Shown here: one piece after another, positions 1 through 64,000 of the stretch | Position numbering within the stretch: position 1 is the stretch's first letter | Layout: every line of letters starts with the position of its first letter | Assembly (NCBI GenBank): GCA_964644035.1 | Contig: CAZXUH010000001.1 | Coordinates: 131,712 to 195,711 of the forward strand | DNA from: an uncultured Candidatus Saccharibacteria bacterium | GTDB taxonomy: Bacteria; Patescibacteriota; Minisyncoccia; Phycocordibacterales; DAORIS01 | Length of the DNA stretch: 64,000 nt | Reading direction: 5' to 3' | Program-made: the position numbers and the translations under genes | Notes under the pieces: generated by a model | The model's input: only the letters and a program-made list of their open reading frames with translations | Told to the model about the DNA's origin: nothing | Databases searched by the model: none

Positions 1-159
1 TCACCGCTAGTCGCGCACCAGTAGTACCAAAGCTGTGTGACACTCGGCATTTTTTGTTTGCCGGCATGTCCCATTAGACTCTGAAGTTTTGTCCAGCTTT
101 CGGGATTGTTGAACTCCTCAAAGGTAGGTATTTCGTTGGGTTCTTTCTCTGTGACCATT
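1..159 (-). CDS. Partial hypothetical protein; N-terminus starts at 159 and the gene runs off the left window edge
   Basis: Reverse-strand translation from ATG at 159: MVTEKEPNEIPTFEEFNNPESWTKLQSLMGHAGKQKMPSVTQLWYYWCATSG... is open to position 1. An AT-rich divergent promoter region (160-253) is shared with the cysteine desulfurase gene. Confidence 0.3.
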
Positions 160-253
160 TTAGGTCCCTTCTGTTTGAGTTATTATAGTACTGTAACTGT
201 CAACATTATATAATTAAATTTAAATTAAGTCAAATTAGATAGATTGTGCTAGT

Positions 254-1474
254 ATGAAATTCAATATGAGTTTTTCGCTTTTTAGGCCTAAAAACAAAGA
301 AATAGACAAAATATACCTCGATCATGCTTCGACCACACCAGTTGACGCAGAAGTTTTGGAATATATGTATTCAATTGAGAAAAAACATTTTGCCAATCCT
401 TCTTCTATATATGTGGTCGGACTAGAATCCAAGCGAGTTCTCACCGACGCTCGAAAAAAAGTTGTAGATATCATTCATGCTCGACCACAAGAGATAGTTT
501 TCACAGCAAGCGGTACCGAAGCTGACAATATGGCACTTTTTGGAATCGTGCGAGCATCGCAGATAAAAAAGCCACATATTGTTGTCAGTGCTTTTGAGCA
601 TCCGGCGATTTTAGAAGCTGCAAATGTACTCGAAGGCGAAGGAGTGTTTGTGACCAAAATCATGCCGAATGAAGAAGGGGTCATAGATCCCAAAGATATA
701 GAACATGCTTTGACCCCCGACACTGTGCTTGTCTCGATCATGCACGTCAACAATGAAATCGGCACGATACAACCTCTCAAAGAAATTGGAAAAGTGATTC
801 GCGACTATCGTCACAAAATGCAAAGAGTGCAGCATTGCGATTATCCATACTTTCATAGCGATGCTAGTCAGTCACCATGCTATCTCGATATCAATCGCGA
901 AAAGCTCGGCGTCGATCTCATGACACTCGATGGTTCAAAAATATATGGTCCAAAGGGCGTAGGTGCTCTCTATATAAAAGAAGGGGTCAATATTGCTCCG
1001 TATATTGTCGGTGGTGGGCAAGAAGGCGGTAAGAGAGCAGGTACAGAAAATGTGGCACGTATTGCCGGTTTTGCATTGGCTTTAGAAAAAGTAGTGCATG
1101 GTATGGAAAAAGAGTCAGAACGTCTCAAAGATCTACAGAAATACTTTTTTGACGCTCTAGTGAAAGAATTTGGCAATGAAATGAGTATTAATGGAAGTAG
1201 GGAAATAAGAATCGCAAACAATATCAATATTTGTTTCCCTCACAAAGATGCAGAATTCATGGTTATTCAGCTCGATCAAGCTGGTATTGTCTGTTCAGCG
1301 GCAAGTGCATGCAACAATTTGAAAGATATTTCAGGATCATACGTCATCGAAACACTTGGCAATGCAGGACGCAATTGTGCTGAGTCATCGCTGCGATTTA
1401 CGATGGGAAAAACCACTACGAAAGCTCATATCGATAAGACTATACAAGTGTTACAAAAAGTAGTAAAAAAGTAG
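254..1474 (+). CDS. Cysteine desulfurase (class V PLP aminotransferase, NifS/IscS-like)
   Basis: 406 aa. The N-terminus IYLDHASTTPVD, the PLP-lysine context and overall fold II aminotransferase V pattern fit a cysteine desulfurase (established family knowledge). Confidence 0.85.
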   Translation: MKFNMSFSLFRPKNKEIDKIYLDHASTTPVDAEVLEYMYSIEKKHFANPSSIYVVGLESKRVLTDARKKVVDIIHARPQEIVFTASGTEADNMALFGIVRASQIKKPHIVVSAFEHPAILEAANVLEGEGVFVTKIMPNEEGVIDPKDIEHALTPDTVLVSIMHVNNEIGTIQPLKEIGKVIRDYRHKMQRVQHCDYPYFHSDASQSPCYLDINREKLGVDLMTLDGSKIYGPKGVGALYIKEGVNIAPYIVGGGQEGGKRAGTENVARIAGFALALEKVVHGMEKESERLKDLQKYFFDALVKEFGNEMSINGSREIRIANNINICFPHKDAEFMVIQLDQAGIVCSAASACNNLKDISGSYVIETLGNAGRNCAESSLRFTMGKTTTKAHIDKTIQVLQKVVKK

Positions 1475-1489
1475 TAATATAAAGGAAAT

Positions 1490-4177
1490 ATGCCCCCATT
1501 TAGCAATTTTACGACAAAAGCAAAGGAAGCAATCCGCAAGGCTCATGAGCTGGCTATTGAACGTGGTCAAAACCATGTAAATCCTCTCCATTTGCTCGCA
1601 GCACTTGTTCTCCAGGAAGAAGGTATGGTGCCGGCTATTTTGGAACATCTCGAAACAGATACGATACTTCTTACTGACTCATTGCTCGAAGCAATTGAAG
1701 GCTCTGAAGGTTCTCAGGTCCTTTCACCTTCATATCAGATTTATCTCACTCCAGAACTGGCACAGGTGATCGAGAGTTCAATGAAGATTACAAAATCTCT
1801 CAATGATGAATTTGTTTCTACAGAACATCTCTTGCTCGCCATCATCGACGTGCCAGGACGAGCGCGAGAAATACTCGCGCGATTTAGAATTGATCGCGAT
1901 ACCATCGTGCGCGTTGTCGAAGAACTCAAACACTCAAAAGTGAGTGACGTCAGTCAGCCCAAGAAAAACAAATCTCTTACAAAATATACTCGTTCGCTTA
2001 CCAAAATGGCAGCAGAGAATAAGCTCGACCCTGTCATTGGTCGTGATACCGAAATCAGCCGCATCATTCAGATTCTTTCTCGTCGCACCAAAAACAATCC
2101 GATTCTTATCGGTGAAGCGGGCGTAGGTAAAACTGCAATTGTCGAAGGTCTTGCGGTGCGCATGGCTCAAGGTGATGTCCCAGAATCACTCAAAGACAAA
2201 GAACTTGTCTCACTCGATCTTGGTGCGCTCGTAGCCGGTACAAAATATCGTGGAGAATTTGAAGAAAGACTCAAAAATATTATAAAAGAAATCGAACGCT
2301 CAGAAGGCAAGATTATTCTCTTTATCGATGAGATCCATACGATTGTCGGTGCAGGAAGTGCAGAAGGATCGCTTGATGCTTCAAATATGTTGAAGCCTGC
2401 GCTTGCTCGAGGTGAACTTCGTGCTATTGGTGCGACCACACTCAAGGAATATCAGAAACATATTGAAAAAGATCCGGCACTTACACGACGCTTCCAACCC
2501 GTCTATGTCCAAGAACCTTCTACCGAAGATGCAGTAGCGATTTTGCGAGGCCTCAAGGAAAAATATGAGCTCTATCATGGTGTGCGTATTACCGACGATG
2601 CTATTATCGCAGCCGTAAATCTCTCAAGCAGATATATTACTGATCGTTTTTTGCCAGACAAAGCAGTCGACCTTATCGACGAGTCCGCATCGTATTTGAA
2701 AATTTCTCTAGAAAATATGCCGCCGATCTTGCAGGAAACTCATGCCAAGATCATGCGTTTTGAAATAGAAAAAGAAGCGCTTAAGAAAGAAGCAGAAACC
2801 TCTAAAGTTGCTAAAGAGCGCATTAAGAAAATAGAAAAGGAAGTTGCAGATCTCAAGGAAAAGACTTCAGAGATAGAAATAAAGTGGAATAATGAAAAGG
2901 AAATCTTGGCTGGCATAAAGTCTGCCAAGAAAAATCTTGAAACGATGCGTCTCGAAGCCGAAGGTGCAGAAGCTCGTGCTGATCTATCTAAGGCAGCAGA
3001 GATTCGTTATGGCAAAATTCCACAACTCGAAAAGCAACTCGATACACAAACCAAGAAGCTCAAAAAACTTCAGAGTTCGCGCAGAATTCTTAAGGAAGAA
3101 ATCACCGAACAAGATATTGCCGACGTCGTGGCACGATGGACTGGTATTCCAGTATCACGCATGATGGAAACCGAAGCAGACAAACTTTCTCGCATGGAAG
3201 AAGTACTTGGCAAGCGTATTGTAGGACAAAATGCAGCTGTCAAAACTATTTCAGATACTGTTAAGCGAAGCCGTGCTGGTATTTCAGATCCAAACCGCCC
3301 TATCGGTTCATTTATCTTCCTAGGTCCTACTGGAGTTGGTAAAACAGAACTCACCAAGGCTCTTGCAGAGTTTATGTTTGATGATGAAAAAGCATTGGTC
3401 AGAGTTGATATGTCTGAATTTATGGAAAAACATGCAGTATCAAAACTCATTGGTGCACCTCCAGGATATGTAGGTTTTGATGAAGGTGGCGGTCTTACTG
3501 AAACAATCAGACATCGCCCATATTCAGTCGTACTCTTCGATGAAATAGAAAAAGCTCATCCAGAAGTATTCAATGTACTTCTTCAAGTGCTCGACAATGG
3601 TCGTTTGACCGACTCAAAAGGTAGAGTGGTCAACTTCAAGAATACGATCATTATCATGACGTCGAACCTTGGTGCTCAATATATCGACAAGATGCAGAAG
3701 ATTGGTTTTGCTCTCGAAAAAGCTGAGATTCAAGAATACGCAAACGTAAAAGACAAGGTTATGGAAGCCCTCAAAGAACACTTCCGACCAGAATTTCTCA
3801 ATCGTATTGATGAAACGATTATCTTCGACATACTTCCACCTCAGGCTATTGTCGAAATCGTTAAGATTCAAGTGGACCTCGTAAGAGAGAGACTTGCTCA
3901 AAAAGAAGTGACGCTCGAAATAGGTGATGATGTTATGCAATATCTTGCCAAAGAAGGCTACAGTCCCCAGTACGGTGCGCGACCGCTCAAGCGTCTCATA
4001 CAAAATAAGATTCTCAATCCCGTCGCTTCACTTATGATTTCAAAAGGCATTATGCGTGGTGGATCGGTAGCAGTATCGCTCGACAAAGCTGGTCAGTTTA
4101 AGTTTGATGTCAAAAAAGGCAGAAAGGGAAGCTTGATGAGAGAAGAACTCATTATCGACAATAAAGTCGCTGTCTAA
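1490..4177 (+). CDS. clpB: Chaperone ClpB (AAA+ disaggregase, two nucleotide-binding domains plus coiled-coil middle domain)
   Basis: 895 aa. Clp N-domain, Walker A motifs GEAGVGKT and GPTGVGKT, and a long coiled-coil insertion between the AAA modules typical of ClpB. Confidence 0.9.
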
Positions 4178-4207
4178 GCTATCTTAGCGCTCCACATTTT
4201 GCGCAAA

Positions 4208-4235
4208 AGGGAATTTTATGTAGAATAAAGGCCAC
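4208..4235 (+). promoter_or_regulatory. Candidate sigma70-type promoter for tRNA-Tyr
   Basis: TTGCGC, 16-nt spacer, extended -10 TGTAGAAT. Lies about 38 nt upstream of the tRNA 5' end. Identified by sequence inspection only. Confidence 0.3.
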
Positions 4236-4272
4236 CCAGCCGCCGCTCTAATGAGCTATGGCAAGGTAAATC

Positions 4273-4356
4273 GCGCAGGTGGTAGAGCGGTCAATTACAA
4301 CAGACTGTAAATCTGTCGGCCTATGGCCTACGAAGGTTCGAATCCTTCCCTGCGCA
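4273..4356 (+). tRNA. tRNA-Tyr (anticodon GTA), type II with long variable arm; CCA not encoded
   Basis: Hand-folded cloverleaf: acceptor GCGCAGG/CCTGCGC, anticodon stem ACAGA/TCTGT with loop CTGTAAA, variable arm CGGCCTATGGCCTAC, T-arm GAAGG-TTCGAAT-CCTTC. Confidence 0.8.
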
Positions 4357-4370
4357 CAATAAAAGTTCAG

Positions 4371-4811
4371 ATGGTTAACATCAATAAAGATCTCATTGCT
4401 CAGTTCACGCGATTTTTGAGCATTGGGGCTGTGTCCGCTGTTATCGATTTTGGTTCGCTCAATATTTTGATTTTCCTTTTCACAACAGGTCCCAATGGAC
4501 AATATTTCGTGCCGTTCAAATCGATTTCTTTTGTTTTAGTGATTACCAATAGCTATTTCCTCAATAAGTACTGGTCATTCAAACATCATCATGCAAAACC
4601 TTCTGTAAAAGAAGGAGGACGTTTTCTTATTATTTGCTGCATCGGTTTTTTGCTCAACGTCAGCATTGCTTCATTTGTCTTTCATAGACTTGATAACATA
4701 ATTCACCCTGCACTAGCGGCAAATATTGCTTCGGTCATAGCGACAGGCATGGTTTTGATGTGGAATTTTAGTGGATACAAATTTTTTGTCTTCAAACCAC
4801 AAAAGCCCTGA
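4371..4811 (+). CDS. GtrA-family membrane protein (polysaccharide/glycan synthesis accessory)
   Basis: The ORF track starts at 4323 but that overlaps the tRNA. The internal Met (MVNINKDLIAQFTRFLSIGAVSAVIDFGSLN...) gives a GtrA-like 4-TM protein of about 146 aa. Confidence 0.65.
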   Translation: MVNINKDLIAQFTRFLSIGAVSAVIDFGSLNILIFLFTTGPNGQYFVPFKSISFVLVITNSYFLNKYWSFKHHHAKPSVKEGGRFLIICCIGFLLNVSIASFVFHRLDNIIHPALAANIASVIATGMVLMWNFSGYKFFVFKPQKP

Positions 4812-4849
4812 AAACGGGCGTTTTTTCGATTTTTTAGTACAATATAAAG

Positions 4850-6085
4850 ATGATCCATACGAGTCTCTCTCCGAACGCCGAAGCAGACGACGTACTACTA
4901 GCCGCGGCTATGGCCCTGACGCCTTGGAGCTGGAAATCAGGCGAACCGGTTAGGCGAGTAGAAGAGTCTATTGAAGAAATACTTGGTGCGGGGCATGTTG
5001 TAACTGTTGATAGTGGTCGAACAGCGCTTCACACTATTCTCAAAGCATTTGATCTTCAGAAAGACGATGAAGTACTGTTGCAGGCATATACATGCGTTGC
5101 GGTGCCAGAACCTATCCTTTGGCTTCAATGCAAACCAGTGTATGTTGATTGTAATAAAGAATACACAATAGATATTGCAGATCTTGAGAAAAAAATCACT
5201 CCAAAATCAAAAGTGATAATTGCCCAACATACATTTGGCAAAGCAGCAGATATGGATGCTATTTTGGCGATAGCAAAAAAGCACAATCTATTTGTCATAG
5301 AAGATTGCGCGCATGCACTTGGTGGAAAATATAAAAATAAACCATTGGGTTCTCTTGCCGATGCAGCATTTTTTAGTTTTGGAAGGGACAAATGCGTGTC
5401 ATCAGTATTTGGTGGAGCAATTGCTGTCAGAGAAGAAACACTCTATAAGAAAATCAAATCTATTACGGACGCATATCCATTACCTAAAAATATATGGGTC
5501 CTGCAGCAGCTCATGCATCCGATCGTCTTAACTCTTTCAAAATCCACCTACAACTTTCTTTCTTTGGGAAAAATAATTCTCGAAGGTGCCAAGCGTCTCA
5601 ATATCATTTCCAAAGCCGTAGAGCCTGTAGAATTGTCGGGCGGTGTGCCGAGTTTTGCTTTCCATAGATTTTCTCCAGCTTTGGCAGAACTAGCATACAG
5701 ACAATTACAAAAACTACCGCGCTTCTTAGCTAACAGACGAGAATTGGCTCGTACATATGCTGGACGACTTTCTGGTCTTGGGGGTATTCATGCGTCCGCA
5801 TATGATCCAGAACATGCGTATTTGCGTTATACGATAGAACTTACCAATACATCTCCAAAAGAAATATTTGATCGAGCAAAAGCCAGAGGTATACAACTTG
5901 GAGATTGGTATACAAGTGTTTTAGCACCAAGAGGTGTGATGTATGAAAAAGTACAGTATGCACTTGGATCATGCCCACAAGCAGAATATTTGGCAAATCA
6001 CACGCTCAATCTACCAACTCATATTGGTATTAAACCGACAATGACCAATGATATTGTGGCCTGCATTATAGACAATCATGTATAA
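4850..6085 (+). CDS. DegT/DnrJ/EryC1/StrS-family PLP-dependent sugar aminotransferase
   Basis: 411 aa. QHTFGKAADMDAILAIAKKHNLFVIEDCAHALGG matches the hallmark region of DegT-type aminotransferases. Confidence 0.8.
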   Translation: MIHTSLSPNAEADDVLLAAAMALTPWSWKSGEPVRRVEESIEEILGAGHVVTVDSGRTALHTILKAFDLQKDDEVLLQAYTCVAVPEPILWLQCKPVYVDCNKEYTIDIADLEKKITPKSKVIIAQHTFGKAADMDAILAIAKKHNLFVIEDCAHALGGKYKNKPLGSLADAAFFSFGRDKCVSSVFGGAIAVREETLYKKIKSITDAYPLPKNIWVLQQLMHPIVLTLSKSTYNFLSLGKIILEGAKRLNIISKAVEPVELSGGVPSFAFHRFSPALAELAYRQLQKLPRFLANRRELARTYAGRLSGLGGIHASAYDPEHAYLRYTIELTNTSPKEIFDRAKARGIQLGDWYTSVLAPRGVMYEKVQYALGSCPQAEYLANHTLNLPTHIGIKPTMTNDIVACIIDNHV

Positions 6086-7109
6086 CGTCAAACCTATTAC
6101 AGAAGCGGGAATATGGGATGATTTTATCGCCAAGGTGCGACCAAGTACGTTTTTACATACATGGAGCTCAGGAGAATTGGAGAAACATTCTAATAGGGAA
6201 ATCTTTAGATTTGGAGTGTTTGATAGTGCTGACAATCTCAAATCAGTCGTATTGGCGGTAAAGGTTACTGCGCGTCGAGGTACATTTTTACTCTGTCCTC
6301 ATGGTCCGATTATTGGCAATGAAAATTCTGAACAGTTCTCAGATATAGTAAAAGTTATTTCAAAAGAGCTTATACGCATTGCTAAAGAAAATAAGTGTGT
6401 CTTTTTACGAGTAAGTACGTCTATTGTCGCTTCACCAGATAGAATAAAAGCATTTAAAAAGCTTGGATTTAGAAATGCACCCATTCACGTGCATAGCGAA
6501 CTCTCATGGATTCTCAATATTACAAAGTCAGAAAATGTTCTTCTCAATGAAATGAAGAAAAATACCCGCTATGGCATACGCAAGGCCGAGCGTGATGGAA
6601 TAAAAATCGTTTCAAGTACCAATCCTGAAGATATAGAAGTATTTTGGAATTTACATCAGAAGACAGCCATCTATCATTCATTTGTACCGTATTCTAAAGA
6701 CTATATTTACAAAGAGTTTCTTGAATTTTCAAAAACAGATTCTGCTCGCTGGTATTTTGCTCATTACAACAATGAAGTGGTGTCAGCAGCGATGATCATC
6801 TTTACTCCATGGTCAGCGTTCTATCATCACGGCGCTTCGCTGCATTCGCATTCGTCGATTACACCATCTGAACTTTTGCAATGGCAGGCAATCATTGATG
6901 CAAAAAAGCGCGGTTGCAGCACCTACAATTTTTGGGGTGTCATAGTCGATGACAACTCGCATCATCCATGGGCAGGACTATCTCGATTTAAAAAAGGTTT
7001 TGGCGGATACGATGAAGCATACATTCATGCACAGGATTATCCGCTGTCGTGGAAATACTGGATTACCTATGGTATAGAAACAATACGAAAATGGAAGAGA
7101 AAAGTATAA
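6078..7109 (+). CDS. FemAB-family aminoacyl-tRNA-dependent peptidoglycan peptidyltransferase (FemX-like)
   Basis: 343 aa. Motif KKNTRYGIRKAERDGIKI and a GNAT-like duplicated fold are characteristic of the FemABX family. Confidence 0.65.
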   Translation: MYNVKPITEAGIWDDFIAKVRPSTFLHTWSSGELEKHSNREIFRFGVFDSADNLKSVVLAVKVTARRGTFLLCPHGPIIGNENSEQFSDIVKVISKELIRIAKENKCVFLRVSTSIVASPDRIKAFKKLGFRNAPIHVHSELSWILNITKSENVLLNEMKKNTRYGIRKAERDGIKIVSSTNPEDIEVFWNLHQKTAIYHSFVPYSKDYIYKEFLEFSKTDSARWYFAHYNNEVVSAAMIIFTPWSAFYHHGASLHSHSSITPSELLQWQAIIDAKKRGCSTYNFWGVIVDDNSHHPWAGLSRFKKGFGGYDEAYIHAQDYPLSWKYWITYGIETIRKWKRKV

Positions 7110-8251
7110 CAATCGAAACCAATGGCCGCCCACAGGGCTTGCGTACTTGGATAGAGATAGAAACCAATGCTATCAAGAACAATCTTACTTTGGTCAAAAA
7201 AATAGACCCGAAGGCATTGCTCATGGCTGTGGTCAAATCCAATGCATACGGTTTTGGACTTTTTGATTTCTCAAATCATATTGCCGACTTGGGTGCAGAC
7301 TGGCTCGGTGTTGATTCTGTTGTCGAAGCAGTAGCTCTTAGAAAAAACAACATTGAACTTCCTATATTGGTACTCGGATATACATTGCCTGAACGTCTAC
7401 AAGAAGCAGTGGAAAATAATATTTCTGTAACGATTTCTAGTTTTGATGGAATAGAAAATATTATAAACAGCAACATTGGAAAAATTAAAGCTCATGTAAA
7501 AGTAGATACAGGCCTCCATAGACAGGGTTTTTTGCCATCACACATACCAGAGCTGTTGGAAGTATTGAAAAATAATACAGCAAAAATAGGGGTAGAAGGG
7601 TTGTATACGCATTTGGCCGATGCAAAGCGTGCAGAAGGTGATGAATATACTAGAAATCAAATCAGACAGTTTTCTGATATACAAACATTATTTACTAATG
7701 CTGGTCTAAAACCTGTAACACACGTCTATGCAAGTCCAGCATTACTGAGACATGCTGATGCACACTCTTTTGACATGATTCGCGTCGGAGCATTGCTGTA
7801 TGGAATTTGGCCATCTTCCGATATGAAAAAAAATTTTGAACATAAATATAGTTTACAATCTGCTTTTTCATGGAAGACGATAGTGGGTGAAATAAAAAAG
7901 CTTCCTGCTGGAAGTGAGATTGGTTATGGTCGAAGCGAGAAGCTGACGAGAGATAGCGTGATAGCTATTTGTCCGGTTGGATATTGGCATGGTTATCCAG
8001 GTAATCTTTCATCTGTTGGTCAGGTGAAGATTGGAGAAAGAATAGTAAAAATAATCGGTCGAGTCAGTATGGATATGATAACTGTTGATGTTACTGATTG
8101 TATAGAAGTTGGAGTTCACGATATTGTGACTTTGATTGATAATGATCCAACAAGCAATATATCAGCAGACAATGTTGCTAAGCAAGCTGGAGTTTCTGTG
8201 CACGAACTTCTCACTCGTATCAATGCGCGCATTGAACGCATATATAAATAA
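7091..8251 (+). CDS. alr: Alanine racemase
   Basis: PLP-lysine motif AVVKSNAYGFG and the C-terminal beta-domain. The ORF track starts at 7049; the internal Met at about 7091 reduces the overlap with the FemAB gene. Confidence 0.85.
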   Translation: MEEKSITIETNGRPQGLRTWIEIETNAIKNNLTLVKKIDPKALLMAVVKSNAYGFGLFDFSNHIADLGADWLGVDSVVEAVALRKNNIELPILVLGYTLPERLQEAVENNISVTISSFDGIENIINSNIGKIKAHVKVDTGLHRQGFLPSHIPELLEVLKNNTAKIGVEGLYTHLADAKRAEGDEYTRNQIRQFSDIQTLFTNAGLKPVTHVYASPALLRHADAHSFDMIRVGALLYGIWPSSDMKKNFEHKYSLQSAFSWKTIVGEIKKLPAGSEIGYGRSEKLTRDSVIAICPVGYWHGYPGNLSSVGQVKIGERIVKIIGRVSMDMITVDVTDCIEVGVHDIVTLIDNDPTSNISADNVAKQAGVSVHELLTRINARIERIYK

Positions 8252-8270
8252 ATCTCTTTGATATAATATA

Positions 8271-9557
8271 TTGATTCCTATGTCATCTCTCTTCATGAAA
8301 TTAAAGCGCCTATTTTATTTTGAAGTCGCTTCGTATTTCAGATTTTGGGCAGAAAAGGTTTTGATTCGATGGAATCCAACCGTCATACTTATTACTGGTT
8401 CAAGCGGTAAAACAACACTTCTTCATCTTATAGAATCACAATTGGGTGAGAAGGCAATTTATTCGCATCAAGCAAATAGTACATTTGGCATTCCATTTCA
8501 TATATTGGGTCTCAAGCGCAATTCGTATTCTATATTTGAATGGGTGAAACTGTTGTATCAAGCACCTTTCAAATCTCGTAGGGAAGTACCAAAAGAAAAA
8601 TATTATATTGTCGAAGCTGATGCCGAACGTCCTGGTGAAGCTGAATCTATTGCTTCTTTAGTCAAACCTCATATTGTGATTTGGCTTTCTCTTGGTCAGG
8701 CTCATGGTGCGAGTTATGACAAGCTAGTTGAAAAGGGAACTTTTTCAAATGTATTTGACGCTATTGGATATGAATATGGCTATTGTATTGCTCATGCCCA
8801 ATCACTCGTAATCGCCAATGGTGATAATCAACATATTCTTAAACAGCTCTCAAGAAGCAGGACTAAGAAAGAAGTTTTGAGCAAAAACGATCTAGTGACA
8901 TATGCTCCTTATGAAAATCAGACAGGTTTCAAGATCGGCGGCATGAAAGTAACTGTGCCTGCTCTCGTACCGAGAGACACACACTATGCTATTCAAGCGC
9001 TTTTCCTCGTCATGCAATTTATCAATGAACCAATTGATACGACATTTGCACGTTTCATTCTACCGCCAAGTCGAAGTACGGTCTTCAAGGGTGTAAAAGA
9101 TATTAAAATTATCGACAGTACCTACAATGCAACAATGGAAGGCATGAAAGCCATGCTTGATATGTTTGAACATTATCCGGGTCTTAAAAAGTGGCTTGTA
9201 CTTGGTGACATGCTTGAGCAGGGAGTCAATGAAGCCGAAGAGCATGCCAATCTTGCTGATATGATTATTGCCAGCAGACCAGAGCATATAGTGCTTGTTG
9301 GTCCACGTCTGGCAAAACACACCTATCCACTGCTTAAAAACAATTTTGACAATGCGCATTTGGCGCAATTCTCAATGCCCGCTCCTGCGCATGAATATAT
9401 TGTAAGTACGATTCATGGAGGTGAAACTATTTTGTTTAAAGGTGCACGTTTTTTGGAGGGTATTGTAGAAAAAATGCTTGCCAATCCAGAAGATATTTCT
9501 AAAATCTGCCGACGCGAGCAAGTCTGGGTCAATCGCAGGAAAAAGTGGGGACTATAA
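8271..9557 (+). CDS. Mur ligase family protein (MurF-like D-Ala-D-Ala adding enzyme candidate)
   Basis: 428 aa. P-loop ILITGSSGKTT plus a DSTYNATMEGMKAMLD region analogous to MurF DDSYNANP. Immediately downstream of FemAB and alr. Confidence 0.6.
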   Translation: MIPMSSLFMKLKRLFYFEVASYFRFWAEKVLIRWNPTVILITGSSGKTTLLHLIESQLGEKAIYSHQANSTFGIPFHILGLKRNSYSIFEWVKLLYQAPFKSRREVPKEKYYIVEADAERPGEAESIASLVKPHIVIWLSLGQAHGASYDKLVEKGTFSNVFDAIGYEYGYCIAHAQSLVIANGDNQHILKQLSRSRTKKEVLSKNDLVTYAPYENQTGFKIGGMKVTVPALVPRDTHYAIQALFLVMQFINEPIDTTFARFILPPSRSTVFKGVKDIKIIDSTYNATMEGMKAMLDMFEHYPGLKKWLVLGDMLEQGVNEAEEHANLADMIIASRPEHIVLVGPRLAKHTYPLLKNNFDNAHLAQFSMPAPAHEYIVSTIHGGETILFKGARFLEGIVEKMLANPEDISKICRREQVWVNRRKKWGL

Positions 9558-9563
9558 TCTAGT

Positions 9564-10247
9564 ATGAGAAAAATCTTTATCATTCATGGTTGGACATATA
9601 CCACGACTGGCTGGAATGACTGCCTTGGTATGCTTCGCGACAAAGGTGTCGAAGCAGTCATGCTTCGCGTACCTGGTCTTACAGAACCTTCTGATAAAAT
9701 CTGGAATCTTCAAAGTTATGTACAGTGGCTCGATGAAAAATTGAGTAATGAACACGATATCAATCTAGTCGTGCATTCAAATGGTGGACGAATAGCCATT
9801 GAATATATCAACACTCATCCTGGAAAAATAAAGAAACTTATTCTTATCGATAGTGCAGGTCTGGTCAGGAAACATTTGCCGATTCGTATTAAACGTTTTG
9901 TGTTTGGTGGCATTGCAAAGACTGCTAAACATATTATCAATATCGATTTTGCCCGAAAAATTTTCTACAAACTCATTAGGGCTAAAGATTACGAACGCGC
10001 ACCGGTCAATATGCGCGAAACGATGAAAAATCTAGTCTTGGTAGACCTCAAAGATAAGCTCAAATCAATACACGTACCAACGCTCATTATATGGGGTAAG
10101 AAAGACAAGGAAACGCCCGTAGCTGACGCGTATACGATGAATAGGGAAATAGTCGGGTCTAAGCTCGAAATCATCGATAATGCACGCCATTCGCCTCATA
10201 TGAGCCATCCAGAGGTCACTGCTCACCTGATCGCCGATTTCCTATAA
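9564..10247 (+). CDS. Alpha/beta hydrolase (RBBP9/YdeN-like serine hydrolase)
   Basis: 227 aa. Nucleophile elbow VVHSNGG (GxSxG variant) and an IFIIHGW N-terminus typical of small serine hydrolases. Confidence 0.55.
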   Translation: MRKIFIIHGWTYTTTGWNDCLGMLRDKGVEAVMLRVPGLTEPSDKIWNLQSYVQWLDEKLSNEHDINLVVHSNGGRIAIEYINTHPGKIKKLILIDSAGLVRKHLPIRIKRFVFGGIAKTAKHIINIDFARKIFYKLIRAKDYERAPVNMRETMKNLVLVDLKDKLKSIHVPTLIIWGKKDKETPVADAYTMNREIVGSKLEIIDNARHSPHMSHPEVTAHLIADFL

Positions 10248-10290
10248 TCTGTTGCATTTTAGGCCGTATTCTTGTATAGTACCTGTCACT

Positions 10291-10446
10291 ATGTCACAGG
10301 ATAATCTAATCATTCTCAAGAACAAAGAGACGGGCGAGGTGTATCATACTCGCAAGAACCGACGCAAGGTAGCTCGCAAGATTGAGCTCAAAAAGTTCAG
10401 TAAGAAGCTCCGAAAGCATGTTTTGTTCAAGGAAGTAAAGAAGTAA
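10291..10446 (+). CDS. rpmG: 50S ribosomal protein L33
   Basis: 52 aa from the internal Met: MSQDNLIILKNKETGEVYHTRKNRRKVARKIELKKFSKKLRKHVLFKEVKK. This matches the L33 pattern (...YxTxKNxRN...LELKKY...RKHxLHKExK). The ORF track start at 10252 is likely too early. Confidence 0.75.
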   Translation: MSQDNLIILKNKETGEVYHTRKNRRKVARKIELKKFSKKLRKHVLFKEVKK

Positions 10447-10476
10447 GAAAAAACACCCCTCGGGGTGTTTTTTTTG
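10447..10476. terminator. Bidirectional rho-independent terminator between rpmG and the convergent hypothetical gene
   Basis: aaaaaacacccctcggggtgtttttttt: a GC hairpin flanked by an A-run and a T-run. Confidence 0.7.
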
Positions 10477-10479
10477 TAC

Positions 10480-10911
10480 TCAACTCGTCTTCATTCTGTC
10501 TTTCACGAATTCACATGCTTGCCGATAGATATCAGCATTGGCGCATGCTTGAAGTCCGAAGAATTTCCGTGCTTCAATGAACTCGTTGACAAAACCACTC
10601 AAGGTCACAAGTGCCCATTGCGGTGGAATTAGGTGCGGTTGCTGGTGCCTCCGTGGAAAGAAATTTTTAGCGTCCTTGTATGCCTGGATTTCTTTAAAAC
10701 GGCATTGATTGAGCAACCAGTCTTCAACGCAAGAGGTATGCACGATGCCCTCGATCTCCAACATGATTCTTCGTGTAACCTCGAGTTCGCTTGGTGGTCC
10801 AGGTACCTTCGTCACCTTTATGACAGGAATTTCTTCCTTCTTCTTTTTTGAGCGAAATAGATCACCAAAAAAGCCCATGACACACTCCTTTGTTTGAGAA
10901 TGAAAATACAC
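10480..10911 (-). CDS. Hypothetical Cys-containing protein
   Basis: 143-aa ORF with a probable start at the internal MGFFGD (about 10878). No recognisable family. Convergent with rpmG. Confidence 0.4.
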   Translation of the reverse strand: MYFHSQTKECVMGFFGDLFRSKKKKEEIPVIKVTKVPGPPSELEVTRRIMLEIEGIVHTSCVEDWLLNQCRFKEIQAYKDAKNFFPRRHQQPHLIPPQWALVTLSGFVNEFIEARKFFGLQACANADIYRQACEFVKDRMKTS

Positions 10912-11001
10912 TAATATCTATTCATACTATATCTTATAAACTTAAAAAAGTCAATGTATAGAATAAGTTTTTTTTATTAAAATAAAAACACTTTAATATT
11001 G

Positions 11002-11072
11002 CGGGCGATGAAGGAATCGAACCCTCGACGACGGTTTTGGAGACCGTAGTTATACCATTTAACTAATCGCCC
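11002..11072 (-). tRNA. tRNA-Trp (anticodon CCA)
   Basis: Reverse-complement cloverleaf: GGGCGAT acceptor, D-stem AGTT/AACT, anticodon stem ACGGT/ACCGT with loop CTCCAAA, T-loop TTCGATT. Confidence 0.8.
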
Positions 11073-11087
11073 GTACCTGATACATTA

Positions 11088-12140
11088 TCAGAAAAAATCT
11101 CTAATCACCACTGAAACGGCTTTGTTGGCGTCTAGCCATCTGATTTCTTTATTTCGTTTAAACCATGTCATTTGGCGCTTAGCGTACTGCCAGATAGCAA
11201 TGTTCAGTTCTTTGATCATGGTTTCTTTGGAAATCAGTCCTTGAAGGTATCGGGAAACGTATCTGTACTCTAGTCCTAACATTTCCATTCGTTTCCAAGA
11301 CAAACCGTTTTTATGAAGTTTTCCGACTTCTTTTATCATTCCAGACTTGATGCGGGAAAGGAGTCGTGAATTTATTTTTTCTTGAAGAATTTTTGGATTA
11401 GTTTTTATACCTATTGTGATACTATCGTACTTTCTCATCGATACGGAAGAAAGCTCTTTTTCGCCTTTCAAATTTGTATCAGAGTTTGTATTTGAATTCA
11501 AAACAGGAACTTTCCCCAGAGCTTCGACGATCTCGAGTGCTCGAAGTAGTCTGACGGTATTGTGTTTATCGATACTAGCTGCGCGAACAGGATCCTTTTT
11601 CAAAAGTATTTTAAAAAGTGTTTCAGCAGACTTTTTTGAATATTTTTCACGTAGCTTTTTATTTATTTTTACATCGGGGAATTTCTGATTGTATACCAAA
11701 GCATCGATATAAAATCCTGTACCCCCGCAAATAATAGGGAGTTTTCCTTTTTTCAATATTTTATCAACCGCTTTTTCAGCATCTTTTTTATAATGATCCA
11801 CAGTATATAGACTTTTAGCCGAAGCAATGTCGAGCATGTGGTGAGGAATACCCGACATTTCTTTTTTAGTAACCTTGCCCGTGCCGATATCGAGACCTTT
11901 ATACACTTGTCGTGAATCAGCAGACACTATTTCTCCATTGAGTTTTTTTGCCAGCACAATAGCCAAGGCAGTTTTGCCCGAAGCAGTAGGCCCTAGTATC
12001 ACTACTATGCGTTTACTCGATTTTGGATCATTTTTATTTGTTCTTGCATTACCCGTTGAATAGTCTTTATTTCGACTATGTTCTGATCCATTTGTTTTAG
12101 TGTGAGTTTTATATCCGGCACGTCTTCGTTGGTTGTGCAT
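11088..12140 (-). CDS. miaA: tRNA dimethylallyltransferase (MiaA)
   Basis: P-loop IVVILGPTASGKTALAIVLA plus SADSRQVYKGLDIGTGK, a typical MiaA N-terminal region. The annotated ORF carries an unusual ~45-aa basic N-terminal extension, so the true start may be later. Confidence 0.8.
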   Translation of the reverse strand: MHNQRRRAGYKTHTKTNGSEHSRNKDYSTGNARTNKNDPKSSKRIVVILGPTASGKTALAIVLAKKLNGEIVSADSRQVYKGLDIGTGKVTKKEMSGIPHHMLDIASAKSLYTVDHYKKDAEKAVDKILKKGKLPIICGGTGFYIDALVYNQKFPDVKINKKLREKYSKKSAETLFKILLKKDPVRAASIDKHNTVRLLRALEIVEALGKVPVLNSNTNSDTNLKGEKELSSVSMRKYDSITIGIKTNPKILQEKINSRLLSRIKSGMIKEVGKLHKNGLSWKRMEMLGLEYRYVSRYLQGLISKETMIKELNIAIWQYAKRQMTWFKRNKEIRWLDANKAVSVVIRDFF

Positions 12141-12354
12141 GTGATTATGTAGAATTTGTATATCTTACATACTATCCATGAAAAGAGAAATAACGCTATA
12201 AAATAAGTAGCTATGTTAGTAGGGAAATATGAAGCCAGAGATGTAACTATTGTTTCCATTACGACTCATATTTTAACAAAGACATTTTGATTGTAAACGA
12301 AATTTACATTTCGTCTTCACAAAGATTTTATCTCTAAGATGTACACTCAGTCTG

Positions 12355-12441
12355 TGGTGCCGAAGGAGGGGGTCGAACCCTCATGAAGTTACCCTCGCAC
12401 GATTTTGAGTCGTGTGCGTCTGCCAATTCCGCCACTTCGGC
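12355..12441 (-). tRNA. tRNA-Leu (anticodon CAA), type II, CCA encoded
   Basis: Reverse-complement GCCGAAG...CTTCGGCACCA; anticodon loop CTCAAAA; long variable arm; T-arm GAGGG-TTCGACC-CCCTC. Confidence 0.8.
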
Positions 12442-12539
12442 CTTATTCCGCTATAACCCATGTCTTCATAGGCGACGGCGAACATGTATCGAAAGTCTAC
12501 TATAGAAACATATTAAATCAATTATGTTAAAATAGCTCC

Positions 12540-13484
12540 ATGTCACAGTTTTACAATAACTCCGTTTTCTGGATCGAAGTCGATAAGATCAAACCCAATC
12601 CCTTCCAGCCTCGAAAAGAATTTGACCCAATCCAATTGCAAGCCTTGGCTGACTCGATCAGACAATATGGCGTGCTGCAGGCTCTGGTAGTTACTCGTAC
12701 CGAATTTACAAAGCCCGACGGTGGTCTCGGAGTAGAATATGAACTCATTGCCGGAGAACGACGTCTACGTGCATCCAAGCTAGCAGGACTACGCGAAGTA
12801 CCAGTACTCATCAAAACTGGTGACGAAAGCAGCCTCATGAAGCTCGAGCTGGCGATTATTGAAAACGTCCAGCGCGAAGATCTCAATCCTGTCGACAGAG
12901 CACGAGCCTTTGATCGTCTGGTCAAAGAATTTGGATTTAAGCATGCACAGATTGCTGAAAAAGTAGGCAAGAGCCGTGAATATGTCACCAACAGTTTGCG
13001 TATACTGGCTTTGCCCAATGATGTCATCGAAGCGCTCTCACAGGGAATTATTTCAGAAGGTCATGCGCGACCACTTGGTATGCTCAATGATCGTCCGGAA
13101 GAACAAGCAACACTTCTCAAGGAAATCATGTACAAGAAGCTCACGGTGCGTGAAGCTGAAGGAATTGCTCGCAGAATTGCTCAGGACAAAGTACGCAAGA
13201 AAGAATCTTTTGATCCAGAATTGCTTGATTATGAAACCAAATTTACCGAATCACTTGGTACGCGCGTACAAATAGAGAAAAAAGAGAAAGGCGGCAAGGT
13301 AGTGATAGATTTCTTTTCACCAGAAGACTTGCGATCGATTTTGCAAAAAATAACCGCAAAAGAAATAGTTCAAACTCCAGCCATAGAAGAACAAGTCGCA
13401 ATGGTGGATGATAGAACACCCCAGGAAGTCAAAGCAGTAGAAGAATCAGAAGATCTCTACGCTATTAAGAATTTCAGCCTATGA
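12540..13484 (+). CDS. parB: Chromosome partitioning protein ParB/Spo0J
   Basis: 314 aa. ParB box LIAGERRLRASKLAG plus a helix-turn-helix region. No canonical parS (TGTTTCACGTGAAACA) was found in the window. Confidence 0.85.
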   Translation: MSQFYNNSVFWIEVDKIKPNPFQPRKEFDPIQLQALADSIRQYGVLQALVVTRTEFTKPDGGLGVEYELIAGERRLRASKLAGLREVPVLIKTGDESSLMKLELAIIENVQREDLNPVDRARAFDRLVKEFGFKHAQIAEKVGKSREYVTNSLRILALPNDVIEALSQGIISEGHARPLGMLNDRPEEQATLLKEIMYKKLTVREAEGIARRIAQDKVRKKESFDPELLDYETKFTESLGTRVQIEKKEKGGKVVIDFFSPEDLRSILQKITAKEIVQTPAIEEQVAMVDDRTPQEVKAVEESEDLYAIKNFSL

Positions 13485-14059
13485 GCAAGTTAAAGATCGG
13501 ACTTGATTTCGATGGGGTTGTTTCTGATGCTGGAAGATTGAAATCAGATGCAGCCAAGAAAATATTTAATAAGGATATACCTCCAGCTTTATTTAAACGT
13601 GAATTAGTGGTCAAACCTGATTTTCTTACCAACGACCAGTACAATGAACTGCAAAATTTAGTATATGGCACTAGGGAATATGGTTTCATGATGCAGCCTG
13701 TTATGGGAATGCTCGAGCATCTACCCAAACTTATAGAACATGGTCACGATGTGAAAATAATTACTTCTAGAAATGAAGATTGGGCACAAATTGCGAGAGA
13801 ATGGCTTGATACACACAATATTAAAATAAAAATAATAGGTGTTGGAAATGGGATAAGCAAACTTGAGGCTGCTAAAGGACTCGATATTTATATAGACGAT
13901 GACTTAGAAAAATTGTTACCTCTTGTTGGAACTGTGCCTTATTTGTTCTTATTTTCTTGGGACTACAATAAACATATAGGCATTGAAGAAGGTATAGAAA
14001 GAATTTCATCCTGGAATGAATTTTCTGAAAAAATAACCAATATAATAAAAACGAGCTAG
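13481..14059 (+). CDS. HAD-superfamily hydrolase, 5'(3')-deoxyribonucleotidase-like
   Basis: 192 aa. N-terminal IGLDFDGVV (DxDG motif I) with distal HAD motifs. Overlaps the parB stop by 4 nt. Confidence 0.5.
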   Translation: MSKLKIGLDFDGVVSDAGRLKSDAAKKIFNKDIPPALFKRELVVKPDFLTNDQYNELQNLVYGTREYGFMMQPVMGMLEHLPKLIEHGHDVKIITSRNEDWAQIAREWLDTHNIKIKIIGVGNGISKLEAAKGLDIYIDDDLEKLLPLVGTVPYLFLFSWDYNKHIGIEEGIERISSWNEFSEKITNIIKTS

Positions 14060-14068
14060 CTTTTTAGG

Positions 14069-14638
14069 CTAGCCCGTTATGAGGTAGGAAGGTATGCGGC
14101 AGTGAGAGCTGATCTCGTTCGCTACCCGATGGATCTCGGCGTTGGAGAGGAGTTTTCGGTTCAGGTCATTGACATAGTAGATCGGGATACCGTTTCGGAG
14201 TGGAAGTGGTAGCTGATCTCTGTACGACATGACATTAAACAAAACCGGAATGCCTTGGGATGTGAACAGCTTATTCCACTGCATGAATCCGTCGGGATTT
14301 TTCCCCACGACTATCGCAGCAGTTGCTGGCGCAATCATCTTCTTGATGTTTGGGTTGGTGATTTTGCCGGGCAGGTCACCAAGAACGATATCCTTGGTAT
14401 CGTACTGAAATTCCCAAATTCGTCGACTGATGGTCGGGTTGAACCAGGCTTTGACCCTCTTCTTTCTTTTCTCCCACGGCTTTATCCCGAGGATACAGGG
14501 AATGGTATCCGAATACACATCAATTTCATGGATACCGACACTGACCTCGTTCAATTGAGTGAGATGTTTGTAGATCGATGCAACGAGCGTCGATTTCCCA
14601 CAATTGCTGTCACCACCGATTGCGATACGCGTCGGCAT
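14069..14638 (-). CDS. P-loop NTPase of unknown function
   Basis: 189 aa. Walker A IAIGGDSNCGKST near the N-terminus. No further family assignment is possible by eye. Confidence 0.5.
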   Translation of the reverse strand: MPTRIAIGGDSNCGKSTLVASIYKHLTQLNEVSVGIHEIDVYSDTIPCILGIKPWEKRKKRVKAWFNPTISRRIWEFQYDTKDIVLGDLPGKITNPNIKKMIAPATAAIVVGKNPDGFMQWNKLFTSQGIPVLFNVMSYRDQLPLPLRNGIPIYYVNDLNRKLLSNAEIHRVANEISSHCRIPSYLITG

Positions 14639-14718
14639 AATATCTCCTTTCGTAAAAAGATCTAACGCAACTAATAGTATTTAATCTTTATACCAATAGT
14701 CAGTCAAGTTTACAGAAG

Positions 14719-16902
14719 CTACTTTTTCTCGTCTGTTTCGGACTTTTTTCGGAAACCGCGCTTTTTCTTTTCTTCTTTAAATATTTCGAGAGCACGATCG
14801 AGGGTTACTTTGTATACATCGTCCGTTTTGAGGGAGCGGAAATCTTTTTCATGTACGACATAAGGTCCAAATCTGCCGACATTGGCAGAAATAGGCTGAT
14901 TGGTATCAGGATGATTACCCAAGACTCGCGGAAGTGAAAGATAGGTTAGTGCCTGTTCGAGGGTAACAGTTGTTGGATCGACTTCCTTGGGTACGCTTGA
15001 ACGGCGAGGTTTAGGATTCTTTTTATCTTTTTCTCCGATCTGTACATATGGACCGAAGCGACCGTTGAGAAGTTTGATTTCCAATCCCGATTCAGGGTCG
15101 GTGCCAATAACCTTGTCTTTAGGCATTTCTTCGCCATTTTCCATGCGAGCACCGATACAATCAGGGAATCGCGAGCAACTCATGAACTTTCCATTACGCG
15201 AAAGCTTGTAGACCATGGCGCTACCACAGACTGGGCATTTGAATTCTTCTGGTGCAGGACCAAGATCGGTCAGCTTTTCTGTGTTTTTTGATTTTATCTT
15301 GAGCTCTTTGGTAAACGGACCGTAGAAATCTTTGAGCGTTTTTTCGTAATTCTTTTTTCCCTCAGCGATTTCGTCGAGCGAATTTTCCATGGTCGCTGTG
15401 AATGTATCGCTTATATAGTCTCCAAAATTGTCTTCAAGGAAGGTAGAAACGACGTCGCCTGTATCGGTAGGTATAAGAGATCGGCTTTCTTTGGTTACAT
15501 AGCCGCGATCTTCGAGAGTTTTAATAATAGACGCATAGGTACTTGGTCGGCCAATGCCTCGCTTTTCAAGTTCTTTGACTAAACCTGCTTCAGAATATCT
15601 CGATGGTGGTTCGGTCTGCTTTTCCTGGCTGCGAATATCCACAAGATCAAGCGGATCTTTTTCTTTGAGATCAGGTAGTGTCATTTCATCGCCAGTACCT
15701 TCTGGATCTACCTTTAGCCAGCCATCAAAAAGCACTACCGAACCAGTAATAGAGAAATCAGGTACGATTTCATCATTGGGCTTAGCAGTAATTTTTGTCC
15801 TCAATGTTTTTGCATCTGACATTTGAGAAGTGACGGTACGAGTCCAAATAAGATTGTAGAGTTTCTTCTGCTCATCATTGGCACCAGCAAATTCTTTAGC
15901 TGCTTCGGTCGGACGAATGGCTTCGTGAGCTTCTTGGGCGTTTTTGGATTTGGTTTTCCATTCCCTTACTTCGAGATATTCTTTTCCAAATTTCTTTTCA
16001 ACGAGTTTTGAAATCTGACCAATAGAAAGGGAACTGAGATTGGTACTGTCGGTACGCATATAGGTAATATATCCAGCTTCATAGAGCTTCTGAGCGACGC
16101 CCATGGTCTTTGCGGGACTAAATCCAAGTCGCGTGCTTGCCGTCTGCTGAAGAGTTGAAGTAGTAAATGGTGCTTTGGGAGAACGTTTTACTTCGGTCTG
16201 TTTTACTTCGGTCACGCCCCATGGTTTCTTTTTTGCTGCAGCAAGAATCTCGTCGACACGCTTCTTATCTCGCGGCTCTTCGGCTGAAGTGAGAGTAAGA
16301 GGGATATTCTTTTCAGTTTTTACATCAGCTTGAAGAACCCAAAATGTTTCTGGTTGGAATGCTCTGATCTCACGTTCGCGTTCCATAATGATACGAAGTG
16401 CTGGAGACTGGACACGACCAGCCGAAAGGCCGTAGCGAACCTTTTTCCAAATAAGACCTGATAGATCATAGCCGACAAGCCTATCGAGCACTCTGCGAGC
16501 CTCCTGAGCTTGTCTCAGGTCTTGATCGATATCACGCGGATGCTTTACGGCTTCCTGTACAGCATCTTTGGTAATTTCATTGAAGACAACTCTTTTTGCT
16601 TTTTTGAGGCCAATTGCTTGCTGAATATGCCACGCAATAGCTTCGCCTTCTCGGTCGGGGTCGGTTGCTAGAAGAACCTCCTCAGCTTTGTTGGAAAGAG
16701 TTTTGATTTCATCGACAATATGATCCTTGCCTTTGCTGATTTCATAATGAGGTACGAAGCCGCTTTCTATGTCGATTGCTTTCTTATTGCTCTTAGGCAA
16801 ATCTCTTACGTGACCCACCGATGCTTTGACGGTGTAGGCATTGTCCAGGTACTTAGCAATGGTCTTTGCCTTGGCTGGAGACTCAACGATTAAAAGTTTC
16901 AT
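14719..16902 (-). CDS. topA: DNA topoisomerase I with C-terminal zinc-ribbon region
   Basis: 727 aa. Toprim N-terminus MKLLIVESPAKAKTIAKYL, the catalytic Tyr region, and C-terminal CxxC zinc fingers (CPVCGS...CSRFPDC). Confidence 0.9.
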   Translation of the reverse strand: MKLLIVESPAKAKTIAKYLDNAYTVKASVGHVRDLPKSNKKAIDIESGFVPHYEISKGKDHIVDEIKTLSNKAEEVLLATDPDREGEAIAWHIQQAIGLKKAKRVVFNEITKDAVQEAVKHPRDIDQDLRQAQEARRVLDRLVGYDLSGLIWKKVRYGLSAGRVQSPALRIIMEREREIRAFQPETFWVLQADVKTEKNIPLTLTSAEEPRDKKRVDEILAAAKKKPWGVTEVKQTEVKRSPKAPFTTSTLQQTASTRLGFSPAKTMGVAQKLYEAGYITYMRTDSTNLSSLSIGQISKLVEKKFGKEYLEVREWKTKSKNAQEAHEAIRPTEAAKEFAGANDEQKKLYNLIWTRTVTSQMSDAKTLRTKITAKPNDEIVPDFSITGSVVLFDGWLKVDPEGTGDEMTLPDLKEKDPLDLVDIRSQEKQTEPPSRYSEAGLVKELEKRGIGRPSTYASIIKTLEDRGYVTKESRSLIPTDTGDVVSTFLEDNFGDYISDTFTATMENSLDEIAEGKKNYEKTLKDFYGPFTKELKIKSKNTEKLTDLGPAPEEFKCPVCGSAMVYKLSRNGKFMSCSRFPDCIGARMENGEEMPKDKVIGTDPESGLEIKLLNGRFGPYVQIGEKDKKNPKPRRSSVPKEVDPTTVTLEQALTYLSLPRVLGNHPDTNQPISANVGRFGPYVVHEKDFRSLKTDDVYKVTLDRALEIFKEEKKKRGFRKKSETDEKK

Positions 16903-17033
16903 GTGCGTTCATTATTACTACAAAGATTCTTTTTTGCAAATTTAGCTATAAATCTCAATTATATTTAATTTAATCTTTCTATAGCTAAATTTCATTTACT
17001 TTTTCTTATTATCGCTCGATGCGAAGGAAAAAG

Positions 17034-17429
17034 ATGTATCAAAGTGTTAAAAAGGTGGGTATTGGCAGATTTGGTCAAATGTATGAAGGTTTATTTCACC
17101 AGGAGGCAATAGATTTTTTAATAACGATAAAATCGGGAGAAATGATGGGTGCTTTATCTCATCCAGATATTGAACAAAAAATCGATGTGGTGTGGGGTGA
17201 ATCAGGCGAAAGGGGTTATGGCTTAGCTCATATTCTTGAAAAGCATCCGGAAGTTGTAAATCAGTTGAGTGGGTATGTTGCAAAAGGAAAAATATACAGA
17301 AGGACTAAAAACAGGATCCAATTAGAAATTATTGTTAATATTTCTAAAAATACCAAAGCTATTTCAATTGTTCGGTTAGATTTTAATAATGTTGGAAAAA
17401 TGTGGTTACTAACGGCTTTTAAAACGTAA
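17034..17429 (+). CDS. Hypothetical protein
   Basis: ORF 17019-17429. A probable start at MYQSVKK is preceded by aaggaaaaag. Contains GYGLAHILEKH; no confident family. Confidence 0.4.
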   Translation: MYQSVKKVGIGRFGQMYEGLFHQEAIDFLITIKSGEMMGALSHPDIEQKIDVVWGESGERGYGLAHILEKHPEVVNQLSGYVAKGKIYRRTKNRIQLEIIVNISKNTKAISIVRLDFNNVGKMWLLTAFKT

Positions 17430-17561
17430 AAGGCGGCATGTTATGCCGCAATCAACTAAGTCCGCTTCTTATGATTGTTTAACCTTTTACAGAATCATTA
17501 ATAAGTGTAGCACTTGCTATTATTGAATCAATCTTTTTACTATTTCATCTTCATTTTTTCT

Positions 17562-18437
17562 TTATTTCACTAATCTAATTTGTCCCAACGATTCTTTGAT
17601 TATTCCCTTGATTTCAAGCTCCATAAGTATGATCTGCACCTTATATGTCGGCCATTGTAATTGCCCGATCAAATCTGCTTTCGAAATAGGTGAAGAAAGC
17701 ATGTCTATTATATGTAGCTGATCCTTGGTGAGATCACTAAACAGCGAAGTTTGTACACCCAATTGCCGTTCCTCTTTAATACCCAATAGCTCGTGTATAT
17801 CTTTCATGTCGGTCAGAGCGATCGCGCCTTGTTGCAATAGATAGTGCGTACCCTCTGATTTTTTGGAAAAAATAGAGCCGGGGATAGCGCAGACGGTTTT
17901 ATTGTAATCAAGTGCTAGTCGGGCGGTGATGAGACTTCCAGATTCTTTGGTCGCTTCAATCACAATCACTATTTCACATAGTGCCGCCATGAGGCGATTG
18001 CGTTTCGGAAAAGCCCAAGTCGTTGATACAAAATCTGGTTCAAATTCTGAGATCAAACCCCCGCCATTTTCAACGATTGCTTTTGCCAGAGCAATATTTT
18101 GTCTCGGATACAGTACTTGATCACTTAAACCAGAACCAGGGAAGGCAATAGTACGTAAGTTATTCTCAATAGCCGATGTATGGGCAATACTGTCTATTCC
18201 TAAAGCCAGTCCGGAGACAATAGTGACAGGCAAACCTCGTAAACAGCCAATAATATACTGGCAGACATCTTTTCCATATGAAGAATACTTTCTTGAGCCA
18301 ATGATACATATATAGGTATGACCCTCCTTTCGATCAAAGAGAAAATCACCTCTTGCATAGAGTTTCTCTGGTGGGTGAGGTGATTGGCTAATGCTCTCCG
18401 GCCACAAGTTTTTTTCGATTCTATATATTGACTGCAT
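17562..18437 (-). CDS. dprA: DNA processing protein DprA (Smf)
   Basis: 291 aa. Rossmann-like core ICIIGSRKYSSYGKD...VSGLALGIDSIAHTSAI typical of DprA. Confidence 0.8.
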   Translation of the reverse strand: MQSIYRIEKNLWPESISQSPHPPEKLYARGDFLFDRKEGHTYICIIGSRKYSSYGKDVCQYIIGCLRGLPVTIVSGLALGIDSIAHTSAIENNLRTIAFPGSGLSDQVLYPRQNIALAKAIVENGGGLISEFEPDFVSTTWAFPKRNRLMAALCEIVIVIEATKESGSLITARLALDYNKTVCAIPGSIFSKKSEGTHYLLQQGAIALTDMKDIHELLGIKEERQLGVQTSLFSDLTKDQLHIIDMLSSPISKADLIGQLQWPTYKVQIILMELEIKGIIKESLGQIRLVK

Positions 18438-18510
18438 AACTTTAATTCATCATACATATCTGATATGATGAATATCTGAAAAAAGAATCAATAGAAGCTT
18501 AAAAACCGCA

Positions 18511-19773
18511 ATGCTCGACATACGATTTATCAGAGAAAACAAGGACTTGATCAAAGAAGCAGCTCGAAAAAAGCATGTTGCTTTTGACGTTGAAGCACTT
18601 CTCACTATCGACGATCAGCGCCGCGAACTCACTACGGCGATAGAAACCAAGCGTGCAGTTCAAAATAGCTTCAATGACAAAATCGTCAACGCTTCGGGCG
18701 ATGAACGACAAAAACTCGTGGCTGAAATGCAGACCGTCAAAGCTGATATGAAAGAGAGTGATGAAAAACTCAAAGAAGTGATGAAAGACTGGCAGACACT
18801 TATGCTTCAAGTGCCCAATATTCCTGATATGTCGGTGCCAGAAGGCGAGAGCGATGAGCAAAATGCAGAAGTCAGAGTGGTCGGGGAAAAATTCCCAATG
18901 AACTTTACCCCCAAGGATCATATTGCGCTCATGGAAGCACTCGATCTTGCAGATTTTGAACGTGGAGCAAAAGTATCTGGCTTCAGAGGATATTTTTTGA
19001 AAAATGAAGGGGCACTACTTGAATTTGCTTTATGGAAATTCTTTACAGATATGATTGTAAAGAAAGGTTTCTCTCCAATGATCGTGCCTTCGCTCGTCAA
19101 TCGTCAGACACTTTTTGGAACGGGCTATTTGCCACAAGGTGAAGAAGATTTGTATAAGACGCAAGATGGTGATTATCTCGCTGGTACTGGCGAAGTTGCA
19201 GCTATGGCCTATCATTCAGATGAAATACTCGACAAAGAAAGTTTGCCAAAAAAGATCGTGGCATTTTCTCCATGTTTCAGACGCGAAGCGGGAAGTCACA
19301 GTAAAGATGTCAAAGGTTTGATCCGTGTACACGAGTTTATGAAGCTCGAACAGGTCGTACTCTGCGAAGCGAGTCATGAGCAGTCAGTGAAGTATCACGA
19401 AGAGCTCACGCAAAATGTCGAGGAATTGTTGCAGGCGCTTAAGCTGCCATATCATATTGTCCTCAATTGCGGAGGAGATCTAGGGTTGGGACAGGTCAAG
19501 AAATACGATATAGAAGTCTGGATGCCGTCGCAGCAAAAATACCGCGAGACGCACTCATCTTCTTATTTCCATGATTTTCAGGCTCGACGTCTCAATATCC
19601 GATACCGTGATGCCGATGGTAAACTTCAGTATGTGCATTCGCTCAACAATACGCTTGTCGCCACACCACGCATGGTGGCATGCATCGTCGAAAATTATCA
19701 GCAAGCAGACGGCACCATTGTCGTTCCTGAGGTACTCGTTCCATACATTGGTAAAACCGTTATCGGAAAATAA
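18511..19773 (+). CDS. serS: Seryl-tRNA synthetase
   Basis: 420 aa. N-terminal coiled-coil arm (MLDIRFIREN...) and class II aaRS motifs (FRREAGS, GLGQ). Confidence 0.9.
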   Translation: MLDIRFIRENKDLIKEAARKKHVAFDVEALLTIDDQRRELTTAIETKRAVQNSFNDKIVNASGDERQKLVAEMQTVKADMKESDEKLKEVMKDWQTLMLQVPNIPDMSVPEGESDEQNAEVRVVGEKFPMNFTPKDHIALMEALDLADFERGAKVSGFRGYFLKNEGALLEFALWKFFTDMIVKKGFSPMIVPSLVNRQTLFGTGYLPQGEEDLYKTQDGDYLAGTGEVAAMAYHSDEILDKESLPKKIVAFSPCFRREAGSHSKDVKGLIRVHEFMKLEQVVLCEASHEQSVKYHEELTQNVEELLQALKLPYHIVLNCGGDLGLGQVKKYDIEVWMPSQQKYRETHSSSYFHDFQARRLNIRYRDADGKLQYVHSLNNTLVATPRMVACIVENYQQADGTIVVPEVLVPYIGKTVIGK

Positions 19774-19785
19774 GTACGATAAGGC

Positions 19786-20625
19786 ATGAAAAAACAGGTT
19801 TTTGGCAAACAACGCCGCGGACTTGAGTCAAAGAAGCTTCGTACCAAGAAGCGTCGCAGGCTCATCTCTTTTGTACTTATATTTATTGCTATTCCTGTAC
19901 TTATTATTGCTGGGCTTTCATATCTTTCATATCTCGATTTCTTTCAGATTAAAAATATAGAAGTTGCAGGCAATCAGACGATTGATGCACAAACACTAAC
20001 TGCTCTAGCTGAGAGTTCGCTTTCACAGCCGATCTGGTACATCTTTTCCAACTCCACCGTCGCCAAATATCCAAAAGAGCAGATAAAAGCCAATATCTCT
20101 TCATCGAGTCCTCGTATCAAAAGCACACATGTTGGTACCAAAGGATTCAAAACTCTTGAGATTGTAATCGTCGAAAGATCGGTACAGGCGGTGTGGTGTT
20201 CTGATACCAATGAATGTTTCTATATCGATGATGCCGGACTTCTCTATGAAGCGACATCGACAGACAGTATGGAATCACACTTTACATTCCATGGATATAC
20301 CGAAGACAATCATGTGCCGTATCTCAAAAATGCTCTCGATTTTGTAAGAGGCCTGGAACATCTCAATTTTGAACCGGTATCAATGCGTATTACTCCAGAA
20401 GCCGATGCCGATGTATTGCTCAAGAGCGGTTTGATTCTTAAAATTGCTCTACAAGACAATGTAGAAGGCAGAATCGATGTCATTCGCACGCTTATGACCG
20501 ATCAAATCTTCAAACAAAAGATAGCCGATAAGAAACTTTCATATGTCGATCTACGTTTTGGCAATAAAATATATTATAAAGAAAAGTCAGGAGGTAAGGT
20601 GAAATCAGTTGAGCAAAGCAATTAG
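19786..20625 (+). CDS. FtsQ/DivIB-like cell-division protein (single TM plus POTRA)
   Basis: 279 aa. Basic N-terminus, one TM helix, then IKNIEVAGNQTI, which is POTRA-like. Confidence 0.45.
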   Translation: MKKQVFGKQRRGLESKKLRTKKRRRLISFVLIFIAIPVLIIAGLSYLSYLDFFQIKNIEVAGNQTIDAQTLTALAESSLSQPIWYIFSNSTVAKYPKEQIKANISSSSPRIKSTHVGTKGFKTLEIVIVERSVQAVWCSDTNECFYIDDAGLLYEATSTDSMESHFTFHGYTEDNHVPYLKNALDFVRGLEHLNFEPVSMRITPEADADVLLKSGLILKIALQDNVEGRIDVIRTLMTDQIFKQKIADKKLSYVDLRFGNKIYYKEKSGGKVKSVEQSN

Positions 20626-20646
20626 CTTTGATATGCTCATCTTCCA

Positions 20647-21672
20647 ATGAAAGTCAGTAATATAAAGGATAACAAGAAGGCTGGTCCTAAGAATATCTGG
20701 ATAGATCTCAAGAAAAAAGCCGATGCCGAACATCGACCTATTTGTGTACTTGCACCTATGGCAGACGTCACTGATGCAGCATTTAGAAAAGTTATCGCCA
20801 AATACGGCATGCCCGATGCTATGTGGACAGAATTTGTCTCTGCCGATGGTCTAGCGAGAGCAACCGGTATAGGTAAAGAAAAATTACTCAGACATTTGCT
20901 TTATAGTAAAAATGAGAAGCCAATCATTGCTCAATTTTTTACCTCTACTCCAGAATACATGAAGGCAGCGGCTGAACTTGCATACAAACTTGGCTTCGAT
21001 GGTATTGATATCAATATGGGTTGCCCAGACAGATCGGTTGAAAAGCAATGCGCCGGTGCAGCACTTATGAAAGATCCTAAAAATGCTCGAGCACTTATCC
21101 GTGCCGCCAAAGAGGGTGCGCATGGTCTACCGGTGTCAGTCAAAACAAGACTTGGTTTCAATAAAGATGAATTGGAAACGTGGCTGCCAGAACTTCTTGC
21201 AGAAAATCCAGCCGTGATCACTGTTCACGCTCGTACTCGCAAGGAACTATCTCTCGTACCTGCGCGATGGGAGAGAGTCAAAAGGGCCGTGGAGATACGC
21301 AATGAACTCAAAAGCGACACACTTATTTTTGGCAATGGAGATGTGTTGTCAGTAGAACATGCCCACAAACTGGCCAAAGAATCTGGTGCCGATGGTGTCA
21401 TGCTCGGCAGAGCAATTTTTGGTAATCCTTGGTTATTCGGTACACCAGCAACTTCGGTAGAAGAAAAACTCAAGGTAATGCTCGAACATACAAAACTTTT
21501 TGAAAAATTATTGGGTGATGTGAAGAATTTTGCAGTTATGCGCAAACACTACAAAGCCTATGTATCAGGATTTGAAGGCGCATCTGCTTTGCGAGTCAAA
21601 CTTATGGAAACTCAGAATGCAAAAGAGGTTGCTAAGGTAGTAAAGGATTATTTGGCGGGGAATGTAGTGTAG
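20647..21672 (+). CDS. tRNA-dihydrouridine synthase (Dus family)
   Basis: 341 aa. ICVLAPMADVTDAAFR plus a TIM-barrel FMN-site pattern of Dus enzymes. Confidence 0.8.
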   Translation: MKVSNIKDNKKAGPKNIWIDLKKKADAEHRPICVLAPMADVTDAAFRKVIAKYGMPDAMWTEFVSADGLARATGIGKEKLLRHLLYSKNEKPIIAQFFTSTPEYMKAAAELAYKLGFDGIDINMGCPDRSVEKQCAGAALMKDPKNARALIRAAKEGAHGLPVSVKTRLGFNKDELETWLPELLAENPAVITVHARTRKELSLVPARWERVKRAVEIRNELKSDTLIFGNGDVLSVEHAHKLAKESGADGVMLGRAIFGNPWLFGTPATSVEEKLKVMLEHTKLFEKLLGDVKNFAVMRKHYKAYVSGFEGASALRVKLMETQNAKEVAKVVKDYLAGNVV

Positions 21673-21675
21673 TAC

Positions 21676-21703
21676 TTGACGTAAAAACTAGGTATGATAT
21701 AAT
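21676..21703 (+). promoter_or_regulatory. Strong sigma70-like promoter (TTGACG, 16-nt spacer, TGaTATAAT) driving the downstream ncRNA
   Basis: Near-consensus -35 and extended -10 elements immediately after the dus stop. Predicted TSS at about 21710. Confidence 0.45.
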
Positions 21704-21709
21704 ATATCC

Positions 21710-22052
21710 ACAGTAATGATAGTGGCGCGTGCTGCTACAGGACTGATGGTTCTTTACACGGAGGTCATATGACCCGCAATTGTCACGGTCCGCCCGGTTG
21801 TGTCCTTCACAACACCTTCAAGATTTTGAGCTCATCCGGCGCCGACGGCGGCAGCACGACCTGATTCCAGGTTTGCGCGGTTCGTCCCCAACAGGGAAGG
21901 ATGGTGTTGACCCGCAATCCCAGCACGGTGTCCTCGGATGCTCTGGGACTGGTTAACCCGAATATAAACACACAATCTGACGGTCACTTTTGTGGCCGCT
22001 GGTGAATAAGTACCCCCTCGCTCGTATAGCCTACGAGTGAGGGATTTTTTTA
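21710..22052 (+). ncRNA. GC-rich structured ncRNA of unknown class (SRP RNA candidate), ending in an intrinsic terminator
   Basis: About 340 nt at about 55% GC in a ~40% GC genome. Long-range complementarities, e.g. CGTGCTGC (21728-35) pairs with GCAGCACG (21851-58). Repeated GACCCGCAAT motifs. The segment GCAATCCCAGCAC resembles an SRP Alu-domain loop. It ends with a 12-bp hairpin plus T-run at 22013-22052. The position just upstream of dnaX is the classic place for scr/ffs. Class was not verified. Confidence 0.45.
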
Positions 22053-22088
22053 TCTTAATAAGGGAGGAACTAGTGTATAATACCTCCC

Positions 22089-23126
22089 ATGGAACATACC
22101 TCGCTCTACCGCAAATACCGTCCACAAACGTTTAAAGATGTCATCGGTCAGGACAATATTACAAAACTCCTCGAGCAGTCGATAAAAAATGAAACCATCG
22201 CTCATGCATATATTTTTGCTGGTAGTCGTGGTACAGGTAAGACCTCTGTCGCTCGTATCTTTGCTAGAGAGCTTGGTGTCTCTGAAACCGATCTCTATGA
22301 AATAGATGCTGCTTCAAATACCAGTGTCGATGATGTGCGAACACTCAATGATTCGGTCTATGTCATGCCATTTGAATCGAAATACAAGATCTATTTGCTT
22401 GATGAAGCCCACATGCTTTCGAAATCAGCTTTTAATGCATTACTTAAGACAATAGAAGAACCACCAGCTCACGTTATTTTCATACTAGCAACAACTGAAA
22501 CAGAAAAACTCCCTGATACTATTATTTCTCGCTGTCAGCTTCTACAATTTAATAAACCAAATAAAGCTCATCTTATAAAAGCGATAAACAATGTCTGTGC
22601 AAAAGAAGGTGTAGAACTAGCCAAAGGTGTAGCAGAAGTCATTGCGCGTGTGGGCGATGGTTCATATCGTGATACGCTTGGTGCTTTGCAGAAAGTCGTC
22701 AGTGCATATCCAGAAGGCACTATCACACTTGCTCAGACAGAGGAGATTACAGGTGCGCCAAAAGCACAGCTGATTATTGAACTCATGCACGCTCTCGATC
22801 ACAAAGATTCTGAACGCGGACTCAAGACGCTCGCCGACGCTCGCGCTGCTCAGATTTCATTTAAACTCACCCTAGAGCTTCTTTTGGATAGAGTTAGAGC
22901 GGCGCTTTTGGTACGTACTGCACCTTCACTTGCCGATACCATGCTTACAGAACTCAGTGATGAAGAGGTAGTGGCTGTACAAGCTGTCGCTAAAAATAAA
23001 GAATCAGGAATCAATTCAAAGGCTCTCCTAGAACTCCTACGTGCCGAGCAGGCTATGCGTTTTGCCTCAGATGAAGCGATGCCAGTAGAACTGGTGTTTA
23101 TTGCACTTTCGGAGAAGGCTGTATAA
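22089..23126 (+). CDS. dnaX: DNA polymerase III subunit gamma/tau, short form (domains I-III only)
   Basis: 345 aa. AHAYIFAGSRGTGKTS Walker A, DEAHML Walker B, SRC motif. No tau C-terminal domains. Confidence 0.85.
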   Translation: MEHTSLYRKYRPQTFKDVIGQDNITKLLEQSIKNETIAHAYIFAGSRGTGKTSVARIFARELGVSETDLYEIDAASNTSVDDVRTLNDSVYVMPFESKYKIYLLDEAHMLSKSAFNALLKTIEEPPAHVIFILATTETEKLPDTIISRCQLLQFNKPNKAHLIKAINNVCAKEGVELAKGVAEVIARVGDGSYRDTLGALQKVVSAYPEGTITLAQTEEITGAPKAQLIIELMHALDHKDSERGLKTLADARAAQISFKLTLELLLDRVRAALLVRTAPSLADTMLTELSDEEVVAVQAVAKNKESGINSKALLELLRAEQAMRFASDEAMPVELVFIALSEKAV

Positions 23127-23245
23127 TTTTCCGTCTCCTAACACGACTTTTTAAAAATGTGTTTTTGAATGCTTAACACTTTGTTTTAATACTACAGACC
23201 CTATATCTGGTTTCACCCCCCCATTCTCGAATGTGTAATCGTTTT

Positions 23246-23953
23246 CTATTCTCTATATATATGTAGATTCGGACCACTGTCATCGACAGTGATATAGGTG
23301 AGAGGGGTTTGCGTCCAGGCACCACTATTGAGATAGGTAATTTCTTTGTCGGCATGCGCCACGGCTTTTACGACTGCAAAATGCGTGTGGCCGCAAATAA
23401 TAAAATCAACTTCTTTTTCTTTTGCATATTTGAGAGCACCGTCTATCACGACGTCAGATAGTTTGATCATTTTTCCATACAGTTTGCCAATCGTATTCAT
23501 GACCAATTTATTTTTTAGTCGCAGTGCTGTCAAAATAACATTCGCCAGGTCACCCATTTTGACGATAAATGAACCTTTTTGTATGTAATCGTCGAAACGA
23601 TCGCCGTGAATAGCGATATATTTTTTACCACTTTGATCCCAGCTATATTCTTCTGAAATAGGTATATTAGCTAAGTGGGGAAGTTGGTGCGGGAATTCTC
23701 TATCATGATTGCCTTTGAGCCAAAGTATTTCATCACCAGTCTTTTTTCTGTTTTCAAAATACGAAAGGAGCTCCCAATCGGCAGGTTTTAGTTTCTTTAT
23801 CTTTGCATGGTCAAAAAGGTCACCTAAAATGATCAGTCGTTCTCTGTCGACATGTTTGAGGAGATTGAGGACTTGCTTTGATGAAGAAGCGTGTGATCCC
23901 AAGTGAAGATCGGAAATGATCAGAGTATGCGTTTTTTCCGGCATAATGAGCAT
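23246..23953 (-). CDS. Calcineurin-like metallophosphoesterase (LpxH/YaeI-like)
   Basis: 235 aa. ISDLHLG...GDLFDH...GNHD...GHTH metal-ligand motifs. Confidence 0.75.
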   Translation of the reverse strand: MLIMPEKTHTLIISDLHLGSHASSSKQVLNLLKHVDRERLIILGDLFDHAKIKKLKPADWELLSYFENRKKTGDEILWLKGNHDREFPHQLPHLANIPISEEYSWDQSGKKYIAIHGDRFDDYIQKGSFIVKMGDLANVILTALRLKNKLVMNTIGKLYGKMIKLSDVVIDGALKYAKEKEVDFIICGHTHFAVVKAVAHADKEITYLNSGAWTQTPLTYITVDDSGPNLHIYRE

Positions 23954-24019
23954 GTTAGCACATTATATGGTCTTGTTTAGAGGCTGTTTGCGGGGTAATA
24001 TGCATTTGTCGATAAATAT

Positions 24020-24090
24020 TGCCAGATCGTCTAACGGTAGGACACCGCCCTTTGGAGGCGGGTATCTTGGTTCGATTCCAAGCCTGGCAG
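24020..24090 (+). tRNA. tRNA-Gln (anticodon TTG); U1:A72 pair, discriminator G, CCA not encoded
   Basis: Hand-folded: acceptor TGCCAGA/CCTGGCA (one 7:66 mismatch), D-stem GTCT/GGAC, anticodon stem CCGCC/GGCGG with loop CTTTGGA, T-arm CTTGG-TTCGATT-CCAAG. The U1:A72 pair is a known Gln identity feature. Confidence 0.6.
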
Positions 24091-24143
24091 CAGTTTTAAG
24101 GCAGAATTAGAATTTTGATAGGTATCTAGTTTATACTTTTATT

Positions 24144-24797
24144 ATGGTCAAGGACATCTTATATAAAGAAAAATTTGAACAATTGCAACACCAGTTGCTA
24201 GCATCCTACTCAACTTTCTATGTATGGAAATCACTCCAAAAAGAAGAATATAATGAATTTTATAAAATAAACAATGGTTTTTGGTCAGCAGTCATTCCAG
24301 CACTACAGCATGAATGGTTTATGGGACTTGCGCGTGTATTTGAGGATTCAGCTTATAGTAAAAAGAATAAGATAATCTCAGTACATTCTCTTATTCAAGA
24401 GCATCCAAATAAGCAAAGAGCAGAAGCCGCTCAAGAATTTCTTGATAAAAACCAAAAAGTTATTAAAAATATATCGCGAATTAGAGATCATCGGCATGCC
24501 CACAATAATGCAAAATTTTTAGTAAATCCAGAAGAATTTGAAAATATTTTTTCCATTCAATATTCTGAGATCGAACATATGTTCGACTTTAGTGGTAAGT
24601 TGCTTAGTCTGTTACATCCAGAAGACGGACATGGATACATGCTGGGTCATATGAAAGATGAAGCTGAGCTTCATACTAAAGATGTTATGGACGGTATTCG
24701 CTACTTTAACTTTAAAAGAAAAGAACACAGAGAAAGATATGTAAAAGAGGGTGGCGATTATCAGTTTCCTCCAACGGACCAAAGTAAGATTAAATAA
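24144..24797 (+). CDS. Hypothetical all-alpha protein, possible HEPN/Abi-like
   Basis: 217 aa. RIRDHRHAH segment (R-x4-H spacing). Sits directly downstream of the tRNA-Gln. Family not confirmed. Confidence 0.45.
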   Translation: MVKDILYKEKFEQLQHQLLASYSTFYVWKSLQKEEYNEFYKINNGFWSAVIPALQHEWFMGLARVFEDSAYSKKNKIISVHSLIQEHPNKQRAEAAQEFLDKNQKVIKNISRIRDHRHAHNNAKFLVNPEEFENIFSIQYSEIEHMFDFSGKLLSLLHPEDGHGYMLGHMKDEAELHTKDVMDGIRYFNFKRKEHRERYVKEGGDYQFPPTDQSKIK

Positions 24798-24834
24798 CAG
24801 AAATGTTGGTAATTTATTATGCTAAGCTTTAGCT

Positions 24835-25251
24835 ATGAAAAAAGCTTTATTGATTGGTGGAGGTGCTGTAGTAGCTACAGTTATAGCTTTATCAGGTGGT
24901 GATTCGTCAAAAATTCAAGAAATTCCTGTAGATGCTCCGATTGTCGAGCAAAAAACTGTCACTCACGAAAAGGTAAAAGCTATTACGGATACCCAAAAAA
25001 ATGTTCCAAAAGTTGAAACAAAGTTTGAAACCAAACAAGAACCGAAAGTTCAACCAGAAATCAAAACTGAAAAAACAGAATCAAATTGTAATCCAAACTA
25101 TTCTGGTTGTTTGAAAATCGGTGCTGGTGACTATGATTGCAAGACTGGGACAGGTAACGGACCTAATTACACTGGAATGGTGCGAGTTCTTGGACAAGAT
25201 GAATTTGATTTAGATGGCGATAAAGACGGAGTCGGTTGTGAACAACCTTAA
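24835..25251 (+). CDS. Secreted Excalibur (extracellular calcium-binding) domain protein
   Basis: 138 aa. Signal-peptide-like N-terminus. C-terminal DLDGDKDGVGCEQP matches the Excalibur DxDxDGxxCE motif. Confidence 0.6.
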   Translation: MKKALLIGGGAVVATVIALSGGDSSKIQEIPVDAPIVEQKTVTHEKVKAITDTQKNVPKVETKFETKQEPKVQPEIKTEKTESNCNPNYSGCLKIGAGDYDCKTGTGNGPNYTGMVRVLGQDEFDLDGDKDGVGCEQP

Positions 25252-25297
25252 AGATAATTTAACTGGATTTTTAATATCGATTTTGTATACTGCCGGT

Positions 25298-25663
25298 ATG
25301 AACTCAAGACCATCACCAGGGAATAAAGCCGCACTTATTGGTTTCCTTCTAATGCTCCCATTTTTCGCTCTCAACGCTATTGTGGTGAGCAAACTAGAGC
25401 CTTTTTATACACTTATTCGCCCAGGACTACATACAAGTCCGGCAGAATCAGTCTTACTCAATGCTGTGCTCATTCTCTTTCCAATAGCATTCTTTATTAC
25501 TCTCAGACCCATGCTCCGAAGAGGATACGATGGAAAATATCATTTTTATATTATCAATGCTCTTTTGGGCGCAGTGATACTTGCAGTTACAGTATTGATC
25601 TGGGGAGGATTAGCGCAAGATGTGATCTCGTGCGACATCTTGAAGATTCCAAACTGCGATTAG
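25298..25663 (+). CDS. Hypothetical membrane protein
   Basis: ORF 25214-25663. The internal Met MNSRPSPG avoids overlap with the previous gene. About 4 predicted TM helices. Confidence 0.4.
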   Translation: MNSRPSPGNKAALIGFLLMLPFFALNAIVVSKLEPFYTLIRPGLHTSPAESVLLNAVLILFPIAFFITLRPMLRRGYDGKYHFYIINALLGAVILAVTVLIWGGLAQDVISCDILKIPNCD

Positions 25664-25677
25664 TGTAATATATAGAT

Positions 25678-26115
25678 ATGAAAAACTTTTTAAAACTTAA
25701 GTTGTGGCCAGTAGTAGCAGGTTTGCTGACAGCGTGTATTGTAATGATGATATTTGAATTTGTTAATTCATTTTTCTTTCCATTACCAGAAGGTGTAGAC
25801 GTAACCGATCCTCTTGCTGTTCGAGCATTTACTGAAACACTTCCATGGACAGCATACATACTCGTCTTTGCTGGATGGGTGATCGGCGCATTCAAGGCAG
25901 GCTGCGTGACGACATATCTCGCTAAAGAAGAAAAGTACAAACTCTCTTTTGTTGTTGGTATCATTCTCACTATTATGGGCGTAGCGAACAACATCATTAT
26001 TGGCCACGATATGTTTTTCAATATCATTGGTCTACCAATGTTCATCATCTTTACATTCCTCGGTCACAAATATCTCTTGAAAGTCCACAAAGCAAGACTA
26101 AGTACTACTGTTTAG
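25678..26115 (+). CDS. Hypothetical membrane protein
   Basis: 145 aa with about 4 TM helices. No recognisable family. Confidence 0.45.
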   Translation: MKNFLKLKLWPVVAGLLTACIVMMIFEFVNSFFFPLPEGVDVTDPLAVRAFTETLPWTAYILVFAGWVIGAFKAGCVTTYLAKEEKYKLSFVVGIILTIMGVANNIIIGHDMFFNIIGLPMFIIFTFLGHKYLLKVHKARLSTTV

Positions 26116-26198
26116 TTCTGAAAGGGTTGATGGAGTATTAATTTGACCGTATATAAATTATGTGTTATTATTGTTATGTACCTTAACAAGGAGTTACA

Positions 26199-26585
26199 TT
26201 GGAAGACGGAACGCTCGATTTCATTTCTTACCTGAGAGACATTGGCCACAAAGGCGGCGTGAAGGATGTGATAGGTGCTGTCTTTTCCTTTTTTATGGAA
26301 GACAAGGAAGTGATTTTCATTGGAAAGATCACCGGCCTTCACTACGATCGTGCACGGCTCACGCTCGGCACTGATCTCCCCGAGTACTTAGATCCTGATT
26401 ACTTACGAATGGCGCCGAGCAAGATCAACATGCATCATCCCGAATGCTCGCGCCGGATTGTTCTTTTTGAAGTCACCCGGAACTCCGAATCCGGCATTTG
26501 GTCATGCGAAGCCCTTAATTATTACACCACGAAAGAAGGACGCACGTGGTGTGATAGTTTACAGGGTCAGCTGAAGTTCTTGTGA
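26199..26585 (+). CDS. Hypothetical protein in a GC-shifted segment
   Basis: 128 aa. Local GC is visibly higher than in flanking genes. Followed by a terminator. Confidence 0.4.
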   Translation: MEDGTLDFISYLRDIGHKGGVKDVIGAVFSFFMEDKEVIFIGKITGLHYDRARLTLGTDLPEYLDPDYLRMAPSKINMHHPECSRRIVLFEVTRNSESGIWSCEALNYYTTKEGRTWCDSLQGQLKFL

Positions 26586-26603
26586 TAGGGTAAATTTTAC
26601 AAA

Positions 26604-26634
26604 GACTTGTGTCTAGCAAACACAAGTTTTTTTA
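26604..26634 (+). terminator. Rho-independent terminator
   Basis: cttgtgt-ctagcaa-acacaag followed by ttttttt. Confidence 0.65.
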
Positions 26635-26685
26635 TTTATAACCTTTACAATCCATGCTATTATTTCTCCAGAACAGGAGGCCTCA

Positions 26686-26879
26686 TGGGCAAAATTATAA
26701 AGCCACGGATACTCAAAGTTGAGGAAACGTACATTGGCAAATTGCTTCAAGATCCGGCAGAGCGACGCAGGCACGACAACGTTGTCAACGCTCTTCGGAA
26801 TGCTGCTCGACCGGATATCGAAGCAATACGGCGCTCAGAGCGTCTGACATCTGACGATTATCGTCAGATGGTATACTGA
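26686..26879 (+). CDS. Small hypothetical protein
   Basis: ORF 26607-26879, but its 5' part overlaps the terminator hairpin. The internal Met MGKIIKPRILK gives 64 aa. GC-shifted. Confidence 0.3.
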
Positions 26880-26929
26880 TTACAAACAATCGCTGGACCT
26901 AGGAGGACCCGGCGATTTTATTTAAATAT

Positions 26930-27364
26930 ATGAATGATACAGAAATAAAAGATAAAATATTCAAATTTCTACAGGCACATATGCTGATGGTGATTTCGAC
27001 TGTAGATACAGGAGGAGAAAAGACTGAGAGCGCAGTGGTAGGATTTGCAGAACATGAAAATCTACAGCTTATTTTTGGCACATCAAAACTTACCCGAAAG
27101 TATAGAAATCTTCAGAAAAATCAAAATGCTTCTTTCGTGATCGGTTGGACCGGCAATATTGGCACTGTGCAGTACGAAGGTGTTGTAAAAGAACTTTCGC
27201 AAGAAGATTCAAAGCAGTATTCAGAAATGATGATTAAAAAGAATCCTTTTTCAAAAAAGTTCGCCGAAGATCCAAATCATAGATATTTTATTGTTATTCC
27301 AAAATGGATACGTATTACGGATATGAGTGTGCAGCCTATGAAAATCGATGAGATAAGTCTTTAA
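26930..27364 (+). CDS. Pyridoxamine 5'-phosphate oxidase-like FMN-binding split-barrel protein
   Basis: 144 aa. Pattern resembles the PNPOx-like/general stress protein 26 fold (inference from motif spacing only). Confidence 0.45.
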   Translation: MNDTEIKDKIFKFLQAHMLMVISTVDTGGEKTESAVVGFAEHENLQLIFGTSKLTRKYRNLQKNQNASFVIGWTGNIGTVQYEGVVKELSQEDSKQYSEMMIKKNPFSKKFAEDPNHRYFIVIPKWIRITDMSVQPMKIDEISL

Positions 27365-27456
27365 AAGTAATGCAGTAGAGATTGGGTTGTATTTTTATGT
27401 AATTTCACGTAGTATCTCTTGAAGTTGTTAATTTAATCCTTTGAAAGGAGCCTGTA

Positions 27457-27732
27457 ATGACAGTTACAACGGAAATTGAGAAAGCGATGTATGCTCTTGT
27501 AGCTCAAGCTCAAAAAACCCGAAAAACTCTACAACAACAAGAAAGTAGAGCATTGCCTTCCTATGATGTTCTAATGGGAAATGTCTCTGAATTATTGCGA
27601 CAGATCAAGCTGAGCCTAGAGGAAGAGGTGGTGTCATTAAGAAAAACAGAACGGAATATTCAAGAACATATTGAAATTGCCCAATATCAAGCCCGATCAA
27701 TTGATAAAAAACTGCAAGAATTACGATTGTAA
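27457..27732 (+). CDS. Hypothetical coiled-coil protein
   Basis: 91 aa with a good RBS (gaaaggag, 7 nt, ATG). Followed by a terminator (27757-27784: cccgtcac...gtgtcggg plus T-run). Confidence 0.4.
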   Translation: MTVTTEIEKAMYALVAQAQKTRKTLQQQESRALPSYDVLMGNVSELLRQIKLSLEEEVVSLRKTERNIQEHIEIAQYQARSIDKKLQELRL

Positions 27733-27817
27733 CCTGGTTTCTTTAGTCAATACTTTCCCGTCACATCCGTGTCGGGTTTTTTTTATTTAAACAAATGGTT
27801 TTTGATATACTACTTAT

Positions 27818-28348
27818 ATGCTTAAAATAATTGTGTTGACACTAGTAGCGTTTGCAGTGTGTATAGGTGGTTTTTATGCTTTAAATTCATATATTTATAT
27901 AGAAAAGCAGGCTGAGACTCCTACAGATATTGAGACTAGTGAAAACGTTCCAGAAGATATAGAAGAGGGTGTGGTGGCAGAAGATTTTGAAGGCGAGGCT
28001 GATCCTTCCGTAATGACGTTGCCTATGAATACCTGGGTCTGGATATCAGCACTCTACAATGACGAACGAGAGATAAAACCAACCAAGAAAGATGCATTCA
28101 CCTTGAAATTTGGCAGTGATGGCAGGTTTAATGCCACAACAGACTGCAATGCTATTGCTGGAAAATATACGACTAAAAATGAAATGATTTCCTTTACAGA
28201 CATGATAAGTACCAAAATGTTTTGTGAAGGATCGCAGGAGACGGTATTTGCCGAGCTTTTGACCAATACAAGCAGTTATCACTTTACTTCTAGGGGTGAA
28301 TTGATTCTAGATTTGAAGTTTGATAGTGGTTCAGTAGTATTTAGATAA
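27818..28348 (+). CDS. Secreted META/HslJ-like (DUF306) domain protein
   Basis: 176 aa. N-terminal signal/TM. C-terminal TTDCNAIAGKYT...MISTKMFCEG...ELILDL fits the META domain pattern. Confidence 0.55.
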   Translation: MLKIIVLTLVAFAVCIGGFYALNSYIYIEKQAETPTDIETSENVPEDIEEGVVAEDFEGEADPSVMTLPMNTWVWISALYNDEREIKPTKKDAFTLKFGSDGRFNATTDCNAIAGKYTTKNEMISFTDMISTKMFCEGSQETVFAELLTNTSSYHFTSRGELILDLKFDSGSVVFR

Positions 28349-28362
28349 TAATTTTAAATAAA

Positions 28363-28602
28363 ATGAAAAGCCAAAGTTGTGAGAGTTGTATGATGCCTTT
28401 TTATAAGGATAAAGGCCAGAGAGAATCTGATAAATACTGCAGTCTATGCTTTCAAAATGGTAAATTTCGATACGAAGGCACTGACGTCAAGGAATTCCAA
28501 AAGTTGTGCTATGAAAACATGGTAAAGAGCGGTATGAACAGATTTAAGGCAAAAATCTTCTCCTATATGATCAAGTTTGCCCCTCGATGGAAGAAGAGTT
28601 AG
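28363..28602 (+). CDS. Small zinc-ribbon protein
   Basis: 79 aa. CESC...16...CSLC spacing. Confidence 0.4.
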   Translation: MKSQSCESCMMPFYKDKGQRESDKYCSLCFQNGKFRYEGTDVKEFQKLCYENMVKSGMNRFKAKIFSYMIKFAPRWKKS

Positions 28603-28633
28603 TATTGGCGCAGAACACAAACAAGGAGGCTAT

Positions 28634-28888
28634 ATGCCCAGAACAGTTCTAAAGAAAAGTAAACGTACTCTGACTTTAGGGGAAATGTCCACAAAGCAGA
28701 AGGAAAAATGGCTCAGTGAGAACAGAAGAGATTCAGGGATACTTTTTGCTAGCAGGGCTAAGGAGTATATAGACGAACCGGAAAAGCAATCGATGACACC
28801 CCTGGAATTCTTCGAATTCGTCCTTGGTGTCCTGGTCGAAGAATCAGAGAATGCAGCAAAGGCGTTTGCTACAGAAAGGGATTATTAG
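28634..28888 (+). CDS. Small hypothetical protein
   Basis: ORF 28577-28888. The internal Met MPRTVLKK is preceded by aaggagg. Confidence 0.3.
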   Translation: MPRTVLKKSKRTLTLGEMSTKQKEKWLSENRRDSGILFASRAKEYIDEPEKQSMTPLEFFEFVLGVLVEESENAAKAFATERDY

Positions 28889-28947
28889 TCTGGTACCTTG
28901 GTCTAAGCAGCCACCTATATGGATGCTTTTTTTATTTATATTTTAAA

Positions 28948-29565
28948 TTGATATACTCTACCAATATGACCGATCCTTCATTTGACCAGATACTGAAATT
29001 TGTCGATCTAATGCAGCAATTTAGGACTGTAGAGAGGAGAGTTTTAATAAAAAACAGTGAAAGAAGTGAAAATGATGTAGAGCACTCATTTTCTCTAGCA
29101 ATGCTCGCTTGGTATATCAATAATACATATAAACTTGGTCTTAATAGCGACAAATTATTCAAATACGCTCTAGCACATGATTTGGTAGAGATTTATGCCG
29201 GAGATACGTTCTTTTATCAAAAAGACGAGCAGGTGTTGGTCGATAAGCAGCAAAAAGAAGAAGAGGCTGCACATAGGATTAGAGGCGAATATCCTGAATT
29301 TAATGAGCTTCATGAAATAATTGAACAATATGAAAAAAGAGGTGATGAAGAGGCTAAATTTATATATGCATTGGACAAAGTAGAGCCGGTTTTGAGTATT
29401 TATCAAGACAAAGGAAGGACATGGAGGAAAGACGGTGTAACGCTAGATATGCTCAAAACAATGAAGCTTACAAAAGTGGCGATCAATCCAACGATTGAAA
29501 AAATATTTAAGGAATTAGTCCGAAGGCTCACTGAGGAGCATGATAGTTTGTTCCACAAAAAATAA
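28948..29565 (+). CDS. HD-domain phosphohydrolase (YfbR-like 5'-deoxynucleotidase family)
   Basis: 205 aa. HSFSLAML...HDLVEIYAGDT metal-binding H...HD...D pattern. Confidence 0.7.
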   Translation: MIYSTNMTDPSFDQILKFVDLMQQFRTVERRVLIKNSERSENDVEHSFSLAMLAWYINNTYKLGLNSDKLFKYALAHDLVEIYAGDTFFYQKDEQVLVDKQQKEEEAAHRIRGEYPEFNELHEIIEQYEKRGDEEAKFIYALDKVEPVLSIYQDKGRTWRKDGVTLDMLKTMKLTKVAINPTIEKIFKELVRRLTEEHDSLFHKK

Positions 29566-29650
29566 AGGAAATAGACAACAGAAATCTTTTTGCTACTATA
29601 TACCGAGCTAGTCCTCCCTGTGGGCCCTCCGCCATGAGTCCCACGGAACG

Positions 29651-29690
29651 CCTGCATGTCCGAAGCAATCGAGACATGCAGGTTTTTTAT
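29651..29690 (+). terminator. Strong rho-independent terminator
   Basis: Perfect 10-bp stem cctgcatgtc/gacatgcagg, a 12-nt loop and a 7-T run. Confidence 0.75.
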
Positions 29691-29914
29691 TGTCTGAACA
29701 CATTGACACTCTTATATATCTGTATCTGGTTTTCTTATGAACAAGTTATACATCGTTATTAACCGTTTTTCCACGGACTTATAAACAAAATTATCCACTT
29801 TTGCAATTGTGCTATTTACACGAGTGATAGACTGGCTGAGTCGCATTGTGTGTATGCGAAGAAAGTCAGATATGTTATTTACCCAAACACATAATTTTTC
29901 GGTTTCGGGAGCGC

Positions 29915-29977
29915 AGCTCATAACGAGAGCTGTCTTCTGCTGTGAACAAAAGATAACAGCGGGGGACAGCTCTTTTT
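29915..29977 (+). promoter_or_regulatory. Candidate attenuator in the ~380-nt leader of the tasA-like operon
   Basis: Alternative hairpins share GAGCTG. The first is cagctc-ataacga-gagctg. The second is a terminator-like gagctgtc...(32 nt)...gacagctc (29927-29972) followed by ctttttg. Inference from sequence only. Confidence 0.3.
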
Positions 29978-30081
29978 GCTTGATGGGCACTGTAAAAAGG
30001 TCGATACGTTGCAAGCGAGCGCTGTAGAAGTAGAGAAGTAGCAAAAAGAAGTTATTAATAGTTATTTTATTCAATCAATAC

Positions 30082-31752
30082 ATGAAAAAAAGAATTTTCC
30101 TCAGTGTTGGAATGATTGTATTTGTGACCGCTGTAGTTATCGGCGCAACAGGTGCATTCTTTTCTGACACAGAAACATCGGCTGATAACATCTTCACTGC
30201 GGGCGCAATTGACCTGCAGGTGGACAATACCAGCTATTACAACGGCGCTGTCTCGACAAGCACGACATGGACAATGCGTGATCTTACGATCGAGAAGTTT
30301 TTTAATTTCCTAGACTTGAAACCGGGAGACACTGGTGAAGACACCATCTCGCTTCATGTCAATAACAACGATTCATGGCTCTGCGCCGACGTTACATTGA
30401 CTTCGGACAATGACAACTCACTCACTGAACCAGAATCAGAAGACGGTGATGCAACAGGCGGTATTGGCGAAGGAGAACTCGGTGATCAGGTCAATTTTAT
30501 TTGGTGGGCGGACGACGGCGACAATGTCCTCGAAACTGATGAAACAGTATTGCCTGGAGGTCCTATTGGAGCACTCGGAGTCGGAAATACGGCAACAGTT
30601 GCTCTTGCAGACTCTCAGACAAATATTTGGGGTGATGAAGGTCCACTTCCTGGCGCATCTGTACGATATGTTGGCAAGGCATGGTGCTTTGGTGATATTT
30701 CAGCAGCAGCCCTTACACAGGATGGTTTTGGAACATCAAGTCCTCGCACACCAGCCAACTCAACAGGCGGTATTGCATGCGATGGATCTGATCTAGACAA
30801 CACCGCTCAGACAGACAGTCTCACAGCAGACGTCTCATTCCGAGCAGTTCAGTCACGAAACAATGGTAGCTTCGTATGTGAAGCTCCAGATGAAGAACCA
30901 GTAGAACCTACAGTAGGAGCACTTCTTAGCTCATACGTAGCTCCAACAGGTGAATCTTGCAACGTAGTTGTCTCATCTTCAACACCTTCACTCGATACGA
31001 TTCAGGAAGGTGTCGATGCAGCTCTCGCAGGTCAAACAGTGTGCGTACTTCCTGGAACATATACAGGAGACGTCAATGTTAATAAATCAATCACTCTTGC
31101 AGGTGGAGGATCAGCAAATACGACCGTTAATGGTGTCGGACTAGGCGAAGCAGGTGCTCTCGTTATTTCAGCCAACAACGTAACTGTCAAAGGCTTCAAT
31201 GTAAATGGTACTGGTGTCTCAGCTATCCGAATCTCGGGTGCTCGCTCTGGTATCACGATCAATAGCAACAAGATGACTTCGGCAACAGGCCAGAATGCAT
31301 TTCTTGCTGATGGCGGTCAGACAAACCATGTTCTCTCAAACAATGAATTTGTCGGATCAAATGCAGGTCCAATTGCATACGTAAATGGTCTTGCAAGCGT
31401 CAATGTGGCTTCAAACAATGTTGATTTCAACAACAACACTTTTAGCGGATCAGGAACAATGGCTCTTGGTCAGGAAGCTTTTGGTAGCGATGTAAAACTC
31501 AACAAGTTTTCAGCTTCAACAAGCTTCACGGATGTTGAAGACTGGACAGCAGGTAGCTTGTTCAATCAGAACAACTTCAACGACGCAGGTTTGAATCTCC
31601 AGCATTCAGAAAATGGTAATACTGGTGAAACAGGCATTACCAATGCAGAAAACAACTGGTGGGGCGATGCAAACCCAGCAGACGGCGATGTTAATGCGAA
31701 TGCAGATGTAGACTTCAACCCATTTGCAGCAAGCGCATTCCCACAGAACTAG
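30082..31752 (+). CDS. TasA/camelysin-like (peptidase M73 family) secreted protein with SipW-cognate signal peptide and C-terminal right-handed beta-helix domain
   Basis: 556 aa. The N-terminus MKKRIFLSVGMIVFVTAVVIGATGAFFSDTETSADNIFTAGAIDLQVDN matches B. subtilis TasA (GGGTWAAFNDIKSKDATFASGTLDL). The C-terminal half has NVTVKGFNVNG...ITINSNKMT...VLSNNEFVG...VASNNVDFNNNTF beta-helix/PbH1-like repeats. Confidence 0.7.
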   Translation: MKKRIFLSVGMIVFVTAVVIGATGAFFSDTETSADNIFTAGAIDLQVDNTSYYNGAVSTSTTWTMRDLTIEKFFNFLDLKPGDTGEDTISLHVNNNDSWLCADVTLTSDNDNSLTEPESEDGDATGGIGEGELGDQVNFIWWADDGDNVLETDETVLPGGPIGALGVGNTATVALADSQTNIWGDEGPLPGASVRYVGKAWCFGDISAAALTQDGFGTSSPRTPANSTGGIACDGSDLDNTAQTDSLTADVSFRAVQSRNNGSFVCEAPDEEPVEPTVGALLSSYVAPTGESCNVVVSSSTPSLDTIQEGVDAALAGQTVCVLPGTYTGDVNVNKSITLAGGGSANTTVNGVGLGEAGALVISANNVTVKGFNVNGTGVSAIRISGARSGITINSNKMTSATGQNAFLADGGQTNHVLSNNEFVGSNAGPIAYVNGLASVNVASNNVDFNNNTFSGSGTMALGQEAFGSDVKLNKFSASTSFTDVEDWTAGSLFNQNNFNDAGLNLQHSENGNTGETGITNAENNWWGDANPADGDVNANADVDFNPFAASAFPQN

Positions 31753-31779
31753 GTCTTCTTTATCAGTTAATCAACTAAC

Positions 31780-33135
31780 ATGAAGAAGATACTACTCAGT
31801 ATTGGCTCTATCATCTTCGCGGGCGCTATCCTCGTCGGGGCGACGGGTGCGTACCTTTCTGACAGCGAGACCTCGACTGGCAATACCTTTGCCACAGGCG
31901 TTATTGATTTGAAAATCGATAATGAAAGCTATGTCACCAATGATTTTGGCAAACTGGTCTTCAGTTCGTCGACTTCATGGGCACTTTCATCGCTTGCCGG
32001 AAAACTCTTTTTCAATTTCTCTGACATTAAGCCAGGGGATATTGGAGAAGACACCATCTCGCTTCACGTAAACAACAACAATGCGTGGGCGTGCATGGCG
32101 GTCAATCTGACCGGCACACCGGAAAACGGTCAAAACGATCCAGAAGCAATCGTTGATCCTACGTCAGGCGCCAATGACGGTGAACTTCAAAATGAACTCA
32201 ACTTTGCTTTCTGGGGTGATGACGGCGACAATGTCTATGAACAAGGAGAGACTATTTTCAAGCAAGGGCTTGTAAAAAATATCTTCAACGGACAAAACTG
32301 GGCGCTTGCCGATTCCGCTACCAATATTTGGGGCACACCGGGACCAATTCTCGGCAATACCGTCAAATATGTTGGCAAAGCATGGTGCTTCGGACCACTT
32401 GGTACTGCTGCCAAGACTCAAGACAACTTGGGTAAGACAGGCAACAACGGACCATTGGTACGCGGAACGGGCTTTACCTGCAGTGGTGACACGATTGGCA
32501 ACATCGTGCAAAGCGATGGTCTCAAAGCCAATGTCAGCTTCACTGCAGTTCAGTCTCGAAACAATGGCAGTTTTGTCTGCGGTCAGACAACAACACCTCC
32601 ACCCCAAGCAACTTCAAGCTCCACATTTCTCTCGGATAATTTCGAAAGTTATACACCAGGGGATGAATGGGATGAAGAATGGCCAGATGGATCGTCGAAT
32701 TATGATTGGGATGAAGTTGGCGGGGTAAAGTTTTTGGCTGGTGTAGGCAATCCCGGAAAGGCAGCCGATCTCAATGCCGACAACAACAATGCCAGCGTTC
32801 CCAATAATAAAGAGACTCTGACGGCCACATATCTCGACGTTACGGGATACAACACGATTGTATTCAAGTATGATCGTAAGACCGATGACACCAATTCGCC
32901 TCCACAGGCAGTTGGTCCTCAGACTTTGAAGGTAGAGTATAGCGTCAATGACGGTGCAAGCTGGACGACGCTCGAGACAGTCAATGGAGAATCCGCATGG
33001 ACGACCAAGACTTTCTCACTCTCACCTTCGGCAAACAACAAACCAAGAGTAAAGGTCAGATTTACATTGACTGGTCAAGACGCAAGTAATCACGCCTACA
33101 TCGACAATGTAACGGTGACAGGCATCACACCTTAG
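31780..33135 (+). CDS. TasA/camelysin-like secreted protein, paralog 2, with distinct C-terminal beta-sandwich-like domain
   Basis: 451 aa. Same SipW-cognate N-terminus (GATGAYLSDSETSTGNTFATGVIDLKIDN). Conserved core GEDTISLHVNNNNAWACMAVNLTG...FAFWGDDGDNVYE...YVGKAWCFG. The unrelated C-terminal region ends ...AYIDNVTVTGI. Confidence 0.7.
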   Translation: MKKILLSIGSIIFAGAILVGATGAYLSDSETSTGNTFATGVIDLKIDNESYVTNDFGKLVFSSSTSWALSSLAGKLFFNFSDIKPGDIGEDTISLHVNNNNAWACMAVNLTGTPENGQNDPEAIVDPTSGANDGELQNELNFAFWGDDGDNVYEQGETIFKQGLVKNIFNGQNWALADSATNIWGTPGPILGNTVKYVGKAWCFGPLGTAAKTQDNLGKTGNNGPLVRGTGFTCSGDTIGNIVQSDGLKANVSFTAVQSRNNGSFVCGQTTTPPPQATSSSTFLSDNFESYTPGDEWDEEWPDGSSNYDWDEVGGVKFLAGVGNPGKAADLNADNNNASVPNNKETLTATYLDVTGYNTIVFKYDRKTDDTNSPPQAVGPQTLKVEYSVNDGASWTTLETVNGESAWTTKTFSLSPSANNKPRVKVRFTLTGQDASNHAYIDNVTVTGITP

Positions 33136-33151
33136 TTATTCATTATTCACC

Positions 33152-34522
33152 ATGAAAAAAATACTGTTAAGCATGAGTGTAATAGTCTTCGTAGCCGGCG
33201 CCTTCGCAGCTGGTGCGACGGGTTCGTTCTTTTCTGACACCGAAACTTCAAGCGGCAATACGTTTACCGCTGGAGCAATCGATCTCAAAATCGACAACTC
33301 AAGCTATTACAACGGTTCACTATCGAGCAGCACCAGCTGGTCGCTGACGGACCTCACGATTCAGAAGTTCTTTGATTTCTCGGACGTTAAGCCAAGTGAC
33401 TACGGCGAAGATACGATTTCGCTGCATGTCGACAACAATGACGCATATTTGTGCGCCAATGTGACGCTTACGAGTAATGATGATAATGGTTTGACCGAGC
33501 CGGAATCGGAAGTCGATCAGACCGCAGGAGTAGGACAGGGCGAGCTTGCCGATGAAGTCAATTTCATCTGGTGGGCGGACGACGGCGACAATGTTCTTGA
33601 AGACAATGAAAATGTCATTTCTCAAGGACCGATCGGTGCACTTGGAGTCAATGGTTCGACAACTGTTCCTCTCGCTGATTCAGAAAACAATATCTGGACA
33701 GGTCAAGGTGGACCAGTGCCTGGAGCGCAGACGCTCTATATCGGCAAGGCGTGGTGCTTTGGCGGTATTACTGCAAACCCTCTCGATCAGGACAATGCGA
33801 CAAGCACCAATCCTAGTCTTGATAACAATGACAACTCAATTGCCGGTGAACCTGCAGACGGAGGATATCTTTGTGATGGATCAGATCTTGATAACAGCAC
33901 TCAAAGCGACAGTCTCACAGCCGACGTAACATTTACCGCTGTGCAGGCACGTCACAATGATGAATTCCTCTGCACACCTCCTCCACCTCCACCAGTGCGA
34001 CTGGCCTGCACTCCTGGACAGGAATGGGCAGATACGGTTGTCACGAGTAATCATGGCAATCGCAAAGATGGATCACTTATCTTAGTTGACCGACGCAATC
34101 CAACATTTGCTCTTGGTCCAGCACAGACAACAGGTACACCTTCGGATGCTGTTGTCACACCAGCGAGTTTCTTTAGCCTTGGATTCAATGTCGGTACAAC
34201 AACAACTCGAAGTCTGACGGTTGCATTCAATGACAACATTATCGTCAATGCAACTGGCAGCGACGTGCGTATCTATGAAGTGACAGGAGGAGTCTATCCC
34301 GATGAACACATCATGGTTGAAGCAAGTCAAAACGGCATTGGATGGACAACCATTGCCGCAGACGCAATTCGCGATGCTGATATTGATCTAGGGGCACTGC
34401 CTTGGGCTAGGTACATTAGAATCACCGACATCAATACAACGGGACCATTCCCAAGTGATGCCGATGGATATGATGTTGATGCTGTCAGGGCACTTAATTG
34501 TGAACAAACACCAGTGGTGTAA
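33152..34522 (+). CDS. TasA/camelysin-like secreted protein, paralog 3, with poly-Pro linker and third distinct C-terminal domain
   Basis: 456 aa. N-terminus GATGSFFSDTETSSGNTFTAGAIDLKIDN. Core nearly collinear with paralog 1 (GEDTISLHVDNNDAYLCANVTLTSNDDNGLTEPESE...NFIWWADDGDNVLE). PPPPPPV linker before a C-terminal domain. Confidence 0.7.
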   Translation: MKKILLSMSVIVFVAGAFAAGATGSFFSDTETSSGNTFTAGAIDLKIDNSSYYNGSLSSSTSWSLTDLTIQKFFDFSDVKPSDYGEDTISLHVDNNDAYLCANVTLTSNDDNGLTEPESEVDQTAGVGQGELADEVNFIWWADDGDNVLEDNENVISQGPIGALGVNGSTTVPLADSENNIWTGQGGPVPGAQTLYIGKAWCFGGITANPLDQDNATSTNPSLDNNDNSIAGEPADGGYLCDGSDLDNSTQSDSLTADVTFTAVQARHNDEFLCTPPPPPPVRLACTPGQEWADTVVTSNHGNRKDGSLILVDRRNPTFALGPAQTTGTPSDAVVTPASFFSLGFNVGTTTTRSLTVAFNDNIIVNATGSDVRIYEVTGGVYPDEHIMVEASQNGIGWTTIAADAIRDADIDLGALPWARYIRITDINTTGPFPSDADGYDVDAVRALNCEQTPVV

Positions 34523-34528
34523 TAACAC

Positions 34529-36097
34529 ATGAAAGTAATCTTCAACACTTTTTACTATCTCTTCATTGCAGGCATAGTAGCCATTGGACTTTTGCTCCTG
34601 GCGACGCTTGTTCCAGTGCCAGGGAATTTCAAGGTGAAAGTGGTGAAATCCGGTTCGATGTCGCCAGCTATACCAACAGGAAGTATCGTGGTCATTAAAC
34701 CCGAAAATTCTTATAGTGTTGGCGATATTATTACCTTCGGTGCAGATACTAAGACTCAGGTTCCTACGACGCACAGAATTATTGCTGTGCAGGGTAGTGG
34801 ATCGGGCAAAGTATTTACCACTCAAGGTGATGCCAACGATGCGCCAGATACGGCAGCAACGCGGCTATCGGATATCAGAGGCAAGGTAGTGTTTTCAGCG
34901 CCGTATGTCGGCTATGTGCTCGACTTCGGAAGGAAACCATTAGGTTTTGCACTGCTTGTAGGTGTTCCAGCACTCTCTATTATCTTCGATGAAATCATGA
35001 AGATCGTCAGAGAGATTAGAAGAATTCGCCGAAAGAAAAACCATCCAGAAGACAATATCGATGAATCTGCAAGTGGAGTGAGTACTACAGTACACAATAC
35101 TGTACAACCGCCAACAGTTACATCTACCTATTATCCGAAACATGACATAGCCAATAAAAGGATGATGTCAGCATCGATGGATGGAATAGTCAGACCTCAA
35201 CAGATAAGGAGGAATATAGAAAGTAATGCAGCCAGCCGGGCCTATCAGGTCCAGCCTGGGCGTGTAGCATATTTTTCCGCTCGAACACTTCTCGTGGCCT
35301 TCGTAGCTGCTGGGTGTATGTTTGGTCTGTCTTCTATAGGCGGTACGCTGTCATATTTCAATGACAGCGAAACATCGACAGCTAATCTTCTAAGAGCGGG
35401 AATACTTGATGTCGAAATTTCACCCATTCTTACGGACAATAGTGTTGCTCGTTTGAGTGTACCTGATGAGACAGCAAGCACGACCGAAGAAGTCAAAGAC
35501 AAACCGACAAGCAGCCAGCTCTTCAGAATTTCTCTTACTGATAGTGATAAGGAAAATGTACCTTTTCTTTACACGGTCTTTGGGGAATTCAATAAAGACA
35601 ATCCCGCTGGTTGCGAAGCAGTAGAGCTCAGCGTCTTCATGAATGAATATCATTATGATGGACTGCTGTCATCATTTGCTTTGCCGGCAACATCTGCGGC
35701 TGGTACAGGGCAGTTTATTGTCTCGGCACCAACCGGAGATTCTATTCTTGCATCGGGGGCAATATGTGCAGGTAATCTTATTTTCAGGGCTTATCCTGAA
35801 AATACAGAAGATCCGCTCAATTCGCCTTTCTCAGATGAGGAAAGGTATCCTTTCACGGTTCAAAATTATATTGAACCAGTGTCGATACCAGCAGCTCAAG
35901 AAATAGTTGCAGAATCTGTAGTTATTGAGGTTCCAAAAGAAACAGCAGAAGAAATAATAACTAATCCAGAAACAGAGAGTGAAACTCCTGTAACGGAAGT
36001 AATTGTTGAACCTGTTTCAGAGCCTGTGGTAGATATACCCCTTGTACCTGAGACATCAGCTACTGAAACACCACATACTTCTACCGAAACTATATAA
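34529..36097 (+). CDS. SipW-type (archaeal-type, S26B) signal peptidase I, fused in frame to a C-terminal protein that itself begins with a SipW-cognate signal peptide
   Basis: Residues ~1-175: N-terminal TM, VVKSGSMSPAIPTGSIVVIKP...THRIIAV...TQGDANDAPD...GKVVFSAPYVGYV, C-terminal TM (compare SipW VLSGSMEP). Residues ~215-522: basic n-region, h-region TLLVAFVAAGCMFGLSSIGG, then TLSYFNDSETSTANLLRAGILDVEISP (TasA-type cleavage region) and an acidic Pro/Glu/Thr-rich tail. There is no in-frame stop between the two parts. Confidence 0.65.
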   Translation: MKVIFNTFYYLFIAGIVAIGLLLLATLVPVPGNFKVKVVKSGSMSPAIPTGSIVVIKPENSYSVGDIITFGADTKTQVPTTHRIIAVQGSGSGKVFTTQGDANDAPDTAATRLSDIRGKVVFSAPYVGYVLDFGRKPLGFALLVGVPALSIIFDEIMKIVREIRRIRRKKNHPEDNIDESASGVSTTVHNTVQPPTVTSTYYPKHDIANKRMMSASMDGIVRPQQIRRNIESNAASRAYQVQPGRVAYFSARTLLVAFVAAGCMFGLSSIGGTLSYFNDSETSTANLLRAGILDVEISPILTDNSVARLSVPDETASTTEEVKDKPTSSQLFRISLTDSDKENVPFLYTVFGEFNKDNPAGCEAVELSVFMNEYHYDGLLSSFALPATSAAGTGQFIVSAPTGDSILASGAICAGNLIFRAYPENTEDPLNSPFSDEERYPFTVQNYIEPVSIPAAQEIVAESVVIEVPKETAEEIITNPETESETPVTEVIVEPVSEPVVDIPLVPETSATETPHTSTETI

Positions 36098-36120
36098 ATT
36101 TCGATTGAAGTGATAGTAGA

Positions 36121-36160
36121 ACAAACCACCCGAGGAGGGTGGTTTGTTTGTTGTTTTATT
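36121..36160. terminator. Bidirectional terminator between the convergent tasA/sipW operon and the cohesin operon
   Basis: aaaccaccc-gagga-gggtggttt 9-bp perfect stem followed by gtttgttgttttatt. Confidence 0.7.
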
Positions 36161-36198
36161 TAATTCTAATTTTCTCTCAATAGAGAGAATGAGCCAAA

Positions 36199-37644
36199 TT
36201 ACTCCATTTCCTCGATCTTTTTAATGAGATATTTTTCAGTAAGCTTAATGTTGTCTGAGAATTTCTTAAGTATCTTCGCTTCTTCTTTTGTGAGTTTTTT
36301 ATCACCCTTTGCGTTTTCAAGCGTCTCAACATGTTCATTGAGATCATCTTCGAGCAATTTCATTGCGCGATGAATTTCATTCTTAGTTTCGTGCAAGACT
36401 TTGTCAGTGCTTTGTTTAGGCTTTCTCGTCTTACGCATGATGAAGTAGGTGAGAGCCCAGACAAAGAGTAGTAGGCCAAGTATGGATACTATGAGAAGCA
36501 AGGTGCTATTTGCAAGGAGTGAGGTTGTGCCGCTAGTCTTTGCGGTATTTGGTTCAGGGAAGTTTATTGATAGCGATTCTTCTGCTGTATTGCCCGCAGC
36601 ATCGAATGCTTTGACAGTTACACCACGAATGCCTGCCGGTACATTGGCAAAGGTGTATCGTGTAGGGCCATTGGCGTTTGTACTCTTTATTTCAGCAGGT
36701 GCCTGACCATCTACAGTAATCAAATATTTTGCAATACCCGACGCACTATCTTTGGCAGAAATATCTATAACAGCCTGACCTGAATCCAGGATCGAATGGT
36801 TTACAGTAAGTGACTCTGGAGCAGTAGTATCGATTTTGACCTTTCTATGCGTAATTTTGCCCCAACCAGAACTATCTCTATATCGGATGTGGAAATATGA
36901 AAGCCCTTCTTCTATATCATTGACCTCTTTTGAATTTATAGCTGGTGTATAGGAAACAGTTGGTGTTGAGTCGGGATCTCTATCAAATAAAAGCTGAAGA
37001 GAAGTTACCCCTTTTGGAACTGACCAGAGAAAGGTTGTGTCGCTAAGAGAATACCATTTCTCAGGATCAGGCATGTCCTTTGAGGACACAATAGGAGCAG
37101 CTGGACCTACTTCTGTAGGTTTAGGAGTCTCTTTTACCTCTGGTGTCGTAGGTTTTGTGGCTGGAGGTGCGGTCACGACGACTGATACTCCGGTTTTACT
37201 TTGGGTAGCGTCGGTTCCTAGGCCGTCATTGGCACGGACGGTGGCTGATTGGAATGCAATTGTGGCTTTGCCATCTCTCTTGGCGCGCATTTGTATCGAC
37301 AAAACCTTGCCGGCTGAACCTGTATATCCAGGGTTAGGTACGCCACCATTAAACGTCACCATGCCGCCAGAAAATGCAGGCTGCTCTACCCACAAACTAA
37401 GCACCGATCCAGTGGTATTGACTGAAAGAATCTCCAGAATATCAGAGGGGACTGAAATCACCCCTTCGACGCTATTGATAGGAACGCCGTTGGTATTGAC
37501 GTAGATAGTTGCTGTGACTGTTTCGCCAGTTTGAACCTCAGCTCTTCCGGTCGTGATATACACGCTTGCAGCATCTATAACCTGAGCGGAAAGAAAGAAT
37601 CCTGCAATGATGACGGTTACGATAACATTCTTTAAAATCTTCAT
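36199..37644 (-). CDS. Cohesin-like domain protein with C-terminal TM anchor and cytoplasmic coiled-coil tail
   Basis: 481 aa. Signal peptide. GETVTATIYVNTNGVPINSVEGVISVPSDILEILSVNTTGSVLSLWVEQPAFSGGMVTFNGGVPNP...GKVLSIQMRAKRDG follows the cohesin pattern (GDTVxVPV...NxDFxxxYDPxVLE...G.I.F.F...DG.FA.I.FKV). Then Thr/Pro-rich linkers, Ig-like repeats, the TM helix LLLIVSILGLLLFVWALTYFI and a charged tail. Confidence 0.5.
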   Translation of the reverse strand: MKILKNVIVTVIIAGFFLSAQVIDAASVYITTGRAEVQTGETVTATIYVNTNGVPINSVEGVISVPSDILEILSVNTTGSVLSLWVEQPAFSGGMVTFNGGVPNPGYTGSAGKVLSIQMRAKRDGKATIAFQSATVRANDGLGTDATQSKTGVSVVVTAPPATKPTTPEVKETPKPTEVGPAAPIVSSKDMPDPEKWYSLSDTTFLWSVPKGVTSLQLLFDRDPDSTPTVSYTPAINSKEVNDIEEGLSYFHIRYRDSSGWGKITHRKVKIDTTAPESLTVNHSILDSGQAVIDISAKDSASGIAKYLITVDGQAPAEIKSTNANGPTRYTFANVPAGIRGVTVKAFDAAGNTAEESLSINFPEPNTAKTSGTTSLLANSTLLLIVSILGLLLFVWALTYFIMRKTRKPKQSTDKVLHETKNEIHRAMKLLEDDLNEHVETLENAKGDKKLTKEEAKILKKFSDNIKLTEKYLIKKIEEME

Positions 37645-38531
37645 TTCTTCTTTAATGAATATTTATAGATAACAATGCCGATAATGATAAGTACTGCTAT
37701 GTTGAGAATGAGCCACAACATTTGATTATTCGATGTTCCTGAAGCAGCTTTTGAAGTTTTTACAGTAACAGATTTGATATTTCCAGCATTGTCGACAGCA
37801 CGAACGGTTAGTTCTCCAGAGAGTGATTGATCTTGGAGAATATATGTATTGCCCGAGCGTACGAGAGGTAAGTCATTTTCTATGACTTCATAACGATTGA
37901 TACCCGATTCGAGATCGATAGCATTGAAGCTGGCGAAATATTTGCCATCGTAGGTGTCTTTGTCATAGCCGATCACTACGTCGAAATTTTGCGGTGCGAT
38001 CTTGTCGGCAAGTATAATTTCTGTAAGTTCATTGGATGTTGCTCCAGTCGTTTGTGTGACATCGATAGTAGAAGATTTGCCCGTCACCGACACTTTGGTG
38101 CCTTTGCCATCATGCAAAAATACAAATGCATTATCAAATGAAGCGTTTAGAGAACCAGGTGTGGTAGGTCTTATAGCAATAGAAAATACTTTTAGTCGAC
38201 TGCCAGAAATACCAGACGTAGCACCGCCGGTAAAGGTAATTTTCTTTCCTGAGAAAGAAGGTTTGTTTGGCCAAAGACTAAATAGGGAACTATTGGTTGT
38301 GATTGCTGTTATTTCATATTCACCCTCAATGGTCAGTGATCCTTCGACAACGTTTATTTCTTGTTTTTCAGTATCAAGTATGACATCGACGATAACTGTA
38401 TCTCCCGCATGCACGATTTGTGACGGTTCATTGAGATAGATAGACATTGCACGAGTTGTCGCAGGTAAGCACACAAAAGCTGTACAAATAGCTAGAGAAA
38501 ATAAAATCTGTTGTATAAAGGTGTGTTTCAT
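37641..38531 (-). CDS. Secreted cohesin-like domain protein (paralog of the N-terminal domain of the downstream gene) with C-terminal TM
   Basis: 296 aa. AGDTVIVDVILDTEKQEINVVEGSLTIEGEYEITAITTNSSLFSLWPNKPSFSGKKITFTGGATSG...LKVFSIAIRP shares the cohesin-like pattern. C-terminal hydrophobic helix. ATGA overlap with the next gene. Confidence 0.5.
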   Translation of the reverse strand: MKHTFIQQILFSLAICTAFVCLPATTRAMSIYLNEPSQIVHAGDTVIVDVILDTEKQEINVVEGSLTIEGEYEITAITTNSSLFSLWPNKPSFSGKKITFTGGATSGISGSRLKVFSIAIRPTTPGSLNASFDNAFVFLHDGKGTKVSVTGKSSTIDVTQTTGATSNELTEIILADKIAPQNFDVVIGYDKDTYDGKYFASFNAIDLESGINRYEVIENDLPLVRSGNTYILQDQSLSGELTVRAVDNAGNIKSVTVKTSKAASGTSNNQMLWLILNIAVLIIIGIVIYKYSLKKK

Positions 38532-38533
38532 TT

Positions 38534-40852
38534 TTATAATGCTTTACCTGCCGTACCCCATTGCGAGAGCAGTATTGAAAAGTCTATTGAATCGACACGT
38601 CGGTCTTTGTTGATATCAACGCATGTATTCTTAAATGGTGGAGCGGTCTTCCAGAAAGCGAGCAATATAGAGAAGTCAACTGAGTTTACATTGTTGTCGC
38701 CATTGAGGTCTGCTCCTTTGCAGGCTCCTTGCGGAGTTGGTACGGGAGTAGGTGCTGGTGCACCTCCACCGCCTCCACCACCGCCGGGTGAGGGTGTTGG
38801 AGTAGGATCAGGAGTGCTATCACTGGTAATGGTAAATGAACGTGATGAACCTGATGATTCGGTGCCGAAGTAGACGACAACCTTGAAGTAATACGAGCCA
38901 GCTGTCGAAACTGTAGCAGTAAGATTGGTATTCCAGTCTTCACCAGGGTTGATGAATTTTGCGCCGGTGCCATGGTAGACATCATTGCCACCACCGCAAG
39001 CATTGTCGGACTGACTGACGACGCACCATTCGTATTGGTATTCATAACCAGCCAAACCTTCATTGGTAATTGTTAGATTTGCACTGACGTTTGGTGTGCT
39101 CGTAGCGGTGACGCTATTGATAATCACTTGGGCAGGCGAGCCGGCGACAAGCCAATAGTCATTGGTTGTAATGATTTTGCCGCTTTCGACTTCTGTTTCT
39201 ACGACTGATTCCCATACACCCTGTGACGCTCCTGAAGAGACAGAGTATGTGTATTCATAGAGTCCAGCTCCAATATCGGTCATCGGTACAGAAGAGACTA
39301 CGACGTTTCTATCAGCATCGTAGAGTGTGATTTCTGGAGCGGCAAAAACATCTTGGGCAATACTCGAGCTATTGAGTGTTGATACTTTTGCTCGGTACGT
39401 ACTGCCATTTTGAACAGATGAATAGTCGGACATAGTTACGAGCCATGTTGCAGTTTGATTGGCCAAAGATGCGCGTGAAGAAGTAGTGGTATCGATATTA
39501 TCTGCGAGGCGCTTACCAATGGAGTTGACCGTATTGAGACTTGAAGTAAGGGTATTCCAGACATCGGCGGCAGTAATATCGTTGCCATATTGGGTTAGAG
39601 TTCGTGCGCTGTTACCCCACACAGCTGAAACAATACTTGATGTTGAATAGTCGGTCAGAGTTCTGCTGGTTACGCTCCATACATCTGCTGCAGTGAGCGT
39701 ACTCGTACTTCTACTTGATATCTGTGCATCGATATTGTCAGCTAGGCGTTTGCCAATACTGCCTGATGTGGTGAGTTGGGCTGCAGCACGATTCCATACT
39801 TCATACGCTGTTGTTGAAGCCAAAGAAGCTGCGTTTGTCGATGATCCATAATCAGTAAGTGATCGACTCGCATGAGTCCAAATATCTGTTGCAGAAATAT
39901 CGTTGAGACCATTTATAAGATTCCTATTGGCAAGTATTTCAGCAAAAATACCCGATGTGGCAATCTGAAGACTTGAAGTCAAATCAGTATTGGTGACCAA
40001 TGATCCGCCTGAACTAAGTGTAGAGTCGGTAAGTCGTCGTGTTGCGTTACTCCATATTGCTGAAGCAATGCTTGTTGTGGAATAGTTGGTGAGTGTTCTA
40101 GTTGTTGCATTCCAGACTTCATCAGCGGTCAAACTACTTGTTCCACGACTTGAAATTTGTGCGTCGATATTGTCTGCAAGAAGTTTTCCGAATGTTCCTG
40201 GTGAGGCAAAGCCGGCAACAGCTCTATTCCATACCTCATATGCTGTTGTCGAAGCAACTGTCGATGATCCATAATCGGTAAGTGTTCTACCTGTAAAGTT
40301 CCAAATATCACTTACTACAGATCCGAGAGATGAAAGTGTCCTTGTGCCACTATTCCAGACTGCTGAAGCAATGCTGCTTGTTGAAACAGCGGCTGAAGCA
40401 ACGGTAAATGTTCTATCTGTTTTAATAAGATCTCCTGCAAGGGCTGTGCCGCAGGTCATAGATGTAGGCCAATTGCCAAGTGCAGCATCAGAAGCAAGGG
40501 AATATGAATAATAATGCCAGCCAGTTGCTTCGGCAGTCATGGTTGCATTGTTTACTTTTTGAGTGCTTGTCGAATCGTATATTGTTACCCAGCAAGGAGT
40601 AGTGGTAGCTGAATAATTGTCATCGTATACAAATTCGCCAATAGTAACCGTATCTCCAGGGGAATATCTCTGATACTGGGCAAATGCCGTATGTGAAAAA
40701 CTAATACCAAATGTAAATAAAAACAGTAAAAAGAATAGTTTTGATTTTAGAGAATAATGTTTTTTACAAAAAATAGAGTAATGCATGGAAGTAGCAGTCC
40801 AATTGCTCATAATGATAGCCCATATAGCATTAGTTATCAACACGATATGCAT
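38534..40852 (-). CDS. Large secreted repeat protein with C-terminal type-I dockerin domain
   Basis: 772 aa. Likely start at the internal MHYSIF (signal peptide KKHYSLKSKLFFLLFLFTFGISFSHTAFA|QY). At least ten ~19-aa repeats of consensus xxA(S/D)(D/E)VWNxx(T/S)RTLT(D/N)Y(G/S)S, within a duplicated ~110-aa super-repeat. PTPTPSPGGGGGGGGAPAPTPVPTP linker. C-terminal GADLNGDNNVNSVDFSILLAFW...DINKDRRVDSIDFSILLSQWG is a duplicated F-hand dockerin. Confidence 0.55.
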   Translation of the reverse strand: MHIVLITNAIWAIIMSNWTATSMHYSIFCKKHYSLKSKLFFLLFLFTFGISFSHTAFAQYQRYSPGDTVTIGEFVYDDNYSATTTPCWVTIYDSTSTQKVNNATMTAEATGWHYYSYSLASDAALGNWPTSMTCGTALAGDLIKTDRTFTVASAAVSTSSIASAVWNSGTRTLSSLGSVVSDIWNFTGRTLTDYGSSTVASTTAYEVWNRAVAGFASPGTFGKLLADNIDAQISSRGTSSLTADEVWNATTRTLTNYSTTSIASAIWSNATRRLTDSTLSSGGSLVTNTDLTSSLQIATSGIFAEILANRNLINGLNDISATDIWTHASRSLTDYGSSTNAASLASTTAYEVWNRAAAQLTTSGSIGKRLADNIDAQISSRSTSTLTAADVWSVTSRTLTDYSTSSIVSAVWGNSARTLTQYGNDITAADVWNTLTSSLNTVNSIGKRLADNIDTTTSSRASLANQTATWLVTMSDYSSVQNGSTYRAKVSTLNSSSIAQDVFAAPEITLYDADRNVVVSSVPMTDIGAGLYEYTYSVSSGASQGVWESVVETEVESGKIITTNDYWLVAGSPAQVIINSVTATSTPNVSANLTITNEGLAGYEYQYEWCVVSQSDNACGGGNDVYHGTGAKFINPGEDWNTNLTATVSTAGSYYFKVVVYFGTESSGSSRSFTITSDSTPDPTPTPSPGGGGGGGGAPAPTPVPTPQGACKGADLNGDNNVNSVDFSILLAFWKTAPPFKNTCVDINKDRRVDSIDFSILLSQWGTAGKAL

Positions 40853-40903
40853 ACCTATAAATTATTGCGTTAGGTATAATTGCAATGAAACAAGCTACTA
40901 TAT

Positions 40904-41557
40904 ATGTCGCCTACGAAGAACACTACCAGAAAAAAAGATGATCCTTCGTTGCTCGATTTACGGGCACGCAAAACTGCTGCTCAGGCGGCTGTAGCGGCAC
41001 GAGCAATTAGAGAAAAAAAGATTCAGATAGAGGAAGAAAAAAATAAAGAAGAAGATGATAAGAAAAGAGCATTTCTCAAAGTTGCTGGCGTGGCCGGAGT
41101 AGGTTTGATCGCTTCTCAGATTATTCCGCAAAAAGCCGAAGCGTTGATCATGGGAGGCACACCTTCTGCGAGTGTTGTAGGTGTAAAGAATGCAAACAAT
41201 ACAAGAATCAATCCTGCAACCGAAGAAACGCTATCTTTGCTGCTTGCCGGCCAGGGAGTTACCAAACTAACCATCAATCTTTCTTCTTCGGGCAATGTCC
41301 ACACTCCAGCAGCAGGGAAAAAGATACGTGTCTATGCCTCTCGTTTTTCTCTAACTGCTGATGCGACTTCCGTTTCTTTTCGTTTTACAGCTGGCGGCAC
41401 TGATCATGAAAAATATGTTTCTCCAAAAGCTGGAGGTCTCTATGGAGCAAATAATCATCCAAATTATATAGAAGGGGGAGCCGATCAGGTGCTATACTGT
41501 GTCATATCAGGAACAACCACGGTTCAAATTAACATTGATTATTTGGAAGTTTCCTAA
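40904..41557 (+). CDS. Exported/membrane protein with Tat-like (KR variant) signal and beta-rich domain
   Basis: 217 aa. Long basic n-region, KRAFLK, a Gly/Ala-rich weakly hydrophobic h-region VAGVAGVGLIAS, and AEA|L. This is a twin-arginine-like signal with KR in place of RR. Confidence 0.45.
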   Translation: MSPTKNTTRKKDDPSLLDLRARKTAAQAAVAARAIREKKIQIEEEKNKEEDDKKRAFLKVAGVAGVGLIASQIIPQKAEALIMGGTPSASVVGVKNANNTRINPATEETLSLLLAGQGVTKLTINLSSSGNVHTPAAGKKIRVYASRFSLTADATSVSFRFTAGGTDHEKYVSPKAGGLYGANNHPNYIEGGADQVLYCVISGTTTVQINIDYLEVS

Positions 41558-41563
41558 ATCTAT

Positions 41564-44227
41564 ATGGCAAAACGAGCAATAGAACATCTTTTCACTGGAG
41601 CAACTACGCCGTATACGATATACGATTCATCGAAGACGGTATTGGGAGATTTGATTCAGCAGTATAGTGGACTCACTCCAACCGACAACTTCGCTGGTCC
41701 TGCCAAAATGGGTGTAGCACGACCAATGGAAACAGGAACCAACGTTCCAGGTGTATTTCCGCACGTTATTTCATGGGCTGACAAATCTGGTCTTTATACT
41801 ACAGGTACTGTTTCAGTATCGGGAGTCAACGTTACCGGTAGCGGCACAGGCTGGCTGGCCAATGGAGTGCCGATTGGGGCGAGAATTGGTTTTGGTTCTA
41901 CAAATAATGCTGATATCACTACATGGTATACCATTGCAGCTATCCCTTCGGCTACATCTCTGACCCTCGCAACTCCTGCGGGTACTATCGCCGGCGGTAC
42001 AGCTTTTGTTATTGATAAGACACTTCAAAAAGATTGGGTATTTCTAGCTGACAACCTTGGCGCAGCGGTCACGAGACGTATTACCTGTTTTATTTACGAT
42101 CGCACTACGTCACTCTTTACATGGAGAGGTTTTATTATCATGACCTATGCAGCTGGCGGAGGCACGCAGACTATAAGAGGTATGCGTATTATTTACGATA
42201 CCTATACAACAGGCACTATAGAAGTCGCTGGCGCTACGGTCACTGGCACTGGTACAGCATGGTCTGCAAGTCGTATGTCGATCGGTTCTCGAATAGGTTT
42301 TGGAAGTACTGATCCGACGCAAATTGCCACATGGTATTACATCAATGCTGTCAACTCCGATACGTCTATAACAATACAATCAACCGTCACGACGTCGGGT
42401 ACCGGAGGTACAGCTGCAAATATTACGATTGGCTCAGGTACTGCGTATGTTATCGAAGATTTAAAAGTTCTTACAGCTACTACAGCTGCCGTGCTTGCTG
42501 CAGCTGGACTTTCTATGACCAATGGTTTGGCATTCGATGATTTTACGGTTGGCGGTACGACCATTGCCGCAGCAACAACGGTAGACAAAACAAAGGTTGT
42601 ATATAGCTTGGTTGATCTTGACTCTGTATATAGTACCGGCACGGTGACCGTGCCAACATCTACTACCGTAACTGGTGTTGGTACTGCGTGGACGGCTGCG
42701 CTTTATTTGGGTTGTAGAATTGGTTTTGGTTCTACAAACCCTGCTTCGATTACTACGTGGTACACCATTACTGCTGTGGCATCGACTACCTCCATGACTA
42801 TTTCATCAAATGCGACGGTTGCCGGCGGTTCAAACTATGTAATCGTTGGAGGCAACGGCGTAGCCTGCGGATTGGCGATAGACGACAGAGTAAGTTGGAC
42901 CGAACAGTATGCCTATGTGTTGGAAATGCAGGCCGCTACAACACCGCAAGTATATAAATATAATTTTAGAACCGATCTTACAACGCTTGGAGGCATTGCT
43001 ACGGGGAAAACGTCTTCAGCGTGGGTGCTGACAACGGGTTTACAGACGATTGCTGGCTCTCTAACCCAAACCAACAATGGGAGAATAGGTGCGCTCGGAC
43101 ATGGACCAGGTGCAGGAGTAAAATGTTTGTATTTCGTTTCCGGTACGAGGGTTCACCGTGCTCCGCTTACTGATATTACCCAAGGTAGTACGACATGGAT
43201 ATCAGATTCTATGACCGAAGTACCGACAGGCGGATCTTCGACGTATACACTTTCGAGCTTGCTGACAAGCGTAGAAATTGCCGACCAGATCGATAGACTT
43301 ATTTTGACGTCCACTGGTGCTGGTGCGACAGTTGCGCATCATCGAGCGTACATTACCAAGTACGACGCTTCGGGTTCATATGAATTTGATCATATTTTCA
43401 TGACTGATACAGGTCAGCAAGACCAAAGTACCGCCGATTCAGATTCGACTCCTCACCCAAATACCCAAGGCGCTGCGTTGTCTGTATGGTCTCAGGGTGG
43501 TTTGGTGTATATGGCTCGTGCTGGTTTGGCTGCTACAACCAATATAATGTATGCAGTACCACTTGGTGCCGATTGGGAATATGCGACTGGTACTGTGAAG
43601 CAAAGGCTTATCACTCCTGCTATGGCTACGACCAATGCTATAAAACTTTCAAAAGTGTATGTTAACAATGCTGATTATCTTGGTGCAGGAGGTCTCACTA
43701 TGCCAACAGAACCGATACGACTGTATTATCGAACTTCCGATATAGATGATGATTCGGGGGTCTGGACATTGGTAGATCCGACAGGTGATCTTTCTGCTGC
43801 GACAGCAACCGATGAGATTCAGTTTGCAATTGAATTCCGCACTATTGGAGCAATTTGCATACCAAATAGAATTTACAATATCTGCTGCACATACGAGGAC
43901 GATACGACCGATAGTCACTACCAGCCTTCGGTTGCCCATTCATCTACAACAGGCAAGATGTTTGCGTGGAGATTTTCTACAGCCTTTGGAAGTACGGTAC
44001 CAACGCTTAGAATCAGGCTTTACAATGCTTCAACAGGTGGTTTGCTGCTTGATGATACGACCACAGCTTCAGCTGCAGGAACATTTGAAAAATCTACCAA
44101 TGATGGCGCTGCGTGGGGATCGTACAATACTACTGACAAGGGTGTAAGTGAAACAACATATATTCGATATACACCAACTGTTCTTGCTGACAACATCAAA
44201 GTAAGAGCATTGCTCACCCAAAACTAA
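41564..44227 (+). CDS. Large Thr/Gly-rich repeat protein (three ~75-aa repeats), no signal peptide
   Basis: 887 aa. Repeats at about aa 80-150, 210-290 and 345-420, with consensus TGT(V/I)xVxGxxVTGxGTxW...IGxRIGFGSTxxxxITTWYTIxAV...(AGG)xxYVI. Beta-rich with low charge. Confidence 0.5.
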   Translation: MAKRAIEHLFTGATTPYTIYDSSKTVLGDLIQQYSGLTPTDNFAGPAKMGVARPMETGTNVPGVFPHVISWADKSGLYTTGTVSVSGVNVTGSGTGWLANGVPIGARIGFGSTNNADITTWYTIAAIPSATSLTLATPAGTIAGGTAFVIDKTLQKDWVFLADNLGAAVTRRITCFIYDRTTSLFTWRGFIIMTYAAGGGTQTIRGMRIIYDTYTTGTIEVAGATVTGTGTAWSASRMSIGSRIGFGSTDPTQIATWYYINAVNSDTSITIQSTVTTSGTGGTAANITIGSGTAYVIEDLKVLTATTAAVLAAAGLSMTNGLAFDDFTVGGTTIAAATTVDKTKVVYSLVDLDSVYSTGTVTVPTSTTVTGVGTAWTAALYLGCRIGFGSTNPASITTWYTITAVASTTSMTISSNATVAGGSNYVIVGGNGVACGLAIDDRVSWTEQYAYVLEMQAATTPQVYKYNFRTDLTTLGGIATGKTSSAWVLTTGLQTIAGSLTQTNNGRIGALGHGPGAGVKCLYFVSGTRVHRAPLTDITQGSTTWISDSMTEVPTGGSSTYTLSSLLTSVEIADQIDRLILTSTGAGATVAHHRAYITKYDASGSYEFDHIFMTDTGQQDQSTADSDSTPHPNTQGAALSVWSQGGLVYMARAGLAATTNIMYAVPLGADWEYATGTVKQRLITPAMATTNAIKLSKVYVNNADYLGAGGLTMPTEPIRLYYRTSDIDDDSGVWTLVDPTGDLSAATATDEIQFAIEFRTIGAICIPNRIYNICCTYEDDTTDSHYQPSVAHSSTTGKMFAWRFSTAFGSTVPTLRIRLYNASTGGLLLDDTTTASAAGTFEKSTNDGAAWGSYNTTDKGVSETTYIRYTPTVLADNIKVRALLTQN

Positions 44228-44241
44228 TATTCAGAACTGCT

Positions 44242-44982
44242 ATGATTCATATTGAGAAAGATCAAAACGTTGCTGAGAATCCAAATCTCAAAATCATGAC
44301 TCCAACAGGTGACTATGATGACAATGCTAATATAGAATTTTATGATGTCGGTAATCCAGAAATCGCCGCAGGTTCATTCCAAGCTCAATATGTAAAATAT
44401 GGCGGTCTGGTCTACAAATTCAACGATCCCAAGGAATTGGGCAATGAAATTCTCAAAATCGATCCAACGTCGACTCATACTGCAGCGTCATATGTGCGTA
44501 TGACCAATGATCTCTTGGCTCAAATGAATAGTGGATCACTCGAACCATCTTCGCTCGATCAAGCTCTTGCAAGTGAACAAGTAAAGATGGAGGAAAAAAT
44601 GGAAGAGGAGATGATCAGTGATACCAATGCAATAATTACAGACACTACAGCAACAAGCACACCTGCTGCCGATCTTCCGACGAATACTCCAGTACAGAAT
44701 CCAACCAATAACCTTGTTTCGTCTACAACACCAGCAGCATCTTTGGAAACTTCGACTACGACTCCTGCATATACACTTGAAACATCAACATCTACTCCCG
44801 CTTCTAGTGGTATTTCAACATCCACACCTTCTTCAGCTTCGTCCACACCAACTTTAAATGATACTGCATCATCAACTATCGATGCTATTAGTAAGACAGT
44901 TAATAAAATTTCAAGTACTACTGATGCAATTTCAAATGCTGTAGAAACTATTATTAGTTCGACTACTTCTCCTACATCTTAA
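44242..44982 (+). CDS. Protein with Ser/Thr-rich low-complexity C-terminal half (mucin-like)
   Basis: 246 aa. Globular N-terminal ~120 aa, then TTATSTPAADLPTNTPVQNPTNNLVSSTTPAASLETSTTTPAYTLETSTSTPASSGISTSTPSS... Confidence 0.45.
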   Translation: MIHIEKDQNVAENPNLKIMTPTGDYDDNANIEFYDVGNPEIAAGSFQAQYVKYGGLVYKFNDPKELGNEILKIDPTSTHTAASYVRMTNDLLAQMNSGSLEPSSLDQALASEQVKMEEKMEEEMISDTNAIITDTTATSTPAADLPTNTPVQNPTNNLVSSTTPAASLETSTTTPAYTLETSTSTPASSGISTSTPSSASSTPTLNDTASSTIDAISKTVNKISSTTDAISNAVETIISSTTSPTS

Positions 44983-44987
44983 TCCAT

Positions 44988-45167
44988 ATGGCTCTTACCG
45001 ATGTCAATTTCCAAGAAGGGGAAGGTCAGGACTATATTGTGGAATTACCGACAGCTTCGTATTCAGGAACTCTCTCGGATATATCGACTGAAACAGACAG
45101 CACTCAGTATTCGGTATTAGAAGTACCAGCTACAGAGGGTGGCAATATCTTTATCATGTCAGAATAG
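44988..45167 (+). CDS. Small acidic ORF (59 aa), not in the supplied track
   Basis: MALTDVNFQEGEGQDYIVELPTASYSGTLSDISTETDSTQYSVLEVPATEGGNIFIMSE. Fills the gap between the S/T-rich gene and tatC. Low support. Confidence 0.2.
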   Translation: MALTDVNFQEGEGQDYIVELPTASYSGTLSDISTETDSTQYSVLEVPATEGGNIFIMSE

Positions 45168-45170
45168 GCT

Positions 45171-45893
45171 ATGGACGAGCTGCAGAAAAAAATAAAAGAA
45201 TACTCTCCATTTTTAGAAGACCTTTTTAGGAGAATATACTTTGTAACAGTCTTTTTTGTAGCAGCTTTTGTTGTCAGTTTTTTACTTTCAGGACCGCTTA
45301 TAAAGTATTTGATCAAATTTTTTGATTTCAAGGATGTAGTCTTGGCCGCAACCTCTCCATTTCAACTCATTGACCTCGCAATGAATTCAGGAATCTTTTT
45401 TGCAGTTGTGTTTACGGTGCCAGTGATCCTGTATCACACATACGCATTCATCGGAAGCGGTCTGAGGAGAGGGGAGAAAAAATTCTTTTTTCTTTTGCTT
45501 CCAATCGCACTTCTATTATTTCTTTTTGGTTTTGTATACAGCTTTTGTATCCTGTATTTTGCCATGCAAACACTCGCTAGTATCAATCTAGCGCTTGGTG
45601 TGCAAAATCTCTGGAATATAAGCATGTTTCTTTCAGAAATTATCTCTACGTCGGCTCTACTTGGGCTTATTTTTGAGTTTCCCATATTTGTAACAGTGCT
45701 CGTAAAAATGGGTGTAATCAGTGTCGATTTTCTTAAACAAAAGAGGCGATATGCAGTCTTTATTATGTTCATCGGCACTTCTTTACTTCCCCCAACCGAT
45801 GGTATATCATTATTGATGATGGTGTTGCCACTGGTGATTATTTATGAGATCACGATCATCTATAATCAAGTAAGTTTCAGGCAATTAGCTTAA
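45171..45893 (+). CDS. tatC: Twin-arginine translocase subunit TatC
   Basis: 240 aa with 6 TM helices. N-terminal amphipathic segment and TatC-like topology (LSGPLIKYLIKFF..., FFAVVFTVPVILYHTYAFIGSGLRRGEKK). Confidence 0.75.
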   Translation: MDELQKKIKEYSPFLEDLFRRIYFVTVFFVAAFVVSFLLSGPLIKYLIKFFDFKDVVLAATSPFQLIDLAMNSGIFFAVVFTVPVILYHTYAFIGSGLRRGEKKFFFLLLPIALLLFLFGFVYSFCILYFAMQTLASINLALGVQNLWNISMFLSEIISTSALLGLIFEFPIFVTVLVKMGVISVDFLKQKRRYAVFIMFIGTSLLPPTDGISLLMMVLPLVIIYEITIIYNQVSFRQLA

Positions 45894-45918
45894 ATTATAA
45901 CTAAATACTACTAATACA

Positions 45919-46095
45919 ATGTTTGGACTTGGAACAAGAGAGCTGATAATCATTGCTGTAATCTTCATTCTACTTTTTGGTGCTAAGAAAATTCCGGAAT
46001 TGGCAAAAAGTCTTGTCGATGCAGTACGTCACATGCGCGGAGCATTCAAAGATGGAGACGAATCTAAGCCAACAGACGATTCGCGACGAAGCTAG
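45919..46095 (+). CDS. tatA: Twin-arginine translocase subunit TatA/E
   Basis: 58 aa, not in the track (<60 aa). MFGLGTRELIIIAVIFILLFGAKKIPELAKSLVDAVRHMRGAFKDG... matches the TatA consensus (MFGxGxxELxIIxVIxLLxFGxKKLPELxxxLG). Confidence 0.75.
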   Translation: MFGLGTRELIIIAVIFILLFGAKKIPELAKSLVDAVRHMRGAFKDGDESKPTDDSRRS

Positions 46096-46103
46096 TCCAA
46101 GTT

Positions 46104-46847
46104 CTACCCCTCTATTGCGAGCAAAAGGAGCATTGAGCCGATACCGATACTAATCGCAATCAACTGGATCACCGAATAGGTGAACTTTTTGGTCTTATGA
46201 AGTTCTGGAATGAGATCTGACATCGCTATATAGATAAATCCGCCTGCTGCTACAGGAATGAGCCAGAGGATGAGACTTTCAGTCATAGTACCAAGTATGA
46301 GAGCAATGATGACACCGACTATGGCAAAAAGAGCAGAAAGAAAGTTGAGCCACAGAGCTTTTGATTTTGTGTAGCCAGCATGCAACAGCACACCAAAATC
46401 TCCTATTTCTTGTGGGATTTCATGCAAAATAACAGCAATCGTTGTAGCAATACCAACTTCTATACTTATAAGATAGCTGGCGCCAATAATAATACCGTCT
46501 ATGAGATTGTGAATACCGTCGGATACTAAAATAAGATTGCCTATTGGATGTGGCGCATGATCCTCAATACCATGATGATGCCAGTGTAGAAATTTTTCTA
46601 ATACAAAAAAGATAAAGATACCACCAACAATAGCAAGTGCGAGATTGGTCGGATTGCCTATCTGCTCAAATGCTTCAGGAATGAGATGTATGAATGCGTC
46701 GCCAAGAAGGGCACCAACAGCCAGACTCACTAAAATAAAGACATACTTTTTAAGTAGTTTTTCATTGAGCGATAGGGTAAAGAGTCCAATGAGTGAAATA
46801 AGGCTGACAACGATTACGCTGGCGAGCGAATATAGATAGATAGCCAT
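46104..46847 (-). CDS. ZIP-family divalent metal transporter (ZupT-like)
   Basis: ORF to 46907; the probable start is the internal Met MAIYLYSL. HEIPQEIGDFGVLLHAG signature of ZIP transporters. Confidence 0.75.
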   Translation of the reverse strand: MAIYLYSLASVIVVSLISLIGLFTLSLNEKLLKKYVFILVSLAVGALLGDAFIHLIPEAFEQIGNPTNLALAIVGGIFIFFVLEKFLHWHHHGIEDHAPHPIGNLILVSDGIHNLIDGIIIGASYLISIEVGIATTIAVILHEIPQEIGDFGVLLHAGYTKSKALWLNFLSALFAIVGVIIALILGTMTESLILWLIPVAAGGFIYIAMSDLIPELHKTKKFTYSVIQLIAISIGIGSMLLLLAIEG

Positions 46848-46889
46848 ATAGTGAGGATTATGAGTATTTAATATACAATACAGGAGTAT

Positions 46890-48038
46890 ATGGCAAATTA
46901 CCACCACACTATAGTAAAGAATTTTTTATTACTCGTGGTACTTGCTGTTTGTTTCAGCGCCTCTGCTGTTGAAGCTCAACAGGTCAGCCAGGACACATCG
47001 GCTATTTGGCGGGCAAAAGTCATACGAGTAATCGACCAGGAGACAAGACTCGTACCGGGCACTGACACACAGTCCGTGTATCAGACAATCGAAGCAGAAT
47101 TGCTGGATGGAGAAAAAGAAGGACAGGCTATTGTTATTCAAAATGACTTTCTGACTCTGAAAAAAGGCGATAGATTCTTTACACACCATAGTATCGATAT
47201 CAATGGTCAGGAAATGTATGCGGTTCGCGATATCGATCGTAGAGCAGTCATGATGTTTTTTGTCGCATTGTTTGTCGTAGCGATAATCGCTTTTGGAGGT
47301 AAGCAGGGTTTCAGATCGCTTATAAGTCTAGCAGGAAGTTTCTTTGTGATTTTATATGTCCTAGTACCAAGCCTCTTGGCTGGGTACCCGCCGGTGATGA
47401 CAAGTATTACCATTGCTGCAGTTATTCTTTTTCTAGCTATCTATCTTACGCACGGCTTCAATAGGGAATCGCACGTTGCATTCGTTGGTACGGTCTCGGC
47501 CGTCATTCTTACTGGAATATTGGCGTATCTTGGAGTAATGTTTGCTCGATTGAGTGGTTTTGCTTCCGATGAAGCGGTGTATCTCAATTTTAATACCAGA
47601 GGAACGCTAGATTTCACAGGACTTTTGCTTGGAGGAATTATGATCGGCGTTCTTGGTGTACTCGACGATATCGCTGTCACTCAGGCAGCTGTGGTGAGTG
47701 AACTATATGATTCTGCATCGCATTTGGGAAGGAAAGAGGTCTATAAAAAGGCACTTAGAGTAGGCAAGGAGCATGTGGGAGCATTGGTCAACACGCTTGC
47801 ACTGGCATATACCGGTGCATCATTACCACTCTTATTACTTTTTTCCACATCACAATCTTCGCTTGCGAGTATTATCAACCAAGAAGTATTTGCTACAGAA
47901 ATAATCAGAACGATTATTGGTAGTATCGGCCTTATTCTTACGGTGCCTATTACAACTTTATTAGCTGTATATATGCTTAAAGGCTACAAAGGAAAACATA
48001 GTCATTCGCATCACGGACACTCTCATGCGCACCATTAG
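46890..48038 (+). CDS. YibE/F-family membrane protein with His-rich C-terminal tail
   Basis: 382 aa. YibE/F-like multi-TM core. Ends GKHSHSHHGHSHAHH. Divergent from the ZIP transporter gene. Confidence 0.65.
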   Translation: MANYHHTIVKNFLLLVVLAVCFSASAVEAQQVSQDTSAIWRAKVIRVIDQETRLVPGTDTQSVYQTIEAELLDGEKEGQAIVIQNDFLTLKKGDRFFTHHSIDINGQEMYAVRDIDRRAVMMFFVALFVVAIIAFGGKQGFRSLISLAGSFFVILYVLVPSLLAGYPPVMTSITIAAVILFLAIYLTHGFNRESHVAFVGTVSAVILTGILAYLGVMFARLSGFASDEAVYLNFNTRGTLDFTGLLLGGIMIGVLGVLDDIAVTQAAVVSELYDSASHLGRKEVYKKALRVGKEHVGALVNTLALAYTGASLPLLLLFSTSQSSLASIINQEVFATEIIRTIIGSIGLILTVPITTLLAVYMLKGYKGKHSHSHHGHSHAHH

Positions 48039-49735
48039 AAATTGCGATCTTCAGTGCTTGTAGCAATACGAGCCATGTCGCTGACTTCTTTGGTAATTTT
48101 TGGATTACCTATATAAAAGACTTTGCTGACATCTTGAGCAATGATGTTGAGCGTATTACTTACATTGACTGTTGCTCTACCAATATCTGTAGTTCTTACT
48201 TGCGCATCTTTGACGGCAAAACCTGAACCGCTAAAGCGTGAGACGTCTTCTGTTTCCAATTTAAGAGTATCGGAAGTACCAGTAATAGCTAAGCGGGAAT
48301 TGTCTCTTAGGTTTATTGTAGCATCAGATGTTTCGAGTTCTATATTTACCGATGATACATCTCCGAGTATGAGAGCTATTTTGTCCGAAGTAATTTTGTC
48401 AGCAGTGAGACGTACAATATCATTGGTTTCTATGTATTCGATCTCTGGCATATTGATTGTCACTTCGACACCATTGCCACCGAGGCAGAAGAAGCACATT
48501 TTACCGCGAGGCTTGTCAGACATAATTAGTCTTCCATTTTCAACCTTAAATTCTGAGCGATCAATATCAGTTTGTCGTCCTTCTTCAACAATAGAAAATT
48601 CATCTGCTTGCACCAAATGAACTTTGCTTATACCGTTAAGTTCAAGTTCAGTAAAATCAGCCAATTCTATATTTCTTGTTACTACTTGATATTCGGGTAA
48701 TGCAGAAATTTCTTCATGTATTCGTGGTACTACTCGTACCGAAAGTGTGCCTATAACAATGACCGCCAATATCCATATACCAGCGAGTGATATCGTCTGC
48801 ACAGCGTGGAATCTGTTTTTCCATGTCACGAGGGATAGACCAATCATATTTATAAACATGAATGGAATACCAATGATAAGTACAGCGAGGCCAATGAGTG
48901 TGTAGTAGAGTGGTCCGCTGGCTACCTGAGCTAGAGGGAATTCAATATAAGGTGAATGGACATTGAAGATAAGGTTAACAGCTGTAAAGACGAGCATGAT
49001 AATCGCAAGCATAGGAATAATCGTGAGAACTACTCCTATAAGCATTACTACTATTTTTGCGCATATTCTGACGATAGTGCCGATGAGGCGAATTACTTTA
49101 TCAAGAAAATTGCGCAAGCCACCACCTCTCGAAATAATTTCCTTACCACTTTTTTTCATCGTCTCAAGATGTTCGCTCATATCTTCTTTGAAGGTATTGA
49201 GGGTGATAGGTCCGCCGCGCATATTCATCTTGTCCGCTGCTGTCTCAGCTTTTGGCACAAAGACTGCCAATGCTATATAAATGAAGATTGCACCGCCGCT
49301 GGTAATGAAGGCAAATACGATAAATAGGATACGCACAATAAGAGGATCGATATTGAAGAATGCCGCAATACCCGAAGCAACGCCGGCAATAACCATGTCA
49401 TCGGGATTTCTGAAGAGTCGGCGCGAAGAACGTGTTTTGCCTGCAGTTTCTTTTTGCTTTTCTTCGTGAGTTTCATTGTCGATCTCTTCGACGCTGCCCA
49501 TGACTGAAATAACCTTTTCAACATCGGAAAGGGTGATGATATTGTTCTTATCCTTAATACTTTCACTCAATTGCTCTGCAATGCGAGCTTCGATGTCGGC
49601 AATGATGTCTCTACTGTCGGAAAGAGGACCGAAGTATGTCTGAATGGAAGCAAGATATGCCTGCAGTTTCTGATACGCATCCTCCTCGATGGTGAACAGA
49701 CTACCGGCTATTGTTATTTGTAATGCTTTTTTCAT
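48035..49735 (-). CDS. PspC-domain membrane protein with large C-terminal DUF4097-like (putative adhesin/toast-rack) region
   Basis: 566 aa. PspC motif DDMVIAGVASGIAAFFNIDPLIVRILFIVFAFITSGGAIFIYIALAVFVP, multiple TM helices, and a C-terminal beta-rich repeat region. Confidence 0.6.
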   Translation of the reverse strand: MKKALQITIAGSLFTIEEDAYQKLQAYLASIQTYFGPLSDSRDIIADIEARIAEQLSESIKDKNNIITLSDVEKVISVMGSVEEIDNETHEEKQKETAGKTRSSRRLFRNPDDMVIAGVASGIAAFFNIDPLIVRILFIVFAFITSGGAIFIYIALAVFVPKAETAADKMNMRGGPITLNTFKEDMSEHLETMKKSGKEIISRGGGLRNFLDKVIRLIGTIVRICAKIVVMLIGVVLTIIPMLAIIMLVFTAVNLIFNVHSPYIEFPLAQVASGPLYYTLIGLAVLIIGIPFMFINMIGLSLVTWKNRFHAVQTISLAGIWILAVIVIGTLSVRVVPRIHEEISALPEYQVVTRNIELADFTELELNGISKVHLVQADEFSIVEEGRQTDIDRSEFKVENGRLIMSDKPRGKMCFFCLGGNGVEVTINMPEIEYIETNDIVRLTADKITSDKIALILGDVSSVNIELETSDATINLRDNSRLAITGTSDTLKLETEDVSRFSGSGFAVKDAQVRTTDIGRATVNVSNTLNIIAQDVSKVFYIGNPKITKEVSDMARIATSTEDRNF

Positions 49736-49736
49736 A

Positions 49737-50090
49737 TTATTTGCTTAGTGAGTTGATCGATGTTGATAATGTTTTCCATGTTGTCTTGAGTTCTTTGAGG
49801 ACGTCCTTGCCCTTGTCGGTCAGAGTATAATATTTTCGTGGTGGACCTGACTTAGACTCTTCCCAGCTATGATCGAGGAATCCTAGTGTGCGCAGTCGGC
49901 TGAGGAGAGGGTAGAGAGTACCTTCGACGACAAGTAGATCAGCAGTTTTAAGTTCAGTTAAAATTTCTGATGCATACACTCTGTCACGTGAAATAACGAG
50001 TAAAATGCAAAATTCTAATATTCCTTTGCGCATCTGGGCTTTTGTATTTTCGAGCAATGATTCTTTGTCCATAACAAGAGTATATACCAT
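49737..50090 (-). CDS. PadR-family transcriptional regulator
   Basis: 117 aa. Winged-helix ILEFCILLVISRDRVYASEILTEL...GTLYPLLSRLRTLGFL. Confidence 0.8.
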   Translation of the reverse strand: MVYTLVMDKESLLENTKAQMRKGILEFCILLVISRDRVYASEILTELKTADLLVVEGTLYPLLSRLRTLGFLDHSWEESKSGPPRKYYTLTDKGKDVLKELKTTWKTLSTSINSLSK

Positions 50091-50141
50091 AGTACCTTGT
50101 ACTGCAAGGTACTATGTGAATAACTCTAAAGTAGGCTTTTA

Positions 50142-51566
50142 TTGAGGGTTATTTCAGGCATTATTGGAGCATGCTATAGTATTTGTATGAATCAGAATCT
50201 CTCGCCGTGGATCAAGCAGCTTTCGAGAACTCGTGATGTCCACAAGCTTTCAGAAAATCTAAAAACCGATGTGGTAGTCGTCGGTGGCGGCATAGCCGGC
50301 ATTACCAGTGCATATTTTATACTCAAATATACTGATAAAAAGGTGGTGCTCATCGAAGCAAGCAAAGTCGCTCACGGTGCTACTGGTCACAATGCTGGTC
50401 AGCTCACAAGCTACTTTGAACGTCAGATCAGTGATCTTGTCGATGAATTTGGTCTTGAGCTTACCGCTCAGGCTCAGTCTTCTATAGACTCGGCGTGGAT
50501 GCTTCTTGAAGAAATCTATCGTGATGCTAAGCTTCAGACGCCATTTTCACAGTTTACCGGCTATGCAGGATGCTCTGATCTTGAAGAATTGCTCGTACAT
50601 CTCAAAAATAGTGCATATTGTGTCGAAGCCAATATCAACACTGAGCCGGTTATGGTTGCCAAAGAGTCGGAAATAGCAAAGCAAATACCCAAACACTATG
50701 ATGGCTTGTACAATCTCTTGCCTCACAAGGACATCATGTCGCTACTTGAGACCGATGATCCTCACTATGTGGCCGCACTCTCTGCTCGCAAAGGTTGTAT
50801 GAACAGTGCACTCTTTAGTGAAGAACTAGCAAAGCATATGTTGGCCGACTATGCAGACAGATTTACGCTTCTTGAGGAAAGTCCTATGCAAGAATTGGCT
50901 CTGACGCAAGGCAGTGCTATAGCCAAAGTCGGACAGTATCAGGTAGTAGCAGATAGAGCAGTGCTTTGCACCAATGGTTTTGAAAAATTTAAAATAAGCA
51001 ATGGTGAAGACGACATTGATACGCGTTTCCATCATTTGGTAAAAGGTTCGGTTGGGTATATGGCCGGCTATCTCGAAGCACGAGACAAACCACCGACAGC
51101 GATTAGCTATCTTCCAAATAAAAATAAACTGACAAAAGAAGCATATGATGCTGATCCGTATTTTTATATTACACGCAGGCCTTTTGAGATCGAGGCCAAT
51201 GAATCCCACAACCTTATTTGTGTTGGGGGACCAGAAGTCTTGATGGACGATACCAATAACTATTCCAAAGATCATTTATTCCCAGCTGAGGCTCAAGAAT
51301 CGATCGATACGTTTCTGCATAAGTCATACAAATATGCTCCGAAAGGCAAGATAGATTATCGTTTCCAGTGGCATGGCTTGATTGGCTATACGCCAAACGG
51401 CGTGCGTTGTATTGGTGCTGAGCCACACAATACAGCTTTGATTTACAATCTTGGTTGCAATGGTGTCGGTATCCTTCCTTCTATATATGGAAGCAAAAGG
51501 ATTTCGCAGATACTGGCCGGCGAGGATCTTGGACCTTCTATTTTTGATCCCAAGAAAAGTAATTAG
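50142..51566 (+). CDS. FAD-dependent oxidoreductase (DadA/glycine oxidase-like)
   Basis: 474 aa. Dinucleotide fold DVVVVGGGIAGITSAYFIL. The true start may be the internal Met at about 50187. Confidence 0.7.
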   Translation: MRVISGIIGACYSICMNQNLSPWIKQLSRTRDVHKLSENLKTDVVVVGGGIAGITSAYFILKYTDKKVVLIEASKVAHGATGHNAGQLTSYFERQISDLVDEFGLELTAQAQSSIDSAWMLLEEIYRDAKLQTPFSQFTGYAGCSDLEELLVHLKNSAYCVEANINTEPVMVAKESEIAKQIPKHYDGLYNLLPHKDIMSLLETDDPHYVAALSARKGCMNSALFSEELAKHMLADYADRFTLLEESPMQELALTQGSAIAKVGQYQVVADRAVLCTNGFEKFKISNGEDDIDTRFHHLVKGSVGYMAGYLEARDKPPTAISYLPNKNKLTKEAYDADPYFYITRRPFEIEANESHNLICVGGPEVLMDDTNNYSKDHLFPAEAQESIDTFLHKSYKYAPKGKIDYRFQWHGLIGYTPNGVRCIGAEPHNTALIYNLGCNGVGILPSIYGSKRISQILAGEDLGPSIFDPKKSN

Positions 51567-51630
51567 AAGAGTAGTGAGAAGAGTAATCAATTCTTTTACA
51601 TAATAAATAAGTCTGTTAGTATCTATTTAT

Positions 51631-52560
51631 ATGGGGCTTTTTATGCACAATCTTTTTGACACAATCACACTGGCTTTGGAAAAAGTATTTGTCACACCGT
51701 TTGAACTATCAATGGTGGGTTTAAAAGATGTGATTGATATTTTGATTGTGTCACTTCTTATTTATCTTGTATTCATTTTCATCAAGCAGACACGCTCGTA
51801 TTTTATTTTCAATTCATTTCTGTTTTTACTGGCCATCATTTATTTTTCAAAAGGTTTTGATCTTTCGCTTACACGAAGACTTTTCCAGCCACTACTCACA
51901 TTCTTCATTGTTATTTTCGTAGTTGTCTTTCAAAGGGAAATCAGGAGATTTTTTGATTGGTTCTCTATCGGTAGTACCAATATGACGCTATTTCGCAATA
52001 TCACTCTCTCAAGTGAAGTTTCCAGCTCTATCGTGACAGCGGTCGAGACAATGGCTAAGGAGAAAACAGGTGCGATTATTGTCATACCAGGTGAATATCC
52101 TCTCGATGATTTTATGGAAGGAGGTTTTCCACTCAATGGCGAAGTGACATCGACACTTCTTTTGTCTATCTTCGACACTGGTTCACCAGGACACGATGGC
52201 GCAGTGGTGATTCAGGACAACCGTATCAAGATGTTCGGTCTTCACCTACCTTTGGCAGAAAATTATAAGCGATATGGTGAATTTGGCACACGACATAGAG
52301 CGGCAGCTGGTATTACTGAGCATTCCGATGCTATGGCAATTGTCGTATCAGAAGAGCGAGGAAGTATTTCTGTCGCTGAACATGGAGTGTTGACACATAT
52401 TCTCGACACTGAAGATCTTCATGACAAGGTCAGGGTCTTTCTCAAAGAAAATATGATTGAAACACAGCGGGGAGTGTGGCATTACTTTTTCTTTAAAAAT
52501 TTCCTAGCCAAAATATCTTCGGTAGTAATTGCCAGCATCCTCTGGCTTCTCTTTGCCTAG
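51631..52560 (+). CDS. cdaA: Diadenylate cyclase CdaA (c-di-AMP synthase), membrane-anchored
   Basis: 309 aa. 3 N-terminal TM helices. DAC domain motifs GAIIV, DGAVVI, TRHRAAAGI. Confidence 0.8.
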   Translation: MGLFMHNLFDTITLALEKVFVTPFELSMVGLKDVIDILIVSLLIYLVFIFIKQTRSYFIFNSFLFLLAIIYFSKGFDLSLTRRLFQPLLTFFIVIFVVVFQREIRRFFDWFSIGSTNMTLFRNITLSSEVSSSIVTAVETMAKEKTGAIIVIPGEYPLDDFMEGGFPLNGEVTSTLLLSIFDTGSPGHDGAVVIQDNRIKMFGLHLPLAENYKRYGEFGTRHRAAAGITEHSDAMAIVVSEERGSISVAEHGVLTHILDTEDLHDKVRVFLKENMIETQRGVWHYFFFKNFLAKISSVVIASILWLLFA

Positions 52561-52605
52561 TTTGAAATAAATAATGCCAATAAAGTGTAATAACACTATA
52601 CACTC

Positions 52606-53178
52606 ATGAATGCCGCTCCTACCCAGCCAACGGATGAGGAATTGGTCGTTTTGATACAAAAAGGGGACAAAGAAAAGTTCGGTATTCTCATGGAGAGATA
52701 CGAGCAAAAGCTCTTTAGATATGGAAGGAAATTCTTGTCCAATGTCGACAATATCGAGGATATGGTTCAGGAAGTATTTATAAAAACATATGAAAGCATA
52801 CAAAGCTTTGATACGACAAAGAAGTTTTCTCCTTGGATTTATCGTATTGCTCACAATACCTTCGTCAATGCATTGAAGAAAAATATTCGCAATCCTCTCT
52901 ATCTATTTGATTTCGATACTCTTATTCCTCATCCTGCTTATGACGATCCGGCTGCAGCCGAACGTGAGCAAAAAGAAATGAGAGTCCTTATCGATCGGGG
53001 GTTGGAGAAGATAAAACCAGAACAGCGTGAAATCTTGGTCCTGAATTTTCTCGAAGATCTGAGTTACAAGGAAATCGCCGAAGTGCTTCGTATACCGATC
53101 GGCACGGTCGGAGTGCGTATCCGGCGAGCCAAGGAAGCACTCAAAAAGGTCTACGACGAAGTACCACACAATATATGA
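52606..53178 (+). CDS. ECF-type RNA polymerase sigma factor (sigma-70 regions 2 and 4)
   Basis: 190 aa. Region 2 (FGILMERYEQKLFRYGRKFL...VQEVFIKTYE) and region 4 (EQREILVLNFLEDLSYKEIAEVLRIPIGTVGVRIRRA). Confidence 0.85.
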   Translation: MNAAPTQPTDEELVVLIQKGDKEKFGILMERYEQKLFRYGRKFLSNVDNIEDMVQEVFIKTYESIQSFDTTKKFSPWIYRIAHNTFVNALKKNIRNPLYLFDFDTLIPHPAYDDPAAAEREQKEMRVLIDRGLEKIKPEQREILVLNFLEDLSYKEIAEVLRIPIGTVGVRIRRAKEALKKVYDEVPHNI

Positions 53179-53900
53179 ACGAAACTCACTCACAATTCAA
53201 TACACTCAGAGACAAGATTCTTAAAAAAATAGAATCGGGTGAAGTACGCATGACTTCTAAGACCTATTTCATGCTTCGAGTAGCTCTTCTTATTGCTGTG
53301 CTATTTCTTATCATAGCCATATCAAGTTTTGTTGTCAGTTATATATTGTTTGCCATACACGTAAGCGGCAAGCTATTGCTTTTGGGTTTTGGTCTTCAGG
53401 GTATATTGGTATTTCTTTCTACTTTCCCTTGGGGTTTTCTGCTCATCGATATTATTCTTCTCTTTGTACTCGAATGGTTGCTCAGATATTTCAGATTTTG
53501 TTATGGTCGACCGCTTTTGTATCTTGCTCTAGGTATTTTTTCAGTCACGTCTATTGCGGGAGCAGGAATCTATGCCACATCGATTCATGATAGTCTCTTT
53601 ATGCAGGCGAGGGATAAGAAATTGCCAGTTATCGGAGGAATGTATAGCGGTCTTCAGAAAACATCACATGAAAATGGGCTATTTAGGGGCGTAGTTGTCG
53701 AAATAGAAGGTAATACCATAGTAATGAAGGATTTTGACCACGATACGCCAGAAAACGCCCTCTTTCTTGTTACTGTCTCACCAGATATGGCCAATGTCAT
53801 ACAGATCGGAGATGTTGTATTTGTAGCTGGTACTATAAATAAGGACAAAATCACCGCTTTTGGTCTGAAAAAAACTACACCATACTTTCAGGGAAATTAG
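53175..53900 (+). CDS. Putative anti-sigma factor / membrane protein co-transcribed with the ECF sigma
   Basis: 241 aa. Cytoplasmic N-terminus, multiple TM helices, extracytoplasmic C-terminal domain. Start overlaps the sigma stop (ATGA). Confidence 0.4.
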   Translation: MNETHSQFNTLRDKILKKIESGEVRMTSKTYFMLRVALLIAVLFLIIAISSFVVSYILFAIHVSGKLLLLGFGLQGILVFLSTFPWGFLLIDIILLFVLEWLLRYFRFCYGRPLLYLALGIFSVTSIAGAGIYATSIHDSLFMQARDKKLPVIGGMYSGLQKTSHENGLFRGVVVEIEGNTIVMKDFDHDTPENALFLVTVSPDMANVIQIGDVVFVAGTINKDKITAFGLKKTTPYFQGN

Positions 53901-53968
53901 TGTAATAATCCATATCTGGCTATGTATTAAATATATGTAGGGTTTGTCAGTTAACACCAACATATATC

Positions 53969-54457
53969 ATGAGAAAAAAATTATTTGCCACCGGCGGTAT
54001 CGTAGCTTCGATATTTCTTGGCGCTAGCGTCACCTTTACCCATGCAAAATCCATTGCTCTTGAGGGCAAGGGTCATTCGCAGAAGACATATAGACAGCTT
54101 TTCGATGACCATGGCGTCAGTCGAGACCAGATAGAGGACATTTTTGGCAATGCCAAAATTCACGGTCTCAAGAAAAATGCGACAACAACAAAATACATAC
54201 GAACCAAAGCACCTTCAATCCTTGTCGACGTACAAGCGAGGGCTCTAGGGCTTACTATCGATCAGCTTAAGAAAAATCTTCAAAGTGGTCAGAAACTTCC
54301 AGATATCATCAAGGCTCAAGGCTTGACCGAAGAGCAATATCACCAAAACTTGATCATCGATTTGAAAGAATTGATAAACAAAGGAGACTTAAGTGGGGAA
54401 TTGGCGACACGATACACAAAGATGATAAAGAAACTCGAAGGCAAACTAGTAAAATAA
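53969..54457 (+). CDS. Secreted hypothetical protein
   Basis: 162 aa. Signal peptide MRKKLFATGGIVASIFLGASVTFTHA. Confidence 0.45.
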   Translation: MRKKLFATGGIVASIFLGASVTFTHAKSIALEGKGHSQKTYRQLFDDHGVSRDQIEDIFGNAKIHGLKKNATTTKYIRTKAPSILVDVQARALGLTIDQLKKNLQSGQKLPDIIKAQGLTEEQYHQNLIIDLKELINKGDLSGELATRYTKMIKKLEGKLVK

Positions 54458-54495
54458 GGTTATTCACAGCTGTTTTCTTAGACCTTTGATATACT

Positions 54496-54948
54496 GTGGG
54501 TATGAATATACATACTCTAGATCGGAAGGTGATCAATTTCTCAAGGAAAATAGCCGAGCCAGCAGGTAGAATATCGTTATTTATCGTTTATTTTTGGTTT
54601 GGCATTCTCAAAATCTTGGACCTAAGTCCTGCCAGTCCACTTGTGCAAAGTCTTTTTGAAAAGACAATGGGTGGCATGATGTCGTTTGAAACATTCCTCA
54701 CACTCTTTGGTGTATTTGAAATGCTCATCGGTGTCATGTTCTTGGTCAAAGGTTTTGAGAGAATTGCTCTTATTTTCTTGTCAGTGCATATGATTACGAC
54801 ATTTATGCCACTTATCATGGTGCCAACAGCAACTTGGACAGGATTTATGACACCAACGCTCGAAGGTCAATATATTATTAAAAACTCGCTTATTATTGCT
54901 GTGGCTTTGTATATAGCTGGCAATTTGAGGCCACTTGCATCAAAGTAA
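54496..54948 (+). CDS. Small membrane protein (DUF417/YkgB-like)
   Basis: 150 aa with 4 TM helices. RISLFIVYFWFGILKI resembles the YkgB family (weak). Confidence 0.4.
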   Translation: MGMNIHTLDRKVINFSRKIAEPAGRISLFIVYFWFGILKILDLSPASPLVQSLFEKTMGGMMSFETFLTLFGVFEMLIGVMFLVKGFERIALIFLSVHMITTFMPLIMVPTATWTGFMTPTLEGQYIIKNSLIIAVALYIAGNLRPLASK

Positions 54949-54968
54949 GCTTGTTGTAATGTACATAT

Positions 54969-55208
54969 ATGAATCAACCAAAACGTCTCTATAGATCAAG
55001 CACAGACAAGGTGATTGCTGGAGTTATTGGCGGTATTGCTGAGTACTTCAATATAGACTCAACACTCCTAAGACTTGGTGTTGTGTTCGCATTTCTCATC
55101 ACCGGAGTCTTTCCTGGAGTTATTTTCTACATTATTGCGGCATTTATGGTTCCTACCAAGGACGATCATATTCGCGATATTCCAGTTCAGGATAAACCTG
55201 TTCAGTAG
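54969..55208 (+). CDS. PspC-domain small membrane protein
   Basis: 79 aa. [58 protein letters not shown] is a canonical PspC domain. Confidence 0.7.
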
Positions 55209-55301
55209 ACGTCACTATTTAGAGAGTTGTATTTTAATATAAAAGGAATAGTATTTATTCTGGGTTTTTTGTAATTGGTACTTTTTCGAAAGGAGTCTGA
55301 T

Positions 55302-55982
55302 ATGAAGGTTGCGAAGCTTGTAGAATATCCGATTCTCTACGCTCCAGGTACAGAGGTGGAAGAATTGACCATTGATCATGAAGGCACTCAATATGACAGG
55401 AGATTGGTCATCGTCGATATGCGCAATATCGCAGTCGTTCCGGAGGTTTGTCCCAAGATTGAAAGACTTCGACTTGCGCGTAAGAATGGATCGATATCTA
55501 TCCGTTCTGAAGTAGGGAATCTTCCCGAGTGCAGAATCGAGATGAAAATGCCTGTGAGTCACGGCATTTGTGTTGAGATTTCTATCGCTGAGAAACTAGT
55601 CAAAGGATACGACATGGGCACATCAGTGGCAGAGTGGTTTAGCGATGCTCTCAAGCTGAGCTGCAGAGTGATTTCGGTCTTTCCTCATCTGATCGATTCG
55701 CCTCGAAAGGGGAATATACGTATAGTGACAGCAAGTCTTCTAAGGGACGTTGACGAAGGCTGGCTCAGAAACAATCCGCAATATCGCTATCCTGCAGTTC
55801 GGCCTCATATCGTAATCGATGGCCTGCCTCCAGCACTCGAAGTAGAATGGCGATCTTTCTTTATCTGCGGGGCAAATCTTACAATTGCCGAACATCTGCC
55901 CGAAAGGGTAATGCACACCATCATCAAGGGTTCACGTATGCCGACGATCATCAGAAAAGACGACACCGTCCATTTGGAATAA
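55302..55982 (+). CDS. MOSC domain protein (MOSC_N beta-barrel plus MOSC)
   Basis: ORF from 55275. The internal Met MKVAKLVEYPILYAPG...DRRLVIVD...RPHIVIDG fits the YcbX-like MOSC architecture. Terminator hairpin downstream (~55992-56026). Confidence 0.55.
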   Translation: MKVAKLVEYPILYAPGTEVEELTIDHEGTQYDRRLVIVDMRNIAVVPEVCPKIERLRLARKNGSISIRSEVGNLPECRIEMKMPVSHGICVEISIAEKLVKGYDMGTSVAEWFSDALKLSCRVISVFPHLIDSPRKGNIRIVTASLLRDVDEGWLRNNPQYRYPAVRPHIVIDGLPPALEVEWRSFFICGANLTIAEHLPERVMHTIIKGSRMPTIIRKDDTVHLE

Positions 55983-56252
55983 AATGTGTATAGCACCTCT
56001 TTGCTTTTTTGGAGAGGTGTTTTTTTATTTGTCTTTTTAGGGTTTTTATTATAGTAGTAATGTATGACCGGCAAACGAGCACTATTCTTACTTCTTGCAC
56101 CCATCTATATACCGATGGCTTTTTTGATGCATTTTACATTTGAATGGTGGTCAAAGCTCTGGGACTAGTTTCTCTTGCATCATATAGCGTATATGCTATC
56201 TTTTTACGGGGTTCTTTCTATATTCCTATAACTCTTTTTCACGGAGGTATGC

Positions 56253-56900
56253 GTGAAGGTTCCTAAGGATAGAGCGGTGGTGGTCGGCTTTCAAGGTCGT
56301 CAGGGCTGCGGCAAAGGAACGCAGGCTGTTGAGTTCATGAAGAAAATGATCGCTGATGGAGTAGATGTTACTCGTCTCGACATGGGTCATCATTTCCGGG
56401 AGGTCAAGGAAGATTCGGCGTTTTACGATCGGATACATCCTCATATCGTTCGGGGCACTCTCGTGCCCGATGAAGTCACTGTCGGGTTCTTTCAGGAGGT
56501 TGTGGGACAACCGGTTCTTGGACACTGTTATATCAATGATGGCTATCCAAGAAACCGTGTTCAGGCAGAGTCGTTCTGCTCGCATTTTCTGGAGAATTCT
56601 CCAGTTCCTTGCTCGGTGGCTATCGTGCACATCGATTTGGAACGACAGAGATGCATCGATCGCCTGACTGAGCGCGCCAAAAAGCAAAATCGGCCTGACG
56701 ATGCCGATCCTGTCATCATCAACAATCGTCTCGATCTTTACGAGGAATTATTTGGAGAAATCCAAAAAGTATTCCAGGAATACGATGTGCCGGTGATCCG
56801 GGTTCACGGCGACAGGACTCAGACCGAGGTTCTTCACGCGGTCATTTCCGGCCTTCGGGATGTCTGGTGGAAGGAATCAAAAGTAATGTGCAGAGTCTGA
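56253..56900 (+). CDS. Adenylate kinase-like nucleoside monophosphate kinase, GC-rich, GTG start
   Basis: 215 aa. GFQGRQGCGKGTQA (P-loop), DGYPR, RPDDAD motifs of the Adk family. GGAGG RBS 5 nt before the GTG. Local GC about 50%+ versus ~40% for the genome. Terminator hairpin 56915-56943. Confidence 0.55.
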   Translation: MKVPKDRAVVVGFQGRQGCGKGTQAVEFMKKMIADGVDVTRLDMGHHFREVKEDSAFYDRIHPHIVRGTLVPDEVTVGFFQEVVGQPVLGHCYINDGYPRNRVQAESFCSHFLENSPVPCSVAIVHIDLERQRCIDRLTERAKKQNRPDDADPVIINNRLDLYEELFGEIQKVFQEYDVPVIRVHGDRTQTEVLHAVISGLRDVWWKESKVMCRV

Positions 56901-57029
56901 CGAGCATACGTAAAACCGGTCCATGGGGACCGGTCTTTTTTTATTTCAATTTAGAAAATTTTTATTTTTATTAACAAATTATTAAACAACTTTGCTAGCA
57001 TTAAAATATTGCTGGGATATAATGTATAC

Positions 57030-57329
57030 ATGGCCGAAGTTTTACAAACAAACATTTTCTTTATCATCACTAGTGCAGCCGTCGTGATTGTCACGACACT
57101 CCTTGTTATTGCTCTCGTATATGCTATTCGCGTCATCCGTGACCTGTCGCATATATCTCAGATTGTACGCAAGGAGGGGCAGGAGATCGTAGAAGATGTC
57201 ACAAGACTTCGCAACGACATTAAGTCCCAGGCACTTGGCTGGAAAGGAACACTAATGTTTCTTCTCAAGCGATTTGCGCCAAAAAAGAAAGCAGCTAAAA
57301 AAACCAATACTCAAAATGACAAACAATAA
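57030..57329 (+). CDS. Small hypothetical membrane protein
   Basis: ORF 57009-57329. A probable start MAEVLQ gives one TM helix and a basic C-terminus. Confidence 0.35.
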   Translation: MAEVLQTNIFFIITSAAVVIVTTLLVIALVYAIRVIRDLSHISQIVRKEGQEIVEDVTRLRNDIKSQALGWKGTLMFLLKRFAPKKKAAKKTNTQNDKQ

Positions 57330-57690
57330 CAGCAAAGGAAAGTCACATGTTGGAGAGATTGTCGGCGTTGCCGCAGGAGTAGTCGTGGCAGCAGCGGCAG
57401 CAACTTATTTTCTCTATGGCAGCAAAAATGCCAAGAAGTATCGAGGCAAACTCAAGAGCTGGATGTTCAAAGCAAAGGCAGAGATTCTTGAGCGTCTTGA
57501 AAAACTCGAGCATGTGAGCGAAGGTGAATACAATACTATTGTCGACGCTGTTCTTTCTAAGTATAAGAACGTCAAAGACATGAATATGGACGATATGAAG
57601 CGATTTATGGTAGATATAAAGAAGCAATGGAAGGCCATAAAGAAACACATTGGTTCAACTAGAAAGAGCGGTGGAAAAAAGAAAAAATAA
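57316..57690 (+). CDS. Small hypothetical protein (one TM helix, lysine-rich)
   Basis: ORF 57274-57690, internal Met MTNNNSKGKS. Coiled-coil/charged; ends GGKKKK. Confidence 0.35.
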   Translation: MTNNNSKGKSHVGEIVGVAAGVVVAAAAATYFLYGSKNAKKYRGKLKSWMFKAKAEILERLEKLEHVSEGEYNTIVDAVLSKYKNVKDMNMDDMKRFMVDIKKQWKAIKKHIGSTRKSGGKKKK

Positions 57691-58540
57691 TTCAAAACCA
57701 GATAGAGATTCTACACAACATCCCGTAGCTCCAAAGCAACGGGATGTTTCGAATACGAAGAAAGCTGGCGATACATCGTGGCAGAGTGTTGCGCCATGGT
57801 ACGACCTTTTACTCGAAACAGATGCAAACTCTTTTCAGGAAAAAGTAATTTTGCCCAATCTTATGCGTCTTATGTCTCCTGCAAAAGGAGAAAAAATACT
57901 CGATATAGCCTGCGGACAGGGATTTTTCAGCAGAGCATTATCTTCTACTGGAGCACAGGTCACTGGTACAGATTTGTCCAAAGATCTTATTGAAATAGCA
58001 AAATCTCGTTCTCAAAAATCAACAGACTCAACAGCGTCTATTGAATATCATGTATTACCTGCACACGAAATGTCTTTATTGCAATCACATACATTTAATA
58101 AGGCAGTAATCGTTTTGGCTTTGCAAAATATAAAACAGGCACAGGAAACATTGACCGAAGCGGCACGGCTTTTAAAATCGGAAGGCAAACTTTGGATTGT
58201 GCTCAATCATCCAGTCTTTCGCATTCCAAAGCTCTCTTCGTGGGGATTTGATGATGTGCAGAAGAAACAATATCGAAGACTCGATGCATATATGTCCGAA
58301 GCTTCTTTTCTTATCGATATGCATCCAGGCAAAAAAGATGCACCACAGACTATTTCTTTCCATCGACCCCTACAATGGTACTTTAAAGCCTTTCAAAAGG
58401 CTGGTTTTAGCACGATAAAGCTCGAAGAGTGGATTTCACACCGAGAGAGTCAAAAAGGCCCTAGAAAGGCCGAGGAAGACCGTCTACGCAGCGAAATACC
58501 TATGTTTATGTGTGTAGAGCTTCGGAGGCTCCTCCCCTAA
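57650..58540 (+). CDS. Class I SAM-dependent methyltransferase
   Basis: 296 aa. Motif I ILDIACGQGFFSRAL, motif II, motif III. The N-terminal ~40 aa overlap the previous ORF, so the start is uncertain. Confidence 0.65.
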   Translation: MVQLERAVEKRKNNSKPDRDSTQHPVAPKQRDVSNTKKAGDTSWQSVAPWYDLLLETDANSFQEKVILPNLMRLMSPAKGEKILDIACGQGFFSRALSSTGAQVTGTDLSKDLIEIAKSRSQKSTDSTASIEYHVLPAHEMSLLQSHTFNKAVIVLALQNIKQAQETLTEAARLLKSEGKLWIVLNHPVFRIPKLSSWGFDDVQKKQYRRLDAYMSEASFLIDMHPGKKDAPQTISFHRPLQWYFKAFQKAGFSTIKLEEWISHRESQKGPRKAEEDRLRSEIPMFMCVELRRLLP

Positions 58541-58567
58541 CCCCTCCTCTAAAGAGGAGGGGAATAT

Positions 58568-59740
58568 CTATAGTGTGTCGTTGATTCTTCGGGCAAAGAA
58601 AATACCTGATATACAGAGTGCGCCTATAATAGGGAAAATAAACTTTAAATCTACGAAGAACAGTAGCCCGCTAATGACAAGTGGTATAAACATGTATGAA
58701 AAACTATTGACCGATCTCCACAGTGAGAGAAGTCCTGTATCTTCATTTTCAATTTTCTTAAAGAAATAACTCTCAGCCATAATCTCAACAAAACTTGCTC
58801 CGACTCGAGTCATAAAGAGTATTGCCGCCCAGACGATAAGAGCTTTTGAGTTGATAAAGGGAAGGACGGCTGTAGAAGCAGCCATAATAACCATACCGAC
58901 AATAAGTAATTCTTTTTCACCAATCAATGTATCTGAAATCTTGCCTAGCGGAAGCTCGAATATTACAAATGGCATGAGCATAACCGTAAATATCAATCCT
59001 ATATCCTGCAAGTTGAAACCAATGACATCGTGCAAATAGATGGGCATATAAATGACCATGGCAGCATAAAACATTTGGAGAATAAAATTGATAATGACAA
59101 TCAGTTTTATATCAGGGTTATGATAGGTAGCTTTGATCGAAGAAAAGATATTGAGATCTTTGTATTCTGAATCGACAAAATTTTGTATTTTGGAAATGAA
59201 ATATATAAGAGGGAGAATGATAATAGCAGAAATAACATAGACACTATTGAAGCTTGTTTTCTCTAATATCAAACCACTGATAAGCGGAGTAATAACAAAA
59301 CAAATATTGATAAGTGAAAGATACGTACCTCGAGCCTTGCCCGATTCTTCATGCTTAGAAAATCTTTGAATAAAAATATCAAAGTTCAAAAACAAGACAG
59401 GGATAATGGCATGGTGTACTATAAACGCACAGATAATAACTGGTAGTGACTGCGAGAAAGCAATAAGAAACAGACAGGCGATCTCTCCAACCGTCATCAT
59501 AAGCATCAGTGTCTTATTGCCTACACTTCTCAATATATGTGGTGCTCTTGAGAGGAAGACGATGCTCAGAGCTGAACCAGCCACATAGAGTAATCCAACA
59601 ATGTTTTTTCCATAACGACCAATAGCGTTTTCAAGAAAAGACGAGTTGATATAGACTACTAAGACATAGTGAAAAGCAAAGAAGAGTGTGGCGAGATAGA
59701 CACGATACAGATTCTTTTTGCCAGACAGGATAGGTTCCAT
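58568..59740 (-). CDS. MFS-type transporter
   Basis: 390 aa, about 12 TM helices, MFS-like duplication. Confidence 0.7.
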   Translation of the reverse strand: MEPILSGKKNLYRVYLATLFFAFHYVLVVYINSSFLENAIGRYGKNIVGLLYVAGSALSIVFLSRAPHILRSVGNKTLMLMMTVGEIACLFLIAFSQSLPVIICAFIVHHAIIPVLFLNFDIFIQRFSKHEESGKARGTYLSLINICFVITPLISGLILEKTSFNSVYVISAIIILPLIYFISKIQNFVDSEYKDLNIFSSIKATYHNPDIKLIVIINFILQMFYAAMVIYMPIYLHDVIGFNLQDIGLIFTVMLMPFVIFELPLGKISDTLIGEKELLIVGMVIMAASTAVLPFINSKALIVWAAILFMTRVGASFVEIMAESYFFKKIENEDTGLLSLWRSVNSFSYMFIPLVISGLLFFVDLKFIFPIIGALCISGIFFARRINDTL

Positions 59741-59779
59741 GTCTTCTGATTATAATACAAAAAGAGTATTTATACGCAG

Positions 59780-61678
59780 CTATACTCCCAAGATAACAGG
59801 AATGATGATTGGCCGCTTTGCAGTCTGTTGGAAGAGATATTTGCTGATCTGATCAGTAACAATTTCCTTGAGATATTCGAAATTGATCGGATGCATACCT
59901 TGAACAGCATCTTCGATTGTCTTTTTGATGATATAGCGTGTTTGATGGAGAAGATCTTGAGATTCTCTGAGATAGACGAATCCACGAGAAATGATATCTG
60001 GACTCTTCTTGAGTTTGCCTGTGGCCGTGTTGATATTGGCAATAATGACGAACATACCGTCTTCAGCGAGCAATTGGCGGTCTCGTATGACGACTTCTTG
60101 CATATCACCGATAGCGAAGCCATCAACCATCATAGGACCTCCTGGAGCCTTTTCCTTGAGTGTTACGAGCTTTGTACCACCTTCTTGTATTTCAACAATA
60201 GTACCTGTGTCTGGAACGATAATCTGTTCCTGTGACATACCAAGTGACTCTGCGAGTTCAGCATGAAGTTTGAGCTGATAGTGGTTGCCATGAATAGGCA
60301 TGAAGAAACGAGGTTTGATCTTCTTGTGTAGCCATTCGATTTCGCCGCGATTGCCGTGACCAGTCGAGTGAATAAATACTTCTGATGTACGGTAGTGAAT
60401 AATACGTGCACCTTGGCGGGCAATATTGTCCTTGAGTTTTTGAACAGTCTTTTCATTGCCTGGAATAATAGAAGATGAAAGAAGAACCGTATCTCGTGGA
60501 CCGATCTTTATATATTTGTGATTCTTTGTGGCCATGCGCATGAGAGCGGCAAATTCTTCACCCTGAGCACCAGTTGAAAGAATAATAACGCGATCAGGAG
60601 GGTAATGATCGATATCCTGAGCCTGAATGATGGTATCTTTCTTTACCTCAAGCATATTGGCAGCAAGGGCAATTTCTATATTTACCTTCATACTTCTGCC
60701 TTCGACGACGATTTTCTTGCCGTGACGTTCTGCGATTTCAATAATCTTTATAAGACGCTGCAACTGTGAAGCAAAGGTGCCAATCACAAGACGTCCTTTG
60801 ATTTTACTGATGATTTCTTCGAGACCTTTGTGCACTTCGCGTTCTGGAGTAGAGAAGCCAGGGTTTTCTACGTTGGTCGAGTCGGACATGAGGAAAAGAA
60901 CCTTTTCTGTATCGAAGACTTTGTATTCTTTTTCTTCAGCATCGCTCGGCTTGCCGTCGGTATGATCGAGCTTGTAGTCACCAGGTGTTACCACTGCACC
61001 ATAGGGAGTATCGATAATGATACCCATTGAGTCGGGGATAGTGTGGGTGACTCCGAAAAATCGCACAGGCAAGTTGCCGAGTAAGAGTCTTTCGTCTCTT
61101 TCAATAGAATGTATTGTGAGCGGTTTGAGATGAGGAAATTCTTCCTGACGCTTCTTGATCATGATCGAAGTCAGGTTTCGAGTATAGATCGGTGGATTGC
61201 CGATACGAGGCATGATGTAAGGAATACCTCCAATGTGGTCGAGGTGACCGTGAGTGACGATTACACCTCTAATCTTGTCCTGATGTTCTTCGAGGTAGCG
61301 GATGTTGGGGAGAATATAGTCGATACCGGGAGTATCGTCTTCTTGGAATTGAAAGCCAGCGTCGATAACGATGATGTCGTTTTTATACTCAACCATGGTC
61401 ATATTGCGACCGATTTCTTCTACACCACCAAGAGGGATGATGCGGATATTTTCGCCTGCAGGAGGAATAGGCGGATTCTTCTGATCCGAATTGCTATTGT
61501 GAAAATTCTGCTGAGAAGGAGAGTTCCTTCGAGTGTGCATACCTGGGCGCTGCCTAAATGAATCTCGGCGCATATTGCTACCTCGTCGCATACCGCCCGT
61601 GCCTCCGCCTGTTCTGCCATTACCACCTCTCATTGGAGGACGTCTCGATGGTGAGGGTGATGGTGTTCTTTCGTTCAT
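59780..61678 (-). CDS. rnj: Ribonuclease J (metallo-beta-lactamase/beta-CASP) with Arg/Gly-rich N-terminal extension
   Basis: 632 aa. HGHLDHIGG motif, beta-CASP region and C-terminal domain. About 75-aa N-terminal tail RRPPMRGGNGRTGGGTGGMRRGSNMRRDSFRQRPGMHTRR. Confidence 0.85.
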   Translation of the reverse strand: MNERTPSPSPSRRPPMRGGNGRTGGGTGGMRRGSNMRRDSFRQRPGMHTRRNSPSQQNFHNSNSDQKNPPIPPAGENIRIIPLGGVEEIGRNMTMVEYKNDIIVIDAGFQFQEDDTPGIDYILPNIRYLEEHQDKIRGVIVTHGHLDHIGGIPYIMPRIGNPPIYTRNLTSIMIKKRQEEFPHLKPLTIHSIERDERLLLGNLPVRFFGVTHTIPDSMGIIIDTPYGAVVTPGDYKLDHTDGKPSDAEEKEYKVFDTEKVLFLMSDSTNVENPGFSTPEREVHKGLEEIISKIKGRLVIGTFASQLQRLIKIIEIAERHGKKIVVEGRSMKVNIEIALAANMLEVKKDTIIQAQDIDHYPPDRVIILSTGAQGEEFAALMRMATKNHKYIKIGPRDTVLLSSSIIPGNEKTVQKLKDNIARQGARIIHYRTSEVFIHSTGHGNRGEIEWLHKKIKPRFFMPIHGNHYQLKLHAELAESLGMSQEQIIVPDTGTIVEIQEGGTKLVTLKEKAPGGPMMVDGFAIGDMQEVVIRDRQLLAEDGMFVIIANINTATGKLKKSPDIISRGFVYLRESQDLLHQTRYIIKKTIEDAVQGMHPINFEYLKEIVTDQISKYLFQQTAKRPIIIPVILGV

Positions 61679-61696
61679 AGTGTTTTGTTTTACTGA

Positions 61697-63394
61697 TTAT
61701 TGATTTAAATGTTTCTTTGCAAATATAGGCCAGACGAGTTCCGTTCCTGTATACCACTTTTGACTATTCATAAATCTTTCCGATGCATCGATAAGTGGTC
61801 CTTGATAATATCCCGACAGATTGGCGGGTACTACATGCACATAGACTGGCGAATAGAGCATTACGGCTGGCATGTCTTTTACAAATTCTTGATTGAGAGC
61901 TTTGAATATAGAACTATTGTCAGTCGATGTACTGTTTTTCAAATCATTGAGCAAAGAGTCTACCTTAAGGTTGAGATACATGGCAACATTCAGGCCAGGA
62001 TCTTTTCTCTGTGAAGAATTCCAAAATGCATTGTAATCGCTTTCTTGTGTAATCACTTCACCAAAAAGAAGTGCTTCGTATTTTCTTTCTCGGATAACTG
62101 TTTGATTGAGCTCTCCTGATTCATAAATATTGACAGTTACTTTGAAACCAAGCTCCTGCCATGTGGTTTTAAGAATTTCAGCCGTATCCTTGAGATCTTC
62201 GGCATTTGAAGTTTCGATAGAGAAGGCAAGTTCTTGAGTGCCTTTAACTCGTACTCCATTAGCATTCATCTTCCAACCATCTTTTTCCAAAAGAGCGGCA
62301 GCACTTTCATTGGTAAGTAGTGTGCTTGTAGCGATGTCACCAGCTATAAAAGGTGATTGGACAGGCAATGCAAAACCTTTGAAGACATTATCGATAATTT
62401 CCTGACGTGGTGCGGTACCAAAAAGTACTTTTCTGACTACTGTATTGGCAAGAACAGGATTTTCGTCTTGATTGAAAAAGAGTCCGAAGGTACGAGGTAG
62501 GGAATGTGTCTCAACTCTGTATCCATCATCAGCCAAATCGGCTGCATCCTGAGGAAGCATGCCACCGAGACTGCTTATTTCACCATTGCGAAGTGCGGTC
62601 AAAGCATCAGCATCGTTTTGATAGACTTTGAAATGTATTTTTTTAATTAAAGGCTTGCCGTTGACGTATTTTCCAAACGGTACGAGCGTGTATGCAAGGG
62701 GAAGACCACCTTTGCCACGATTGACGCTGCTAATCATATATGGGCCGGCACCGACAGGTTCGCTGTTGTATTCAATCACCATAAACTCTTCAGGTGTAAC
62801 TGCGCTCCAAAGATGTTCAGGAAGAATACCGACGGTCATATCAGCAAGAAAAACGTTTGATGGTTTGGGCAACGTAAATACAATTGTTTTTACATCGGGT
62901 GTATCTACATGGACTTGATCAAAATGTGCTCGCTTAGGACTCTTGAACTGAGGATTTTGTATTGTTCGGACTGTAAAAGCTATATCAGCTGATGTAAGAG
63001 GCTCACCGTCGTGGAAAAACAAATCGTCTTTGAGCGTGAAAGTATAGGTAAGACCATCAGCTGAGACGGTATAGTCTTGACCTAGTTCATTGATATACTC
63101 AGAACCTGATTTTCTAAGCAAACCGGCATAGACAAAGGAACCAATGTCCTTTCCAGCATCGTTTTGGGCTAAGACAGGGTTGATAAGGCGAGGTGTACCG
63201 ATAAGACCCTCTGAAATAGAGCCTTCATTGGCTGGTACTTCGACTAGAAAATGGTCATTTACTCTTTTAAGTAGGGTAAAAGCGCTTACAATCATAAAGA
63301 TTGCAAAGACTGCGAAGACTGTTTTAGTGGTCGTAGATAACGAACCAAGTGTTTGTGCGATCGGCGTTTTAATCCGACCGGGAAGTACGTTCAT
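61697..63394 (-). CDS. ABC transporter substrate-binding protein, family 5 (OppA/DppA-like)
   Basis: 565 aa. N-terminal TM/signal anchor and the SBP_bac_5 pattern (YTFTLKDDLFFHDGEPLTSADIAFT). Confidence 0.8.
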   Translation of the reverse strand: MNVLPGRIKTPIAQTLGSLSTTTKTVFAVFAIFMIVSAFTLLKRVNDHFLVEVPANEGSISEGLIGTPRLINPVLAQNDAGKDIGSFVYAGLLRKSGSEYINELGQDYTVSADGLTYTFTLKDDLFFHDGEPLTSADIAFTVRTIQNPQFKSPKRAHFDQVHVDTPDVKTIVFTLPKPSNVFLADMTVGILPEHLWSAVTPEEFMVIEYNSEPVGAGPYMISSVNRGKGGLPLAYTLVPFGKYVNGKPLIKKIHFKVYQNDADALTALRNGEISSLGGMLPQDAADLADDGYRVETHSLPRTFGLFFNQDENPVLANTVVRKVLFGTAPRQEIIDNVFKGFALPVQSPFIAGDIATSTLLTNESAAALLEKDGWKMNANGVRVKGTQELAFSIETSNAEDLKDTAEILKTTWQELGFKVTVNIYESGELNQTVIRERKYEALLFGEVITQESDYNAFWNSSQRKDPGLNVAMYLNLKVDSLLNDLKNSTSTDNSSIFKALNQEFVKDMPAVMLYSPVYVHVVPANLSGYYQGPLIDASERFMNSQKWYTGTELVWPIFAKKHLNQ

Positions 63395-63400
63395 ATATTG

Positions 63401-63631
63401 CTATTTGAGAAGTGCCAAGAGACATGTAGTCACGAACAAGACACTCACGATGATGGTGATGTTAAAAATTGTCTTTTCAATACCTCGTCGAGCAAATCGA
63501 GTACCTCCATTGCCGTCGGCTCCAAAGGCGGAACCAAGGTCTGCGTCCGATCTCTGTACGAGAACTAGGATCACAAGGAGAGTCGATAGGCCGATCTGAA
63601 TATACGGTAACGCAGAAAAAATACTGCTCAT
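63401..63631 (-). CDS. secG: Preprotein translocase subunit SecG
   Basis: ORF to 63676. The internal Met [43 protein letters not shown]...[20 protein letters not shown] fits the SecG two-TM pattern. Confidence 0.65.
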
Positions 63632-63747
63632 GGGTGATAGCTTATCATATCGGCAATCAAAAGCAAACTTCCACAAAGACTCCTATTTTACCTAAGAATG
63701 AGCGCTATAAGGACAAAATGAGCGATTTGTGGTACAATAGACGGTCA

Positions 63748-64000
63748 ATGTCATCTCAAAAAGAATTCACCAGCGAATACGGCTCTGACCCGCAAAAGAT
63801 TGTCGTCAAAGGAGCTCGCACTCACAACCTCAAAAACGTGACGGTTGAAATGCCGCGCAATAAAATGATCGTTTTTACTGGGCTTTCGGGTTCAGGTAAG
63901 TCATCGTTGGCTTTTGATACTATCTTTGCCGAAGGTCAGCGTCGATATGTCGAATCTCTTTCTTCATATGCCCGACAATTCTTGAGACAAATGCAAAAGC
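63748..64000 (+). CDS. uvrA: Excinuclease ABC subunit A, N-terminal fragment (continues beyond the window)
   Basis: [79 protein letters not shown]: canonical UvrA N-terminus and first Walker A. Confidence 0.85.

Follow-up and report, generated by a model that had tools for sequence, protein, structure and literature searches.

What kind of gene occupies the GC-rich stretch between dus and dnaX? The first-pass annotation described it as a structured ncRNA with its own promoter and terminator. It proposed an SRP RNA, with 6S RNA or a lineage-specific RNA as alternatives. We analysed the stretch within a 64-kb piece of DNA (the window, in what follows) and in loci from its relatives. Pfam assigns the flanking genes to Dus upstream (E=5e-61) and to a short DnaX of 345 amino acids downstream. 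The dus-dnaX stretch is a real, autonomous small gene. It belongs to no known RNA or protein family, and it is not an SRP, 6S, tmRNA or RNase P RNA. All the features given below lie on the plus strand unless stated otherwise.

The unit opens with a sigma-70 promoter at 21676-21703. It consists of TTGACG (21676-21681), a 16-nt spacer with TG at 21695-21696, and TATAAT (21698-21703). This promoter stands directly before the GC-rich stretch and presents 11 of the 12 consensus positions plus the TG extension. Across both strands of the 64 kb, only two sites match at 11/12, and the TG extension is found in the one at 21676-21703 alone. The transcript would begin near 21710. At the other end, an intrinsic terminator (22015-22051) presents a 12-bp stem at 22015-22043 with seven GC pairs, followed by T7. 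The hairpin has a dG of -20 kcal/mol and is one of five strong terminators in the window. The predicted transcript thus measures about 340 nt, roughly from 21710 to 22051. No minus-strand promoter was found over the element, and blastn against phage genomes gave no match. Judging from its signals, the small gene between dus and dnaX is probably strongly expressed. The first-pass annotation had described this promoter, with its 16-nt spacer and TG, and likewise the 12-bp hairpin with its U-run. Both were found as it gave them, and all the other features that it listed are present where it placed them.

We searched for relatives with the full-length DnaX and with its N-terminal 130 amino acids, with one scan each of genome and metagenome contigs. 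The homologues belong to Patescibacteria and are Paceibacteria/Parcubacteria-like. Only six DnaX relatives with at least 66% identity occur in a collection of 5.8 billion proteins, and four of the six have usable upstream DNA. L081 and L083 are one and the same place. The contigs L163 and L164 are conspecific with the window and are identical to it or differ by one SNP. The same organism also occurs in the Logan runs SRR14271335, SRR14271360 and SRR14271361. A unit built like that of the window directly precedes dnaX in three loci: L081 (DnaX 79% identical), L167 (78%) and L166 (74%). Their promoters match 10-11 of the 12 positions with TG, and spacer bases are also kept relative to the window. 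Their bodies measure about 300-360 nt with 47-59% GC. Terminators stand at the equivalent position in L081 and L166, and in L167 there is a 14-bp hairpin followed by a U-run. The locus L082 (DnaX 67% identical) presents no unit, and a DoxX-like gene abuts dnaX there. The element is restricted to a narrow subclade of Paceibacteria (Patescibacteria/CPR).

The sequence between these signals is not shared. Searches with nhmmer and blastn, against 82 and then about 170 loci, recovered the promoter alone, in L081 and L167. The bodies of the four elements (window, L081, L166 and L167) are not alignable. The consensus fold from RNAalifold reaches -1.4 kcal/mol for the four elements and -18.8 kcal/mol for window plus L081, compared with -86 to -145 kcal/mol for single sequences. 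The unit is under selection: its promoter, its SD and ATG, the open frame, the high GC and the terminator were all retained during this sequence turnover.

In more distant relatives, the slot upstream of dnaX contains an ORF of 77 amino acids (L008), another of 69 (L095) and an acidic one of about 52 (L009). L011 has a unit in this place with the same promoter as the window. Such unrelated small units upstream of dnaX fit a permissive site for small, fast-turnover genes and not a conserved RNA gene.

The GC-rich character reported earlier was borne out. The island shows 54-60% GC (57-60% over 21725-22024), compared with 42% in the whole window and 31-45% in the other gene-free gaps. It is the longest and strongest GC island of the 64 kb. 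The repeated elements seen in the first reading correspond to an exact 11-mer, TGACCCGCAAT, with a first copy at 21770-21780 and a second at 21908. This is above chance (about 0.02 such repeats expected). The window holds no further exact copies of TGACCCGCAAT and no complements.

The predicted architecture is a series of local hairpins. The longest robust span is 57 nt, and the long-range closures are 4-bp helices only. A compound hairpin is found at the 5' end (21711-21745), formed by CAGU/ACUG and by UGAUAGUGGC/GCUGCUACA with a base-pair probability of 0.99. L081 has an analogous one at 3668-3704. Two small hairpins lie within ORF1 (21797-21829), GUUGUG/CACAAC at 21797-21813 and UCA/UGA at 21818-21829 (P 0.86-0.88). 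The GAUUUUG block of this region is kept in the window/L081 alignment. Around the ORF1 stop there is a stable hairpin, GCACGACCUG/CAGGUUUGC (21854-21876, P 0.94). The 3' domain (21903-21959) is a 57-nt hairpin with three helices and 21 bp (P 0.93-1.00), and it includes both the second 11-mer copy (21908-21918) and GCAAUCCCAGCAC. It is followed by an A/C-rich single-stranded linker (21960-21980) and, in the MFE structures, by the hairpin CGGUCAC-UUUU-GUGGCCG (21981-21998). The only same-species SNP, 21996 C>T in L164, changes a predicted G-C pair of this last hairpin into G-U.

How much structure is left without the terminator? The fold z-score of the window element is -3.78 with the terminator and -1.49 without it. 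The strong structure noted in the first reading is therefore largely the terminator. The z-scores of the four bodies alone are -1.5, -1.7, -2.6 and -1.0. These modest values, together with the absence of a consensus fold, argue against a classical structured ncRNA. The long-range pairing of 8 bp proposed earlier (21728-21735 with 21851-21858) exists. However, it is at chance level (about 0.9 expected per 340 nt), and both arms are held by local helices (P>=0.94). Similarly, the Alu-like string GCAAUCCCAGCAC is present at 21913-21925, but within an ordinary hairpin where UCCCAG and CUGGGA are paired. We also considered a CsrB-like sponge of GGA motifs and rejected it, with about 7 GGA in a hand count and about 6 expected from composition.

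The SRP RNA proposal started from synteny, and this argument is correct as a fact. By Rfam, an SRP RNA lies directly upstream of dnaX in five non-CPR loci, L056, L058, L061, L073 and L127. Their hosts are Clostridia, Bacilli, Syntrophia-like and other non-CPR genomes. These SRP RNAs score 53-210 bits; the one in L056 is large (210 bits), and those in L058, L061, L073 and L127 are small. The element resembles SRP RNA (ffs/scr; RF00169, RF01854) in its slot and orientation directly upstream of dnaX. It is also a stand-alone gene with a strong promoter and terminator, and its size is near that of the Bacillus-type precursor. The differences concern the RNA itself. The element presents no helix-8 core for binding Ffh, no covariance-model match and no Alu-domain fold. 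Moreover, it is unconserved among close relatives and has an SD and an ORF.

More precisely, Rfam 15 at the gathering threshold gave four tRNAs only in the whole window, and ARAGORN likewise gave four tRNAs and no tmRNA. At E<=10, neither RF00169 nor RF01854 nor any other relevant family matched 21600-22150 or the units of L081, L166 and L167. The other families named in the first-pass annotation (RF00013, RF00023, RF00010/11) gave no match at this threshold either. For the SRP core we used a descriptor of helix 8, the binding site of the Ffh M domain. It consists of AGG, a short stem, a GNRA tetraloop, a short stem and AGCA, and the five Rfam-verified loci served as controls. The controls scored 8-9 of 9 with a GGAA loop. 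The window, L081, L166 and L167 reached at most 6/9 on either strand, and none of their top matches has a GNRA loop. About 55 further Paceibacteria dnaX neighbourhoods yielded no SRP RNA, and in most Paceibacteria the space before dnaX is below 60 nt. A body that is unalignable at 74-79% DnaX identity makes an SRP RNA unlikely, as it is unlike an essential RNP RNA. The candidate thus failed on the covariance model, the helix-8 core and the relatives. The same annotation had excluded tmRNA and RNase P, and its exclusion held (no RF00010/RF00011 match). Its fallback, a lineage-specific RNA, fits the data. In the literature we found nothing specific on CPR SRP RNA, ncRNA or leaderless translation.

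The first reading as an ncRNA overlooked a Shine-Dalgarno (SD) box, an ATG and a short ORF that are kept in the relatives, so this label is uncertain. In the window, the SD is GGAGG at 21760-21764. A start-codon hairpin, GGUCAUAUGACC (21763-21774, dG -5.7 kcal/mol), contains the ATG at 21769; box and hairpin together cover 21760-21774. ORF1 (21769-21864) has 31 codons plus TGA and encodes MTRNCHGPPGCVLHNTFKILSSSGADGGSTT. A second frame, ORF2 (21901-22005), has 34 codons plus TGA. It starts at ATG 21901, or at TTG 21907 giving MTRN..., and is preceded by GGGAAGGA. The start region of ORF2 (SD-like box, start and TGACCCGCAAT, 21893-21918) is a degenerate duplicate of that of ORF1. The duplicate is found in the window only and resembles the first copy out of frame. 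ORF2 is probably not translated, because its start is predicted to be buried in the helix 21903-21912/21951-21959 (P 0.93).

The start of ORF1 has a counterpart in each relative. The SD boxes of the four elements are GGAGG, AAGGA, GGAGG and GAGGAG, placed 4-7 nt before the ATG. SD and ATG lie 35-67 nt downstream of the inferred transcription start, and the open frames have 31, 39, 30 and 59 codons. The start-codon hairpin recurs with other stem sequences (GGUC/GACC, GAAUCA/UGAUUC, UCGCU/AGCGA). Its equivalents are GAAUCAUAUAUGAUUC in L081 and UCGCUAUGAAGCGA in L166, and it is weaker in L167. In each of the four predicted folds, a stable hairpin contains or adjoins the ORF1 stop codon. SD boxes precede only about 15 of 57 gene starts in this genome. 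Given this rarity, a GGAGG-type SD in four of four elements is notable. In dinucleotide shuffles we counted how often an SD 4-mer stands 4-9 nt before an ATG that opens a frame of 30 codons or more. The four elements all have this arrangement, compared with 4.75%, 4.25%, 5.75% and 9% of their shuffles. The joint probability is about 1e-5, a value that overstates independence because the four elements share ancestry.

The peptides themselves look very different from this start. A six-frame comparison of the four elements revealed no peptide similarity past the translated promoter region, and the ORF1 peptides have no match in Pfam or NCBIfam. In three of the four elements, ORF1 outscores the two other frames on codon usage. 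In the window its codon LLR is 0.10 compared with a gene mean of 0.43, and none of the four elements rises above the 5th percentile of real genes. GC3 ranges from 0.50 to 0.74 across elements, with 0.37 genome-wide. The first 21 codons of window and L081 align without gaps; the substitutions are distributed 10/10/10 over the codon positions, and all six conserved residues have identical codons. A hairpin near the stop (GCGCC..GACGGCG) is common to both but lies in different reading frames. The even substitutions, the identical codons and the frame-shifted hairpin point to a constraint on nucleotides rather than on amino acids. Purifying selection on the peptide, as amino-acid conservation or third-position bias, was not detected. 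ORF1 occupies 96 of the roughly 340 nt. Long open frames are cheap here, since GC-rich sequence has few stop codons; another frame of the window element is open over 58 codons. Finally, we evaluated minus-strand ORFs (97 amino acids in the window; 125 and 48, as called in L167 and L081) as genes and rejected them. They do not resemble one another, neither Pfam nor NCBIfam has a family for them, and no promoter was found on the minus strand.

The relation of the unit to dnaX can be read from the dnaX start. A -10 box, TATAAT at 22076-22081, lies 7 nt upstream of the ATG at 22089; this region (22076-22091) marks the downstream limit of the unit. The terminator of the element ends 45 nt before this ATG. 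Of 95 Paceibacteria-like loci, 75 have such a box (TATAAT or TATACT, in many cases extended by TGn) 5-9 nt ahead of the dnaX ATG. It is also present where the upstream gene abuts dnaX and where the element is absent. This position of the box implies that dnaX is leaderless with its own promoter, and the unit is therefore not a dnaX leader. Across the class dnaX is leaderless, and SD use is rare in this genome. A search for an antiterminator compared pairing of the terminator 5' arm with that of shuffled arms. The values were 0.98 in the window, 0.62 in L166 and 0.45 in L167, and borderline in L081 (0.04). Pairing in trans of the element with its cognate leaderless dnaX 5' end was no better than with non-cognate ones. 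The earlier claim of an independent unit, and not a 5' UTR of dnaX, is supported by the -10 box of dnaX and the lack of an antiterminator.

Several other explanations have to be weighed against a translated small gene. A cis-acting leader of dnaX, an attenuator or riboswitch with conditional read-through of the terminator and ORF1 as leader peptide, is quite improbable. Like such leaders, the locus has a promoter, a short ORF with structured RNA, a terminator and a downstream gene on one strand. The terminator is close to dnaX, and a short ORF without conserved sequence would suit a leader peptide. Read-through mRNA could still be translated, as most genes have no SD. Against it stand the leaderless dnaX with its own -10 box, even in L082 without the element, and a terminator 5' arm with no better-than-random partner in three of four elements. 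Between the ORF1 stop and the terminator there are 100-185 nt with stable hairpins. In contrast to aptamers, the body is not conserved, no riboswitch family matched, and the ORF shows no amino-acid codon bias. A highly divergent SRP RNA, kept in the ancestral ffs slot, is still harder to accept, and we consider it very unlikely indeed. Other phyla do have ffs next to dnaX, the window and the further Paceibacteria neighbourhoods gave no canonical SRP RNA, and the string GCAAUCCCAGCAC is Alu-like. However, this string is base-paired and lies about 200 nt into the transcript, no SRP-clan family matched at E<=10, and the helix-8 core is missing. The body is unalignable among these close relatives, L082 manages without the element, and most Paceibacteria have little room for one before dnaX. 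Only slightly less remote is another housekeeping RNA (6S, RNase P RNA or tmRNA) or the mRNA of a type I toxin. A strong promoter and terminator would suit the former, and 6S RNAs (RF00013) evolve fast in primary sequence, with strong expression signals and a non-coding character. Nevertheless, 6S RNA has about 180 nt, so that about 340 nt is too long, and it forms an end-closed rod with a central bubble. The local hairpin chain of the element, with robust spans of at most 57 nt, disfavours it, and neither Rfam at E<=10 nor ARAGORN matched any of these RNAs. For a toxin speaks the hydrophobic N-terminus of ORF1 in L167; three of the four peptides are not hydrophobic, and there is no antisense promoter.

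The closest competitor ranks second, after the translated or dual-function reading, and is a real possibility although clearly the less likely of the two. It takes the unit as a purely non-coding, lineage-specific regulatory or scaffold sRNA, whose hairpins and loops, for example the duplicated UGACCCGCAAU, would act in trans. The SD-like box and ATG would then belong to an RNA motif, and high GC would by itself have left the frame open. In its favour, the GC content of 47-59% was held in four lineages despite the turnover, while other intergenic DNA has 31-41%. Nucleotides are conserved across different reading frames, the fold z-scores are all negative, and the exact 11-mer copies sit in similar hairpin-loop contexts. 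The lone same-species SNP preserves a base pair, and promoter and terminator are of the stable-RNA type. On the other hand, no consensus structure was found for the four elements, and each z-score taken singly is modest. Chance would rarely give all four an SD, an ATG and 30 or more open codons. No target complementarity appeared either, as the cognate dnaX 5' end is not preferred and the window has no complements of the 11-mer. Finally, the stretch could be a remnant without function or in decay, for instance from an earlier gene or insertion, that lies between promoter and terminator and is perhaps only an insulator. We regard this as unlikely. It would account for the unconserved body, the unrelated peptides and the many unrelated small units in this slot of more distant relatives. 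However, neutral DNA is expected to drift to about 31-41% GC, which none of the four bodies has done, and all four keep promoter, SD, ATG, open frame and terminator.

The reading that we prefer, to which we give a little less than an even chance, is a lineage-specific, fast-evolving small-ORF mRNA that is translated, or a dual-function transcript. The near-consensus promoter with extended -10 would drive a transcript of about 340 nt. Its 5'-end hairpin and the GC-rich local hairpins would probably prolong the life of the RNA. Ribosomes would bind at GGAGG and initiate at the ATG offered in the small hairpin. They would translate the frame of about 31 codons, which ends in a stable hairpin. The strong terminator would close the unit and insulate the leaderless dnaX with its own promoter. 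Translation as such might be what counts, or else a peptide whose sequence is hardly constrained, and the RNA might additionally be selected for GC-rich stability. We infer the transcription start, the translation, the RNA stability and the role of the peptide. The unrelated peptides, the atypical codon usage and the small part of the transcript taken by ORF1 count against this translated or dual-function reading.

Dual-function small RNAs that also encode a peptide are known, such as SgrS/SgrT, RNAIII/delta-haemolysin and SR1/SR1P. They have about 200-500 nt and ORFs of 26-43 codons. The element shares with them its own promoter and terminator and a short SD-led ORF next to structured non-coding parts. 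For SgrS/SgrT, RNAIII and SR1, related organisms keep the peptide or the region that base-pairs. In contrast, the element has neither a recognisably conserved peptide nor such a pairing region, and it has no sequence relationship with them.

The analysis corrects a plausible mis-annotation, as the place upstream of dnaX alone does not define an SRP RNA. A descriptor with positive controls is an inexpensive way to check for the core that does define it. That dnaX is leaderless and SD boxes are rare will probably help more broadly in practice when genes are called in these genomes. For the poorly charted repertoire of RNAs and small proteins in CPR bacteria, the unit adds one more orphan, strongly promoted small transcription unit. 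It presents an unusual mix: the promoter, SD, ATG, open frame, GC and terminator are kept, and the sequence, peptide and fold are not. With experimental confirmation, the unit would serve well for studying the target of selection in genes of this kind. As a more speculative view, which we hold with little confidence, these elements could be a new class in this Paceibacteria subclade. They would be dual-function RNAs that evolve very fast, are highly expressed and are stabilised by GC. They would occupy the ancestral SRP-RNA slot beside the leaderless dnaX, and selection would keep the translation of a short frame and a generic structural stability but not the sequence. Were this true, the RNA might be a decoy that engages ribosomes or RNases, or it might encode a rapidly diversifying peptide for the episymbiotic lifestyle. 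In the extreme version, it might functionally replace a canonical housekeeping RNA.

The gene order on which the first-pass annotation had leaned, with the SRP RNA gene (ffs) next to dnaX, was confirmed by Rfam in five dnaX loci from outside the CPR (L056, L058, L061, L073, and L127). The genomes concerned include Clostridia, Bacilli, and Syntrophia-like members, among others. L061 and L073 additionally carry two or three tRNAs immediately 5' of ffs. Among more distant relatives of the organism, the space directly upstream of dnaX is occupied by unrelated small units. L008 and L095 carry ORFs led by a Shine-Dalgarno (SD) sequence (77 aa at 2191-2424 and 69 aa at 1876-2085, respectively), and L009 has a very acidic ORF of ~52 aa (~2279-2437). 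The unit in L011 measures ~350 nt (~2045-2420), and its promoter is nearly identical to that of the GC-rich element between dus and dnaX in the window.

The dnaX coding region spans window positions 22089-23126. Its product has 345 aa, compared with 339-368 aa in relatives, and contains clamp-loader domains I-III only. Therefore, this DnaX is gamma-like and does not have the tau C-terminal domains. In model bacteria, the latter bind DnaB and the Pol III alpha subunit.

Downstream of dnaX, a tRNA-Gln(UUG) gene is located at 24020-24091. The same tRNA gene is conserved in nearly all the Paceibacteria loci scanned, 0.1-2 kb downstream of dnaX, and holds the same position in most of them. An AbiU2-type HEPN-domain gene follows at 24144-24797 (Pfam PF18734, E=1e-11). 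It is a candidate abortive-infection defence gene. It adjoins a 138-aa ORF without a family, and this arrangement recurs in the same-species contigs L163 and L165.

Elsewhere in the window, the ~960 nt at 6086-7048 show an ordinary GC content (0.39). Within this stretch, a greedy ORF cover assigned no unambiguous long ORF, and Rfam gave no match. An ORF beginning with TTG at 6177 may occupy this gap.

At the dnaX start in the window (22076-22091), a TATAAT -10 box precedes the ATG. A TATAAT or TATACT box stands 5-9 nt ahead of the dnaX ATG in 75 of 95 loci (among L001-L120, the dnaX neighbourhoods compared). The boxes frequently carry a TGn extension, and the box is kept even where the upstream gene stops just a few bases away. 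dnaX thus appears to be leaderless throughout Paceibacteria.

A 6-bp inverted repeat, GGGAGG...CCTCCC (22062-22088), flanks the dnaX -10 box in the window, with its 3' end at the ATG. A permissive Rfam scan (E<=10) of 21600-22150 picked it up as a spurious miRNA match. The repeat is absent from the three relatives compared (L081, L166, and L167). Possible roles are those of an operator or, in read-through transcripts, of an RNA hairpin.

Gene starts were also surveyed across the whole window. Only ~15 of the 57 long ORFs are preceded by an SD-like box, and a -10-like box stands 5-9 nt ahead of at least 9 starts, for example those at 4850, 9564, 23953(-), 24144, 27818, 28966, 54502, and 59740(-). 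Judged by these signals, the organism seems to rely mainly on SD-independent and leaderless initiation.

Follow-up and report, generated by a model that had tools for sequence, protein, structure and literature searches.

A conserved CPR operon encodes three module-bearing relatives of TasA and a SipW-type signal peptidase fused to a fourth substrate, and may build a surface fiber

The 64-kb stretch of DNA analyzed here (the window) contains a four-gene operon of an ultra-small CPR (Patescibacteria, Paceibacteria-like) bacterium. Three tandem genes encode distant relatives of the Bacillus biofilm-fiber protein TasA (P1, P2, and P3), and the fourth encodes a SipW/Sec11-type signal peptidase joined in frame, through a linker and a third membrane segment, to a fourth substrate, which we name SipC. 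The operon layout recurs across the CPR radiation and has so far been unstudied; PF12389 homologs in Patescibacteria were already mentioned, in one sentence, by Wang et al. 2022 (PMC9245690). On balance, we regard it as fairly probable that the operon builds a TasA-superfamily surface fiber by donor-strand exchange, decorated with adhesin modules.

The four genes occupy 30082-36097 of the window (Table 1), and their coordinates agree exactly with those of a preliminary description of this DNA. They are co-directional, the gaps between neighbors are 27 nt (P1-P2), 16 nt (P2-P3), and 6 nt (P3-peptidase gene), and a strong terminator-like hairpin stands right after the last gene, a layout that identifies them as an operon. 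The upstream hairpin, 85 nt 3' of an HD-domain gene, is probably the terminator of that gene and therefore probably bounds the transcription unit of the operon on its 5' side; an automated hairpin scan overlooked it because its loop exceeds 8 nt. The leader between this hairpin and P1 has no match in an Rfam search, and compared with locus L003 its conservation is limited to a 73-nt patch.

Table 1. Features of the operon and its borders, in positions of the window
Feature	Coordinates	Strand	Size or basis
Upstream hairpin	29651..29689	+	10-bp stem, then T-run; read directly from sequence
Non-coding leader 5' of P1	29690..30081	+	about 390 nt; no credible ORF
P1 ORF	30082..31752	+	556 aa; ORF listing
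P1 SipW-type signal peptide, aa 1-25	30082..30156	+	TIGR04088 20.2 bits; alignment to TasA
P1 TasA-like core, modeled as a jelly roll, aa 26-266	30157..30879	+	
P1 linker and C-terminal module, aa 267-556	30880..31752	+	TIGR04247, homologous modules
P2 ORF	31780..33135	+	451 aa; ORF listing
P2 signal peptide (aa 1-24) and TasA-like core (aa 25-267)	31780..32580	+	TIGR04088, PF12389
P2 C-terminal beta-sandwich module	32581..33135	+	PF21471
P3 ORF	33152..34522	+	456 aa; ORF listing
P3 signal peptide (aa 1-25) and TasA-like core (aa 26-274)	33152..33973	+	core HMM, alignment, motif
P3 poly-Pro linker (PPPPPP) and ~170-aa C-terminal domain	33974..34522	+	
Peptidase ORF	34529..36097	+	522 aa; ORF listing
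SipW/Sec11-type signal peptidase I domain, aa 1-165	34529..35023	+	TIGR02228, SEC11 matches, hydropathy
Positively charged linker, aa 166-248	35024..35272	+	directly after TM2
Third membrane segment, internal SipW-type signal peptide, aa 249-275	35273..35353	+	TIGR04088, hydropathy
SipC (fourth substrate), aa 276-522	35354..36097	+	
Intrinsic-terminator-like hairpin closing the operon	36119..36149	+	13-bp stem, T-run

P1, P2, and P3 have in common a SipW-type signal peptide and a core of ~240 aa; they can be aligned over about 265 N-terminal residues, with a core identity of 49-66%, and are fully divergent afterwards. An HMM of the core scores 332 bits on P2 and 414 bits on P3. The NCBIfam model of SipW-cognate signal peptides, TIGR04088 (cut-off 19 bits), is matched above its cut-off by P1 (20.2 bits) and P2 (22.6 bits), and P3 carries a motif of the same type as judged by alignment and by a regular expression, which finds no copy in the 64-kb window outside the operon. 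The public gene call of P3 begins at 33173; the start at 33152 regains the MKKILLS n-region. The three signal peptides are thus SipW-cognate, as first described, but they are similar to one another rather than near-identical. P1 has a single hydrophobic segment by hydropathy (aa 5-23), its signal peptide aligns with the known TasA cleavage site TWA↓AFND, and cleavage is predicted at TGA↓FFSD. The three share an N-terminal motif, T-G-A/S ↓ F/Y-F/L-S-D-x-E-T-S ... A/T-G-x-I-D-L, which lines up collinearly with the start of mature TasA, AFNDIKSKDATFASGTLDL, a sequence checked against PDB 8AUR. Representatives that are 34-56% identical to the reference sequence keep the motif nearly invariant; of the 150 representatives listed, most have its start at residue 25-28, wherever the match extends to the N-terminus of the query. 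In P1, the core contains the putative N-terminal donor strand FFSDTETSADN, an LKPGD motif, the acidic motif WWADDGDNVLE, and four invariant Cys residues.

The likeness to TasA reaches past the signal peptide. In hhalign, the CPR mature-core profile matches the TasA/CalY mature profile with 92.5% probability (P = 5e-7; reversed control, P = 0.32) over CPR mature residues 2-66 and TasA residues 2-45, which comprise the donor strand, the first strand, and LKPGD. With the N-terminal ~21 aa removed, the match has P = 0.005 and is still collinear, with the LKPGD and C-terminal Q-x-DS...F-x-F-x-A-x-Q motifs in step. These profile alignments argue that the mature core itself is homologous to TasA/CalY. 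PDB sequence searches with the core give no match. Structure modeling (pLDDT 89.3) points to a TasA-like fold, a jelly roll with TasA as its nearest PDB neighbor, in which the first 19 mature residues of the monomer are unstructured (pLDDT 50-67). Together with TIGR04088, the profile alignment and the modeled fold bear out the earlier proposal of tandem paralogs with a TasA/camelysin-like core. For the proposed Peptidase_M73 (camelysin, PF12389) assignment the scores are split: at a cut-off of 22.5 bits, P2 passes (23.5 bits), but P1 (20.8 bits) and P3 (17.6 bits) fall below. These matches are weak and lie mostly in aa 2-50 (to aa 112 in P1), i.e., in the signal peptide and first strands. In the wider family, 90 of 103 and 52 of 86 proteins match PF12389 at E ≤ 1e-3; the best E is 1e-8.

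Each subunit carries a different C-terminal module. Residues 307-394 of P1 match the NosD beta-helix family TIGR04247 in its N-terminal part (E 9e-10), at model positions 1-81 only and with 37.7 bits against a whole-protein cut-off of 300. Homologous modules occur in loci L080, L047, L065, and L036, and those of L080 and L036 have weak, sub-threshold Beta_helix and NosD Pfam matches. The P1 module is probably a right-handed beta-helix; the NosD match favors this earlier proposal, but the isolated module has no Pfam match at E ≤ 1 and no PDB sequence match. In P2, aa 343-446 match Reelin_subrepeat-B (PF21471) above its gathering cut-off of 27 (29.5 bits with the full protein, 31.8 bits with the module) over profile positions 23-126 of 127, in line with the beta-sandwich-like domain first noted; the module also has weak CBM_4_9 similarity and is kept in P2 orthologs at many loci. 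P3 has, as described before, a Pro-linker and a third distinct domain, which is without a match in Pfam and PDB searches and recurs in 50 other family members. Modules across the family include SpaA_2/3/4, VWA, CBM96, beta-helix, InlB-like repeats, and DUF11, and they are swapped between orthologs, so that their suggested interchangeability is seen family-wide. They had been pictured as fiber tips; since the donor-strand motif is present in all three subunits, the modules would more likely decorate a fiber lengthwise.

The Pfam family name, 'Camelysin metallo-endopeptidase', and the NosD/pectate-lyase-like beta-helix of P1 could suggest that these proteins are secreted enzymes, either camelysin-type (M73) metalloproteases or beta-helix glycan-degrading enzymes, and one family member has a subtilase domain and one a pectinesterase-like match. 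We consider this reading very improbable, since none of the four proteins contains HExxH or another recognizable metalloprotease motif, the PF12389 matches do not fall in a catalytic site, and binding domains outnumber catalytic ones among the family modules.

The fourth gene begins with a signal peptidase domain with two transmembrane segments by hydropathy (TM1, aa 12-30; TM2, aa 138-156). It scores 103.2 bits with TIGR02228 (cut-off 51.85) over aa 11-157, and 25.9 with the bacterial LepB-type model TIGR02227, below the cut-off of 47; its best PDB sequence matches are human SEC11C (2.8e-7) and SEC11A (7.2e-7). The putative catalytic residues S43 (SGSMSP), H82 (TTHRI), and D101 (GDAN) fall on the SEC11C motifs in the alignment and stand in near-invariant columns (SGSMEP, THR, GDAN) across 17 homologs. 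Judged by these matches, the peptidase is of the ER/archaeal type (SipW/Sec11, MEROPS S26B), with Ser-His-Asp rather than Ser-Lys, and the SipW/S26B assignment made at the outset is supported. An orthologous relationship to Bacillus SipW was considered and rejected, as the equivalog model NF046067 gives 103.8 bits against a cut-off of 190 and the two are the same enzyme type only.

The position of this gene, 6 nt after P3, was described correctly, but it is not a plain SipW gene, whose product would be ~190 aa long: the peptidase bears a 360-aa C-terminal extension, and the C-terminal half of the protein is a fourth substrate, a fusion that the preliminary description overlooked. The linker after TM2 (13 K/R vs 7 D/E in aa 165-250), which differs in length and sequence among homologs, is predicted to be cytoplasmic. 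The internal signal peptide that follows scores 27.3 bits with TIGR04088 at aa 259-291, its predicted cleavage site is TLS↓YFNDSE, and its motif is kept in fused homologs. SipC consists of a TasA-like N-terminal strand motif (YFNDSETSTANLLRAGILDV vs FFSDTETSADNIFTAGAIDL), a compact beta-sandwich (aa ~325-445) with two conserved Cys, and an acidic tail with abundant E, P, T, and V; in the structure model the sandwich reaches pLDDT 85-96, and the N-terminus and tail are disordered. TapA has the N-terminus of TasA in common and primes assembly, and it is laid out as a SipW-type signal peptide, a donor-strand-mimicking N-terminus, a complete small sandwich, and a disordered C-terminus (PMC10151520). 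SipC is TapA-like in this layout, a functional analogy only, and is a candidate initiator or anchor. As a TapA (YqxM, TIGR04087) homolog it was rejected, with no detectable sequence or fold homology.

In other CPR genomes, one to four tandem core genes are followed by a sipW-type gene in 73 of 73 testable loci, i.e., those with downstream sequence; five others, ended by the contig end, were left out. The extra substrate is either fused to the peptidase or separately encoded, and a TapA-like accessory with the same N-terminus as the core proteins is conserved among homologs. P1, P2, and P3 represent ancient orthologous groups, and a recent duplication of the cores, raised in the preliminary description, is contradicted.

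In the fiber that we propose, Sec would export P1, P2, and P3, the co-encoded peptidase would cut each of them after T-G-A/S, and the N-terminal strand of each subunit would enter the jelly-roll core of the next, linking them head to tail; in TasA, the donor strand comprises residues 28-38 (PMC9674648). Calcium may help via the invariant acidic cluster (DLKPGDxGED, WWADDGDNVLE). With a different module on the Pro-rich linker of each subunit (beta-helix, reelin/CBM-like sandwich, or third domain), the fiber would present several kinds of binding module from end to end; a plausible role is to attach the cell to a host or a substrate. SipC, freed by self-cleavage or trans-cleavage at TLS↓YFND as a small complete beta-sandwich with a donor-strand-like N-terminus and an acidic disordered tail, would be the functional analog of TapA, the initiator giving the first donor strand, and possibly also a wall or membrane anchor.

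The near-invariant N-terminus that is unstructured in the monomer model, the adhesin-type modules across the family, the TapA layout of SipC, and the conservation of the operon at every testable locus all count for the fiber. P1, P2, and P3 might instead act as monomers, SipW-processed adhesins or lectins that are surface-bound or secreted; the jelly roll would then be a stable, Ca-binding, disulfide-bonded stalk or carrier for the modules, and the N-terminus would be conserved for peptidase recognition rather than polymerization. We think this rather unlikely, because mature positions 2-20 lie well beyond the cleavage site and are nearly invariant, homologous to the donor strand and linker of TasA, and unstructured in the monomer model; moreover, polymerization is known for all characterized TasA-superfamily members, and the conserved TapA-like accessory has this N-terminus too. 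Core features that have no TasA counterpart (a ~20-aa insertion, four Cys, and the acidic motif) count against the fiber. Another point against it is that, with no core-only subunit at the locus, each protomer would have to bear a 170-290-aa module, and we know of no solved TasA-superfamily filament built in that way. The acidic motifs, which are invariant, and the D4/E6 of the donor strand, akin to Ca-responsive AbpX, would suit a calcium-dependent 2D lattice, matrix, or S-layer-like coat like AbpX in place of discrete pilus-like fibers, and several co-expressed paralogs could tile a surface. Bulky, diverse C-terminal modules would hinder regular lateral packing, and we hold such a coat to be improbable; since it also needs donor-strand fibrils as its building block, it is a variant of the fiber explanation.

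The fiber explanation can be extended, tentatively, to a version that is possible but doubtful, in which the SipW-substrate fusion is a self-priming assembly machine for a heteropolymeric 'bottle-brush' adhesive fiber, a conserved CPR attachment organelle. Sitting in the membrane, the peptidase would cut off its C-terminal passenger itself at the secretion site, the new N-terminus of this TapA-like primer would seed donor-strand polymerization of the three module-bearing subunits, and an uncleaved fraction of the fusion might be the membrane anchor of the fiber. If true, Parcubacteria/Microgenomates-type CPR bacteria would have an attachment organelle distinct from type IV pili, the usual explanation of CPR appendages.

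Among known systems, chaperone-usher two-domain adhesins (FimH type) and SpaA-family sortase pilins likewise combine a polymerization domain with a binding module, and many CPR family members contain SpaA_2/3/4 prealbumin-like or VWA domains, as is typical for pilins and tip adhesins of Gram-positive bacteria. This likeness is of architecture only: the polymerization domain here is of TasA type, the operon has no recognized chaperone, usher, or sortase gene, and its proteins lack an LPXTG sorting signal (LPATS occurs once, in SipC, and is not conserved). The archaeal TasA-superfamily filaments compared, AbpA/AbpB bundling pili (7UEG), AbpX, Sulfolobus threads (7PNB), and haloarchaeal Tafi pili, have loci that often encode a dedicated signal peptidase and minor, tip, or anchor proteins. 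In sequence, the CPR proteins stand closer to bacterial TasA than to these. Unlike the Tat-dependent Tafi pili, the proteins here have no twin-arginine motif; in the archaeal filaments the tip/adhesin role belongs to a separate minor protein rather than to every subunit, and the publications consulted on these systems describe no peptidase-substrate fusion. The tapA-sipW-tasA operon of B. subtilis (TasA fiber, PDB 8AUR) differs from the CPR operon in host and in gene order, as here the substrates precede the peptidase, and has one subunit in place of three old paralogs with a C-terminal module on each. The CPR core has the insertion, the four invariant Cys, and the DDGDN acidic motif that set it apart from TasA, the peptidase scores under the Bacillus SipW equivalog cut-off, and the accessory is fused to the peptidase, with no detectable TapA homology. 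The two systems are alike in the dedicated SipW/Sec11-type peptidase beside its substrates, the cognate TIGR04088-type signal peptides, the modeled jelly-roll core with a homologous x-F-x-D...A-G-x-L/I-D-L N-terminus and LKPGD, and an accessory, TapA or SipC, that combines the N-terminus of the major subunit with a small sandwich, complete in itself, and a disordered tail.

CPR bacteria (Patescibacteria) are ultra-small, mostly uncultured organisms with a presumed lifestyle of attachment to host cells. To our knowledge, the attachment of most CPR lineages is unexplained and attention has been directed almost entirely to type IV pili. The operon analyzed here couples a TasA-type polymerization domain, swappable adhesin modules, and a dedicated peptidase. 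It consists of four open reading frames (ORFs) arranged head to tail on the plus strand with intergenic gaps of 27, 16, and 6 nt. Three of these encode the TasA-like paralogs P1, P2, and P3, and the fourth encodes a signal peptidase fused to a further substrate, the passenger SipC (aa 276-522). The G+C content rises from approximately 0.39 upstream to 0.45-0.48 over the four genes. Identical copies of the locus are present on independent public assemblies, one of them a 568-kb NCBI contig, so it is not an artifact of the window.

Features of the operon and its surroundings (window positions unless residues are stated)
Feature	Position	Strand	Description
P1	30082-31752	+	556-aa ORF
P2	31780-33135	+	451-aa ORF
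P3	33152-34522	+	456-aa ORF
Peptidase-SipC gene	34529-36097	+	522-aa ORF
TM1 of peptidase-SipC	aa 12-30		hydropathy
TM2 of peptidase-SipC	aa 138-156		hydropathy
Positively charged linker of peptidase-SipC	aa 165-250		13 K/R versus 7 D/E
Third hydrophobic segment of peptidase-SipC	aa 249-272		hydropathy
Hairpin before P1	29651-29689		10-bp stem and T-run
Hairpin after last operon gene	36119-36149		13-bp stem and T-run, after the stop codon
Convergent gene	36199-37644	-	
Convergent gene	37641-38531	-	
Convergent gene	38534-40852	-	
tatC	45171-45893		Pfam label from the identical locus L001
tatA	~45919-46095		Pfam label from the identical locus L001
HEPN_AbiU2 gene	24144-24797		

All four start codons lack a recognizable Shine-Dalgarno sequence in the preceding 25 nt, which are AT-rich. 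The public gene call for P3 (protein P0115, 449 aa) uses an internal ATG at 33173; a start at 33152, which would restore the MKKILLS n-region common to P1 and P2, is more plausible. P1 is preceded by 516 nt (29566-30081) without a credible gene, an unusually long stretch for a compact genome. The hairpin in this stretch probably terminates the preceding HD-domain gene. Since a sigma-70-like site lies upstream of it at 29572-29599, it may instead be a terminator or attenuator inside a long leader. No riboswitch or sRNA was recognized in the 5' leader by Rfam, and the leader is hardly conserved in related loci. The three genes convergent with the operon encode large secreted or surface proteins. 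Two are paralogs with a C-terminal transmembrane (TM) segment and weak matches to OmpL47-type barrels, and the third protein (772 aa) combines an MG2 domain and a type I dockerin with a poly-Gly/Pro stretch. These cohesin/dockerin-like neighbors were discarded as components of the system, as they adjoin the operon only in locus L021.

The preliminary description of three paralogs with a common N-terminal region was confirmed by alignment, which extends over the first ~265 residues and is followed by complete divergence. Core identity is 66% between P1 and P3 and 49-51% between P2 and either of the other two. Each protein has one hydrophobic segment at its start, as judged by hydropathy, and the motif T-G-A/S followed by F/Y-F/L-S-D-x-E-T-S. 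The SipW-cognate signal peptide model TIGR04088 (NCBIfam) identified P1 and P2 above its cut-off, while the claim for P3 stands on the same motif instead. From alignment with the TasA cleavage site, between TWA and AFND, the mature N-termini would be FFSDTETS (P1), YLSDSETS (P2), and FFSDTETS (P3); the mature TasA sequence was checked against PDB 8AUR. P1-P3 are very probably SipW-processed, secreted proteins of the TasA superfamily. Other identities were considered and dismissed. The JGI product name 'ribosomally synthesized peptide with SipW-like signal peptide' implies a RiPP precursor, which is at odds with the size of the proteins (450-556 aa) and their folded domains. A metalloprotease reading fails for want of an HExxH motif, sortase anchoring would depend on a single non-conserved LPATS with no sorting signal after it, and Tat export is contradicted by the absence of a twin-arginine motif, despite tatC and tatA ~9 kb downstream.

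The TasA-like nature of the core is upheld by three independent tests that concur, namely family-wide Pfam matches, profile-profile comparison, and structure. Direct matches of the window proteins to Peptidase_M73 (Pfam PF12389, the TasA/CalY or camelysin family), to which the preliminary description likened the core, are weak and centered on the signal peptide. Among family members, PF12389 is matched at E<=1e-3 by 90 of 103 close homologs and by 52 of 86 representatives of the 50% clusters. An HMMER search of PDB sequences with profiles of the four window proteins and 123 family members returned no matches for the TasA-like proteins; at the sequence level, they resemble solved TasA too little for HMMER. 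A single-sequence hhalign comparison with TasA was not significant (P = 0.045), and a family profile was therefore required. The profile-profile comparison used the mature parts alone, so that signal peptides had no influence, and the core profile matched TasA with 92.5% probability (P = 5e-7; mature residues 2-66 versus TasA 2-45; reversed control, P = 0.32). After removal of the first ~21 residues from both profiles, a collinear match was kept (P = 0.005) that spans LKPGD and the C-terminal Q-x-DS...F-x-F-x-A-x-Q strand. The AlphaFold2 (AF2) model of the mature P1 core (pLDDT 89.3, pTM 0.85) has 7UEG and 8AUR as its best Foldseek matches, with a probability of 0.92 for 8AUR. Since the margin of these TasA-type matches over generic jelly rolls is small, the core is regarded here as a distant member of the TasA superfamily and not a TasA ortholog.

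The C-terminal modules differ among the paralogs. The beta-helix postulated for P1 is likely on sequence grounds, though not proven: aa 307-394 align with the N-terminal portion of the NosD beta-helix family (E 9e-10), and homologous modules from four further loci match Beta_helix or NosD of Pfam below threshold, while the P1 module on its own has no match in Pfam or PDB sequences. The beta-sandwich-like domain of P2 proved to be a Reelin-subrepeat-B-like sandwich scoring above the gathering score. P3 has the expected proline linker, a hexa-proline, followed by a ~170-aa domain that has no match in Pfam or PDB and is shared by 50 further members of the family. Family-wide, the modules include SpaA_2/3/4, VWA, Beta_helix, CBM96, InlB-like repeats, DUF11, CARDB, and one subtilase; core-only proteins (270-300 aa) also occur. 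The closest P1 ortholog (locus L003, 9926-11572) has 75% core identity and the same four-gene synteny but carries two SpaA_2 prealbumin-like domains in place of the beta-helix. As read from these sequences, this pair directly attests to module exchange on a conserved core.

The fourth gene product contains the SipW-type peptidase foreseen in the preliminary description. Residues 11-157 match TIGR02228, the archaeal/ER-type signal peptidase I, with 103 bits against a cut-off of 51.85, whereas the bacterial LepB-type model remains below threshold. The best PDB sequence matches are human SEC11C and SEC11A, and S43, H82, and D101 are placed in the conserved SGSM, HR, and GDxN motifs. The third hydrophobic segment, with predicted cleavage between TLS and YFNDSETSTANLLRAGILDV, constitutes a second SipW-type signal peptide; the TIGR04088 score of this protein (27.3 bits) is the maximum of the locus, and the orientation of this segment places its predicted cleavage site on the catalytic domain's side. 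SipC is strongly acidic (43 D/E versus 10 K/R). In its AF2 model, the first ~15 residues are disordered, followed by a confident, compact beta-sandwich (pLDDT 85-96) and a disordered tail in which E, P, T, and V are abundant; a fold search found no specific neighbor. An assembly artifact was rejected as the origin of the fusion because the same ORF occurs on independent assemblies and fused homologs are found in many genomes. These divergent homologs, with 20-36% identity in the passenger, retain the motif and two cysteines, which argues for a real, recurrent architecture. In five loci, a SipC-type ORF is separate (L004 4970-6416, L009 6656-8414, L034 5804-7238, L040 3304-5015, and L078 2052-3684) and either overlaps a short sipW at its 3' end or directly adjoins it there, in most cases in a different reading frame. 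These could represent true gene fission/fusion or assembly frameshifts.

The core family has 2259 matches in a 90% clustered database; at 50% identity, it forms 1470 clusters at E<=1e-3, 1027 at 1e-10, and 448 at 1e-30. Every named source belongs to the CPR: Kaiser-, Nomura-, Zambryski-, Yonath-, Taylor-, Vogel-, and Portnoybacteria and Paceibacterota/Minisyncoccia, as well as Woese-, Davies-, and Levyibacteria. The operon is conserved over the Parcubacteria/Paceibacteria lineages sampled and is present in Microgenomates. Among 78 loci surveyed from GTDB species representatives, 73 have one to four tandem core genes, most commonly three, followed by a same-strand SipW-type gene; in the remaining five, the contig ends exactly at the last core gene, so that all 73 testable loci agree. 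Grouped by length and motif, 23 of the SipW-type genes examined in these and related loci are long and contain an internal cognate motif, 13 are long with no motif match, 16 are short and followed by a separate, often overlapping, motif-bearing ORF, and 24 are short without such an ORF. In L079 (7388-8068, minus strand; a MAG labeled Gammaproteobacteria) and L080 (3399-4199, minus strand; Woesebacteria), the core array has, besides the downstream SipW-type peptidase gene, a second one upstream in divergent orientation. Recent tandem duplication was rejected, as the paralogs are 70-76% identical to orthologs elsewhere and only 49-66% to their neighbors, which indicates that the array is old.

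Characterized TasA-superfamily proteins all polymerize, with the mature N-terminal strand inserting into the next subunit; in TasA, this donor strand comprises residues 28-38 (PMC9674648). The homologous segment is among the best-conserved parts of the CPR family (F2, D4, E6, S8, N11), is unstructured in the monomer model of the P1 core, and is common to SipC as well. We therefore propose that the SipW-processed, module-bearing subunits would join as a donor-strand fiber, which the peptidase-borne SipC would prime or anchor. Polymerization of P1-P3 is favored on balance, while the main rival, monomeric adhesins in which the jelly roll is a stalk, is less likely. If the proteins polymerize, they would provide a second, simple, chaperone-free fiber for host or substrate attachment in minimal-genome organisms, the first TasA-superfamily fiber with a binding module on each subunit, and a case in which a signal peptidase carries its own substrate as a fusion.

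PF12389 matches in Patescibacteria were recorded in one sentence by Wang et al. 2022 (PMC9245690), and some database entries of the core family are already named 'TasA family protein'. A full-text literature search on TasA/SipW-type systems in CPR found nothing beyond this, and the system goes unmentioned in two recent CPR papers. The conserved multi-paralog operon, module swapping, and peptidase-substrate fusion appear to be undescribed so far. Among known systems, TapA, the TasA-fiber initiator, primes the filament; its N-terminus is nearly identical, its Ig-like fold is complete, and its C-terminus is disordered (PMC10151520). In Tafi loci, a dedicated peptidase is encoded together with a tip protein and with anchors that join a TM segment to a jelly roll (PMC12337348). 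Three features of the CPR core are absent from TasA: an insertion of ~20 residues that follows the first strand, a set of four invariant cysteines, and an invariant acidic cluster (DLKPGDxGED, WWADDGDNVLE).

What the first reader, a model, noticed from the sequence alone, without database searches (positions are those of the whole stretch)
34529..36097. SipW signal peptidase fused in frame to a protein bearing its own SipW-cognate signal peptide
The 522-aa ORF contains a complete SipW-like peptidase (SGSMSP...THRI...GDAN...GKVVF, two TM helices) in its first ~175 residues. Then, with no intervening stop, comes a typical pre-protein N-terminus: a basic n-region, the h-region TLLVAFVAAGCMFGLSSIGG, and the TasA-type cleavage region TLSYFNDSETSTANLLRAGILDVEI. 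An acidic Pro/Glu/Thr-rich tail follows. An enzyme fused to its own substrate (possibly self-processing) is unusual. Alternatively a stop codon or frameshift was lost, by mutation or assembly error, and these are two genes. An internal AGGA-ATG (MMSASMDG) exists but is in the same frame.
Basis: seen in the sequence. Interest (0 to 1): 0.7.

Follow-up and report, generated by a model that had tools for sequence, protein, structure and literature searches.

The report
Signal peptidase fused to its substrate
In this ultra-small (Patescibacteria) bacterium, the dedicated signal peptidase of a TasA-like surface-fibre operon is joined in one protein to the pre-protein it is predicted to cut; the join is a real, conserved gene fusion of two genes that lie side by side in most relatives.

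Summary
ORF 34529-36097 (522 aa) holds a complete SipW/ER-type signal peptidase (TIGR02228, 103 bits) and, at residues 259-291, a SipW-dependent-type signal peptide (TIGR04088, above cut-off). It is not an assembly error. The identical ORF occurs on 8 contigs from separate runs, and more than 45 homologues (30-48% identical) keep the same in-frame architecture. In all 49 aligned sequences P3 is Thr and P1 is Ser or Ala, P2 varies, and the catalytic Ser/His/Asp are kept in 48 of 49. The site TLS|YFND mirrors TasA's TWA|AFND.

The fused C-terminal part is not a TasA domain. Only its first ~27 mature residues resemble the three TasA-like proteins encoded upstream. The rest is a distinct beta-sandwich family (1343 clusters). 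That family is usually encoded by a separate gene immediately downstream of, and often overlapping, sipW: about 50 of 80 species-representative loci are split and 9 are fused.

Best reading: a Rosetta-stone fusion of SipW with a TapA-like accessory subunit. Cleavage after Ser275 is predicted but not shown. I rate it a new variant of a known kind, of moderate interest.

The parts
30082..31752 (+). TasA/camelysin-like secreted protein 1 (556 aa). It has an N-terminal SipW-type signal peptide (…GATGA|FFSDTETS) and a C-terminal NosD-like region.
   Evidence: ORF. TIGR04088 20.2 bits (cut-off 19) and a partial TIGR04247 match. PF12389 20.8 bits. Cleavage motif found.
31780..33135 (+). TasA/camelysin-like secreted protein 2 (451 aa). 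It has a SipW-type signal peptide (…GATGA|YLSDSETS) and a C-terminal Reelin-subrepeat-B-like domain.
   Evidence: PF12389 23.5 bits against cut-off 22.5; PF21471; TIGR04088 22.6 bits. The N-domain is 60-80% identical to over 100 Patescibacteria proteins. 28 of 29 family members hit PF12389.
33152..34522 (+). TasA/camelysin-like secreted protein 3 (456 aa) with a SipW-type signal peptide (…GATGS|FFSDTETS). It lies 6 nt upstream of the fusion gene.
   Evidence: BLASTP to the fusion's internal site gives 48% identity over 25 aa.
34529..36097 (+). Fusion ORF (522 aa): SipW-type signal peptidase + cytoplasmic linker + internal SipW-type signal peptide + beta-sandwich accessory domain + acidic tail.
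34553..34612 (+). TM1 (residues ~9-28), the N-terminal membrane anchor of the peptidase.
   Evidence: Hydropathy. AF2 helix 2-27.
34613..34939 (+). Extracytoplasmic catalytic domain of the ER/archaeal-type signal peptidase I (residues ~29-137). Catalytic S43 and H82, with D101/D107 conserved.
   Evidence: TIGR02228 103 bits. Catalytic residues kept in 48 of 49. pLDDT 83-96. Best PDB fold matches are human SEC11C/SEC11A, 7p2q_A at E=9e-6.
34940..34996 (+). TM2 (residues ~138-156). It returns the chain to the cytoplasm, as in SipW.
   Evidence: Hydropathy. AF2 helix 137-171. It is followed by RRIRRKK.
34997..35284 (+). Basic, disordered cytoplasmic linker (residues ~157-252). It is variable in length between homologues and corresponds to the SipW tail plus the N-terminal extension of the partner protein in split genomes.
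   Evidence: The block printed as 159-258, which runs a few residues into TM3, holds 16 K/R against 8 D/E. pLDDT <50 for 176-248. Alignments.
35174..35197 (+). Conserved short motif SMDGIVRP (residues 216-223) within the linker. Function unknown.
   Evidence: The same motif occurs near the N-terminus of standalone partner proteins and in other fusions.
35285..35353 (+). Internal SipW-type signal peptide: h-region T253-G272 (TM3) and c-region T273-L-S275. The predicted cleavage is after S275.
   Evidence: TIGR04088 27.3 bits. P3 is T in 49/49, P1 is S/A in 49/49, and P2 varies. TasA site TWA-AFND (PMC10269814).
35354..35428 (+). Predicted mature N-terminus, YFNDSETSTANLLRAGILDVEISPI (residues 276-300). 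This TasA-like N-terminal strand is a candidate donor strand.
   Evidence: BLASTP to the three neighbours. hhalign of A3 against A4 aligns only these 27 columns, E=1.2e-4. E281, S283, N286 and A290 are conserved.
35411..35863 (+). Beta-sandwich domain (residues ~295-445) with two invariant Cys (C362, C413). It belongs to a large family with no Pfam or NCBIfam hit here.
35864..36094 (+). Disordered acidic Pro/Glu/Thr-rich tail (residues ~446-522).
   Evidence: pLDDT <50 from residue 455. 13 D/E and 0 K/R in residues 471-522.
36119..36159 (+). Terminator-like hairpin (13-bp stem) plus T-tract that closes the four-gene plus-strand unit.
   Evidence: sequence.

Best explanation
The ORF is a natural, conserved gene fusion in a Patescibacteria (CPR; Paceibacteria/Nomurabacteria-like) genome. 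It is the last gene of a four-gene unit (30082-36097). The first three genes encode TasA/camelysin-like secreted proteins with SipW-type signal peptides.

The fusion joins two things. One is the operon's dedicated ER-type (Ser-His) signal peptidase SipW. The other is the pre-protein that most relatives encode in the very next, often overlapping, gene. This accessory protein has four parts: a long cytoplasmic N-extension, a SipW-type signal peptide, an N-terminal strand like that of the TasA-like subunits, and an unrelated beta-sandwich with an acidic tail.

Shown from sequence, models and comparative data:
- the architecture;
- its conservation;
- intact catalytic residues;
- a three-TM layout compatible with N-in / catalytic domain out / linker in / C-domain out;
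- the split-or-fused alternation across genomes.

Inferred:
- After Sec insertion, the peptidase domain cuts after T273-L-S275, either in cis or from a neighbouring molecule.
- This releases a 247-aa protein starting at Y276. The peptidase is left as a three-TM, 275-aa enzyme.
- The released protein acts like B. subtilis TapA. Its free N-terminal strand would complement the first TasA-like subunit, so it would start, cap or anchor the fibre.
- Fusion fixes a 1:1 ratio and co-localises the peptidase with this low-copy initiator.
For: Peptidase and internal signal peptide both exceed curated cut-offs. The catalytic S43/H82/D101/D107 are kept in 48 of 49 sequences. The cleavage-rule pattern holds: P3 is T in 49/49, P1 is S or A in 49/49, P2 is variable, and P1'/P2' are aromatic. 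The site TLS-YFND matches TasA's TWA-AFND, which SipW processes (PMC10269814).

The layout fits. There are three hydrophobic segments and a net-basic loop between TM2 and TM3. AF2 models a confident SEC11-like domain, a disordered linker, a helix at 251-269 and a confident beta-sandwich.

The fusion is not an artefact. The identical ORF is on 8 contigs. Fused homologues at 30-48% identity occur with the same synteny of three TasA-like genes then the fusion in L003, L004 and L005.

Rosetta-stone evidence. The C-domain family has 1343 clusters. Of the best 150, 33 start at residue 180 or later, and 9 of 10 of these that I sampled carry TIGR02228. The other 117 are standalone or truncated. In 80 species-representative loci, 9 are fused and about 50 have sipW immediately followed by the partner gene. 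In the split loci the partner's ATG overlaps the sipW 3' end in L009, L010 and L028; the gap is 45 bp in L006.

The window holds only one SipW-type peptidase and exactly four SipW-type cleavage motifs.

The TapA parallel. Similarity to the TasA-like neighbours covers only the first ~27 mature residues, the fold is different, and the tail is disordered. In B. subtilis the tapA stop overlaps the sipW start, both proteins are of low abundance, and TapA donates its N-terminal strand to TasA (PMC10151520).
Confidence: 0.68

Rival explanations
1. Uncleaved tether. TM3 acts as a signal-anchor and the beta-sandwich stays covalently attached to the peptidase. The complex is then a membrane-fixed platform. 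Incoming TasA-like subunits are cut and handed directly to the fibre base, or the fibre is anchored to the cell through it.
For: A C. perfringens study proposes that BsaA oligomers stay membrane-anchored until SipW cuts (PMC11580942). TapA colocalises with the membrane (PMC10151520). The long conserved cytoplasmic segment with its MDGI..RP motif suggests that the N-terminal part has a lasting role. Patescibacteria would need some way to anchor a fibre.
Against: P3 is T and P1 is S or A in all 49 sequences, while P2 varies. This is the signature of a cleaved site and is not needed for an anchor. Family members with ordinary short N-terminal signal peptides carry the same motif, for example P0087 and P0069. 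The catalytic site is intact next to a cognate site.
Confidence: 0.17
2. Two products from one ORF. Translation also starts at the internal Met codons (M212, M213 or M217), which lie where the partner gene's start lies in split genomes. The cell would then make a separate pre-protein, and the read-through fusion would be incidental.
For: M212/M213 lie 5-6 residues before the MDGI motif, much as the start codons of standalone partners do (P0052 MHIKKKVQSMDGI). AAAGG precedes the first internal ATG.
Against: The AGG abuts the ATG with 0-3 nt of spacing. None of the real gene starts in this locus has a Shine-Dalgarno-like sequence, so the motif carries no weight. A Met at this position is not conserved among fused homologues: P0002, P0004 and P0006 lack it. 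The in-frame join is kept across more than 45 divergent sequences, which argues for selection on the fused product.
Confidence: 0.08
3. Pseudo-substrate regulation. The tethered signal peptide occupies the peptidase's binding groove and holds it inactive, or slow, until a TasA-like substrate displaces it.
For: The tethered cognate site gives a high local concentration. TasA-type cleavage regions can bind and inhibit a signal peptidase (LepB) (PMC10269814).
Against: Most relatives encode the partner as a separate gene with the same motif, so tethering is not needed for its function. Nothing distinguishes the fused sites from the standalone ones.
Confidence: 0.04
4. Artefact. A sequencing or assembly frameshift merged two adjacent genes in this assembly.
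For: In split relatives the two genes overlap in different frames, so a single indel could merge them. The closest species-representative locus, L009, is split.
Against: The identical 522-aa product is on 8 contigs from separate runs, including a 568-kb NCBI contig. The fused linker is ~40 aa longer than the L009 junction, so it is not a one-base shift of that arrangement. Fused forms recur in at least three parts of the peptidase tree.
Confidence: 0.02

Closest known systems
Bacillus subtilis tapA-sipW-tasA operon (SipW with its substrates TapA and TasA)
   Same: [quoted passage not shown] The cleavage sites are similar (TWA-AFND against TLS-YFND). An accessory protein shares the major subunit's N-terminal strand but has a different beta-sandwich and a disordered tail. 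The accessory gene and sipW are physically overlapped, which has been read as a hint of a functional and structural association (PMC10151520; PMC10269814).
   Different: Here the peptidase and the accessory pre-protein form one polypeptide, so the signal peptide is internal (TM3). Gene order is sipW then partner. There are three TasA-like paralogues with extra C-terminal domains. No sequence or fold homology to TapA was detected. The host is a Patescibacteria bacterium.
Split sipW + partner-gene pairs in other Patescibacteria (e.g. L006, L009, L010, L028)
   Same: They have the same peptidase family, the same beta-sandwich partner family, the same cleavage motif and the same cytoplasmic MDGI-type motif.
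   Different: They are two genes, overlapping by a few to ~26 nt or separated by 45 bp. The window has a single reading frame with an ~80-100 aa linker.
Clostridium perfringens sipW-bsaA-bsaB-bsaC and B. cereus sipW-calY1-calY2 operons
   Same: SipW is encoded together with several TasA-like matrix or fibre proteins. Donor-strand assembly is coupled to SipW cleavage at the membrane (PMC11580942; PMC10151520).
   Different: In those systems the peptidase is a separate ~190-aa protein, and no fusion to a substrate is reported.
Streptococcus pyogenes SipA/LepA (signal-peptidase homologue needed for pilus polymerisation)
   Same: It is a signal-peptidase-fold protein dedicated to a fibre or pilus locus. 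It appears among the fold matches (4n31).
   Different: SipA is described as a signal-peptidase homologue. From memory, it lacks the catalytic residues and acts as a chaperone. The window's peptidase keeps Ser, His and Asp and is fused to a substrate.
Archaeal bundling pili AbpA/AbpB and other TasA-like donor-strand filaments
   Same: A TasA-like major subunit is paired with a larger accessory protein that has been proposed to supply the first complementing strand (PMC9245690). TasA homologues have already been noted in Patescibacteria (same paper).
   Different: No dedicated peptidase lies at the ABP locus, and there is no fusion.

Membership tests
ER/archaeal-type signal peptidase I (S26B; TIGR02228 sigpep_I_arch; SipW-like) | Family HMM above its curated cut-off | tested here: met
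   103.2 bits against a cut-off of 51.85, residues 11-157.
ER/archaeal-type signal peptidase I (S26B; TIGR02228 sigpep_I_arch; SipW-like) | Ser-His catalytic pair (not Ser-Lys) with conserved Asp residues | tested here: met
   S43 (SGSM), H82 (THR) and D101/D107 (GDAN..D) are present and kept in 48 of 49 homologues. The Ser-His definition of the ER type comes from PMC10269814.
ER/archaeal-type signal peptidase I (S26B; TIGR02228 sigpep_I_arch; SipW-like) | SEC11-like fold with an N-terminal TM anchor and, as in SipW, a second C-terminal TM | tested here: met
   The top Foldseek matches are human SEC11C and SEC11A (E=9e-6 and 1.7e-4). TM1 and TM2 come from hydropathy and AF2.
ER/archaeal-type signal peptidase I (S26B; TIGR02228 sigpep_I_arch; SipW-like) | Equivalog of Bacillus SipW (NF046067) | tested here: not met
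   103.8 bits against a cut-off of 190. It is SipW-like, not an equivalog.
ER/archaeal-type signal peptidase I (S26B; TIGR02228 sigpep_I_arch; SipW-like) | Proteolytic activity on cognate pre-proteins | not testable with these tools
   This needs expression and cleavage assays.
SipW-dependent-type signal peptide proteins (TIGR04088) | Domain HMM above its cut-off | tested here: met
   27.3 bits against a cut-off of 19, residues 259-291.
SipW-dependent-type signal peptide proteins (TIGR04088) | The signal peptide lies at the N-terminus of the protein | tested here: not met
   Here it is internal (h-region 253-272), after the peptidase and a linker. In split relatives it is N-terminal but preceded by a 50-100 aa extension.
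SipW-dependent-type signal peptide proteins (TIGR04088) | Small residues at P3 and P1, an aromatic residue at P2', and a SipW gene in the neighbourhood | tested here: met
   P3 is T in 49/49, P1 is S/A in 49/49, and P2' is Y/F in 45/49. The peptidase is in the same polypeptide.
SipW-dependent-type signal peptide proteins (TIGR04088) | Actual removal of the peptide by SipW | not testable with these tools
   No proteomic or biochemical data are available.
TasA/camelysin family (Pfam PF12389, Peptidase_M73) | Family HMM above the gathering score over the globular domain | tested here: not met
   The fusion scores 17.1 bits against 22.5, covering residues 263-299 and profile positions 13-49 of 196 only.
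TasA/camelysin family (Pfam PF12389, Peptidase_M73) | TasA-type jelly-roll fold | tested here: not met
TapA-like accessory/initiator subunit (functional analogy) | SipW-type signal peptide, and a mature N-terminal strand resembling that of the major subunit | tested here: met
TapA-like accessory/initiator subunit (functional analogy) | A separate, non-TasA beta-sandwich followed by a disordered tail | tested here: met
   The AF2 beta-sandwich spans 295-445 and pLDDT falls below 50 from residue 455. Whether the fold is 'complete', as in TapA, could not be judged.
TapA-like accessory/initiator subunit (functional analogy) | Gene overlapped or co-translated with sipW | tested here: met
   It is fused here and overlapping in L009, L010 and L028. 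The Bacillus parallel comes from PMC10151520.
TapA-like accessory/initiator subunit (functional analogy) | Sequence or fold homology to B. subtilis TapA | tested here: not met
TapA-like accessory/initiator subunit (functional analogy) | Donor-strand complementation and nucleation of the major subunit | not testable with these tools
   This needs multimer modelling or biochemistry.

The most novel reading that the evidence does not exclude
The fusion is a self-priming fibre-assembly module. The tethered SipW cuts its own C-terminal half in cis, exactly at the site where TasA-like subunits emerge. The freshly exposed strand of the released (or transiently held) beta-sandwich then nucleates a TasA-like surface filament, possibly the attachment fibre of these episymbiotic ultra-small bacteria. 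The peptidase keeps the linker with its conserved MDGI..RP motif as a cytoplasmic docking site. Repeated fusion and fission of the pair across Patescibacteria would then be direct genomic evidence for the long-suspected physical complex between SipW and the initiator subunit.
Probability: 0.2. Interest if true: 0.75.

Novelty: new variant of a known kind. Interest (0 to 1): 0.58.

Why it matters
Signal peptidases are normally stand-alone enzymes, so a natural, conserved fusion of one to its own cognate pre-protein is rare. It is a Rosetta-stone argument that SipW and the low-copy accessory subunit of TasA-type fibres work as a physical pair. For B. subtilis this idea has so far rested only on the overlap of the tapA and sipW genes (PMC10151520).

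The fusion offers a built-in single-polypeptide substrate for studying the specificity of ER-type signal peptidases and whether they cut in cis or in trans.

The work also defines a large beta-sandwich partner family (1343 clusters) that gave no Pfam or NCBIfam hit here. And it highlights a highly conserved TasA-like fibre operon in Patescibacteria, whose surface appendages are thought to matter for their host-attached lifestyle.

I found no paper describing this fusion in six full-text searches.

Tried and rejected
- Assembly error. Rejected: the identical ORF is on 8 contigs and fused orthologues exist.
- TapA homology. Not found, so I keep it only as a functional analogy.
- A PDB profile search with the TasA-like neighbour family (A4) found nothing.
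- The afdb50 fold library was unavailable.
- The internal 'AGGA-ATG' as a real ribosome-binding site. Given little weight: the spacing is 0-3 nt, the locus's true starts lack Shine-Dalgarno-like sequences, and the Met is not conserved.
- Rfam scan of the window: only 4 tRNAs, with nothing bearing on the finding.
- A PDB search for the downstream 481-aa protein gave nothing.
- The Terra et al. 2012 paper on SipW's bifunctional C-terminus is not held, so that point is not used as evidence.
- I could not inspect model coordinates to test how close the cleavage site lies to Ser43.
Full report
1. THE OBSERVATION

ORF 34529-36097 (+) is a single 522-aa reading frame.

NCBIfam places an archaeal/ER-type signal peptidase I (TIGR02228) at residues 11-157, with 103.2 bits against a cut-off of 51.85. 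It also places a SipW-dependent-type signal peptide (TIGR04088) at residues 259-291, with 27.3 bits against a cut-off of 19 (E 2.8e-6). Pfam gives only sub-threshold S26/S24 hits and a sub-threshold camelysin hit confined to residues 263-299.

Hydropathy shows three hydrophobic segments, at about 9-28, 138-156 and 253-272. The loop between the second and third is net basic (16 K/R against 8 D/E). The tail at 471-522 holds 13 acidic and no basic residues.

2. IT IS NOT AN ARTEFACT

The identical protein is recorded on 7-8 contigs from different sequencing runs, including a 568-kb NCBI contig.

A search of 5.8 billion proteins returned more than 45 homologues at 30-48% identity, 290-720 aa long, with the same architecture.

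In the 49-sequence alignment the internal site has these features:
- Thr at P3 in 49/49;
- Ser (42) or Ala (7) at P1;
- a variable P2;
- Tyr or Phe at P1' in 48/49;
- Tyr or Phe at P2' in 45/49;
- conserved E281, S283, N286 and A290.

The catalytic S43, H82, D101 and D107 are kept in 48/49.

This is the -3/-1 pattern of a cleaved site. It lines up with the TasA site TWA-AFND, which the ER-type (Ser-His) peptidase SipW processes (PMC10269814). In the window the site is TLS-YFND.

3. CONTEXT

The gene is the last of four tightly spaced plus-strand genes, with gaps of 27, 16 and 6 nt. A 13-bp-stem terminator-like hairpin closes the unit at 36119-36149.

The three upstream proteins (556, 451 and 456 aa) begin with SipW-type signal peptides (GATGA|FFSDTE, GATGA|YLSDSE, GATGS|FFSDTE). 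They give N-terminal camelysin/TasA (PF12389) and TIGR04088 hits.

Their N-domain family is strikingly conserved, at 60-80% identity across Nomura-, Kaiser- and Zambryskibacteria and Minisyncoccia. 28 of 29 members hit PF12389.

The window holds only this one SipW-type peptidase and exactly four SipW-type cleavage motifs.

The same order, three TasA-like genes and then the fusion, is seen around homologues P0004, P0040 (Candidatus Zambryskibacteria) and P0024.

4. WHAT THE FUSED HALF IS

BLASTP against the three neighbours aligns only 25-28 residues around the cleavage site and first strand. Profile-profile comparison of the two families aligns 27 columns only (E 1.2e-4).

AlphaFold2 was run on the full length (mean pLDDT 69) and on the domain alone (76.5). 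It gives:
- a confident SEC11-like peptidase;
- a disordered linker (176-248);
- a helix at 251-269;
- a low-confidence segment at 271-289;
- a confident eight-strand beta-sandwich at about 295-445 with two invariant Cys;
- a disordered tail.

Foldseek's best matches for the N-terminal half are human SEC11C and SEC11A.

So the fused half is not a TasA domain. It shares only the signal peptide and the N-terminal strand with the TasA-like subunits.

5. THE KEY COMPARATIVE RESULT

A profile of the C-domain, searched against 1.84 billion representatives, finds 1343 clusters at E<=1e-3, of which 94 are at E<=1e-30. Among the best 150:
- 33 have the domain starting at residue 180 or later;
- 85 are standalone proteins with a 50-179 aa N-terminal extension;
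- 29 have an ordinary short signal peptide;
- 3 are truncated.

Of 10 sampled from the first group, 9 carry TIGR02228.

In 80 species-representative Patescibacteria loci, my hmmsearch found 9 fused. About 50 have sipW followed immediately by the partner gene. About 20 have sipW without this domain.

In split loci the partner's ATG overlaps the 3' end of sipW:
- L009: ATG at 1064, sipW stop at 1089;
- L010: ATG at 3339, sipW stop at 3358;
- L028: an ATGA overlap.

In L006 the gap is 45 bp.

Standalone partners begin with a basic segment and a conserved motif (SMDGILRP, MVDGITRR, FVDGICKP). The same motif sits in the window's linker as SMDGIVRP, residues 216-223.

The fusion therefore joins two genes that are normally adjacent and probably translationally coupled.

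A rough neighbour-joining tree of the peptidase domain puts fused forms in at least three places (Fitch minimum of 6 changes; no support values). The closest species representative, L009, is split.

Other SipW fusions exist that carry the internal cleavage motif but lack this beta-sandwich: L011, L014 and L016. L081 may be a further case with a very short linker; its tail reads as a SipW-type site but did not match my motif pattern.

6. HOW IT MOST LIKELY WORKS

The layout (N-in, TM1, catalytic domain outside, TM2, basic linker inside, TM3, C-domain outside) is what hydropathy, the positive-inside rule and the model support.

Three steps are inferred, not shown:
- The peptidase domain, in cis or from a neighbouring copy, cuts after S275.
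- A 247-aa protein starting YFNDSETS… is released. Its N-terminal strand resembles those of the three TasA-like subunits.
- That protein acts like TapA.

In B. subtilis, TapA donates its N-terminal strand to TasA by donor-strand complementation. TapA has its own complete Ig-type fold and a disordered C-terminus, and it is as scarce as SipW. [quoted passage not shown]

Fusion would fix the stoichiometry and co-localise the two. The main rival is that TM3 is not cut and the domain stays tethered as a membrane platform. The invariant P3/P1 pattern argues against that but does not exclude it.

7. COMPARISON WITH WHAT IS KNOWN, AND NOVELTY

SipW-TasA-type operons are well known in Bacillus and Clostridium (PMC4551309; PMC11580942). 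TasA homologues have been noted in Patescibacteria (PMC9245690).

I found no description of a SipW-substrate fusion, or of this partner family, in six full-text searches. NCBI labels a fused homologue simply 'signal peptidase I'.

The peptidase passes the membership tests for the ER-type family, but not for the Bacillus SipW equivalog. The signal peptide passes TIGR04088 except that it is internal. The C-domain fails the TasA and TapA membership tests, so 'TapA-like' is a functional analogy only.

I rate this a new variant of a known kind. It is real, conserved and mechanistically suggestive, but cleavage and function are untested.

Noticed in passing
window 35174-35197 (residues 216-223, SMDGIVRP); also P0052, P0070, P0071, L004, L010, L012, L019, L028, L031: A short motif (hydrophobic-D-G/D-I/V-x-R/x-P) is conserved in the cytoplasmic segment 35-60 residues before the signal-peptide h-region, in both fused and standalone partner proteins. 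A signal peptide with a 50-100 aa conserved n-region is unusual and I cannot explain it.
   Followed up: partly
window 30082-34522 compared with 34529-36097: The TasA-like N-domain of the neighbours is 60-80% identical across distant Patescibacteria lineages. The peptidase fusion is only 30-48% identical in comparable searches. The major subunit is under much stronger constraint than the accessory or peptidase gene.
   Followed up: partly
window 30082-31752, 31780-33135, 33152-34522: The three TasA-like paralogues carry different C-terminal add-ons: a NosD/beta-helix-like stretch (residues 307-394), a Reelin-subrepeat-B-like domain (343-446), and an unrecognised ~190-aa region. This suggests fibre subunits decorated with different binding modules.
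   Followed up: no
window 36199-40852 (minus strand): This convergent cluster encodes three surface proteins. Two have an N-terminal signal peptide, weak Ig/OmpL47-type hits and a C-terminal TM anchor (481 and 296 aa). The third is a 772-aa protein with MG2 and dockerin domains and a Gly8/Pro-rich run. This may be a cohesin-dockerin-like display system, but no cohesin hit was obtained.
   Followed up: partly
window 36119-36159: A strong terminator-like hairpin (13-bp stem, GAACAAACCACCC…GGGTGGTTTGTTT, followed by a T-tract) sits between the convergent gene units.
   Followed up: no
window, 30 nt upstream of the starts at 30082, 31780, 33152, 34529, 37644, 38531, 40852: None of the seven gene starts I inspected has a Shine-Dalgarno-like purine run; the upstream regions are AT-rich. 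This bears on how gene starts, and internal starts, should be judged in this genome.
   Followed up: no
L011, L014, L016, L081: L011, L014 and L016 are SipW fusions that carry an internal T-x-S/A|Y/F cleavage motif but lack the beta-sandwich partner domain. L081 did not match my motif pattern, but its tail (…SPTASFSFDTETS) reads as a SipW-type site after a very short linker. Fusion of SipW to substrates seems to have happened with more than one partner.
   Followed up: partly
L086 (contig labelled Pseudomonadales); also L053, L065, L067, L080 labelled Gammaproteobacteria and L059 labelled Bacteroidales: L086 carries three sipW copies, two of them each followed by a partner gene. Several loci with Patescibacteria-type genes carry non-Patescibacteria labels in TPA MAG records, and many are labelled 'Saccharibacteria'. 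These may be binning or labelling errors.
   Followed up: no
homologues of window 31780-33135 (e.g. P0220, P0225, P0229): JGI names these ~440-aa TasA-like proteins 'predicted ribosomally synthesized peptide with SipW-like signal peptide'. That label misleads for large structural proteins.
   Followed up: no
window 4273-4356, 11002-11072, 12358-12441, 24020-24090: The Rfam gathering-threshold scan of the whole window found four tRNA genes and no other RNA family.
   Followed up: no
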